From Schizosaccharomyces osmophilus (taxonomy: Eukaryota): DNA of 64,000 bases. The notes below the pieces were generated by a model. It was not told the DNA's origin and did not search any database. It saw only the letters and a program-made list of their open reading frames with translations. The stretch lies in contig NC_079238.1 in the NCBI RefSeq assembly GCF_027921745.1, forward strand, positions 1 through 64,000, written 5' to 3'. A program made the translations under genes and the position numbers. Below, one piece after another: positions 1 to 64,000 of this stretch; position 1 is the stretch's first letter; every line of letters begins with the position of its first letter.

Positions 1-266
1 GTAACCCAAGTAACCCAAGTAACCCAAGTGTAACCCAAGTAACCCAAGTAACCCAAGTAACCCAAGTGTAACCCAAGTGTAACCCAAGTGTAACCCAAGT
101 GTAACCCAAGTAACCCAAGTGTAACCCAAGTAACCCAAGTAACCCAAGTGTAACCCAAGTAACCCAAGTAACCCAAGTAACCCAAGTAACCCAAGTAACC
201 CAAGTGTAACCCAAGTAACCCAAGTAACCCAAGTAACCCAAGAGTAACCCAAGTAACCCAAGTAAC
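1..266 (-). repeat. Telomeric tract (C-rich strand on +): mixed GTAACCCAA (9 bp) and GTGTAACCCAA (11 bp) units, with one GAGTAACCCAA variant near the proximal end
   Basis: Tandem array starts at base 1; reverse complement is GGGTTACTT / GGGTTACACTT. Confidence 0.98.
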
Positions 267-589
267 TTCGGGGGTGGGGTCGCTTCGCTTGTCTTTACTT
301 TATCCTCACACTCGGTAACCGTAACCTAGCGTTGGGAGGGGGTTCGACGTTCGGTGGAGGGCTGTGTGGTGCGGTAGGTTATGTTATGGTAGGTATGTTA
401 GCTTGCACTATTTGCTGACAGTGCGTATGAAATTTGGTACGCTACTACATTTTTGCGATTGCGTTCGAGTGTGCTATTCGGTGAAAATCGGTTCATATGT
501 TCCAAGTTTGCCAGAACCGGGTTATGCCTTATGCACCAAGCCACTCACTTGTGCTCTATTTTCTTCGTTTATATAGTTCTTTTAAATTA

Positions 590-1400
590 TTTTACTTTGT
601 TTATCTTTTCATTTGTTCACCTCTTCACCTCCTTACTTCTTCAACCATGTGTTACTGTTCATTACTTCTCCTCTGCAATTGTTCAATGATGTGTTCATTT
701 GTTCATCTCTTCGATTGTTCAACGATGTGTTACTGTTCATTACTTCTCCTCTGCAATTGTTCAATGATGTGTTCATTTGTTCATCTCTTCGACTGTTCAA
801 CAATGTGTTACTGTTCAACAATGTTTTAGTTTGTTCATGTTTTATCTCTTCATTTGTTCACCTGTTCACCTCCTTACTTCTTCAACCATGTGTTATGTTA
901 CTCTTCACCTCCTTACCTCTTCAACCATGTGTAATTGTTCAACCTTTTATCTCTTCCCTTCTACAATTGTCAACGATTTGTTATTGTTCAACGATGCTTT
1001 AGTTTGTTCATGTATTGGGTTACCTTCAACACTTCACCTCTTCAACTGTGTGTTGGTGTACCTCCAATTTCTCTACTGTTCATTTGTTCATCTCTTCGAC
1101 TGTTCAGCGATTTCTTATCATTCAAAGATGTTTTAGTTTGTTCATGTGTTATGTTACTGTTCGCCTCTTCAACTGTTCAACGATATGTTAATGTGTTAGT
1201 GTACCTCCTATTTCTCTACTGTTCATTTGTTCAATTGTTCACCTGTTCAACGATGTGTTACTGTTCATCTCTTCCCCTCTACAATTGTCAACGATTTGTT
1301 ATTGTTCAACAATGTTTTAGTTTGTTCATGTGTTATGTCACTGTTCACCGGTTCGCCTCTTCAACGGTTGTTACTGTGCTGCTGTGTTAGTGTACCTTCA
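590..1400. repeat. Telomere-associated degenerate minisatellite built on TGTTCA, with a 78-bp tandem unit starting at 647, 725 and 803 (third copy partial)
   Basis: Repeated ATGTGTTACTGTTCA starts 78 bp apart; 26-aa periodicity in the spurious ORFs. Confidence 0.85.
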
Positions 1401-1439
1401 ATGCAAGTCCTTTTCTTACTTTGCAATTGTGCATGCTTC

Positions 1440-4200
1440 CCATCCATGTCCCTCTGTTCCTTTGCCATTCAATATGTCTAATGTCTTACGTCTTACGTCC
1501 AACGCCTATGCCATGCCACTCTCTTCACTCCCGACCCCTCTTCCTCTCTATCTCTCTCTCTCTTTTGCGATCCTTTTTTCCTACAAATTACAAATTACAT
1601 AACAATTTACTAGCTATTTTCCATTTCTATTTTCTGCCTCTCCAAAGCTTTGCGAGAATCCTCATCTCTCTCTCTCTCGATGTGTTCACATACGAATGCC
1701 TGGCTACTTCTACTTCTATCTCCATCTCCAACTCATTCTTTATTTCTATATTTTTTTTTTATTTATTTATATTTTTTTTACCTATCTTAGCTACCTTGTC
1801 TATGTCTTGCGTGTGCCTGTCTGTCTGTCTCCCTTGTTTTTCGTCTTCTGTTCTCTAGCTCTCCCTCCCTCTCTCTCTCTCCGACTGTATCTCACTCTAT
1901 AACTTTGTCTTGCGAATACATCCCTCCGTTATGTGCACATTTTTTATTTATTTTTCTATTATTTACTTATTTTTTTATTGTCTCGCTATATTTTTACCGA
2001 CTCTCTTCTCTTATTGCGTCTCTGTTTATTCCAAAGTTCTGTTGTCTGTCTTTATGTCTTGATGTCTACATGTCTACATGTCTATGGCTGTCTTTGCGAT
2101 TCTCCTTCCTGTTAATATTCAATTATGCAATTCTACAAATATGTTAATGATCTAGACTGTGTCAGTCTGTGTCGCCAATGTCTCTTCTCTCTTGTGCCCT
2201 GCTTTCTCCTACCCCCATCTTCTATATCCAACTCTCTCTCTCTCTCTCTGTGCCTTACGGCTCTCTGTTGCCACTTGCGATTTGTTTCTCTTTTCTGTGT
2301 GTATACTCTTCTTATTTACTTTGTTTTTAGCGATTGGCTGTCCCTTTTCTACTATATCTACCATTCTTCCCCACCCATTGATTTACTTACCCTCTGTTTA
2401 TCATTTATTTCTCTTTTCTCTTTTATCATTGATCTATCATCGAATGCTTTGCTTGTTTATGCTAGTTGTTTTTTCTTTAGTTATTTATTATTTATTCCTT
2501 TTTTCCCTATTTCTCTGCCTCTGTCCTTATGCACTTTTGGGCCCAAGTGTTTGTCTTCTTCCTTTTGTAATTTCCTTCGTCTCTATCTCTCCCTCTCTAA
2601 TTTTTACGATTTTTAATATTTCTATTTCTATCATTTTTGAAACTTGATTTTTCCATTCATACTTGCTTTCAATCTTTCCACAGTGTGTGTCTTGGTATGT
2701 CTATTTTTCGTATTGTCAACAATCTTTTGCTTCACTCAAGCAATTCTACGTCTTTTCTTTTCTAATCAAATATCTTACTCCTGTTTTTTAAATTATTTAA
2801 TTTTATTTTATTATCCTGTCTTGTCTACCCTAATTTAATCAACTAGTCGGTTTTATCTGTGTCTGTGTCTGCGTCTCTCTCTTCCTCGCTCCCAAACTCC
2901 CTGCTTTCTATTTATTTATATTTCTTTTATTTTGTTTTTATATTTTGTTTCTTTTTGTCTTGTCTTGTCTTGTTATCTCCTTTTTAAAAAATAAAAAAAA
3001 AAATATCCAACTTACTTACTGCCTTCCTTACTATCATTGCCTGGTCTGTGTCTGTGTCTTTGCTTTGCACTTCTATTAGTTCCACTTCCTTCACCTATGC
3101 AACCAACTACTCTTGTTTTATTTTTAACGACACTCTTTTTTTAGTGTCAGTGTCAGTGTCAGTGTCAGTGTGTGTATGCATCTTTGCGACCACCGACCGC
3201 TTCTCGTAAACACCGACCAAGTCTTTCTCTTCTTGTTTTATTTCATTCTTTTATTCTCTTTCATCCACTACCTTTTGTATAATATAAAAAATACAAATCA
3301 AATCTCGTCTTCAGCTGTCTTTTTCCTCTTCTACCTCCATTGTTCCTAGCTTTCACCAGTTCCTATATATTCTGTGTATGTATGCCTATGTCAATAAATT
3401 CATTTTACGAATTTGCAGCGAATATTCATATTGATTCGTTTATTACTATTTTCCTTTTTTTTTCAACTCTGTATACTACCAATTCCTTGGGTTCCACCAC
3501 ACTTCACTTAACTATATTTCCCTCATCTGTTAAAACTTTTCATCGCGAATTATTCACTCGTTTCTCCTTCAAATCGACCAAGAAATGGCTTCTTCTACTA
3601 GTAATTTTTTATATTTTTACATATATTGATTTGAAATACTGGTTGTTTTTCTCGCTCATTCTTTGACATAATCGAAAAAGAAATTTACCAATATACTTTT
3701 TATTTATTTATCTTTATATATAAAACAAAAATTATTTTTCCATCAATTCCATCAACATTGAACCGACAAAATTATTCAAAAAAACAACATTACAAACATA
3801 TACAAACTCTCAAGACTCATTTCCAACCCAACATCTAGTGTCCATACTGTATGACTCTAACTTGGTAATCCGACAAACATTACTACTACTACTACCAAGC
3901 CTGGCTCTCTCTCTCTCTCTCTTCCTGTGTCTGTGCCGGTGCCTGTGCTTGCGACCAAGACAATATACTTGGGACTGTATCTCCAAGTATATCCAAGTCT
4001 AACCCAAATGGTTCCCCCCTGCCCTGCCTGTTCGTCTATACGTATATCCATATCTCTCCGACTTCCCCTCGACCCTCTTCTGCTTATCTTTATCTTTTTA
4101 GCAAACAAGTCCCGTCCTTCCTTCTTTTTCTTCTTTCTTTCGCTTTTTTTTTTGTGTACAGTGAAAAGTGTACAGTGTAACGTGTATCCTTTATTAGCTA
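1440..4200. other. Pyrimidine-rich low-complexity subtelomeric DNA with CT, TGTC and AGTGTC microsatellites; not protein coding
   Basis: Strong T/C skew on +; ORFs are L/F/S-rich with no domain-like content. Confidence 0.7.
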
Positions 4201-4375
4201 TGCGTTGAATCCAAGTGCTAAACGCTTTCTTGTTGTTTGTGCTTCATTCTGTAAGTATTTATGTGCTGCTTTTTATTTTTTCATTCTGTATTTACTGTTG
4301 TCTTTGTGTAATGGTTACCTCATCCCCCAACTAAACGAAAACGAGCGACAGCCTTGCAAACCCAAACCGTTACCG

Positions 4376-4483
4376 GGGTTACTTGGGTTAAGGGTATACA
4401 GGTTGTCTGGGTTAAGGGTATACGGGTTCTCTGGGTTAAGGGTATGTGAGCGAAAGTGTTATGGGTTACGGGTTACCGGTTAA
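4376..4483 (+). repeat. Internal telomere-like repeats in inverted orientation (G-rich strand on +)
   Basis: Perfect GGGTTACTTGGGTTA at 4376-4390, three TGGGTTAAGGGTAT units, then GGGTTACGGGTTAC. Confidence 0.8.
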
Positions 4484-6401
4484 TTATTTTTCTGGTTTGG
4501 GCCTATTTTATGTTTTGTGTAGTCCGTTGTCTTTTGTGTAACGAAACTAACTTAACTGACTGACTGACTTCCAACCCAAGTAGTCTTGAAATAAACGACA
4601 TGATAATTCCAAAATCATTGCCTGGGTTGCGAGCGCGAAAGTGTCGTATGTTAAGTCTTACCGTGCTACAAACTGTAGGCGGAATTGTCATTTGCCGTGT
4701 GCCGTGTGCCGTGTGCCAAATGCCTTGGGTTGAGTGTGAATACTAAGCGTTTGTTTTTTTGCAAAAGTGAACCCTTGCAAGCCTTATGGTTGCAGTCTTA
4801 CTTTTCTGTTTCCACTGAAAATACTAATTACAGTGTTGTATCATACGGAACTGCTTTGGTTCTACTGTCTACCTTTTCTGTTCACGTCCTCCGAGTTGTC
4901 TGTCAATCAACTGAACTGAACTCAACTCAACGATTCCAAACGGAAAAGCCTTCCTCTATATGTATTCTAATGTTTTTTTGTTGTTTTTAGTGTAGTGTTT
5001 GATGTATCTGACGTGTCTGATGTGTGCTACGTGCAATACAAAAGTTTGTAGCTGTATGACCTATGTGTGTAATGTGTTCAGCGTTTATTTGTTAAAAACC
5101 TTATCTTGGGTTACCATCCTACATGTCCGAGGTATTGAAAAAAAAAAAAACCGAATACCAACGTTTTGTCCAACGACCCAATCGAAACAACGGCTTAGCC
5201 GAAAGCTGCATGGTAGTTTCACATATATGACAATCAAATACTTTTTGTGCGAGATATGTGCAAAAGCTTTCGCGATCAAAAAATATTAAATATTGTATCT
5301 TTTTACAAATCAATGTACAAATTGGTGCAAGCGTAAGTGAATGTTTGAAAACACATCTGCCGCAACCAAATCAATAGTTATATAAATTTGTAGAGAATAG
5401 TACCAAGAATCAACATCGCTCTGTTCATTTTGCGAGTTTTATTTGTTTATTTCAACTAATAATTCTTGCAAGTATTTCTCAGTGTTGCAACAGCAACAGT
5501 ATAATGCAAACGTTCGCTGGCAAGTACTAGCAAGTACATTTGATTTTCTACAGTTTCATGAGTTTCTTTACGATTTTTCTCTATTTTCTACTTATTTATA
5601 TTTATTTATGTTTTCTTTTATCGTTTTCCATAGTTTAATATAGTTTTAGTACTTGTATTTCATTTTTTCATTTTTTTTTTTTTTTCAACCATTTTTTAGA
5701 ATGTTTGTTTGTTTATTAACGAAAAAAATTTAATTCTTTAAACACTTATAACGAAAGTACGGTACAATCTACTACCCATAATAAGGCATACGCGTTCGAA
5801 AGCGTTGTTCACATATAGCAAAGGGGCTAGAATAGTTTTACCAAAACGAGCGTGGTCGTAATAGTATACTAACATCCTTTGCGGCTGCGCGCATTAAAGA
5901 AAAATAGCAACTTAGTTTAACAGCGGGTTTACAAATATAGCGAAAGACACAGTAGCGTGAAAGAGGTAATAGGGAATTACGTTAGTATCCTCCCGAACAA
6001 ACTATGACGCTCAAGTGTTGCTCCTTCTTTTCATTTACTGAACCATATCATTAAGCATGGTATGCTGCTGTAATATTACAAACAATGTCTTGTCCTATAT
6101 AACACTATAGCAGACTTTATTACTCAAAGTAATTTCCTTTCAAACCACTGCTACTGCTCTCTCGATCAACCAAATAAGTTCAAAGTTGAATAAGTCGACG
6201 AAAACTCGACGAAATCGAATGAAACAAACATCAATTTACTTGTATTCTTTTCTATTTTTATATATATCAAGAAATGTTTTCCTACGAGATTGAGCCAAGA
6301 AAAGCCTTTCAAAAACAACAAGAATAACTTTTAAAAAACAAAAAGAAATCATTGAAAACAAATTTTCATCAACTGATTTGTTTCTACTTGGCCATCGTTT
6401 T

Positions 6402-6506
6402 CACTTGGGTATTACTTACTATTTACTACTTAGACTTATTACTTAGTACTTAGTACTTGGGACTTACTACTTTTTACTTAGTACTTGGGACTTCGACTTA
6501 GACTTC
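6402..6506. repeat. Degenerate ACTT/TACTTAG/ACTTGGG repeat patch, possibly telomere-derived
   Basis: Repeated TACTTAG, GACTT and CTTGGG words. Confidence 0.5.
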
Positions 6507-7071
6507 AAAATGTGAATTTTAAACTTGAATATCTCGACGAATATTTGACTTGCTCGAGTCAAACAAGTTTTAGTTTACTCTTATTCTTTTACATTTTTAC
6601 ATATATGAATTTTAATTTTATAGCAAAATTGAGCCTTCAAACGATTCAAAAAAAACAACACAGTTATTTTATTTTTAGACGTGCAAACGAAAATAAATCC
6701 AAGTCAATTTTCGTTTTTTTATTTCAAGATCCTTCCATTCTCTATTCTATACCTAACATAGCTGATTCCTATTTATTCTAACCCCATTCTAAATACGATT
6801 GCTTAGTTTTTTGTTGTAAAGAAACAGTTTCCTTCTTCATCATTCAATTTAACGACATTATAGAAACTGAAATCGTTCAACCAAGTTTAATATTTCATAT
6901 TTTTTCACAAACATCATCACCAACACACTTGATGTTGTTTCATAAAGTCTTTGAAACTTTCTAGATCCACTCTGTTGTATGTTTAAACATATTCCTTCCC
7001 ATAAACAGACAAAGACTTACATATCATCGTCATCGTCTTGCCAATGCTTGAAATGAAAAAGTCTCAATCTC

Positions 7072-9933
7072 TCAGAGAGCATCAAGAATATCAGTCACTA
7101 GAAAGTAAACAACATTCACAAATTCAGATGTCGTGCCACTCGGCTGACAAATAAAGTTAAAAAAATTTTGATCGTCCAAATTTCCCTCTAGAAATTGATT
7201 AGCAATCGCTTGCTTATAATTCCCATTGCTCCAAGCAAAAAAAGCAACTTTGCCAAGTTTTCCCCTAGCCCACGATTTGCACTTTGACTTGTACGGAAAA
7301 TCCTCTTCTAAATGTTCAAATGTCGTTAATCCGCAATACATACAAGCTCCCGAAAACTGAAACTTATACGGACACTTGAATCTCGTGTGATCAGTTTGTC
7401 GACATCGAAAGCATCTTTTCACCTCTAAAGGGCATGTATTCTTGTGTATTACAGAGCGGTTTCCACCTTGTTCAACAAAACATGATATGCATTCTTTTCG
7501 AAATTCTCTGAAAAACTTTTCCAACAAACTTGTCTTTGACAAACTGGCCATCCAATGCCTTTTAACACCTTCGCACCGGTTATCATATCCCAATTGATTC
7601 TTCTTGTGCAAATTATAATCATCACCATCGCCATAGCTATCGCCATCGCCATCGACATCGACATCGCCATGAGTTTCTAGAAACGAACGTTTTCTAGCAT
7701 CAGTGCTTTTCGATAGTGTTGGGGATGAGAAAAAAGTTGTTTCAGAATGACCTGATTTGCTGCTCGAAACATCTGTCTTGCTTGTCGAACTTACTGGGGT
7801 GACTCGACCATAACTACCACCACTTTCTTCGTTATCCTTTGTGATTGTGCAATTCATCAATTTTGAATCAGCAGACAAAGCATCTGAAGAACAAGCGCTT
7901 TGCGGTGTGGGTGGTGATCCACTGGCAAGCTTCTTCTTCCGTGTCGGTGTCAATGTCTCCTTGTCTTTGTCTTTGTCTTTGACCTTGTCCTTCTCAACAG
8001 AGAGCAGCTCTTTTTCTCTTTCATCCAGTAATCCCGGGTTACATCGAGAACAAACGACATAGTCAGGCAAAAAGTCACAACCACTGCATTGATCATCCAT
8101 CTCACTTGCTAAAAACGACCGAACGCACATTGATTTGTCCTCAACGAAGTTTTTCATCCTAACGTCAATATACGCTGACGTAGACACTTCATACTTGCTG
8201 TAAAACATAGAAGCAATCGAAAACTTGCCATCCCTTCCAGCACGACCTGTTTCCTGAGCAAAATCCATAGACGTAGACGGTGACCCATAGTGAATTACAA
8301 GACGCACTTCCGGGTAATCGATACCAAGCCCAAAAGCTTTCGTGGCCACCATAATACGATTGTTGTTGCTTTCCAAGTCTGTAAACATATTAAAACATGT
8401 ATGTCGCTCTTCCTCTGCCATATCACCTGTATACGAAACGGCACAAGTTTCGATCCTTTCTGCAGAATTTATTTTGACCTGCAATTCCTCCACGTTTTTC
8501 TTTGTCCGGCAAAATAGAATTGCTCGGCCATTTCCCTCAAAAACTCCAGCTCTTATCATCAAGTCACGGAGATCGTTTAAAAACTGTTCCTTGTCAAGCT
8601 GCTTTAATAAATAATGAATGTTTTTTCGAGCCGTTAGTGTTTTGATTCCTTGAAAGTGCGTACAAAACGTCTCGCTAGCACGAGCCTCCAGTTCACGGGG
8701 AAACGTAGCGCTAAGAAGAATGATTGGCGCCGCAATTCCAGACAACCTTGACGCTTTCCACAAAACGTGCCTCCAACCGCCATCTGTCAACAAACTATGC
8801 GCCTCATCAATAACAATGCGGGCCAGCCGTCCATTGGCCGCAAGACTCTCAAAAAAACACAGTGCTTCGTTCGTCAATGCCGAGTCATAAGAAAGAATAA
8901 ACATGTCCGGTAGATTATATGAATCTGGCGGAGTCCGCTTGTATACTTTCCAGTCATTAGAACAAACCAGAGTTTTCGCTTCGTTTGCTCTTCGTGCCAT
9001 ATCCTGCCGTAGAGAGATGAGAGGTACCAGAACGACGGTAATAAGTCCAGTCCGCTTTTGCTTTTCAATAAAGGCGGGCAATAAAAAAGATAGAGATTTC
9101 CCTGAACCTGTTGCAAGTACCGAGATCAAGTTGACACGTTTCAAATACGAAAAATAGACAGACTGAAGTTGCTCCATAGAACGAAACTTTGATGGCTTAC
9201 CATAAAACTTTGATAAAGCATACACGCAAAGTCGAATCGTCGATTGAGATGGACACATAGATGGTGATGGTGATGCATACAAACTTGGGCTACTTTGTAT
9301 TTGCTGTTCTTCGGTCCCAGTCTCAGTCGTTGTCCTGGTCCTTGGTACAACAGCAACCGCTGCTTGGTTCGTGTTCAAATTCAAATCCAGCTCTTGACAT
9401 TGTTTTCCTTCCCCACGACGAGTCTCTTTTTCGACGACATCGGTGTTTCCATAAGTGTCGCCGTCCTGCGTCTCAGTTTGTGCTTGTGTCTGCACTTCTT
9501 TCGCTTTCCATACCGCCAAACGTTGTTGCATCGTTTTTATCTCGTCAGCTTTTTCCAATAATTGGTCAATGTTGTTTTGTGGCTTGCTGGTCTCAATTAT
9601 GAATCCACCGCTACTATTGTCTTTGATTTCTAACAGCTCTTGCCATCGAAAACTTGCCCGAAAAAAGTTTGTGAAAAAATCCGCCGGCAAGTTATTCAAA
9701 TTGTCGGAAGTGCGACCATAAATTAGCAAAGCCGTACTTCGTGCATGACCAGCTTGCATGTCAAAGAATGAATCTCTTACTCCTTCTTCTTCAATATTTC
9801 TTTCCTTAAAGTAGTGGGAAATATGACGATAATTCCGAAATACCAATGACTTTTGAATATTCTCATAAGTCACTCTTGGGAAAATCCGATAGGGAGCATC
9901 CGTTGTCAATAGCTGACCTCCTACAACAAACAT
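7072..9933 (-). CDS. tlh1: Telomere-linked RecQ-family helicase, intact C-terminal 953 aa (SF2 helicase, RQC Zn cluster, C-terminal Zn knuckles)
   Basis: ATGSGKS (motif I), VIDEAH (II), SAT (III), ATKAFGLGID (V), QETGRAGRDG (VI), Cys-rich RQC, CFRCRQTDHTRFKC knuckle; transcribed toward the telomere. Confidence 0.93.
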   Translation of the reverse strand: MFVVGGQLLTTDAPYRIFPRVTYENIQKSLVFRNYRHISHYFKERNIEEEGVRDSFFDMQAGHARSTALLIYGRTSDNLNNLPADFFTNFFRASFRWQELLEIKDNSSGGFIIETSKPQNNIDQLLEKADEIKTMQQRLAVWKAKEVQTQAQTETQDGDTYGNTDVVEKETRRGEGKQCQELDLNLNTNQAAVAVVPRTRTTTETGTEEQQIQSSPSLYASPSPSMCPSQSTIRLCVYALSKFYGKPSKFRSMEQLQSVYFSYLKRVNLISVLATGSGKSLSFLLPAFIEKQKRTGLITVVLVPLISLRQDMARRANEAKTLVCSNDWKVYKRTPPDSYNLPDMFILSYDSALTNEALCFFESLAANGRLARIVIDEAHSLLTDGGWRHVLWKASRLSGIAAPIILLSATFPRELEARASETFCTHFQGIKTLTARKNIHYLLKQLDKEQFLNDLRDLMIRAGVFEGNGRAILFCRTKKNVEELQVKINSAERIETCAVSYTGDMAEEERHTCFNMFTDLESNNNRIMVATKAFGLGIDYPEVRLVIHYGSPSTSMDFAQETGRAGRDGKFSIASMFYSKYEVSTSAYIDVRMKNFVEDKSMCVRSFLASEMDDQCSGCDFLPDYVVCSRCNPGLLDEREKELLSVEKDKVKDKDKDKETLTPTRKKKLASGSPPTPQSACSSDALSADSKLMNCTITKDNEESGGSYGRVTPVSSTSKTDVSSSKSGHSETTFFSSPTLSKSTDARKRSFLETHGDVDVDGDGDSYGDGDDYNLHKKNQLGYDNRCEGVKRHWMASLSKTSLLEKFFREFRKECISCFVEQGGNRSVIHKNTCPLEVKRCFRCRQTDHTRFKCPYKFQFSGACMYCGLTTFEHLEEDFPYKSKCKSWARGKLGKVAFFAWSNGNYKQAIANQFLEGNLDDQNFFNFICQPSGTTSEFVNVVYFLVTDILDAL

Positions 9934-10960
9934 TGCCTTGTCATATATGGAGGCCGCTTTGGCGTCGTGAGTTTCTACATAACTTAACTCAACAAAGACT
10001 CAAATGGTCGCACTAATGCATAGTATCGTATTGCAAGTATGGAAAGAGGCTCGGGCAGAAACCTTGCAATGGGCTTTTCAGCAAACTTCATGTTTCGTGT
10101 CTTGTCATACCTGGTGTAAATCATCAGTCTTCCCAGTAGAACGTACAGCTCTCTAGCCTTAAAATTTGTATTCTTAAAATACCAGTAGCCCATTTCTAGC
10201 TTCGCCAATGCACGAATAGATCGAATCGGGATCATGTTGAAACAATACCAAAGTTGGGCTCAAGCCAATAAGCGAATGAGCATATCCTTCTCTTCTTTTC
10301 AGCAAATGAAGCATTCGGTTGGTTTCACTTAAATAATCAAACAAATTACTACTCCCTGGCGTAATATATCGAAAAACTTGGGAATATGCAATTGAATCTG
10401 ATTTGTGAAAATCTGGAATGGAAGACACGTCGACCAATTTTTCTTCTACCAACCGTCTAAACTCTGACGCGGCAACTAGACGACAACTGTAAATTCATCG
10501 AGCAAGATGTGGACGAATCGACAATCGCCGAAAAAACTTTCTATCCGTCTTCTCCAGCAACCGGAGCACAGTTTACTTTGAAAAATAGACGATTCCTCTG
10601 AATGATTCCTTTTTTCGTGATAATGACTGCAGCAGTACACGCCGTTCGCATTCTTTCAAGCTCTTTTCTTCCGTGATAATGCCTTATATGATGACAAAAG
10701 GTGTCGAGATTTCCATGCACATAACCGTTCCCGCTCTCTATGCAGGGTGTACACTCGTATACTTCTTTAGGAGAAGAATACTCTGCCAATACCTCTTGCG
10801 TAGTCGAAAAACTCCAATTATTTAGCTCTGTAGCCGAATCCAAATTCATTTCTGATTTATGCCTCACTATAGCTGTCGAGAAAGAAATTGTACAATTCAA
10901 ATATAATAGTGATTGCACAATGATACATGCACCCCATTAGAACATGCAGCTCTTTACATA
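9934..10960 (-). pseudogene. Fragmented 5' half of the tlh gene (frameshifts, stops, internal deletions)
   Basis: Segments YECTPC..FCHHIRHYH, IYSCRLVAASEF.., RELYVLLGRLMIYTRYDKTRNMKFAEKPI resemble the S. pombe Tlh N-terminal half (from memory) but lie in different frames; 5-bp duplication TAACT at 9980-9989. Confidence 0.85.
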
Positions 10961-11062
10961 GATGATATAAGCTTTTTGATAATACGATACTACTAGCAAT
11001 TGTATACTATCAGCATTACTGATATATAATAATATGCTCATAGATGCGCGTAAAGACATAAT

Positions 11063-11444
11063 TGTCATAACCGGTATACGATATTACTGTATTTTGATAC
11101 AACAATCATATTGTATTATCAAAAAATGTTGTTACAAAAGTAAAAATTCATTTCTGCGATTGAAAATCTAAAAAATCTAGAACTAAGGTTATTAAGGAAC
11201 TTAGTAATCCTATCAGGGTATTTATATACCTCTAGTTGAAAAATCCAATCTTCAGATTGGAAGATTTGACTGATCTAGCTAAATAAATTGTTTATACAAC
11301 TTGCTTAGTGACTCAGATCCCTGGAACTATTACTATTCTTTTCTAGTAGTAAAAAGCTAACAATGTTAGTATTATTCTTGTTTATTTGTATATTTGTTTC
11401 CACTGAAAACTTATTCTCTTAACAACGAGACTTCGCCTGTGACA
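11063..11444 (-). mobile_element. Solo LTR (Tf-like retrotransposon), no matching TSD
   Basis: TGTCATAA...TGTGACA termini; similar to other copies in the window; strand inferred from the TATATAAATA orientation; flanks ATAAT / CTGTT. Confidence 0.88.
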
Positions 11445-11716
11445 CTGTTGTTTATAATCTGTAATAAAGAAATCTATCGTATTATAACACTATAAATAAT
11501 CTCGTCTTTGACATTTCGTAGTTTCAAAGTTTATATTTAAAGTACAACAGTATTCTTCTCCAATTTACCCAGGGCAAGCTAAGTCAAAGTAAAAGTAAGC
11601 TATTGAGTAGAAGTGGAGGATAGTGGGTAGAAAAGAAAAAAGGTTCCCATAATTATCAATTAAAAACTGATAAATAATAAACATAATGACATAAGCCCGC
11701 TTTTGTATTGTCGAAA

Positions 11717-13222
11717 ATGGAGGGACATCAAGAACAATTCCCTGAAGGCTTAACGATTCTCGAAAAAGAGACAAGTAGTATAATGGGAGAGGAGTTACAG
11801 TATCCAAAATCATACCCTGATGTTATTTTTTTGGTCGACATTGACAAGAATGACCCTCAACGACCCATGAACTGGTCTACTGTGAAGAAAATCGTCCACA
11901 CAGCTTTGTACGGACTGACAACGTTTGCTGCACAGTTCAACAGTACGACAATGTCCCCTACTGCTGAACATCTGGCAAACGTATACCACATCGGTGAAGA
12001 AGTGGCGACACTAGCTACGTCGCTCTATGTCTTGGGAATTGCTTTTGGCCCTATGATTTTTGCACCTTTCTCAGAAATGAATGGCAGAAAAATGGGTGTC
12101 TTTTTGCCTTTTTTCATCTCCATAATCCTCACGACAGGTACTGCTAGTGCTGATAGTGTGGCCGCCATTATGTGCACTCGTTTCTTTTCCGGTTTGTTTT
12201 CTGGCGCTCCCATTGTTTCTTCGGGTGGTGTACTGGCTGACCTTTGGAACCCATCCCAAAGAGGCAGTGCTTTAGTTTTTTATGCCTTCTTTGTTGTTAG
12301 TGGTGCTGACTTTGGTCCCATCATTAGTAGCTTGCTTTCAGAAGGTTCGGATACGGCCTGGAGATGGCCATTATGGTTTATAGTGATCGTACAGTCTGCG
12401 ATTTTACTTGTTAGTATAATCATGATTGATGAAACTTACGTCCCCGTAATTGAAGCTCGTCAAGCACGAAATTTACGGTTAACCACAGGAAATTGGGGTC
12501 TCCATGCTGCTCATGAACGATACAAATTAGACGCAAAGGAGTTTGTTACTTTTCACCTTTTGCGACCTTTTGCAATGCTGGCAACTCCGGTCGCCTTTTT
12601 CATCGCCTTGTTTGCTAGTTATGTATACGGCATTCTGTATTTAGTTTTAACTACCATTCCGTATACATATTACCAGTCAAGAAACTGGCAGGGAACCGTT
12701 GGTACACTTCCCTTGATTGCAATGTTTTTGGGCTTAGTAACAGGAGGTGTGTTGAATATTTTCTGGAATAAAAGATACGCGAAATATCTGACAAAAAACG
12801 GTGGAAAACCTCTTCCTGAAGAAAGATTACCCTTGATGATGATGACAGGCTGGCTTATGCCGGCCGGAATATTTGTTTTTGCTTGGACTTCATATGCCAA
12901 TATTCATTGGATAGTATCATTTATTGGTATATTCTTGATCGGTGTCGGATTTGAAACGATTTTCCAGGGTTGTCTTAATTATCTGGTTGATACGTTTACA
13001 AAATTTGCTGCATCGGCTATCGCTGCGAATACATTTACTAGATCGATTTTTGCAGCTACGTTTCCTTTATTTTCGCGTATTATGTTTCAAAAGTTGGGGA
13101 TTCACTGGGGAGGGACTTTGGTAGGATTTATTGCTCTTGGAATGATCCCAATTCCTTTCGTGTTTTATCGGTTTGGTGAAAGTTTACGGCGTAAAAACCC
13201 ATATGTGAAGCTTGTGTCTTGA
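11717..13222 (+). CDS. MFS drug:H+ antiporter (DHA1 / Tpo1-Flr1-Caf5-like)
   Basis: [52 protein letters not shown] motifs; ~12 hydrophobic segments; first ATG at 11717. Confidence 0.93.
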
Positions 13223-13754
13223 CTAACTCGTTCGATATTTCTTTCGTCGTCAATCTATACTCTATATCTAATTTACTTTACTAAAAGGAGGAGACGGGAA
13301 ACTAGTCGTCTAGCTTAGAACCATACAGATAGGGTTATTAACAGCTATATGAAAATAATGGGACGAATAGAGAGATATATTTATTTGCAACCTACCCCAA
13401 TTGAATTGAACTGCTATGCTATACAGTAAGCAAACTGAAATTGAACCGAACCGTCTACTATCATCACCAATGAAGCTATCAAATATTCAAGATTACATTA
13501 CAATAGGATACGAACCATAAGAGTCATAACGGTGAAACAAATCAGATTTTGGATTTTAGATTTCATAGCTTACATTATTTTTATCACACTGCTACTTGAT
13601 ATAAACAATATTGAAATGAGTAACCTTTTAAAGTTGATAAATATTCATAAAAAATGTCAAAAAACTAGATTAAAAATCATAATATTATGCCATTATAAAT
13701 TCTCATTAGAATACAATCATATCATCATAAACTCATTACCGCTAGCCCTTTAGC

Positions 13755-14186
13755 TTAATTAATGGCGATTTGCTTCTTGGAGCGAGATTGCTCTACCTTG
13801 GGCAGAAGAATACTCAAAATGCCATTGGAAAATTGAGCTTCAATACGATCGGAATCGATCCTGCTGGGGATAGAGATAGTTCGAGAGAAGGAACCAAAGC
13901 GACGCTCAGACCATCTGTGGTTTCCTCGATCTCCTTCGCTCTTGCGCTCATTCACGGATTTACCAGAAATGGTAAGCTTTCCTTCGTCGTAATGAACTTG
14001 AACGTCCTGCTTTTTGACACCAGGAAGTTCTACATCAACAGCAACCGTGTCTTTGCCTTCGTGAACATCAATGGCGGGTGACAAATCAACAGCACGATCC
14101 TGGCGTTGAACGCGAGGAGAATAACTCAAAAAGTCGGAAAGACCGTCTTGAAATGGGTATAAATCGAAGAAAGGTTGAAGAGACAT
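13755..14186 (-). CDS. hsp16: Small heat-shock protein (Hsp20 family), copy 1
   Basis: MSLQPFF start, VELPGVKK, ERRFGSFSRTI, NGIL alpha-crystallin motifs. Confidence 0.95.
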   Translation of the reverse strand: MSLQPFFDLYPFQDGLSDFLSYSPRVQRQDRAVDLSPAIDVHEGKDTVAVDVELPGVKKQDVQVHYDEGKLTISGKSVNERKSEGDRGNHRWSERRFGSFSRTISIPSRIDSDRIEAQFSNGILSILLPKVEQSRSKKQIAIN

Positions 14187-15200
14187 TGTGAATAGCGCTT
14201 GTTTTCACACTTGAAAATAAACTATAAAATTAACTCTTGTTCTTTTTTTTGTCAATGTTGTTGAACCTCCTCTACTTCACTCCTATTTATACTTGAACTA
14301 CTGAAAATAACAAACTTTCTATAAGCGACCTAGTACTTTCCAGATTTGTGATGACTTGCCACCTCTTGGTCCTTCTAGAGATTTCGACATTGTTCCTTCT
14401 ACTTCTTTCTTGCTTGTTTTTGTTCTTTTTATTAGTTTTAACTATTATTATAATTTTCGCTTTTGTTTTCATGGATAATCTGCATTTTTTTGGCTTGTTT
14501 ACCTTGTTATAGTGGCCGTTCTAGATACCTCTAGAAACTAACATCATATATCAGATATTCCTCTTTTGTACGAAACTAACATCATTTATCAGACATTCTT
14601 CTTTGTATGTGTTACCTTCTTTTCCATTTGTCATTTACAAACAGCGTGGTAAGCAAGGTAGTTGTTTTTAGTTTTTTTTTTTTTTTTCAATCATATTGCA
14701 ATCTGATTCTCAAATTATGGATTTTTTTGTCTTGTATCTTATTTAAAAATTAAAATTATTAAATTGTATTCAGCAATTTTGAATCCCCCAGTCTGAAAAA
14801 GATTCCGACTGTAGATATACCAAAGTACTGGGCATAAAGAATGTCTATCTAAAACCAAACTTATTTTTTAGGAAAAAAAGGAGAACTGGTGTTAATAAGA
14901 TCGAAAAACATCCGTGATTTCACCGAATTACAAGTCTGACGGAAAAGCGAAAAAACGAAAAAAAAACGATCCTTCTTTGAACAAGAACTCCTTTATATTT
15001 TCTTTGCAGTAAGTAATGACAGGCTGCATTGAGTTATAAAGAGTCAAGCTACGAAAAAAAAAAAAACGCATTGTATATTACCCAGCATCCTCCATTGAGT
15101 TCCACAAAGGACCAAGGTTGAGCAAAAGGAAGCTAAATCTAAATTTCAAAACACCAACGTATGGAACAAACTGCATAGATCTCGCTCTGTAGCGTCTAAT

Positions 15201-15674
15201 CTATTTGCCAAGAATGCCCCAGTCACCTTGTCCCCAAGTTGACTTTAGCGTCCAGTGTTTCATCTTCCACAATCCGTCTCCAGAATCCTTAACCAGCTCC
15301 ACCTAGTACAATCCACCAGCAAGCAGAAAGTCAGAGCCGGGATTCATGCCCTCTCCACCACGGTAGTGTTGAGAAAGAGCAGAGCATGTCACCTGAGCCT
15401 TCGAGTCTCCTTCTATGATGTTGATACGCATGTTGGAAAGGAAGTGGTTGGTGTCAAATTTGGTGAGCATGGCGTAGCATTGACTGTAAATGGCATCGTA
15501 GCCTTCCATGATGGTACCGTTGACGTCCAAGACGGCATCAGTGGTAAAGGCAGATTTGAAGAGAGCATCGTCGGCTGTGTCTAAGGCCATGACGCTGCGA
15601 TAGAGGGCATCAGCGACGGCGTCGCGGCCGCTTAGGGCAGGTGTGAGGGTAGCTGGAAGTGCCGGCACGGACAT
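15201..15674 (-). pseudogene. SnoaL/NTF2-like protein with a single in-frame TAG at 15303-15305
   Basis: DALYRSVMALD..FTTDAVLD..TNHFLSN; the frame continues past the TAG as VELVKDSGDGLWKMKHWTLKSTWGQGDWGILGK to TAG at 15201. Confidence 0.8.
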
Positions 15675-17983
15675 GATGGATATTCTCGATATAGTCTGTA
15701 CTGGATTGGGTTACTCGGGTGAGACTTGGTAGTTTGGGTTTCCTATATAGCGATTTTAGGTAGGATGGCAATGAGTGAAGGATTTAGGGTATTTATGCCA
15801 AGCTGGAAGGATGGTGCTTTGTCATGCTATTTACATAATTGGGACATGCTAACAGGTATGCTTTGTCATGCTATGTTATCTTTGACGGATGGCGTTAACG
15901 GGCCCAAGGGTGTCAAGGATATCTGGCGGTCGGTTGCAAGTCCGACATACTATACTAAGTGTTTCTGAGTACAAGAGTGTACCGTGAAATACAGCAACTA
16001 CTGCACACCTTACTGTGATCCACAGCTTTACCCACAGCTTGGGTTACACTACTAGGGCATAGTGGCTTATAGCTTTACGGAACAGTAATGTGTATTTTGT
16101 ATCCTAGCTTTTAGAAAATCGAAATTCGTGAATTACTCGACGTCTAGCAGTCAGAAACATTCAAATCCCGTTTGTTGTAATTGTGTTTTTTTTTCCTTTT
16201 TTTTGTTGTTTTTGTTCATGAAAGTCTAAAAATTGTTTATTTTTTCGACAACTACTGTGCGAATCACCCAAAAAAAAATAGTTAGAATAGAATGCAATAC
16301 TATGGAATAAATACAATTATGAGAAAAATTCTGTCTATAAAAATCAGCGAAAAAAAGTCTCAATTCAACGCGAAAAACAATGATTAAAAAGTTAAGCCAA
16401 ACATAACTTAACTTAATGGAATTAATTTATATTGAATCCAATTGAATTGAAACAATTCCTCTCTTTTTCAATGTTTCACCAAGAAAAGAATCAAGTTCAT
16501 ACAATCAACTGTTTCAGTAGACACGCAAGAGCTCTCTCAAGACCAAGACAAAGTCAATTACAAGTACAAACTCAGAGTTCTTTGCCATGGAATTAGACAC
16601 AAAACTATATAAAAAAAAATAAATTAAAAAATAAATAATTCCAAGTGCATCAGATATACGCATCCCATTGCAACTCAATCCATATACTCAATAACCAAAT
16701 GTAACCCAAGTGTTTTGTATCGCAGGTAGTGTAGTGTATTTTTGCCCGCAAACCAAACGGTCGCATCGTTACAAGATTAGTGCTGTTTCATTTAGCTGAT
16801 AAAATTCTTGGAATTCTCTCAAACCTGTCTACATCCAAGTGTTTGTTTACCTACAATTTGTCGAATGCCATCTTATTTATTCGCCGAGTGTTTTGTGCAA
16901 TGTTAAAATGGTACCGTACCGTGCTTTCCAATGAGAATAAATGTGAGTATGAATGAATGCCCTTGTCTTTAAAGCATAGCAGTTTTCATTTTTCAATGTT
17001 TTTATGAATGGAATTGAATTGAATTGAATTTGGAATATCTTGTTTTCTGACGAGATTTCACTTTGTCATATGCTGTGTTAGCCCAAGCCAAACCAAGCTA
17101 TCTCGTACTGTCGTACTGTATGCAATGCTGGGCCTCTAAATGAGTTTGAGGAAACCATTGCTGCTACGATTCCACTTTAGTTATTATTTTCATAGTGATG
17201 ATTACATATACATTCTGGCTACAGCGGTCGCTAGATAAAAATAAAACCGCTAATCTTGCCATTGAGTCATTCATACTGTTTTATAAAGTTGCCAAGTACT
17301 TTTTTCCAATGAATTCCTTCCTTTTTCGTTTGGGTTGATCTCAGCCCGAGCAAGTATAAGTCACGATACGAGTCATAATACTCCAAACGATGAATTGAAT
17401 TCGTGATTCATCAACAACTAACCGACGACTATTTCTTTTATCTTTTAATGTAAAGAAATATGTAAAGAAAGAAAGAAAAAACAGCGATACCGTCGATTCT
17501 AAACCATGCATTCACATAACGAGCATAAACGAAACGAGATTTCCTTTTTCTTTTTATATTCTGTATTTTTATTGACTTTATCTTTACCTATACCTTTACC
17601 TTTACTTTTTTCAAACTATCATTGAGAATATCATAGCATGCCTTATGGCTTCTATTTTGGAAGAGGTAGGATCTCTGTTCTTTTCGAAAAAGTCGTTCAG
17701 TAACTAAGTACAGGAATCAGCGTAATATAACGATTCAAAGAGTTACAGTTGTTTTCCACTTCTATGGTTCTACTATACAAAGTACCTTTCATTATCAAAT
17801 TCAAGTTCAAGTTCAAATCCATAAACATCTTTTATATTCATTCTCTAAATTATATATTAATTATTCACAGATTATTTGTCATCAAAAGTGCCAATGCTAA
17901 ATTATCATGAAAACATAATGGTCGTAAACATGTCAATCGGTTTGCTTTTGCTCCATCAAAGTTTTTCCAATTCGGTCTCAGAT

Positions 17984-18415
17984 TCAGTGAATGGCGATTT
18001 GCTTCTTGGAGCGAGATTCCTCAATCTTGGGCAAGACAACGCTTAAAATACCGTGGTTGAATTGAGCTTCAATGCGATCGGCATCTACCTTGTTTGGAAT
18101 GGTGATTGTTCGGGAGAAGGAACCAAAGCGACGTTCCGACCATCTTTGGTTTCCCTTGTCGCTTTCACTCTTGCGCTCATTCACAGATTCACCAGAAATG
18201 GTAAGTTTTCCTTCGTCGTAATGAACTTGTACGTCTTGCTTTTTGACACCAGGAAGTTCTACATCAACAGCAACCGTGTCTTTGCCTTCGTGAACATCAA
18301 TGGCAGGTGACAAATCGCCAACACGATTCTGGCGTTGGACACGAGGAGAATAACTCAAAAAGTCAGAAAGACCGTCTTGAAATGGGTATAAATCGAAGAA
18401 AGGTTGAAGAGACAT
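17984..18415 (-). CDS. hsp16: Small heat-shock protein (Hsp20 family), copy 2
   Basis: Paralog of 13755-14186 with the same motifs. Confidence 0.95.
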   Translation of the reverse strand: MSLQPFFDLYPFQDGLSDFLSYSPRVQRQNRVGDLSPAIDVHEGKDTVAVDVELPGVKKQDVQVHYDEGKLTISGESVNERKSESDKGNQRWSERRFGSFSRTITIPNKVDADRIEAQFNHGILSVVLPKIEESRSKKQIAIH

Positions 18416-19125
18416 TGTAAATAGCGCTTGTTAATTTCAAATAACAATCAATCAAAGAATCCTAATTTCTTTTTCTTTTTTGTCAATGTTGTTGAACTGC
18501 CTCTACTTGCCTCTTATTTATACTTGAACACAAGGATGGGTCGATCATTTCTTAAGAGCCCTAGTACTTTCTAGATGCTGCTGGCCTGGCCACTTGGCCA
18601 CCACCGGGATTCCACGAATTTCCGTGCAATTCATTCATCTCTCTTGTCATTTTTTGATTCTTTCTTTTCAATCTGAATAAGAAAATAGCATTTTCTTTTC
18701 TTTTCTTTTGTTTGCTTCTTTTTTCCATGAATCCTTTTGTTTACTACTACAGCTTAGCTTCCCTCGTCATTCTCGATACCTCTAGAAAAATCATCTATTC
18801 CTCTTTTGTATGATGAAAAGTAACGAACGTTCTCGCATATTCCAACTTTATTCGTCCAGCTTTCCTTTTCCTAGGTGGTGGTGGTGGTGATGGTCTAGCA
18901 CAATATGAATCAATAGAACAGGGAAAAACAGTTTGTTTTCAATCCGAGTGTTGCACTTTACCAATTTTGTAATGAAACAAATCATTCTCCATTCAGCCAT
19001 GAAAAATAACCAAAGATAGAGCCGAGTCGAATTGGATCTTAAAGGATAGCAGGCCAACACACAATGTTAAAGACAAAACTACAGCAAGACAAACTGCTCT
19101 TGTTGTTTTTACAAAGCAAATCGAT

Positions 19126-19244
19126 GTCTACGGCCACACCTAGGCGAAAACACCAGTTCCCGTCCGATCACTGCAGTTAAGCGTCTGAGGGCCTCGTTAG
19201 TACTATGGTTGGAGACAACATGGGAATCCGGGGTGCTGTAGGCT
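19126..19244 (+). rRNA. 5S rRNA gene
   Basis: GTCTACGGCCACACCTAGGCG...GGTGCTGTAGGCT, 119 nt, followed by a T-run terminator. Confidence 0.97.
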
Positions 19245-19479
19245 TTTTTCTTTTTCTTTTTCTATTCCTTCTCTTTTTGTTTGATTTCTTTCTTTTTAAA
19301 CAAATCTCGCTATTTATATTTGTTTTCTACCTAATAGTTGGGCTGAAATCGTAAATACAAGTAGTAGCCCTTTTGGAGGACAATTAGAAAGGAGGCAAAA
19401 AAGGTAGTTGATTTTTATTTGTTTTCTTTTAACAGTTCAATTCTTCATCATTTAATTGAACGATATGATCGAAAACTAA

Positions 19480-19880
19480 AATAGTTCAACCAGGTTTAAC
19501 ACAACTCTCCTGAAAGGACCTATCATTGTTCTTCTCGAGACCAAGCACAAAGTTTTTCAGCATCGTCCCATTGGTTTTGCACATCTCAACCTCGTTGGAT
19601 TCCTCCTTGTAGGCTGCATGATGAAAGGCATATAAGTAATATCCGTAACCCCATTTTTGTAAAGTGTCTCTTGCAAATTTGTACAGGAGACCACTGAATC
19701 AGATCAATGGAGTGGTGCCTAACCCTCTCAGACAACTTTTCTTTTAGATTCTTTTAGATTACGAGAAATACAATGGATTTCAATACAATAGAGCTCTTTT
19801 CATAGTCTTTCAACCATGGCAACAACATTCATCAACGTTTTCGTTGAAGTATGTGGTAATCATTATATTCAATTGTTTCA
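19480..19880 (-). pseudogene. Decayed 5' fragment of a PRISE/VEP1-like SDR, paralog of 33829-35040
   Basis: Minus strand reads IHCISRNLKE..VRHHSIDLI..GVTDITY..AYKEESNEVEMCKTNGTMLKNFVLGLEK with frameshifts, matching the intact copy. Confidence 0.8.
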
Positions 19881-21020
19881 TTTATTGCAAACGAAAATCA
19901 TACAAAAAAAAACGAAAACAACAACCAAGTCAAACGTTCCCTGGCTGAATAACTTTTGACCTATCTCACCTGCATTGAATCAAACTTGGGCAGAGCCAAG
20001 AGCGTACCCATTTTAGACAGACGTTTTGCGAAACCTTGGGACATAGAATGTCTGTCCATACCGAAACCTAGTTTTCCGGGAATAAAAGAAGAACTGATAT
20101 CAATATGACCGAAAAGTCCCATGATTTCACCGAATCCAAGAAGGAAATGGAGTTTTACAACTCCGACGAAACAAAAGAAAAGAAAAACAAAACAAAACAA
20201 AACAGAAACAAAAGGAAAGGAAAGAAAATTAAAGAGATTTATGCTCAGATATGAAATGTTCAAAGTTAGATGTATGACCTTGAACGGTATGAAACATTTC
20301 CCAGGTGCGATGCAATGACTTTTCGGTTACTTCATTTGAGTTTCACTTTTACATTCGTTACTAAGACAGGGTGCGAGATAATGGCAAATTCGTTTGGCAA
20401 TGTAATAAACAAATGTGGAGTTGTTTTGTAGACATGAGCAACGCGACCGATTATATACCGAGAAAGCTCAAGAGGTTTTTTAGTAGAAATCGAATATATT
20501 CTTTCCTCAATCAAATCAAAGGTTAAATGGTCGGCTATCAAGAAGTGACATATAGGACAACACCCACTCCGACAATTGCACATAGTACGCTTGGTTTACA
20601 TCCTGTAGCAACTTGAGAAAACGATAGAATGACGAGGTGAAGACGTTCGAAAGAGGAGAAGGGAAAACTTGTGACAATGGGTTTCAGCCTGTCGTTTCAT
20701 GATTCTATGATTCTGGAAGGGACTGCAAAACGGCCATGGACTTGCTATAAATAGGACACTCTCCTCATCATCATTTGAAACCACAATCATCAGTTTGGAA
20801 ATCATTAAAGTCTTAATCATTGTGTGATTCAGGTACTTTTGAAAAGATTAACAGTAGCTTTTTTATTTTTACTTTGCATCATTCCCTTCACTTTTTATAG
20901 TATCCTTTGTAAACATTAGATTATCTTGCCTTGTCTTATCCATCTATTCATTCATTTTTTCATTTTTTTGCCCTCATCTTTGATTTTCCACACTCTAAAG
21001 AATTGTCTGCCTTTTCTAAG

Positions 21021-21599
21021 GTAAAGTTGTTTTCCTCCGTTTCTCTTTCTTCTGCCTTCTTCTCCCTTTTAGCTTGTAGCCCAATTTCTTCTCTTGCAGC
21101 TCCTCTAACCGACCGTTCTGATATCAAACAGAATGAAGAGTTTTCTGTAATGAGCCTCCACTCAGGTAACGGTAACGCTAATTTCCATTCCTTTTATGTT
21201 GGTGACAACAATAACGTCTACCTCGATCCTTATGATAATGGAACTGAAGCGGCCAAATTTACTTTAGCAGATACTTATTTACTCCATGAAAGATTTTCTG
21301 CTCACCTTGGCGATAACGGTGCGTTATACTTTCAACGTAATGATGAGGGTTCCATTCTTGGATTTGATTTTAGAGAACGCATTGCTTCTGGCTATGCTCT
21401 AGAACTTCATGGACAAAACCCCGTAGCTTGTCCTATCGAAGAAAATTCCTCTGTTTACTCTGTCTTTTTTGGGAAAGAAAATGGTAATAGCAAGTGTATT
21501 GGCTTTACAGCCCTTGCAATTCCAAATAATCCTGTTTCTTCTTCTTCTTCTTCTTCTTCTTCTTCTACTGCGGCCCCTTCCAATGCTGCTAAAATATAA
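21021..21599 (+). pseudogene. Small secreted cell-wall protein (Cwp1/PhiA/But2-N-like); the signal peptide lacks an ATG (GTA at 21021)
   Basis: FSVMSLHSG...PVAC...C motifs shared with 32569-33075 and 48131-48613; first in-frame ATG lies after the signal peptide. Confidence 0.65.
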
Positions 21600-22311
21600 G
21601 ATGTTGTTCTCATCGGAAGCAAAAAAGTGAAAAAGCTAATGGCAAAGATGTAACCCAAGCCACTGACAAAAAAGACTGCCAACTTTCACTTTCATATTGA
21701 AAAAAGTAGTAACCATATTGAAGTTGATGTCCCAGTGACATTAGAAAACTCGTGCGGGCTCTAGAATCTTACATCTGTCACCAATATTCTCACTATTTGG
21801 GCAAATCGCCCTGGCCGCGAAGCTGGAATCGATCGCTTCAACTGCTCTTCCAATAATTATGATTACACCACAAATATCAATCTGTTTTCCCACTTTGTTT
21901 ACGTTGATATAGAGTAATATACTCTATAAAGTAATTAGAATCAAAACTTTAAAGTAATATTAGAGCTTGCTCTGACATTATCGTGACAATGGTTTTACGT
22001 CTTTTCTTGGACAAACGTAATATCTAAAGTTCGTTTTACCAGCAATATGTCTGTTTTTATTGAATTGAACGTAGCTTCGCCAACGAATTCATCGTTTTCA
22101 TTGCACTTCAGTTAGACTTTCAAAGCGACGGCCCATCTCAATTCTTGCTTCATTTTTTCAATCCATGTTGTACATATACCTTTCAAAACATATGTTCAAA
22201 GTCAATATTTGCTTTCCCCGATGATCACTTAAAAAAAAAAAAAGAGCTACAATAATTTCCCAATGTGTTCAATCGTACTCGAAAGAAAAATTTCAAAACT
22301 AAAATAGTGGA

Positions 22312-22463
22312 CGAATGCCTAATTAGTAAGAAACGAGCCAAGCTTACTAAATACGTAAACGGAGGTTATATAAGCAAACTAAAAAATGCGCGAATGCCTC
22401 ATTACTAAGAAACGAGCCAAGCTTACTAAATACGTAAATGGCGGTTATATAAGCAAACGAAAA
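22312..22463 (+). promoter_or_regulatory. 79-bp tandem duplication in a promoter, carrying four Pap1/Yap1-type sites and two TATA boxes
   Basis: TTAGTAA at 22323; TTACTAA at 22344, 22402 and 22423; TATATAAG in each unit. Confidence 0.7.
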
Positions 22464-22582
22464 TTTCAAACCTCACAATGATATAAATACCATTTTATGT
22501 ATATTAAACAAACCAAAAAGCTACACAATCAAAGAAAATACCCATCATAGGATATTTAAACTGATAAGTGGACTGTTTTAAG

Positions 22583-23623
22583 ATGCCATTGCAATACGTA
22601 GTTAGCGACACTAAGAGTGGCTTTGATCAACTCAAGATCGAAGACACCAAGGAAGTTCAATCCCTTAAGCCTAATGAGGTTCAGGTAAATCTCAAGGCGG
22701 CTTCTCTCAATTACAGAGATTTGATTATTACAAAGGGCATGTATCCTCTTCATTTGAATCTTCCGGTAGTTCCCGGCTCTGATGGTGTCGGTGTTGTTGA
22801 AAAGGTCGGTAGTGATGTGGATGAATATAAGCCTGGCGACAAAGTGGTTTGCAATTTCTTCGCTGATTACGTTGACGGAAAACCAACCCAGCACGGCTAT
22901 GGTAGTGCCTTGGGTGGTACTGTGAACGGTGCTTTCCGCAAAGTTGGTTTCTTCCCTGCTCATGCCCTGAATCATGCACCTAGGAACTTGAGCTTCGAAG
23001 AGACATCCACTTTGCCTTGTGCTGCCGTGACCGCATGGAACGCCTTGTTTGGTTGCGAGGATAAATTGAAACCGGGTCAAAATGTCTTGATCCAGGGTAC
23101 TGGTGGTGTTTCCATCTTTGCTCTCCAATTCGCCGCGGCTGCTGGTGCTCGTACCACAGTACTTTCTTCTTCCGATGAGAAACTGAAAATTGCCAAGAAT
23201 TTGGGTGCTACCAACTTGATCAATTACAAGACGAACCCCGAATGGGCCAAACCTGCTTTGGAAGCTACCGACAATGTTGGTTATCATCATGTCGTCGAAG
23301 TCGGCGGTGAAAAAACATTGGGTCAATCTTTGGATGTCTTGGTTTTAGGCGGAGTCATCAGCTCGATTGGTTTCCTTGCTCAAGAAGGTGCCAGCCTTAA
23401 CGTCACCTCGTTGATTGGCAAAATTCTCAACAAGAATGCCATCATCCGTGGTATCTTTGTTGGACATGTCCACATGTTTGCAGACATGATTGCTTGTATT
23501 GAGGCAAACGATATTCACCCTCTCGTTGACAAGGTATTTCCCTTTGAACAGCTGAGGGAAGCTTATGACTACCTATGGAGTCAAAAGCACGTTGGTAAGG
23601 TTGTTCTCAAGATTGATTCTTAA
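22583..23623 (+). CDS. Medium-chain dehydrogenase/reductase (zinc-type ADH-like / quinone oxidoreductase-like)
   Basis: AASLNYRD, VPGSDGVG, LPCAAVTAWNAL, QGTGGVS, HVGKVV. Confidence 0.93.
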   Translation: MPLQYVVSDTKSGFDQLKIEDTKEVQSLKPNEVQVNLKAASLNYRDLIITKGMYPLHLNLPVVPGSDGVGVVEKVGSDVDEYKPGDKVVCNFFADYVDGKPTQHGYGSALGGTVNGAFRKVGFFPAHALNHAPRNLSFEETSTLPCAAVTAWNALFGCEDKLKPGQNVLIQGTGGVSIFALQFAAAAGARTTVLSSSDEKLKIAKNLGATNLINYKTNPEWAKPALEATDNVGYHHVVEVGGEKTLGQSLDVLVLGGVISSIGFLAQEGASLNVTSLIGKILNKNAIIRGIFVGHVHMFADMIACIEANDIHPLVDKVFPFEQLREAYDYLWSQKHVGKVVLKIDS

Positions 23624-23798
23624 ATATAAGTGAAATGAGGCAAAGACGATGAGCAGCTTTTCACTTAACACTAGCTATCTAGCTATGAAGCAGAGTAGTA
23701 ACCTATCCTAAATAAGCGACCATTTACGATTATATAAGCTGTTGAAGGGATTTGTCACAGGTTGGGTCTCACTTGTTATGAGGATAAGTTAGTGTCAT

Positions 23799-24200
23799 TG
23801 TCATAAATGGTATACGATATTACTATTATTTTGATACAATAATCACATTGTATTATCAAATGCGTTATTACATAAAGTAAATGTTTATTTTTGCGATTGA
23901 AAACTTTGAAAATCTAAAATTAAGGCTGAAAAGAAGCTTACTAATTCTAGAAAGATATATATGTATACCTCTAATTGAGAGCTCAACTCTTCAGATAGGA
24001 AGATTTGACTGATCTAGCTAAATAGATTGTTCATAACACTTTGTTAGTGAATCAGATCCCTGGGAGCTATTGCTATTCAATTCAAGTAGTACCAAAAGCA
24101 TCCAATTGAAAGTCAAACATACAATTTACTGAATTGTTATTACATACATCTTTTCCTCTGAATACTTATTCTCACAACGAGTGAGACGTCGCCTGTGACA
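23799..24200 (-). mobile_element. Solo LTR with a near-perfect TSD (GTCAT/GTTAT), abutting a truncated LTR end at 23753-23790
   Basis: TGTCATAA...TGTGACA; same family as 11063 and 30912. Confidence 0.88.
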
Positions 24201-24326
24201 GTTATATGCATAATAAGATCGACATTTATAATTATAGAGTCCTGGATATGACACCTCCCGTAATCAATGGACACTGTGAAAAAGATAGAAATGCTATATT
24301 GAGCCATGAAGATGACTAGTGGTCAC

Positions 24327-24959
24327 CTACTCTTTTAGTATGTTGGTAAACATCTCTCCATCTTCCAATTCAGTTTTGTTGTGATCATTACGGAAACGCC
24401 ATAATTCTAAGTCACGGGCACTGTCTTTACATTCTTTATTCTTGATAAAGTTTCCACTTCTTATTAACCCTAATTTCGTGGTATAAGCCAGCCAGCAGTC
24501 GCAGATTAGACAAACAGCATCAGAAATAGCGGTCAGGGGCCCCTCGGTTTGACTTGGTTCTTCGCCAGAGCAGTTTCCTATATCAGTTGGCTCTAATATA
24601 GGGAACCCATATATTCTAAGATTATGTTTAGCAGAATTCTCCAAGTCACTTATGATATCTTTGTTGATGCCTGCTTCAGTAGGCCAAACGCTAACATGGT
24701 TGTTTTCTCCTTCAATTCGATAATTCCACTTGTTTGCCTGGTCACCTAACATGTCAATCACCGTACTAATAATAGCCCAAGTAACGGCTTGTATATCTAT
24801 GTGAGCATCGACTGCATCTCGTGATTTCTTATTTGGCAAGATATAATTGTCATAATCCCTGTTGTAATTCGAAATGGTATTATAATCTTCAATATCCATA
24901 GTGGGAACTGGTAAGCAAAGCAAAGGATGGGTGAAATTCGCTGATCGATCGTTGTCCAT
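24327..24959 (-). CDS. Intact intronless 210-aa protein; candidate homolog of the killer-plasmid (zymocin-type, pGKL1 ORF3-like) immunity protein
   Basis: Globular composition, ATG start, (TA)n just upstream; TWAIISTV-x14-I-x8-VWP...LRIYGF spacing matches the recalled ORF3 sequence (not searched). Confidence 0.6.
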   Translation of the reverse strand: MDNDRSANFTHPLLCLPVPTMDIEDYNTISNYNRDYDNYILPNKKSRDAVDAHIDIQAVTWAIISTVIDMLGDQANKWNYRIEGENNHVSVWPTEAGINKDIISDLENSAKHNLRIYGFPILEPTDIGNCSGEEPSQTEGPLTAISDAVCLICDCWLAYTTKLGLIRSGNFIKNKECKDSARDLELWRFRNDHNKTELEDGEMFTNILKE

Positions 24960-25489
24960 CGCGTGCAGCTATATATATATATATATATATAATATACATA
25001 GATGACTCACGAACCGTTATGACGCAAAGGCTATTTGAAACTCGGTAGTTCGGTCTTCAAAGCAATATCGAATTCAATCTCGCCTGTCTGATGTTCGCAA
25101 CCTGTAGCCCGTCAAATTTTATATTTCTGAAACAGGTTGAGTTCATCTAGAAAAGGAGTGTCAAAAGAATTGGCTCAGTTACTCGATGAGAACGGTTGGT
25201 CCACAAGTTTTGGATTACTTGCTTTCAAGAAGAGAGCCCATAATATTCCATATAACGGTTTAGTTTAGTCTTCTTTATTTTATATTTGTGTTTGAAGGTG
25301 TCAATTGTACATCATATTCAGACATGAATGAATGGTGGTGGTACTGTTTTATTCCTTGGTGGGCTTCTATAGTCTTAAAGTAGAGTTTGGCAATGTAGAC
25401 TAGAAAAGAAGGATTAAAATCACATTAAAACAATCAATTTCTTTTAAAATAAATACAATTTCATGACTAGGATTCATCAAAGATAGGAT

Positions 25490-25770
25490 GCCAATACCTT
25501 CGCTCCAAACGTCAGTCATGTTTTTGGAGTATATCGCCTGGACAACTTCAGTCAAGATACGAGGGTGAATGATGTTGCAGCCCAATTCAGAAAAAAAAGA
25601 TGGGAACAGTGATATTTTGGAGCTCATTTGTACGAGCAGCATAACCGGAAGCATACAAGTTCGAGTCACCATACCATTCATAGTAATTGTAACCCAAAAA
25701 GTCAGCCTCTGTAGCATTGTCCTGAGGAGTATTGGTAGCAATCTTGACAACCTCATTACCAGTAAAGGTC
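25490..25770 (-). pseudogene. Fragment of a GH72 1,3-beta-glucanosyltransferase (Gas family)
   Basis: [21 protein letters not shown], frameshift, [31 protein letters not shown]. Confidence 0.85.
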
Positions 25771-25881
25771 TACATTCATTTCTAAATTTTAAACTTTAAT
25801 AGCCGGTTTAGTAATCTCTTGCAATCTTTTCTTTTATTTTTTTTTTGAGACTTCAATGAATCCCTTTGCATAATTTAGGAA

Positions 25882-26205
25882 TTACAGATGGAAACCATCA
25901 GAAAGAGAAAATACAGGATACAAACAAATACCTGCGTTAGCTATCTTTATGAAAGGTATGTAACTTATGTCGTAACCTTCAAACTGCAAGTTGAATCTGG
26001 CCCAACTTTCTGAAGATTGGTCGTATCTAACTATGCAAGTAGTAAAAGTCATTCCAATTGCAGAAAACATTGCTAGAAACGTAATTCCAATTGCAGAAAA
26101 TATTGCTAGAAAAAAAATTATTATTTCCGCTTGACAAGCATTCTTATATCTATGAGATTCCATCTGATGAACACGTTTATAATTTAATAATAATAAATAA
26201 ATCAT
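25882..26205 (-). pseudogene. Remnant of a membrane-protein gene with a 33-bp tandem repeat; possibly related to 46027-46970
   Basis: FLAIFSAIGIT/FLAMFSAIGMT repeat; shares CCAATTGCAGAAAATAT with position ~46279. Confidence 0.4.
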
Positions 26206-27537
26206 GTCGAGCTTATGCGATCACTAAAAAAGAAAAGGAAATGAGAAGTCTCAGTCCAGTTTTAAATTCAGCTAATTCCGCTTTATACTAGCTAAATACT
26301 AGCTAAATCAAACTAGCTTCCCTTCTATATGTTCTATCGGAAACAAGTGGTTATTTCCAATTGGTGTCAGTTTATGCTGAAAGGACAAAAGTTCCCCCCT
26401 TTGTATTTTTTAGTAGTACATAAATCTCAAATAATAAAAACCTGGAAATGAATCAACTCCTACACAATGTCTGAGGTGAATCGTCTCGCTATTGTAGTTA
26501 TTCCAAAATCTTCATTTGATAATCGCCAAATTCTTAGGTAAATGATGATGCTAGATAGGTTTTTGATGAAAAAAGACTTCTGTTCCGTATATTCACTATA
26601 TCTACCTCTATCTCTATCTCTAACTCTAACTCTTTTTTGTCTTGTATCTCTTCCTTCTTCATCTAAAAAGGAAATGGTGTACACATAGAATTAAAATTCG
26701 CGACATATCTTTTCTTTTGTCCATCACTTTTAGCGACCGGAAAATAATCTACCTTAAAATTGTGATGTCTCTGGCCGAACTTTGTAAATCTTTAAAAGGT
26801 ATGCAATTGTGTCTTCAACATAACTTGCAATTATGATATATGGATGTAGTTTTACACTTGATGATCCGTTTTCAAAAGGTAAAGGTGAGTAGGCTCAGGT
26901 GAAAATACATTTCTATCTAGACTTTTGGTTTTATCAATGTGATGTATTCACTCTGAAAAATAGATGCAAGTTTGTCATTATTTGCTGCACACTTTGGCAA
27001 GAACACCAAAAAATATCTCTGCGAAACTACCAAAATATAAAGAAAAACAAAAAAAAAAAAAGAAAAAAATAAATAAAACAAACTGAAAGTTCAAAATTTA
27101 AAAATAAATATAGTTAAAACACGAAGCAAATTACTCAAAAACAAACGCAAGGAAGAATGGAATGCGGTGAAGAAGTAGCGAAACGTGATTAAAAAGAAAA
27201 GCTATACTCTGCTGAAAGTGAAAAAAGGAAAAGCGCAATATGTAAGAAAATCAAAAGTATTAAATAGGAAAGAAACTTACACAAAAAGCAAAAAAAAAAG
27301 GAGGAAATGAGAAATAATTTCCAAGAACAGAATCACCACTTTTCCGTCATCAATAATAATAAATATCGATAGGAGACAGAGGAGGGGTAAGAGGGACAAA
27401 ATGTTTTTAAAAAATAGTAGCAAATACTTTCTGAAGAAAACGTTACTCAGAATGCATTCTAGGAAAACCCATCTTTCAAACAACCAGTGATGAACTGCAT
27501 TTGCTAAAAAAAAATGTATCATCTTTTCAAGTTGAGT

Positions 27538-27656
27538 GTCTACGGCCATACCTAGGCGAAAACACCAGTTCCCGTCCGATCACTGCAGTTAAGCGTCTGA
27601 GGGCCTCGTTAGTACTATGGTTGGAGACAACATGGGAATCCGGGGTGCTGTAGGCT
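27538..27656 (+). rRNA. 5S rRNA gene
   Basis: GTCTACGGCCATACCTAGGCG...GTAGGCT plus T-run. Confidence 0.97.
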
Positions 27657-27875
27657 TTTTTCTTTTTCTATTCCTTCTTTATTTTCTCTAAATATTCTTG
27701 TTTTTTGATGATTTGTTAGCGGAAACGTAAACAAGAGCTAGCAGTTGAAATCAATCTCATTATTGTATTTGATTTGACATAAAATAATAATGAATCACCA
27801 CACTCAAACGCATAATTCGGTTGAAAAAGGATACCTTTATGCAAAGCTTACCAGCAAGTCAGAGGTTCCATTTAT

Positions 27876-28566
27876 TTATTGGTGATAAACTCGATCTCGT
27901 TCATTCAAGGTGGCAGCAACAGCAGGACGCTCAGTAAGGCCCTTATGTCACGCGTACGTATTAGGGAATTCTTTCTCAAATTCCAACTGTGGCATATCTT
28001 TCTTGAATTTGAATTTACCTCCCGCAAAGAGAAATGGTAGGAAAACGTTCCAGTTTACAAATGACAAGTCGGCAATGGTACACTTGCTAGCAACAAGGTA
28101 TTCCTTGTCTTGAAGAATGGTTTCCAAAACACCGAGCACACGCTTTATTTTGTTTCTGTATCTAGTAACGGCCGACGCAACAGGTTTCTGGATGAAAAAG
28201 GTTAAACCAGCCTGCTTGTCCCCAAATGACACCCTGGCCTGAAGACTGAAAAAAAAGATACTGAAGCAGATGATGGTACTCAGGATGATCATGAGGCAAC
28301 GAAATCTTTCTTTCCTTGTCAAACCAGTCTGTCAAGTATGTCAAAATAGCATCAGATTCCCAAATCGTATAATCATTGTTTTGATAATCGATTAATGTAG
28401 GGACTCTACCATTAGGGTTGTAAGCAAGATGTTCTTCGTTCTTTTGCTCATTGTTAAATAAATCGTAAAGTACGGTTTTGAATGAAATATTTTATTCTTT
28501 CAAAGCGATGACAAATTTCCAAGGATTTGGACCTCCTCTGCAAGAAAAGAGAGTAATCTGTGTCAT
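27876..28566 (-). pseudogene. Glutathione S-transferase pseudogene, paralog of 53594-54310
   Basis: MTQITLFSCRGGPNPWK..KE*, YNPNGRVPTL, YLFFQSSGQG; stops and frameshifts. Confidence 0.9.
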
Positions 28567-28885
28567 TTTCCTGAGAACGTTGTTCAATGTAAATAGCAAG
28601 TTGCCTTCCTTATATATTACTTTTTCTTACTATCTGTATTCATGTTTGCTGACTAAAAAGACGGTGTTATAAGCACGGCGTATTTTTGATATACTGAGGG
28701 GTGAGAAAAATCGACATATTTGAGGTACTGACATGGTACAACACATGATTAATTCTAGCTGATAATACAACAGACAAACATGTGTTTACAGTTTTTTTCT
28801 TTAACTGAAACTTATCTATAGCCGACTATTCATTTGTATTATTCTAGATCTACAGTCTAAACTATAGAATCCAGAATCAAAACAT

Positions 28886-29917
28886 CTAATTTGATGAAGC
28901 AACAACCTTGCCATAACCTTTAAACGGACCCGTCTCTTGCATAATCAAAGGGATTTCATCCTCGGCCAGCGAAGCCAAAGTATTCTTCTCCTTAGGCTCC
29001 CACCCCAACTTCCGTAATCGATTTGCCTTGTTTCGCGAGTTCGACCCGACCACAGGTTCCGACCACTTCCCAAAAAGATCTCCGTAGTTACTGACAGGAA
29101 TAGTTCGGGGAGTAGAACTCTCAATCTTACCCGCCTCGTAAAGTACACGTCCAATTTCCGCTACACAATCATTCCACGACAACTCGTTACCGTTTTCACA
29201 GAACCAATATGGGTTCGGGAGGACCTCCTCAGCAGGAGTCCGCTCCAACCAATCTAGGAGTGTCAGATACCCTCGTGCCAGGTCCTTAACATGAATCTGA
29301 CTCCAGACTGACCGGCCGTCTCCGATCTGGCCTGCGTAGCCGTGCTTCAATGCGTACCGGACTAAGGTCGGGAGCTGGATAGACGATCTGCCAGCGGGAC
29401 CGACGCCGTAAATGATTGGGGGCATCAAAATGGCAATTTTAGCGTGCCTGCCGAGGATCTCCCGTCGACGTACAATCGCTAGGTCTATGGTGCGATGCGG
29501 CGCGGAATCAGGGAGTGCGTCGATGTCTTCAGGTTTGTCGTCTTCAAAAACCATATCGCTCTTAAACGCTCCAGCGCTATTGTCGCTTAGGATGCTTGCA
29601 CCGCTTGTGTGGATGTAAATCGTTTGCAGGTTGTTTTTAGCACGCTCCTCCAGCCCGTCGAGGACGGCTTCTGCGGATGCTAAGTGGTCGGCTGTTGCCG
29701 TATGGAAAACAATATCGCTGACAGACACTTGTTTCTGAATGACGGATCTATCGTCCAGAGATCCGATTACAGTCTTAATACCCTGGGCGTGGAATTCGGC
29801 GGCCGTGGATTCCCGGCGAGTCAAGGTTGTTACATGGTAATTTCTTTGCAAGAGGAATTCCAATATCTGGCCGCCAATATAGCTTGGACCAAGGAGGAAA
29901 ACAGATTTCTCAGATAT
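28886..29917 (-). pseudogene. NAD(P)-dependent epimerase/dehydratase-like SDR; open frame but start codon appears mutated to ATA
   Basis: Frame extends to (I)SEKSVFLLGPSYIGGQIL; YIHTSG, PPIIYG, WSQIHVKDLARGY, LGWEP motifs; no upstream in-frame ATG. Confidence 0.75.
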
Positions 29918-30233
29918 TATTATGATAGTCGTTGGATCGGGTTGTTTAGGTAATAGGACTATAGGGTAATCAATACCTTGGAATCACATCCTGGTGAATC
30001 TGTGCAATATATATAGAGCAAATACCGATTCTTTTAAACCTTAGTAATCAACTTCCACGTGCACCAGATTGTGTCAGTAGTGGTGTAAGCACCGGATAAG
30101 CACATTGACTAACTAACTTTATAGCAACTTATCATTTGACACCGCTGCTACGTAATCTTCTGCACCGAGTAACTAAAGTAATCCACCACCGAGCATGCAC
30201 GGATGTATTGTACTATACAAATCTCATAATATC

Positions 30234-30504
30234 ATGGAGTAGGTAAGTAAGCAAGCAAGCACGCACAAACAAATCACTAACACTTTTTAGCATTTGGACC
30301 GAATTTGATGCTGATGCCCTCGATCCCGTAATGATGAGGTGCTATAATTCGTTTGCTTACGGGCTGTTTTTTTCACATGCTAGATATGACCACTTCCCAT
30401 ATGATGAATTGCGTCCTATTACCTCCTTAGAGGACGCGTTAGCTAATCCAGATTCGCTACCTGAGTTCGTTCGAAATTTACCTCTGGGCCGCAGTTCAGA
30501 CTAG
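30234..30504 (+). CDS. Putative 72-aa spliced microprotein (intron 30239-30290)
   Basis: ATG GA|GTAGGT...CACTAAC...TTTTAG|C ATT TGG gives MDIWTEFDADALDPVMMRCYNSF...GRSSD*. Confidence 0.5.
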
Positions 30505-30552
30505 AACTGCACATCAATCTGGAATAGTAAACGAGGACAATTCATGTGTTTA

Positions 30553-30879
30553 TGTCACAAGAAAAAGGTGCAGTAGTAACGAGCAGTTTATGGCGCCCTC
30601 AGATGCATGTCAAGATGACTTGAAGAATTCGTTTTATGCCTGCCAAGCTAATAATCCGACATACAATAAGCAGTTAATCATTAATGTTTGGCTCCACCAT
30701 CATTGTGAGAAAAGTAATGACATACTGAGTATGTTTCGACTTGTCTCAAATCTCTGGACATATTACTATCCTTGTCCATAGTACTTAAGCTTCCAATTCC
30801 AATAGACAATTTTGAAATTGTAATTTTTATTTCCACCGGATATTTATTCTCATAACCCTTGAGAATTACTAATGTGACA
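30553..30879. mobile_element. Diverged LTR-like remnant
   Basis: TGTCAC start; end TATTCTCATAAC..GAGA..TGTGACA resembles the family terminus; further TGTCACAG stubs at 30882-30897. Confidence 0.45.
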
Positions 30880-30911
30880 ATTGTCACAGTGTCACAGACT
30901 GTCAAGGCCGA

Positions 30912-31312
30912 TGTCATAACCGGTATACGATATTACTAATATTCTGATACAATAAATGTATTGTATTATCAAATACGTTATTACAAAAACTAAATGTTCA
31001 TTTTTGCGATTAAATATTTTGTAAATCTAGAACTAAAGTTATTTAGAAGCTGACTAATTCTAGAAAGATATATATGTATACCTCTAGTTGAGAGCTCCAA
31101 TCTTCAGATTGGAAGATTTGACTGATCTAGCTAAATAAATTGTCATTACAACTTTGTTAAATGAATCAGATCCCTGGAAGCTATTGCTATTCAATCTAAG
31201 TAGTATCACGGCATCCAACTTAAGTCAAACATACAATTTACTGAATTGTTATTACATACATCTTTTCCACTGAATACTTATTCTCATAACGAGTGAGACT
31301 TCGTCTGTGACA
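30912..31312 (-). mobile_element. Solo LTR
   Basis: TGTCATAACCGG...CTGTGACA, followed by an extra TTATGACA terminus. Confidence 0.9.
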
Positions 31313-32568
31313 TTATGACAGTAATTAGAGTAGTAGTTTTTATTGAGCATTTGCTTGTTTTTCAAAACATGTTTGTCGTTGAATGACTCTGTTTCCTAAC
31401 AGCAGATGAAAGTCAGAAAATGCACTTCATAGGTGTTTTTTTTTTTTTTCGTAAAATTTTTTTTGGGAAATAAATGTTGAAATATTCGAACGTTGATATA
31501 ACGCCTAAACAAACAATACAAAAGTAGTAAAATTGAGTTCGTGTGTTTTCCACTTTTGACATTTCATTTTTTATTACAGTTTTATTTTATTCTACTTCAC
31601 TTCATCCTATTTAATTGTTTCATAAGGTTTCCATTTACTATTTACTTTTGCGTTTTGTCTTTTACATATTTGCTTCCTTGTGTAGTTAGTAAGTGCTAGT
31701 AGTCGACTACTACTAGACAAAACTATGTTTTTCCTCCTCTGCCCTGTCGTATCCTGACCTTGGCAGTTATGTTGTGAATCAAATAAATATTCAAGCGCGA
31801 TAAGTATTTACCGAGCGAGAATGATGATATAAATGTACCTTGAATGCTCCATCTGGACGATAGAATTCTATGGAGAGAGACAGAGATAGAGAAAAAGGAA
31901 GAGTGGGCACTTGTAATATCCAGGAGGATGTGATCACTTTGAATTGCCCGTGTCCGCCGGAAGCATCCGCATTCATTTCCTAGTAAAAAATCAAATCTCC
32001 AAAAGATCCTATTTTGTAATGTAACTGGACACGCACAATGATCGTCGTGAACCATTCTTTTTGCATGCACCTGCTTGCTCAAACATAAAATCAGATCCAA
32101 ATACAAGAGATGCTGGAGCTGGGATACGGATCCTACACGAAGGGAATGTGGTTTCTTGAGATAGATAAAAAAGCAAACAAATAAACAGTCTACGCTCGGT
32201 TAGAATAGTGTCTTTTCGCCAACGTGAATTGAGTTGTTTTAAAGTATCGTCTACGCTCATAGCCGACGAAAGGTATAATGAAGTAGAGCGACTCATTCTA
32301 CGTAAGCCATCCATAAACTCTCAGAAAATACACAAAAGAAATATACCTTCCTATGGACAAAGCGGTTGTTGATCAGATGGAATCCCGATTAAGAAAAGGA
32401 GTAAAATAGACAAAAAAATTTAGACTACCATTCAACAAGTGTGTTTTTATATTTACAAACTTAGTATAAACACAATATGTATTGATTGAATATGTATTCA
32501 TATGTGCTCGAGCGATTAAAAAAGGACATGCAATATGATGAAAAATTGCAACCAAGGTAACTCACTAT

Positions 32569-33075
32569 TTAAGGAATAATAAGCTCGGTAGCAACACCAA
32601 CGCAGTCGTTAGTGTTATTCCCTTTGCCATAGTAGATTTGATAAACTTCATCGGTGTTGGGAACATGGCATGCGACTGGGAAAGCGTTGTTGAATCGGAA
32701 TTCGTAGCCGATGCCGGTAATTTGCTTAGTTTTAAAACCGGTCAAAGGAGAGTTACCAGAGGAATTAAACTTAAAGACTAGAGCTCCATCCTTCTCGAGG
32801 AAAGCAGTCTCATTTTTGTGAAATAATTGAGTGTCTTTCAGGTAAAACTCATTTACTTGATCAGCTTGATCATATGGAGTCAAATAAACATGTCCTGACT
32901 TGCCAACAAAGAAAGGATGAAGGTGGACATTGAAATTACCAGAGTGAAGACTCATGATGCCGAATTTTTTCTTAAACGACAACTCATGCTTAGTAGTAGT
33001 GGGCACTGGAGAACCAAAGACACTGGTGGCACTAAGAACAGAAACCAAGAGGGCAGCAGATAGGGAAAACTTCAT
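32569..33075 (-). CDS. Small secreted cell-wall protein (Cwp1/PhiA/But2-N-like), 168 aa
   Basis: MKFSLSAALL signal peptide, FGIMSLHSG, PVAC..C. Confidence 0.85.
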   Translation of the reverse strand: MKFSLSAALLVSVLSATSVFGSPVPTTTKHELSFKKKFGIMSLHSGNFNVHLHPFFVGKSGHVYLTPYDQADQVNEFYLKDTQLFHKNETAFLEKDGALVFKFNSSGNSPLTGFKTKQITGIGYEFRFNNAFPVACHVPNTDEVYQIYYGKGNNTNDCVGVATELIIP

Positions 33076-33828
33076 TTTAACACTACTGTTAAAATGATAT
33101 AGACACTGATGTGATAATTCAAAAACAAAAAGGTGCAACAAACCACACTACAAACTGAATCAAAAAAGCCAAGTATACGATACTTCCAAGCAAAAGATTT
33201 CCCGACTCTATATATATATACCAATTGCACCAAGACGCATGGATCGTTTGAGAAAATAGGACTGCTAAAGACACAATAATCTCGGAAATAACGAAACAAA
33301 CTTTAACAAATATAAGCAACGAACCAACGTTGACTTTGCAGATAGTTCAAAGTAGATAGAACCTACAAGTCCGACATTGCAGTCGGGGCTAGGAAAATGA
33401 AATAACCCAAAGAAGGAAGAAGGGACAGATTGATAATGCACTTCGTCATCTGAGGAGCTGAAATGATATGCCTCCTGTCATTCATTCATAGCAACAATCT
33501 GGAAAGCTTTGGTGGTTTCTGTCTCTTTCTTTTGTTCTCAACAACACGACCATTGTATAGTGTAAAATCGATCTGGTTTTCACTTGCCCAAAGACAGACA
33601 GACAATGAAGATGAAAAGTAAAATAGTTAAATAGTAAAATAGTAAAAGAAGAAACCACTTTGTTTTTTTAAACAAGTATTTTGTTTTGTCATCAATTAGT
33701 CAGCTGAAGCAATTGTTGTTTACGTGAACCCACCACCCCTTGTGTCATTTGACTTTTAGTCATCAGCAAAAAAGTATAAATATGTCCAACATATCGCTAG
33801 TAGACACTACCAACTAAGAGAAATAAAA

Positions 33829-35040
33829 ATGACAAACACTTTTGAAGCAATTGTTACAGGTGCGACTGGCATTAATGGTGCTGCCATCATCAACCGACTT
33901 TTAAATGAACCCAAATGCTCCAAGATTCACTGTGTTTCTCGCAGTCTGAAAGAAGAGTATCCCAGCAAAGTTAAACACTATTCAATTGATTTAATTACTT
34001 CAAATCCTGAACAGATTGCAGCGACTTTCCAAAAAGAGGGAGTTACAAACATTACATATGCCTTCCACACTGCCTACAAAGAGGAATCAGAGGAAGGTGA
34101 AGCGTGCAAGACCAATGGAGCAATGTTGAGAAACTTTGTAATTGGTCTTGAAAAAAGCAATAACAAGACTCTAAAGAGAGTTGTTTTAACGACTGGTTTA
34201 AAGTACTACGGACCCCAATTCGGTGAAGTAAGACTTCCCATGGAAGAGTCAGATCGCCGTGTGCCTGAAAGCTTTTCAGGTTTGCCCAATTTCTACTACA
34301 TTCAAGAAGACATCCTTAAAGAATTGAGTGCTAATAAGCCTTGGGACTATGTGATTGCTATGCCCAGTGACATCTGTGGTGTTTCTCAAGGAGGTTACAT
34401 GAATCAAGCATTCACAATTGCACTGTATGCTGTCATCTGTAAAGAATTGGACGAACCATTCTATTTCCCGGGAAATGAAAAGATCTATAAAGGGCTTAAT
34501 GATATTTCCTACTCAGGTTTGATCGCCGACTTTGAAGTATGGGCCGCTCAAAAACCAGAAACTAGCAATGAACGATTCAATATTGTAAACGGTGACTCTC
34601 ACAGCTGGTCAAGAACTTGGCCAAAGATTGCTGACTACTTTGGCTTAAAAGTTCCTAAAAATCAATTTGACAACTGGTCTTCTTTGAGCAACAAAATTAC
34701 CTTGCCCACACCTCCACCTATCAGGTTATACCAAGAGGAAATGGGCATTAAGGATATCCCAAATACTGAATTTATCAACCATGTTTCTTTTCCCAAGTGG
34801 ATCCAGCAAGATAAAGTGAAGAAGGCATGGAACCAGATTGCTGAACGCGAACACTTAGATCCTAATCTTTTAGACACTGGTACATGGGCCTTTTGCGATT
34901 TTACGGTAGGCAGAACCTATTATGTGGCTGCATCCATGATTAAGGCTCGTCAATTCGGCTATCATGGATACTATGATACATTTCAAGGATTTCAAAAGAC
35001 ATTCGATACTTTAAAACGTGGAAAAGTCATTCCTTCTTAA
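33829..35040 (+). CDS. PRISE/VEP1 (progesterone 5-beta-reductase-like) short-chain dehydrogenase
   Basis: VTGATGING, NGAML, TGLKYYG, PNFYYIQED, FNIVNGD, KARQFG. Confidence 0.92.
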   Translation: MTNTFEAIVTGATGINGAAIINRLLNEPKCSKIHCVSRSLKEEYPSKVKHYSIDLITSNPEQIAATFQKEGVTNITYAFHTAYKEESEEGEACKTNGAMLRNFVIGLEKSNNKTLKRVVLTTGLKYYGPQFGEVRLPMEESDRRVPESFSGLPNFYYIQEDILKELSANKPWDYVIAMPSDICGVSQGGYMNQAFTIALYAVICKELDEPFYFPGNEKIYKGLNDISYSGLIADFEVWAAQKPETSNERFNIVNGDSHSWSRTWPKIADYFGLKVPKNQFDNWSSLSNKITLPTPPPIRLYQEEMGIKDIPNTEFINHVSFPKWIQQDKVKKAWNQIAEREHLDPNLLDTGTWAFCDFTVGRTYYVAASMIKARQFGYHGYYDTFQGFQKTFDTLKRGKVIPS

Positions 35041-36263
35041 TGAATAGACAGTTTAGTTTTACGATAAATATTTTCATGATATCCATGATTTCGACAAATA
35101 AATCGTTCATCGGACGATTTCAGCGTAGCATAAGCAAAGTAAAATAAGGTAAAGCAAAAATGAATTCAAATCAAATCAACATAAAGCTAAATCGTTATTA
35201 CCAAGCTTAGAATACGAACCAAACCTCCACTTACATTGTATCATCCTTTGCTTCCTAATGCTATTCAGAATGGATATGCAACTCTATTCTTCTAAACATT
35301 CGAAACGAAATCATTCGTGACTATCTATGATGTATTATATTAGCCTGACCAAGTTTTTCTTAGTTTGATATTTGCTAGCGGTTGTTACCTAAACCTTCCT
35401 TCTGGTTTGTTTATTGTTACCTGTATTTCTTCGAAGAGTTCTCTTAGTCCATCGACAAAGTGATGGAAAGTTTTCTCTGGCATTCTGTACATGTTTGGCT
35501 TGGTTGTTTATGCAGATGGGCTTTATCCATATAACTCGTAGCATTTTTAAAATTTCTGTCCTCGTTGATCATAAAAGTCATCGCGCTGGCATCAAAAAAA
35601 CAAGGAAAAAAGATAAAAAAATATCCCATGATTACTGTTTCGGCAATTGAAACAGCTTCTGGATTCTTATTAAGTAATTACTATTATGCAACAATACGCC
35701 AATGCGACTATTATGCGATCCCTTATAAATTCTCGGAAAAATTTTTCTATCTTGAGGCCATTGAAGAACTTTTCACACATTTTTGTTTTTAATCTTGTCC
35801 CAACGATTAACCTGCTCCTATTCACCTCTTAATAAATCACTACCGAGACGCCCACCATTGAGCGCTTTCTATATCCACTTGGGTTACTTGATAATTGTCG
35901 GCGATGAAACAAAAGTGGCTTCCAATTGATCTGAGACACTGGCAATGCCTGTCTTGTTTGACGAGATTACCGGAATAAACTTCTCGGCAAAGCGACAATA
36001 AGTTGCGTGTAAGGCATTGCAAAAACAACGGGGTTCTGGAACCATCTTGTGTTATGCTTCGGTTCTTATTTTTCCCCCTTTTTTTTTTTTTTTGGTGGAT
36101 CTCTTGTAACTGTCTAGTTTGACTGGATGAGTAACGAAATATTTTATTGCGATTTATTTATTCTGTATATACATATGTATATATATACACCCACCCAACT
36201 ATATGAATATCGACAATGTAGTGTTTAGAGCTAAGACTAAGACACTAAAAAAGCATTTTTGAT

Positions 36264-39200
36264 ATGAAACTTTCTTGCTCATTCGTTTACGTATATGCGA
36301 TATTTTTGATTTGCTGCTTTTTCTTGCCAGCAACTGCTACCATTTTTACTCCTTATTCCAACTGCCCAGACTTGTTTTTTGATCATAGAAGTTTTACAGC
36401 TAATATTCCTTCTGCAGACATCACTCTAAGCAATGTAATGTATATTGGGAATGACCGATACCAAGTTACTATCAATTTCGAAGGTAACGAATTTATGTCA
36501 AAGAAATCCCTATCAGAATTGAAGCTATTCCTGAACAGCGAAACAATTGTTCTATATTCCAATATTTTGAATGTCGACAAGATTTTTGATACCTCAAAAT
36601 GGAGTACTACTGTTGTTGTCGCCGGTGATCGCAACGGCAATCAAGTATGCATGCCCCCTTTCCAAATTCAGTATGACTGGTGTTCGGGTGGCATACTAAA
36701 CCTAGGTGAATGCTTGTTATGGAAATTTCAAAAGTTTTACGACCATATAACCGGATGCTCGGTCGATAATTATGGAAACGCTCACTCAGACTCACCTACT
36801 TATTGCTGGACAGATAACGATATTACCTCCAGTTCAGCGATAAATAAAATCTCCACTCAAACGACGACCGAAAGTACTGGCAAGCATAATACGGCAAGAA
36901 AAACTTCCAGTCCCTCCAATAACATTGCTTCATCTACTGTGCAGAGTGGTTCTCCTTCACCTACTATTCCAGCTTTCGCTTCATTCCAGAGCAGTGAGAA
37001 ACAAATCAGCCACATACCTTCCTCGGTCCCACTTAGCAGCATAGGTTCAAATGGTATTGCTAGTTCAGCAGGAATTCGCAAGCCAGGATCAAGTGGTAGT
37101 TTTGTTTCTCATGTTCCACTTAGCAGCATAGGTCCCAACGTTATTGCTAGTTCAGCTGTAGTTAGCACTTCAGGATCTAGTAGTATTGCTGCTTCTTCGA
37201 TGCCTTTAAAAAGCTCAGCATCCATCGCAAAAGCTACTTCGGGGATTCCAATCAACAACTCGGGTCCTTCTGGTAGTATTACTTCATTTTCAGTGTTGGC
37301 AAGTTCAAAGCCAATTAAGGATGCTACTTCTTTAGATCTAATTACCAACTCAAGGTTTAACGGTAATGCCACTTTCTCGGTCCCTATTAGCAGCTCATGT
37401 TCCAGTGGTAGCCTTACGTCCTCAGTATCAATGAACAGCTCAGGCTTCAGCAGTAATGCTACTTGGTCATTTTCAGTTAGAGGCAGCTCAGGAATAGTTG
37501 GTAGTGTTGCTCCCACTTCTGCGTTGACAATATCAACGCCAATTTCGAATACTACATCGCCGATTCCTACTAGCACTACAGGATTCACCGATACTGTTGC
37601 TTCCTCGGTTCCAATTAGCAACAGTTCGGTATCCACTAGTTTCACTGTTTCCTCGATTCCTACCAGTACTTCAGGATTCAACAGTAGTGTTGCTTTCTCG
37701 ACCCCTATAAGCACTACAGGATTCAGTGGAAGTTTTGTTTCTCAGGTTTAAATTAGTAACAGCTCAATACCCACCAGTATTGCTGCTTCTACAGCCCCTA
37801 TAAGTAACGTAGGTCCCAACGGTAAAGCTGCTTCTTCGGTTCCTATTAACAGCTCAGCGTTCGTTGACAGAGTTACTTCCCCTTCCGCGTTGACAAATAC
37901 AACATCAGTCTCGAATGTTACATCGTCGGTTCCAACTAGCACTTCCGGATTCAGTGATACTTTTGTTTCTCAGGCTCCAACCAGCAACGTTTCGGTATCC
38001 ATTAGTGCTACTTTCTCAATACCAATGAACAGCTCAGGCTTCAGCAGTAATGCTACTTGGTCAGATTCAGATAGAGGCAGCTCAGGAACAGTTGGTAGCG
38101 TTGCTCCCACTTCTGCGTTGACAATATCAACGCCAATTTCGAATACTACATCGCCGATTCCTACTAGCACTACAGGATTCACCGATACTGTTGCTTCCTC
38201 GGTTCCAATTAGCAACAGTTCGGTATCCACTAGTTTTACTGTTTCCTCGATTCCTACCAGTACTTCAAGATTCAACAGTAGTGTTGCTTTCTCGACCCCT
38301 ACTAGCACTACAGGAATCAAGAATAGTGCAGCTACCTCAACTCTTACTAGCCGCAATGGTGCAACTACTTCTAACGTTTCAATGAGGTACTCAGGTTCTA
38401 GTAGCATAAGTTTCTCTTCTTTGTTGGCGAGATCAACGCCGATTTTGAATGATACTTCTTCAGCTGCAATGATCAGTTCAGGATCAAGCGTTGTTGCTGC
38501 GTCCTCGATCCGGCTGAGCAGTCCAGTTTCTAGAGATACTGTTGCTTCCCCGACTCGTGCTAACAGCTCAGCACTCCGTAGCAGAGTTACTTCCTCTTCT
38601 TTGATGACAAATTCAGCGACAGTCGCAAATAATGTTTCTAGTAACGTAGGTCCCAACGGTAAAGCTGCTTCTTCGGTTCCTATTAACAGCTCAGCATTCG
38701 TTGACAGAGCTACTTCCTCTTCCGCGTTGACAAATACAACATCAGTCTCGAATGTTACATCGTCGGTTCCAACTAGTACTACAGGATTCACCGATACTGT
38801 TGCTTCCTCGGTCCCAATTAGCAACAGTTCGGTATCCACTAGTTTTACTGTTCCCTTGATTCCTACCAGTACTTCAGGATTCAACAGTAGTGTTGCTTTC
38901 TCGACCCCTATAAGCACTACAGGATTCAGTGGAAGTTTTGTTTCTCAGGTTCCAATTAGTAACAGCTCAATACCCACCAGTATTGCTGCTTCTACAGCCC
39001 CTATCAGCAGCTTAGATTCCAACGGTAGTGTTACTAGATCTGTTCCAACTAGTAGCACAGGACCCAACGTTAGCACCTTAGGTTTCACTAGCAGTTTTGC
39101 TTCCTCGGTCCCTACTACCTTTTCAGGATTCAATGGCAATTTTATTTCTCAGATTCCAACTAGCAACAGCTCAATATCCACCAGTATTGCTGCTTCTACA

Positions 39201-41039
39201 GCCCCTATTAGTAACGTAGGTCCCAACGGTAAAGCTGCTTCTTCGGTTCCTATTAACAGCTCAGCGTTCGTTGACAGAGTTACTTCCTCTTCTGCGTTGA
39301 GAAATACAACATCAGTCTCGAATGTTACATCGTCGGTTCCAACTAGCACTTCCGGATTCAGTGATACTTTTGTTTCTCAGGCTCCAACCAGCAACGTTTC
39401 GGTATCCATTAGTGCTACTTTCTCAATACCAATGAACAGCTCAGGCTTCAGCAGTAATGCTACTTGGTCAGATTCAGATAGAGGCAGCTCAGGAACAGTT
39501 GGTAGCGTTGCTCCCACTTCTGCGTTGACAATATCAACGCCAATTTCGAATACTACATCGCCGATTCCTACTAGCACTACAGGATTCACCGATACTGTTG
39601 CTTCCTCGGTTCCAATTAGCAACAGTTCGGTATCCACTAGTTTTACTGTTTCCTCGATTCCTACCAGTACTTCAGGATTCAACAGTAGTGTTGCTTTCTC
39701 GACCCCTATAAGCACTAGAAAATCCGGTGGCAGTTTTGTTACTCAGGCCCCAACTAGCAACATATCTGGATTCACTAATGTCACTGCTTTTTCAGCTCCT
39801 ATTAGTAGCTTAGCTCTCAACGGTAGTGCTACATCCTCAATACCTATTACCAGCTCAGGATTCACCGGTACTGTTGCTTTCACGGTTCCGATTAACAACA
39901 GTTCGGTATCCATTAGTGCTACTTCCTCAATACCAATATATAGATCAGGATTCAGCAGTACTGTTGCTTCCCCGGCTCCTATTAACAGCTCGAGATCCAC
40001 TAGTTTGATTGCTCAATCAGCTCCAGTTAGTAGCTTAGGATCCAATGGTAATAGTACTTCAACTCCAATTAGCATTTCAAAACTTAGTGGCAGTTTTGCT
40101 TCCTCGGTTCCTACTACCTTTTCAGGGTTCAATGGTAATGCCACTTTCTCGGTCCCTATTAGCAGCTCATGTTCCAGTGGTAGCCTTACGTCTTCAGTAT
40201 CAATGAACAGCTCAGGCTTCAGCAGTAATGCTACTTGGTCAATTTCAGTTAGAGGCAGCTCAGGAATAGTTGGTAGTGTTGCTCCCACTTCTGCGATGAC
40301 AAGATCAACGCCAATTTCGAATACTACATCGCCGATTCCTACTAGCACTACAGGATTCACCGATACTGTTGCTTCCTCGGCTCCAATTAGCAACAGTTCG
40401 GTATCCACTAGTTTTACTGTTTCCTCGATTCCTACCAGTACTTCAGGATTCAACAGTAGTGTTGCTTTCTTAACTCCTATAAGCACTACAGGATTCAGTG
40501 GCTATTTTGTTTCTCAGGTTCCAAATAGCGACAGCTCGGTATCCACCAGTATTGCCGCTTCATCAGCTTCAACTAATAACTCAGGTTTCCGTCGTATTAC
40601 TAGTTCTTTCAAGCCAGTAGGTACTTCAACTGTCAGTGATGGTGATTCAACTTCTACTCTGTTAATTACTCCGAAAGAAGGGGTTGCAGATAGCTTCGTT
40701 AGTTTCCCTAATGTTACATATTCGAGTGCTAGTTCTTTTCTTCCTTGGCCAAAACTTTCAGCTAATTTCTCCGACACTAGGTACGGGAACTCTTCCGCTA
40801 ATGGTTTCGTGACGGCTTCGACTCCTATTGCTTCTAGCAGGATTCTTAGTGCTACTGTAGTTTCCAGTTTATCTAGCAATTCACATTGTAATGCTAGTAA
40901 TACTTCAAAGCTTAGTTCACAAGCCGCTAGCGCTAGTAGCCAATCGTCGATTATTGATTCTGTTGCATCAGCAGGATCAAAAGTTTCTTCTTTTTTGGTC
41001 CTCTTTGTTTCCTTTGTTAGTCTCTGGATACTTGCTTGA
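36264..41039 (+). pseudogene. Flo11-domain adhesin with Ser/Thr repeat stalk and GPI-like tail, interrupted by one in-frame TAA at 37749-37751
   Basis: Signal peptide; YQVTINFEG..LSELKL..CMPPFQIQYDW Flo11-like domain; ORFs 36264-37751 and 37890-41039 are in the same frame; hydrophobic C-terminus. Confidence 0.85.
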
Positions 41040-41146
41040 TCTGTAAATTAGGATTTTAGGACTTTAGGGATTAACATCAGTATGCACGCTCTTAATATGA
41101 ATTTGAGCAGTCTGGGAATTTGGGAATGATCGATCTGTATCAGGTA

Positions 41147-41400
41147 TGTCACAACTCGATATTACACTTGTCAAGAACCAACGTATTGTATAATCATAAT
41201 AATACAAAAGAGTCTCGTATTACAAATTGTAAACAACGCAAAGAATTTAAGGAACTGAAGGAAATGATATGATGCATTACCTTACCTATACCAGAAAATT
41301 ACATAACAGAAAGTAGTCAAATTTTTTAATTTGTATTGGAAGATTCGACTAATCTGGGATTAAAAAATCTGGTTGCCGTTCATTGATCACACAATCTCAG
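41147..41400 (-). mobile_element. Diverged LTR remnant
   Basis: TGTCACAAC start, TTACAAATTGTAAAC and TTGGAAGATTCGACT motifs shared with other LTRs. Confidence 0.5.
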
Positions 41401-41413
41401 CTGCGATATATGC

Positions 41414-42162
41414 TGTCACAGACGAGATCTCACTTGTTATGAGATTAAGTTATCAGTGGAAAAAAATAGTTACAATTTTAGTAAAATGTATGTTCTATAT
41501 TAAATGGGATGCTTTGGTACTACTTAGATTGAATAGTAATAGCTTCCAGGGATCTGATTCACTAAGCAAGTTGTATGTACAATTTATTTAGCTAGATCAG
41601 TCAAGTCTTCCAATCTGAAGATTTTCCAGGTAGCTTACATTTTTATAATTTGTAACAAAATCTTTGTCTAAAACTATTTTCTTTGTTTATTCATTACATT
41701 CACGAATCCTTATAATACAATTATAATTTCACGACATAAGTAATATCGTAAATGGGTGTCACAGGACGAATCTCACTTGTTATGAGAATAAGTATTCAGT
41801 GGAAAAGATGTAAGTAATAACAATTCATAAAATTGTATCTTTGACTTTTAAATTGGATACTTTTGTACTATAGAAGAATAGTAACAGCTTCCAGGGATCT
41901 GATTCACTAAGTAAGTTGTATGAACAATTTTATTTAGCTAGATCAGTCAAATCTTCCAATCTGAAGATTTGAGCTTCCATTAGAGGTATATATATCTTTC
42001 TAGGATTAGTCAGCTTCTATATAACTTTAGTTCTAGATTTATAAAATTTTTAATGGCAAAAATGAAAATTTAGTTTTGTAATAACGTATTTGATAATACA
42101 ATACATTTATTGTATCAAGATATTAGTAATATCGTATACCGGTTATGACAATGGGTATGACG
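41414..42162 (+). mobile_element. Older solo LTR interrupted near its end by a younger LTR
   Basis: TGTCACAGACG start; terminus split as ..AATATCGTAAATGGG | ATGGG TATGAC. Confidence 0.8.
41757..42150 (+). mobile_element. Solo LTR with a perfect 5-bp TSD (ATGGG), nested in another LTR
   Basis: TGTCACAGG...GTTATGACA flanked by ATGGG at 41752-41756 and 42151-42155. Confidence 0.93.
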
Positions 42163-42314
42163 TACTGTGCTAACCCTTCAATTCGTTACAAATCTGTATA
42201 TGATGCATTTACCAAATACCAACTACCAACAACAAAGAATTCCGAAAAGTGAATTGATGCTCTGACTCTTTACATAAACCAGGAAATTTTTTATTTTTTT
42301 ATTTATTTAATAAA

Positions 42315-43127
42315 ATGGGTGAAGAATCACAAATGCAAGGTGAAAATTTGTTAGCCCACGATGAGTATTTGTATACGAATGAATATGGTATCCCTCCTCC
42401 AAGACAGGAGAACGTTACGGAATTAAGTCGCTATTTAAATGATTTAAGAAATGCCCTCAATGAGAAAAATTATTTTTTCCAGAGGCATGAGTTGGAACAA
42501 AGCCTTGAACGAATTGCTTTACGAAACCGAGAAATGAATGTTCAAAACGAAGAGTATGAAAGAACTGTCATTCATTTTACAAATAATATGCGTGCACTTG
42601 AACAATTACGTGCGATCGAAAGCCGCTTGAACCACTACAGAAATGAAGAGGAAACAAATAACAGTCAACCTCCACAATGGTTTGTCAATTTTTTAAATGA
42701 TCCTAATGGTGGGTTCCTCTCTCTGAAACAGGGAGTAGGTTCCCTAAGGCAGGAAGTAGGTTCCATAAGGCAGGAAGTGGTCTTAATGGAACAACGACAA
42801 AATTTGCGATTCGATGGAATAGATCAAAAGCTGAATAAACAGGAGTATCGATACTATAGATTGCACAACATTCAGATGAGGTCTTTAGGGAAATCGATTG
42901 ATATTGTTCCATATTTAAATGGTCAATTACCGGACATTGATTTACCGCGAATTTATTCAATTGAAGATATAGAGAGGTTAACAAAAGACCAATGTACTAG
43001 GTATCTCAACGGTTACGGAATTCGATTTGGGCCGAACGAGACGATAAAGTTGAAAGAGCGTATTCGTGATGCCGTTGGGTTACACTCTGTTACAGATGCC
43101 GAGTTTCGTTTTTCTGGGTTTCACTAG
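42315..43127 (+). CDS. Mug135/Tdk1-like protein (coiled-coil stalk plus Mug135-C/DUF1773-like domain), copy A
   Basis: PPQWF motif, heptad repeats, VPYLNG..LPRIYSIEDIERLT..C..YL.GYGI......LKERIRDAVG. Confidence 0.85.
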   Translation: MGEESQMQGENLLAHDEYLYTNEYGIPPPRQENVTELSRYLNDLRNALNEKNYFFQRHELEQSLERIALRNREMNVQNEEYERTVIHFTNNMRALEQLRAIESRLNHYRNEEETNNSQPPQWFVNFLNDPNGGFLSLKQGVGSLRQEVGSIRQEVVLMEQRQNLRFDGIDQKLNKQEYRYYRLHNIQMRSLGKSIDIVPYLNGQLPDIDLPRIYSIEDIERLTKDQCTRYLNGYGIRFGPNETIKLKERIRDAVGLHSVTDAEFRFSGFH

Positions 43128-43681
43128 ATGTTTCTTATTTTATTTTTAGTAAAAAACCCCGATTGGGAGAAGCTTTTCGAGCGTATCGAGTCATTCTTTA
43201 ATTAAAGCATGAATTTATTAATTCGCATGATTATTATATTGTATGGCATTTTTTAATTCTGCGTGACAGTACAATCAATCGGAGGAACTCTGAAATCGTA
43301 ACATGCTACGAGGCAAAGTATCTGTAGCGGTATTATAGTGAAAGACAAACTAAAATCAAAGAAAGATCAGTAAAGTATTATTACTTAAAGTTTCTCTCTT
43401 TACCTCCAAGCTTCTGGATTACCACATAAGTACTAACTGTTACAATGCAAAATCTTCCTAATCGAAGATTTTGTAGTCCGAACTAACTTGCTCGTTCTGT
43501 AGCATCCCATTGGTATTACTAAAGACGTTACTATAATAGGCCTTTCCAAATAACACATTATTGTCCAATGTTTTATAATGCTTATTTGCAAAGGGGTGAA
43601 AAGGTTAGAAGAAGTGGTTTTGTAAAAGTAACTACTAAATCTTTGGATATGTATGTGTGAACGATCCTGTGATACTGTACC

Positions 43682-44030
43682 TGTCACAACTGTATTAAGT
43701 TAAGACAGAGTGTATGGTTTTGAAGGTTGAATGAGTTGTAGTTGTATAGATTGCAATCCACTAAATGTGTTCTATACATGTTTGCAGGGTCCAGTTACTT
43801 GAGTAGCTAAATTAACGACGACTCGAATTATCAAGCCAGATCAGTCGAATCTTCCAATCTGAAGATTTGTACTTCCAACCGGAGATATATAAATATCTTC
43901 TAAAGTAGATATCATTGTTCCTTCTGATACAGTTTGTTTACAATTTGTAATAAAGGGATACTTTTGTATTATTTACCGTAATCCGATAAGTGTATCAAGA
44001 GAATAGTAATATCGTAATTGGATTATGACA
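43682..44030 (+). mobile_element. Solo LTR of a second, diverged subfamily
   Basis: TGTCACAAC...ATTATGACA; shared ATCTTCCAATCTGAAGATTT core; TATATAAATA at 43886. Confidence 0.8.
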
Positions 44031-44263
44031 GACGGAGGCCACACTTTCGAGGTGTTGAACATCGTTAAAGTCTAACGTGGTTGACAGCATCCTTATTCTA
44101 CCCTCTTCTATCCATTTGACTGTTCGTAAACACAGCGCCATCATAACTGAAAGCAAATGCCAAAGTTCTTTCGGTTTGTCTAATAAGTTGCTTCAATAAA
44201 CTAATTCTAATTCTCTTTAAACCTTGCTTTCGTTTTTTTTTTCATTGTTTGGGCCCAAAAAAA

Positions 44264-45043
44264 ATGAACCAAGATTTGTTTTCAAACCCATTTGGAATTG
44301 CTCCACCGTCTAACGATTCTTTTGCAGCGCTCTCAAAGTTTACATATGAATTCGCAGAGGCGATTCCCCAAGATAGATTTGATTCATTCAAAAGTAAACT
44401 GGCGAGCCTTCACAAAGCAGTTACTTCTAAACTAGAAGGAGGAGAGACTCGTCCACGAGATGACATGTCTGAAGTTCGACGGATACTTCAGGAGCTTAGG
44501 GAAGGGCAATCCGAGCTTAGGGAAGGGCAATCCGAGCTTAGGGAAGGACAAACCAATCTCAGAGAAGAGATGATCCAAGGAATATCGAGGTTGGAAGGAC
44601 GAGTTGACTCTTTTGCTAACGATTTCCGGTCAAACAACGCTGAAACTTTTTCACGCATGAATCGAAATGAAAACAGAATTAACATGACAAGATCTTCATC
44701 GCAGAGATCTGAAAACATTATTAACAGAGTTGCGGCCAAGAACACAAAACCAATTCCGTTTGTTAATGGACAAGAACCTCCAAATGACTTGCCTGAGTTA
44801 CTAAATATCTCCGACGTTGACAGTTTGAATTTAAACCAATTGAAAACGTACGTGAAGGGTTATGACCAGAGCTTTGATGAGAATGAGCCTCAAGCATCTC
44901 TTAAAAGAAAGCTTGCTGATTATTCTGGATTTATCACACCACAAGAAAGTTTGTATGAGTTTTCTGAAGGCAATGAAACCCTTCGAGATGTAGGGAATAT
45001 AAATAGTACACCAAGCCTAAGGCGGACGTCTCGTCGTCATTGA
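44264..45043 (+). CDS. Diverged Mug135/Tdk1-like protein with 21-bp ELREGQS repeats, copy B
   Basis: NPFGIAPP (cf. NEYGIPPP), coiled coil, IPFVNG..P..LPEL.NISDVD.L....LK.YV.GY. Confidence 0.8.
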   Translation: MNQDLFSNPFGIAPPSNDSFAALSKFTYEFAEAIPQDRFDSFKSKLASLHKAVTSKLEGGETRPRDDMSEVRRILQELREGQSELREGQSELREGQTNLREEMIQGISRLEGRVDSFANDFRSNNAETFSRMNRNENRINMTRSSSQRSENIINRVAAKNTKPIPFVNGQEPPNDLPELLNISDVDSLNLNQLKTYVKGYDQSFDENEPQASLKRKLADYSGFITPQESLYEFSEGNETLRDVGNINSTPSLRRTSRRH

Positions 45044-45542
45044 CGAATGTGTACGACAGAATCGGAAATTTCGAAGCTTCTTTTGAGACTTTGAAATTGC
45101 TGACTTTTATATCAAAATTTAGATAATTTCTGATTTGTCGCCTTCTGCTTTTTTAAATTATTATCGGCTGGTAAATTATCTACTTGGAACTCTTCTTTTC
45201 CTAGTTTCTACGTTTTATAGAAAGGTAAGAATTGGTCGTAGTTGTTAAGAGTACCTATTCATTCCGTATCATTTTTTTTGTAAGTAACTTTGCGCTAGTA
45301 ATCAATCACACTTGATACAGGATATAGATAATTCTGCCGTTTTTGCAAATTACATCCAAAAGTCACTTTTTGAATTAATTTACAGAATCTATTTACATAA
45401 AATGTATAGACTTTTATAGATAGAAACCTTCTTTAGCGCCTGTAAAGATGCGTACCCATAGGAAGGTAATGGAAAGGATGTTCACATCAAAATATTCTAA
45501 AAATAGGAAAGAGATAAAAGATAATGTTTTAACAAGTAGTTT

Positions 45543-45666
45543 GTATACGGCCACACATAGGCGAAAACACCAAGTTCCCGTCCGATCACTGCAGTTAAGC
45601 GCCTGGGGGTCTCTTAGTTTAGTACCATGGTTGGAGACAACATGGGAATTCGGGATGCCGTAGGCT
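45543..45666 (+). pseudogene. Diverged 5S rRNA copy
   Basis: Many substitutions and small insertions relative to the other three copies; no immediate T-run. Confidence 0.85.
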
Positions 45667-46026
45667 ACTTCTAAGTTTTTCTGATTTTCTTTCTGTATTT
45701 TTAACTTTCCCTCTACAAATGATATGGCTACGTTTAATATCATTTCCTTGAGCCAATGCACTATGCTATGTAAACGTTCACTTGTCCAAAGTTGAAACGA
45801 ACCATGCAGTTTGGATGCTTTGTGTTCAACGGACTCAGTAATGTCAAAAAACAATAGAAACAACTTAAACAAAAAATAACGTAAACAAGGTTGTTATAAT
45901 ACCAAAAACGTAGCATATCTATTATGACATGCATGAAGGAAAGATAGAAAAGATGACTTTTAATAGATAAAACACTGTTTTTTTATCATTTAATAACGCT
46001 GAAAATACAAAAAAAAGCAAAAAAAA

Positions 46027-46970
46027 TCACTTACTTCCCAAATTCCCTGCGCTTTCAACTTTCTTAGATTGACTCGGTTTCTGTTGTCTTACGTATTGTT
46101 CATAATATTCAGAAGATGCTTCCTTGTTCTTGTTCGGCTGATATTGAGACTCGCTTGGAAATGCATTCAGTAAAATATAGTTATCATCCATCGAGTATTT
46201 CTTTCCAACGGCATACTGAAACTGAAAGCAGCTGTAATCGCAGAAGCAATTGGGGTAATTCCAGAAGCGATCCAAAAACCAATTGCAGAAAATATAGAAA
46301 ATATAGAATCAAGTACGGGAATCTCAGAAACAACTAGAGGAATTAATATAACGATAAAATCCACCAACACTAAAAGTACTCCATTAGTAAACATATCAAA
46401 CAAAAATTCCACCATTCCACTTACGTGAAAAAACAAATAACAACATGTAAAAAGCTACGACAACAAGAACAACTTCTACAATAGCTTGAAACAATGTCCA
46501 TACAGATTCTTTCATCGATTCCTTTATAAAAGGGACAAGGAAAAGGTAAGAAAAGAAAAAGTTCAATACGATTGAACCAATAAAGCACCAAGCAAGCCGA
46601 AGAGGTTCATTCTCCTGTCTTCGTTTAGCCTCAGGAATTCCCGCAATTTTTGCCGCCAGAAAATCAACCACAATAATGCCGTCAAGACATTTCGTCAAAA
46701 CATAAAGAATCCACTTCCTCGTACCATGTTGGTAGACGCTTCTTGATGTCTGCTTCCTGAGTATGGTGGCTCTGGGTCAAAATGTAAACATAAGCAACCT
46801 TTCTCAATATCGTCCAGACGAGAAGAAGGAAAATCGTTACATCACGATTAAAGAGTTGTCTGAACTAGCAGAAGAATCTAAGCAAGTAAGTTCATAGGGC
46901 TTGACGGCTTTAAGTTGCTTTTCTTTTTCTTTTTGGTTCTTTTTTTTATTTAAAGCACCAGCTGCATTAA
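46027..46970 (-). pseudogene. Spliced multi-transmembrane gene or pseudogene beside the 5S pseudogene; start codon not identified
   Basis: Intron 46370-46424 (GTAAGT..TACTAAT..TAG) joins two hydrophobic ORFs in frame; further candidate donors at 46840 and 46216. Confidence 0.55.
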
Positions 46971-47330
46971 ATTACTTTTCAAACGGTCAGAACGATTCGC
47001 AAAACCAACCCAAGCCGTAAGCGGTTGAGAATCGCATAAAGCTCACATAATATTTCCTAAATCACGGCACAAACAAGACCAAAGAACTATTTAAGCCATT
47101 CAAGAAAAGAGAAACCAAACCGCAATGGCAATGACTACGGATTTGTTGAGGCGCAAGCTGTCATCCAATTTTGGCCCTCTTTTGCTGCTTTCGCTTATAT
47201 ACCACTTTGCGCTAAACCATAGGTATTGTTATTTGTTAGTTTACAAAGTAGTTAGTTACCTCTGCCAAACAACATATTCTTCTAGCAGCAACAATTTAAT
47301 TATATTTCATGAAATGAAATATGTCACAGG

Positions 47331-47719
47331 TGCCACAGGATGAATCTTACTTGTGAGAATAAGTATTCAGTGGAAAAGATGTAAGTAATAACAATTCATA
47401 AAATTGTATATTTGACTTATAAGTTGGATGCCTTTGTACTATAGAAAAATAGTAATAGCTTCCAGGGATCTGATTCACCAAGTAAGTTGTATGAACGATT
47501 TATTTAGCTAGATCAGTCAAATCTTCCAATCTGAAGATTTGCCAGGTAATTTACATTTTTTATAATTTGTAATAAAGTCTTTGTCTAAGAGTATTTTCTT
47601 TGTCTTCTTTCAATTCTTTGTTTCAAGAGTTTCTTTGTTTATTCATTACTTTCATGAATCCTTATTGTTATACAATAATAATATCAGAATATTAGTAATA
47701 TCGTATACCAGTTATGACA
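47331..47719 (+). mobile_element. Solo LTR with duplicated terminal stubs
   Basis: TGTCACAGG TGCCACAGG...GTTATGACA ATGACA. Confidence 0.85.
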
Positions 47720-47725
47720 ATGACA

Positions 47726-48057
47726 TATTGAATAAATAATAAGACTAAAGGATAAAATATTACAAATGGTAAACAATACAAAGAAATTTCGATACTAACA
47801 AATCGGACAGTCCTTCGAAACAGAAGTCTCTCAAAAAAGGACTCCTTAATTAAAAAACAGATAAAATACGTTAACTATTTTAGAAAAGATATATTAACAA
47901 TGAATCCACAGTCGAATTCTCCAGATTGGAAGATTCAACCGGTTTGGCTAAATAATTCGAGTCGTCGTTTATTTAGCTACTCAAGTAACTGGACCCTGCA
48001 AAAACGTATAGAACACATTTAGTGGATTACAATCTATACAATTACATACACTGGACA
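47726..48057 (-). mobile_element. LTR remnant of the second subfamily, inverted relative to 43682-44030
   Basis: TAGCTACTCAAGTAACTGGACCCTGCA and TAGAACACATTTAGTGGATT are reverse complements of blocks in 43682-44030. Confidence 0.7.
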
Positions 48058-48130
48058 GCACTTGATATGCACTATAAGTATTATAAGGTTCCAGTGAGGA
48101 GAAAAGTAATTAAAAGGTTAAGCAAGACAT

Positions 48131-48613
48131 TCAAGAGGTAATAGCATCAATTGTAACGCCAATACAGTCGCTGTTACCGTTACCTTTGCCGTAATAAATT
48201 TGATACACTTCGTTTGTATTAGTAATAGGACATGCGACAGGAAAAGTATTGTTCAAATGAAGCTCATATCCAACGGAAGAAATTTGTTTAGCCTCGAAAC
48301 CTGATACAGGAAAACCAGAGGATTCAAAAAAAAGAGCACCGTTTTTGTCAAGGGAAGCATGCTCATTATTATAGAACAATTCAGAGTTTTTTAGTGTAAA
48401 GCTACCAGATCCGACACCGCTATCCGCATAAACATAGCCAAATTGACCTATAGTAAATGGATGTAGCTGAACATTTTGCTTATAGGGGTGAAGAGCCATA
48501 ATACTAAATGTTTGATTAAGGGAATATGCCGACTCGGAAATTGAGGATACCAAAGTTAAACTGGCAATACCAAAAAGAGTAAGAAGAAGGACAGCAGACA
48601 ATGAAAACTTCAT
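48131..48613 (-). CDS. Small secreted cell-wall protein, paralog of 32569-33075
   Basis: MKFSLSA signal peptide, FSIMALH, FPVAC, EVYQIYYGKGN..DC. Confidence 0.85.
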   Translation of the reverse strand: MKFSLSAVLLLTLFGIASLTLVSSISESAYSLNQTFSIMALHPYKQNVQLHPFTIGQFGYVYADSGVGSGSFTLKNSELFYNNEHASLDKNGALFFESSGFPVSGFEAKQISSVGYELHLNNTFPVACPITNTNEVYQIYYGKGNGNSDCIGVTIDAITS

Positions 48614-60048: not shown

Positions 60049-60816
60049 CATTTTTTGAAAAACATAAAGTAGAAAGATTTATGGTAAACCGAGTTTTTTG
60101 AGTTGCTAAAAAACAATGAACGATTTGTAGTGTTGTTTATGTTTGATATGTATTGTCTATTCTAGTCAGAGGCATATGCTCAATAGGAATAGCCCTTACT
60201 GTTTAGTAGATAAAAGAAAATGTTGATGATCTTTTAATAAACATTCAAATATCTAGATTGATGCAAGCCTTCTTGATGCCGAGTAAAATACTTTCGAGCC
60301 AGAAAATTTCATAAAAATCCATAAAAAGTTCAAAGGTTGCAACTCAATAACAACGCTTTGCAGTGGATGGAAAGTAAATAGCTGAACCATCAAACGTTTC
60401 CCCCAAGACAGTAGAAACCCTCCCGAAACTTTCGCTGCAAGATTAACGACCGCAACTATCAGAAAAGAAAACCCGACTAACTGTGGAACCTTTAGGAAGA
60501 AGCTTGGGTCATGCTTCCCCGATGGAAACTAGAATGCCTTGCTTTCACCTTTGCAAGCAGAATCCACCTCACACAAAATGACCTCCGCCATCGGCTCCTA
60601 AATACCATACGTTCTTCAAATGCTTATTCTTTACCTTTTTAATGCCGATCGTCTGTCCTCTATAATAGATGTTGCAATCAAAGTGGTCTCTTATCAATCC
60701 CAATTCCAGTCATCAAATAGTCCTTTATAACACAAATTAAAAACTAATAAAACATTCAATCCAGGCTTTTATTGGAAACCTTCAACATTCTTCTAGTAGC
60801 ATCCAAGCTCCATTCG

Positions 60817-60954
60817 ATCTGATAAACGAGCCAAGCCAAGTTAAGCTTATTCAAGAAAGTTTTATCTGATGATCACAACGGCTTATCAGATCCCAATCGA
60901 ATGGGGTTCTCAAGAAAAGTGCAACTAGTTATCAGCGGAAGCCGCGGTGATAAG
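60817..60954. promoter_or_regulatory. Cluster of Fep1/SreA-type GATA sites upstream of COMT
   Basis: ATCWGATAA at 60817 (+), 60862 (-) and 60883 (-); TGATAA at 60929 (-) and 60948 (+). Confidence 0.7.
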
Positions 60955-61219
60955 TTTGCATTTTCGACCGATTCTATGAAAGAAGAATCAATGAAAAGCC
61001 TCCAAGACTCCGTGATTGAATGCGAATTCACGTTCTAGTTCGATTTTTCAAGCACCACAAATCTCCATCAACGTCATGATTGTCATGAAGAATGTTTAAG
61101 AAGAAAGGTACTAAAAGGCATAAGAAGACTCCATCTATAAAGATCCTCACTCGGTCCTTTCCAAAATTAGGTATCTAATTGCTTGTATTGTTTTATTGCT
61201 TTGCCTTGTTATAAAAAAA

Positions 61220-61990
61220 ATGACTGCTGAATACGAAAAAGAACATGCTCTGTTGAATCATATATTCTCTTTGCCATCTGAAAAATTGGATGCAATTCGT
61301 GGAGAACCCGAGTTGGTTTTGAAGGCTATTGACGATTATCAAACAAGCGCACAGATCCATTACATGGATATTGGCCAAGTTAAGGGTCGAATCATTATTG
61401 ACAAAATCCAAGAAAAGAAACCCAAGGTTATGGTGGAATTAGGCGGATACCTTGGCTATTCTGCGATTTTGTTTGGTAAAGAACTTTTGCAGGACCCTGC
61501 CGCCCATTACTATAGCCTGGAAGTCAATTCTACCTTTGCTGGAATGGCTTCCAAGTTGATTGATTTGGCAGGACTTTCTCACAAAGTGACGATCCTCGTC
61601 AGCTCTGCATCAGAATCGTTAGTTACATTACAAAAAGCATTGCAAAAAGAAATTCCAGGATTCCACGCATTTGATTTTGTTTTCATTGACCACTGGAAAG
61701 ATTTGTACGTTCCCGACTTGCGAGTGATGGAATCTTTGAATCTAATCGCTCCAGGAACTGTCTTGGTGGGCGACAACATCTACAAACCAGGTGCCCCAGA
61801 ATATGTCGAATACATTCAAGGCACTCCCGACTCCAAGCGTGAGCACAACGCCAAGGTTCGCAATGTTAATGGACACGACTTTGTTGGAAGATGGGATATT
61901 TTGTACGACTCGAAAACCGTGCCTGTCGAGTTGGGAAATAGAACGGATGCCATTGAAATCACTCATTGCACTGGGTACGCTGAAAAGTGA
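61220..61990 (+). CDS. Catechol O-methyltransferase-like
   Basis: MDIGQVKG, VELGGYLGYSA, FVFIDHWKDLY, VGDN..PGAP. Confidence 0.93.
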   Translation: MTAEYEKEHALLNHIFSLPSEKLDAIRGEPELVLKAIDDYQTSAQIHYMDIGQVKGRIIIDKIQEKKPKVMVELGGYLGYSAILFGKELLQDPAAHYYSLEVNSTFAGMASKLIDLAGLSHKVTILVSSASESLVTLQKALQKEIPGFHAFDFVFIDHWKDLYVPDLRVMESLNLIAPGTVLVGDNIYKPGAPEYVEYIQGTPDSKREHNAKVRNVNGHDFVGRWDILYDSKTVPVELGNRTDAIEITHCTGYAEK

Positions 61991-62677
61991 ACATGATGGA
62001 TTCTCTTTTCTTCTATGTTGACCATGTTTTTTTATAAGCTCATTCTTTCTACTTTGTAAGGCTGATCTCGTAAGATATATACATTTTGAATCATAAATAC
62101 ATTTTTAACTTTCTACCTTTGTTTTCTGATAGGAAAATGTTGTTGGATATACAGCAAGTCGTCATGTCATTCATAGTTATCGAAAAGTATGGTCATTTAT
62201 GGCATTGCTAAAGTAGTTTTCTGATTTCTTTCTTTTTTTTTTTCCGTCCGTTGAATGTACTACTAGATGCATTGTTTCAAATGAAGCCGCTACAATTTGG
62301 GCATCCATGATGATACTTTTACAGTGAATGTTTAGCAACGAACACACTTCATCTAGTTCTCTTAACAAAGAAACGACACATAAGATTTACAGCCCAACCC
62401 AAGTATACCCTTTAATTATATCTACTGTGCTGTATAGCATTTTGCTACATATTTACTTGCACGACCTAAGAAACCGACCAATTTGGATGCTGTATTGCAG
62501 CTAAATAATGACATAATTGATACAGTTTTGCTTACTAAACATAACGAGATATCCAGCCACTATTTTAAATCGTTTTCTTTCCGACTTGATAAGCACAACC
62601 TCCCTTCGTAGTGCATACTTATAAAAGTCGTTTACTGCAGACTTACCTACTACCAAACAGTTGCGCTCTCTTTCAAT

Positions 62678-63718
62678 ATGGCCACTAACCAAGAGACAGT
62701 TCACTTTGATCCCAAAAACATGCAGTTTCGCTTTCTTGGTCCTTCTGGATTGCGAGTTTCTGCCTTCTCTTTAGGAGGTTGGTTGACCTATGGTAACACC
62801 GGATACGATATTGAACATACCAAAAAGTGCCTCAAGCAAGCATGGGATTTGGGAATTAACACGTTTGACACTGCCGAGGTTTACAGTCAAGGAAACTCGG
62901 AACTTGTTATGGGGAAAGCTATCAAGGATTTGGAATGGAAGCGTTCTGAATATGTTTTGATCACCAAAGTGTTCTTTGGTGCCGGTCCTAAGCTCCCCAA
63001 TACTACGGGCTTGTCAAGAAAACATATCCTTGAAGGTGTTAACAATTCTCTAAAGAGACTCGACACGGAGTATGTGGATGTGATCATGGCCCATCGTTAT
63101 GACCCTTCCGTACCTATGGAAGAGATCGTTCGTGCCTTTACACATCTTATTCATGAAGGCAAAGCATTTTATTGGGGCACCTCTGAATGGAGTGCTTTCG
63201 AAATCGAGCATGCTCACCACATTGCTACGAAGTACAACTTGATTGCCCCCATTGCTGACCAACCCCAGTACAACTATGTGACGCGTGACCATCTTGAAAA
63301 GGACTTGCTGCCTCTCCAACAAATCTATGGTTACGGCTCTACCGTTTGGAGTCCTTTGAAATTCGGTATTTTGACCGGAAAGTACAACGATGGAATCCCG
63401 GAAGATTCTCGTTTGAATACAACATATTCACAGTACGCAGATCACCTTAAATCACCTGAAGGAAAAAAGACCCTTCAACAAGTTCGTCAAGTGAGTCAAA
63501 TTGCCGAGAAATTAGGTGCGTCACCCGCTCAACTTGCCCTTGCTTGGACGTTGAAGAACCCCCATGTGTCTACAACAATTTTGGGTGCTAGTAAGCCCGA
63601 GCAGATTGTGGAGAATGCCAAGGCCTTGGATTTTGTCGATAAGTTGACTCCCGAAATCCTAAAGGAAATGGATGATATTTTAGAGTTTAAACCTTTGGAT
63701 GTCCAATACCGCCATTAG
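62678..63718 (+). CDS. Aldo-keto reductase, Kv-beta-like
   Basis: LGGWLTYG, FDTAEVY, ITKVF, YWGTSEWS, WSPL. Confidence 0.94.
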   Translation: MATNQETVHFDPKNMQFRFLGPSGLRVSAFSLGGWLTYGNTGYDIEHTKKCLKQAWDLGINTFDTAEVYSQGNSELVMGKAIKDLEWKRSEYVLITKVFFGAGPKLPNTTGLSRKHILEGVNNSLKRLDTEYVDVIMAHRYDPSVPMEEIVRAFTHLIHEGKAFYWGTSEWSAFEIEHAHHIATKYNLIAPIADQPQYNYVTRDHLEKDLLPLQQIYGYGSTVWSPLKFGILTGKYNDGIPEDSRLNTTYSQYADHLKSPEGKKTLQQVRQVSQIAEKLGASPAQLALAWTLKNPHVSTTILGASKPEQIVENAKALDFVDKLTPEILKEMDDILEFKPLDVQYRH

Positions 63719-64000
63719 GTTTGTTCATTATGGCTAAGATGAGATTGGTAATGCCCTTACATTTGATTAGTTTTAAATATAAGATTTTGAAGATTCTTTT
63801 CTAATAAAGCGGGCGATGCCCCCTATTAGGCGTAATCCAAAGGTTTCCTTTGTTTTCGAAAGGTTTAGAATTTTGCGATATATGTAATGTTTTCCAATCA
63901 CCAAGAAAGAAGTCCTTACCTATGTCAACAACAACTAGTAGATAATATTCTCACTCTTTTCATATACTTGCTATCGTGATTTTCAAATGAAATCTTCTTT

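What the first reader, a model, noticed from the sequence alone, without database searches (positions are those of the whole stretch)
9715..10200. Tyrosine-recombinase-like catalytic motifs fused to the telomere-linked RecQ helicase
Seen upstream of the helicase core, in order: YDKTR (Lys), FRNYRH, and QAGHARSTALLIYG. Established: tyrosine recombinases use R...K...HxxRH...GH-x8-Y. The GH-to-Y spacing here fits that box. Inference: tlh is a recombinase-helicase-Zn-knuckle fusion, so the subtelomeric block may be a domesticated or selfish YR-type element that spreads between chromosome ends rather than a plain host helicase.
Basis: partly seen in the sequence, partly recalled or inferred. Interest (0 to 1): 0.75.

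Follow-up and report, generated by a model that had tools for sequence, protein, structure and literature searches.

The report
Recombinase hidden in telomere-linked helicase
This is a broken copy of the fission-yeast telomere-linked helicase gene, and in intact relatives the long-unexplained stretch before the helicase keeps five of the six active-site residues of a tyrosine recombinase and is predicted to have its fold, so these chromosome-end genes likely encode a DNA cut-and-rejoin enzyme and may be self-spreading elements.

Summary
The motifs are there, in a broken tlh gene 7-11 kb from a Schizosaccharomyces telomere. Loose motifs of this kind arise by chance in 8% of random sequences, but relatives settle it. 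In 152 homologues (median identity 24%) the four most conserved of 242 columns are Lys, Arg, Tyr, Arg of the tyrosine-recombinase set; 131 of 137 keep R-K-R-H-Y. A model of the S. octosporus domain matches XerA at Z 12.2 (2.8 Å, 154 residues); the top 32 rows are all recombinase/topoisomerase-IB-fold proteins. The region upstream resembles a core-binding domain (weaker). The His of HxxR is not kept. This copy cannot be a working recombinase: a deletion removes the first Arg and a frameshift cuts off the Lys, while a 953-codon helicase frame survives. Fold and residues are well supported; activity and mobility are inferred, and no element ends or circles were found. Ten literature searches found no paper making the link. 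The scan found this before on other DNA (44 notes, at least 17 genomes); here it reaches S. pombe Tlh1, where it is directly testable.

The parts
1..266 (.). Telomere repeat tract (9- and 11-bp units, C-rich strand on +)
   Evidence: such mixed units are described for S. osmophilus (passages)
600..1380 (.). Telomere-associated degenerate tandem repeats
7072..9999 (-). Surviving open frame of tlh (975 codons stop to stop; 953 aa from the first Met): second half of the recombinase domain, RecQ helicase, Cys/His-rich tail; reads toward the telomere
7372..7413 (-). C-x2-C-x4-H-x4-C zinc knuckle
   Evidence: sequence; Pfam zf-CCHC E 0.38, under cut-off
8227..9144 (-). RecQ-type helicase core (DEAD + Helicase_C), motifs intact
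   Evidence: E 8e-15, 3e-19; family profile hits RecQ structures first
9715..9756 (-). QAGH-x8-Y box: His 9747-9745, predicted nucleophile Tyr 9720-9718 (Tlh1 H1031, Y1040)
9823..9840 (-). FRNYRH: second catalytic Arg 9828-9826 (Tlh1 R1004); HxxR His position occupied by Arg
9979..9988 (.). 5-nt tandem duplication that shifts the frame inside the recombinase domain
   Evidence: the 5 bases are left out in a contig of a related organism (table 4, run X5)
9990..10196 (-). Out-of-frame piece with the beta-sheet part of the domain and catalytic Lys 10103-10101 (Tlh1 K914)
10196..10198 (.). Deletion junction: about 165 codons (Tlh1 ~717-882) are missing, including the first catalytic Arg R880
   Evidence: a contig of a related organism leaves the window here and reads on into the GQPAR motif (table 7, run X6)
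10183..10494 (-). Remnant matching Tlh1 613-716 (end of the predicted core-binding region)
10553..10861 (-). Remnant matching Tlh1 180-295 (N-terminal Cys/His region); Tlh1 296-612 has no match in the window
11063..11444 (.). Solo-LTR-like repeat (TGTCA...TGACA) just upstream of the remnant; Tlh1 residues 1-179 have no match in the window

Best explanation
The finding is the broken remnant of a tlh gene whose family keeps the Arg, Lys, Arg, His and Tyr of a tyrosine recombinase in a domain predicted to have that fold, fused ahead of a RecQ helicase, and intact Tlh proteins likely cut and rejoin DNA to copy their own telomere-terminal unit onto chromosome ends. Shown: residues, order, conservation, fusion, and the lesions of this copy. 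Predicted: the catalytic fold and an upstream core-binding domain. Inferred: the Tyr attacks a phosphodiester at a site in or near the unit or the telomere repeat, strand exchange makes a Holliday-type joint, and the fused helicase migrates it or opens the DNA for break-induced copying out to the end, which gives the same-orientation, sometimes tandem, repeat-flanked units seen in fungi. In fission yeasts the element looks old and vertically kept, and may be partly domesticated.
For: Conservation: K914 150/151, R880 149/150, Y1040 138/139, R1004 141/143 are the top 4 of 242 columns, H1031 135/140 is 8th, median column 29%; median pairwise identity 24%; 131 of 137 fully covered proteins keep all five. 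Fold: pLDDT 87.8; XerA Z 12.2, 2.8 Å, 154 residues, first unrelated row Z 3.3; 34 of 35 Foldseek rows shown are recombinase-family chains; viral library rows mostly integrases. Upstream region: 8 of the top 20 rows are N-terminal domains of recombinase-family proteins. Fusion: helicase follows in 56 of 70 proteins with 250 or more residues after the domain. Family size: 1046 clusters at 50% identity. Selection: 24 of 33 listed differences to related organisms are synonymous. Context from papers: Fusarium TLH units are flanked by telomere repeats on both sides and form arrays; S. octosporus chr1L has two units with internal repeats; TLH regions are dispensable at Magnaporthe ends; full-length copies at all 24 Colletotrichum ends, fragments elsewhere.
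Against: No activity assay exists here. The HxxR His is present in only 5 of 144 rows. No Pfam recombinase model hit any of the proteins scanned, phmmer against PDB found nothing, profile-to-single-sequence alignment to lambda Int, Cre and TelN failed, and no Foldseek row reached E 0.001. The Tyr segment is poorly modelled (pLDDT under 50 at 199-207), so active-site geometry is not shown. The core-binding match is middling (best Z 6.5) and Foldseek missed it. No element boundary was found: no telomere-repeat array on the centromere side of the gene. Schizosaccharomyces domains form one clade (100/98), which fits long vertical inheritance as well as a host role. Ordinary subtelomeric recombination already explains spread between ends; one paper proposes that tlh mainly serves to make heterochromatin RNA, and a role in survival without telomerase is reported.
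Confidence: 0.58

Rival explanations
1. Domesticated host enzyme: the recombinase domain is active but works for the cell, for example in rebuilding or unfusing chromosome ends during telomere crisis, and the gene spreads only by ordinary subtelomeric recombination.
For: Intact residues in S. pombe, S. octosporus and S. japonicus and a single Schizosaccharomyces clade; purifying selection; reported induction and benefit in telomere crisis; S. pombe copies keep open frames.
Against: Frequent pseudogenes (this copy; 7 of 11 in Magnaporthe), dispensable units, 1046 divergent clusters, repeat-flanked arrays. The crisis benefit was reported for a C-terminal segment, which need not involve this domain.
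Confidence: 0.25
2. Not a recombinase but a single-strand nicking-closing enzyme (topoisomerase IB-like swivel for the fused helicase) or a hairpin-forming telomere resolvase.
For: Same superfamily and chemistry; HxxR His is replaced, as in topoisomerase IB and protelomerases (recalled); bacterial topoisomerase IB scores Z 8.1; telomeric location.
Against: Xer/Cre rank above topoisomerases (Z 12.2-9.2 against 8.1 or less) and protelomerases score only 3.5-3.9; upstream domain resembles Xer/integrase core-binding domains; these chromosome ends carry telomerase-type repeats.
Confidence: 0.13
3. Catalytically dead recombinase fold used only to bind DNA (like Ndc10), or chance motifs.
For: Ndc10 and QRICH1 structures appear among the fold hits; an NDC10_II cluster is a weak Atlas hit (0.87); loose motifs are common by chance.
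Against: The catalytic positions are the most invariant columns at 24% identity, which a dead fold would not keep.
Confidence: 0.04

Closest known systems
Telomere-linked RecQ helicases (S. pombe Tlh1/2, Magnaporthe TLH1, Fusarium TLH)
   Same: It is one: 47-60% identity to S. pombe Tlh1 over the matched pieces of 87 or more residues from position 613 on, subtelomeric, reading toward the telomere, with the pre-helicase 'TLH domain' that papers leave without function.
   Different: This copy is deleted and frameshifted upstream of the helicase. The recombinase reading of the domain was not found in the papers searched.
Xer/Cre/lambda-integrase tyrosine recombinases (XerA 4a8e, 5hxy; Cre; XerD)
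   Same: Predicted catalytic fold (Z 12.2-9.2), R-K-x-R-H-Y order, His-to-Tyr spacing of 9 as in lambda Int H333/Y342 and Cre W315/Y324; likely core-binding domain upstream.
   Different: 10-18% identity; first His of RKHRH not kept; about 170 extra residues between core-binding and catalytic parts; fused to zinc-binding regions and a RecQ helicase; no known site.
Eukaryotic tyrosine-recombinase elements: Starship captains (DUF3435), Cryptons
   Same: Fungal recombinase recognised mainly by structure; variation at the His position is tolerated in an active captain.
   Different: No DUF3435 or other recombinase Pfam hit; helicase fusion; telomere-terminal position; no direct-repeat ends shown.
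S. cerevisiae Y' elements
   Same: Subtelomeric helicase-coding unit, in arrays, induced in telomere crisis (arrays and circles recalled).
   Different: Y' protein was not examined here; whether it has this domain is untested.
Protelomerases (TelK, TelA) and topoisomerase IB
   Same: Same superfamily and phosphotyrosine chemistry.
   Different: Lower fold scores (3.5-3.9 and 5.0-8.1).

Membership tests
Tyrosine recombinase superfamily | Lambda-integrase catalytic fold | tested here: met
   Predicted model of the S. octosporus domain: XerA Z 12.2, rmsd 2.8 Å, 154 aligned; Foldseek prob 1.00, E 1.5e-3
Tyrosine recombinase superfamily | Tyr nucleophile and Arg, Lys, Arg, His/Trp conserved in order | tested here: met
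   131 of 137; top-ranked columns. Residue-to-residue match is inferred from order, spacing and alignment end points, not from a printed superposition
Tyrosine recombinase superfamily | His of the HxxR box (RKHRH pentad) | tested here: not met
   His in 5 of 144 rows; Ser, Arg, Asn, Gln commonest. Known active groups also vary here, so this bars only the canonical pentad
Tyrosine recombinase superfamily | N-terminal core-binding domain | tested here: inconclusive
   8 of top 20 rows are such domains, best Z 6.5, 3.0 Å, 102 aligned; Foldseek no match
Tyrosine recombinase superfamily | Covalent phosphotyrosine intermediate and strand exchange | not testable with these tools
   needs biochemistry
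Working recombinase (this copy) | All catalytic residues in one reading frame | tested here: not met
   first Arg deleted, Lys out of frame
TLH gene family | RecQ core, TLH domain ahead of it, Cys/His motifs, subtelomeric position | tested here: met
Crypton/Starship-type mobile element | Defined ends, target site, empty-site alleles, circles | tested here: inconclusive
   No boundary seen in the window; no whole genome held; only contigs could be laid
Starship captain (DUF3435) | Pfam DUF3435 match | tested here: not met
   no hit in 6, 30 and 80 proteins scanned
Protelomerase | Closest fold match and hairpin-end context | tested here: inconclusive
   Z 3.5-3.9, far below Xer/Cre; chromosome end has simple repeats

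The most novel reading that the evidence does not exclude
TLH units are an undescribed class of eukaryotic DNA element: a single recombinase-helicase protein that joins its unit to chromosomes and copies it out to the end, so that what have been called telomere-linked helicase genes for 25 years, including S. pombe tlh1-4, are telomere-specialist mobile elements, and their induction in telomere crisis is mobilisation.
Probability: 0.45. Interest if true: 0.88.

Novelty: new variant of a known kind. Interest (0 to 1): 0.72.

Why it matters
The function of Tlh proteins is an open question. A predicted recombinase active site with named residues in S. pombe Tlh1 (R880, K914, R1004, H1031, Y1040) turns it into a point-mutant experiment in a model organism, in a gene widely used as a heterochromatin reporter. 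It would also recast a family of over 1000 divergent clusters, invisible to Pfam, as recombinases, and offer a cause for the turnover of fungal chromosome ends.

Tried and rejected
Sequence-level detection failed: no recombinase family in Pfam scans; phmmer of the domain against PDB gave 0 hits; the family profile hit only helicases in the 60 of 187 rows shown; hhalign to single lambda Int, Cre and TelN sequences gave probabilities under 1%. I tried to build a diverse recombinase profile, but the scans returned near-copies of Cre and lambda Int, so no profile-profile test was made. Genomic context of distant relatives could not be fetched: the alignment had no searchable stretch, a single-protein scan gave 2 spurious 23-residue matches of 458 candidates, a longer-protein search gave 0 of 706. 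No whole genome is held. No RNA holder listed. Foldseek found nothing for the upstream region. A strict motif pattern gave 0 of 20000 random hits but was drawn from the alignment, so I do not count it. The repeat upstream of tlh was considered as an element end and rejected as a solo-LTR-like repeat with a second copy at 23799-24200. Double-hairpin elements are mitochondrial and irrelevant. No perfect inverted repeat with arms of 9 or more bases and a gap up to 10 was found in three stretches flanking the gene. No complex prediction was run.
Full report
Setting. The window starts with 266 bases of telomere repeat in 9- and 11-base units. Such mixed units are described for Schizosaccharomyces osmophilus (10.1101/2022.12.06.519325, passages), and a protein record named for that species is 97% identical to the long frame. 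The gene lies on the minus strand from about 10861 to 7072 and reads toward the telomere. Its best long match is S. pombe Tlh1 (P0001, 1887 aa; E 3e-49 for residues 1-140 of the frame, 1 of 74 candidates).

Observation. YDKTR (10109-10095), FRNYRH (9840-9823) and QAGHARSTALLIYG (9756-9715) are present in that order; YDKTR is in another frame. A loose K..R..H-x8-Y pattern appears in 1582 of 20000 random 250-mers, so the motifs alone prove little.

State of this copy. Against Tlh1 the window holds residues 180-295, 613-716, about 883-951 and 951-1666, in three frames. A contig of a related organism leaves the window at 10197 and reads on into the GQPAR motif (run X6), so a deletion of about 165 codons removed the first catalytic Arg. 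A 5-base duplication near 9980, left out in a contig of run X5, shifts the frame between the Lys and the remaining residues. A solo-LTR-like repeat lies at 11063-11444. What survives is a 953-aa frame with half the domain, an intact helicase core and a Cys/His tail. This copy cannot make a working recombinase; it could make a helicase. Runs X1 and X2, which may be the source sample, hold a second, diverged tlh-like copy whose state is unknown.

Conservation. The pre-helicase 644 residues of Tlh1 hit 1046 clusters at E up to 0.001; the best 150 were returned. With P0001 and P0003 these make 152 proteins, median pairwise identity 24%. Of 242 well-filled columns the four most conserved are K914 (150 of 151), R880 (149 of 150), Y1040 (138 of 139) and R1004 (141 of 143); H1031 (135 of 140) is eighth; the median column is 29%. 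Of 137 proteins that cover all five positions 131 have R, K, R, H, Y; 15 fragments were left out of that count. His-to-Tyr spacing is 9, as in lambda Int and Cre translated from their records. The first His of the RKHRH pentad (PMC8138268, passages) is not kept: 5 of 144. Variation there is known in active enzymes (PMC10104507 and PMC8138268, passages). A helicase follows in 56 of 70 proteins that have 250 or more residues after the domain, and in 64 of all 152; the 30 long proteins I scanned all have DEAD and Helicase_C, 19 also an N-terminal PF12013 match (its older name DUF3505 is recalled). Of 20 hits looked up, named ones were from four Schizosaccharomyces species, two basidiomycetes and one bacterial bin on a 6-kb contig; the rest bore no name. 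The named TLHs of Magnaporthe, Fusarium and Ustilago were not identified in my set. That this domain is the 'TLH domain' rests on its place and size, about 250 residues ahead of the helicase. Of 33 differences to related organisms that I took from the cut table (40 of 81 shown), 24 are synonymous.

Fold. The S. octosporus domain (243 aa, 97-row alignment) modelled at pLDDT 87.8, with the Tyr segment under 50. Foldseek on PDB: XerA first (E 1.5e-3, probability 1.00); 34 of 35 rows shown are recombinase-family chains; none reached E 0.001. The viral library gave mostly integrases. The wide structural search of 48161 chains gave XerA Z 12.2 (2.8 Å, 154 aligned), XerA 10.9, Cre 9.6, XerD 9.3, XerH 9.3; topoisomerases IB 5.0-8.1; protelomerases 3.5-3.9; the first unrelated row is 33rd at Z 3.3 (that SroF, MrpR, Ndc10 and QRICH1 are recombinase-fold derivatives is recalled). 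Counting back from the aligned ends puts the model's His on Cre W315 and lambda H333, an inference that assumes no gaps there. The 408 residues upstream, from S. japonicus (pLDDT 82.3), matched N-terminal domains of recombinase-family proteins in 8 of the top 20 rows, best Z 6.5; this is middling for a helical model and Foldseek found nothing. The Atlas gave unnamed eukaryotic clusters at 0.93-0.95 and weak leads to NDC10_II and Phage_integrase at 0.87. Sequence methods did not see the link.

How it likely works. Shown: a conserved R-K-x-R-H-Y set fused ahead of a RecQ core. Predicted: catalytic and core-binding folds. Inferred from established recombinase chemistry: site binding, Tyr-linked nicking and strand exchange. 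Inferred further: the helicase moves the junction or opens DNA for copying to the chromosome end, so the protein propagates its own terminal unit. Papers fit this: Fusarium units of 6-13 kb are flanked by telomere repeats on both sides and form arrays (10.1101/2024.02.27.582403, sections 14 and 15); S. octosporus chr1L has two units with internal repeats (10.1101/309815, passages); Magnaporthe ends do without them and only 4 of 11 copies are whole (PMC1635262, passages); Colletotrichum has full copies at all 24 ends and fragments elsewhere (PMC5576322, passages). Against: I found no boundary in the window; the four Schizosaccharomyces domains form one clade in a 36-row tree (100/98; rows chosen by hand from 152); and host roles are proposed, in heterochromatin RNA (PMC7840980, passages) and telomere crisis. 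I put the fold at about 0.95, activity of intact copies at about 0.8, and self-propagation at about 0.55-0.6.

Novelty. Ten searches listed no paper that links TLH genes to a recombinase; word look-ups for 'recombinase' in three papers on TLH regions gave 0. Passages of three further papers were irrelevant, as was a look-up in a fourth. The library lacks most subscription journals; Rehmeyer 2009, Mandell 2005, Repbase and all supplements were not seen and may bear on priority. The scan itself noted this before: 44 findings in at least 17 genomes. I formed and tested the reading independently of them; one (e1-9929486) reports a single precise end among sister copies, which I could not test because this copy's upstream end is lost.

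Verdict. Observation confirmed; recombinase domain supported for the family; this copy dead for that function; mobility unproven. New variant of a known kind, interest 0.72.

Noticed in passing
window 10072-10126: A second, otherwise diverged tlh-like copy in runs X1/X2 (and X5/X6) is nearly identical to the window over this short stretch around the catalytic Lys; could be protein constraint, gene conversion or a DNA site.
   Followed up: partly
window 4362-4480 and 6403-6505: Degenerate telomere-like repeats in the orientation opposite to the terminal tract.
   Followed up: partly
window 11063-11444 and 23799-24200: Two copies of a solo-LTR-like repeat with TGTCA...TGACA ends.
   Followed up: yes
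window 13755-14186 and 17984-18412: Two Hsp20 (hsp16-like) paralogues, 86% identical over 300 bases.
   Followed up: partly
window 42315-43127, 44264-45043, 52122-52955: Three Mug135-like genes, two nearly identical, with a 21-base repeat of varying copy number.
   Followed up: partly
window 36264-41039: Ser/Thr-rich adhesin-like gene in two consecutive frames, possibly split.
   Followed up: no
window 24327-24968: 213-codon open frame next to the second LTR-like repeat, no Pfam match.
   Followed up: partly
proteins P0061, P0157: TLH-type proteins labelled as from bacterial bins, on 5-6 kb contigs; likely eukaryotic contigs misbinned.
   Followed up: no
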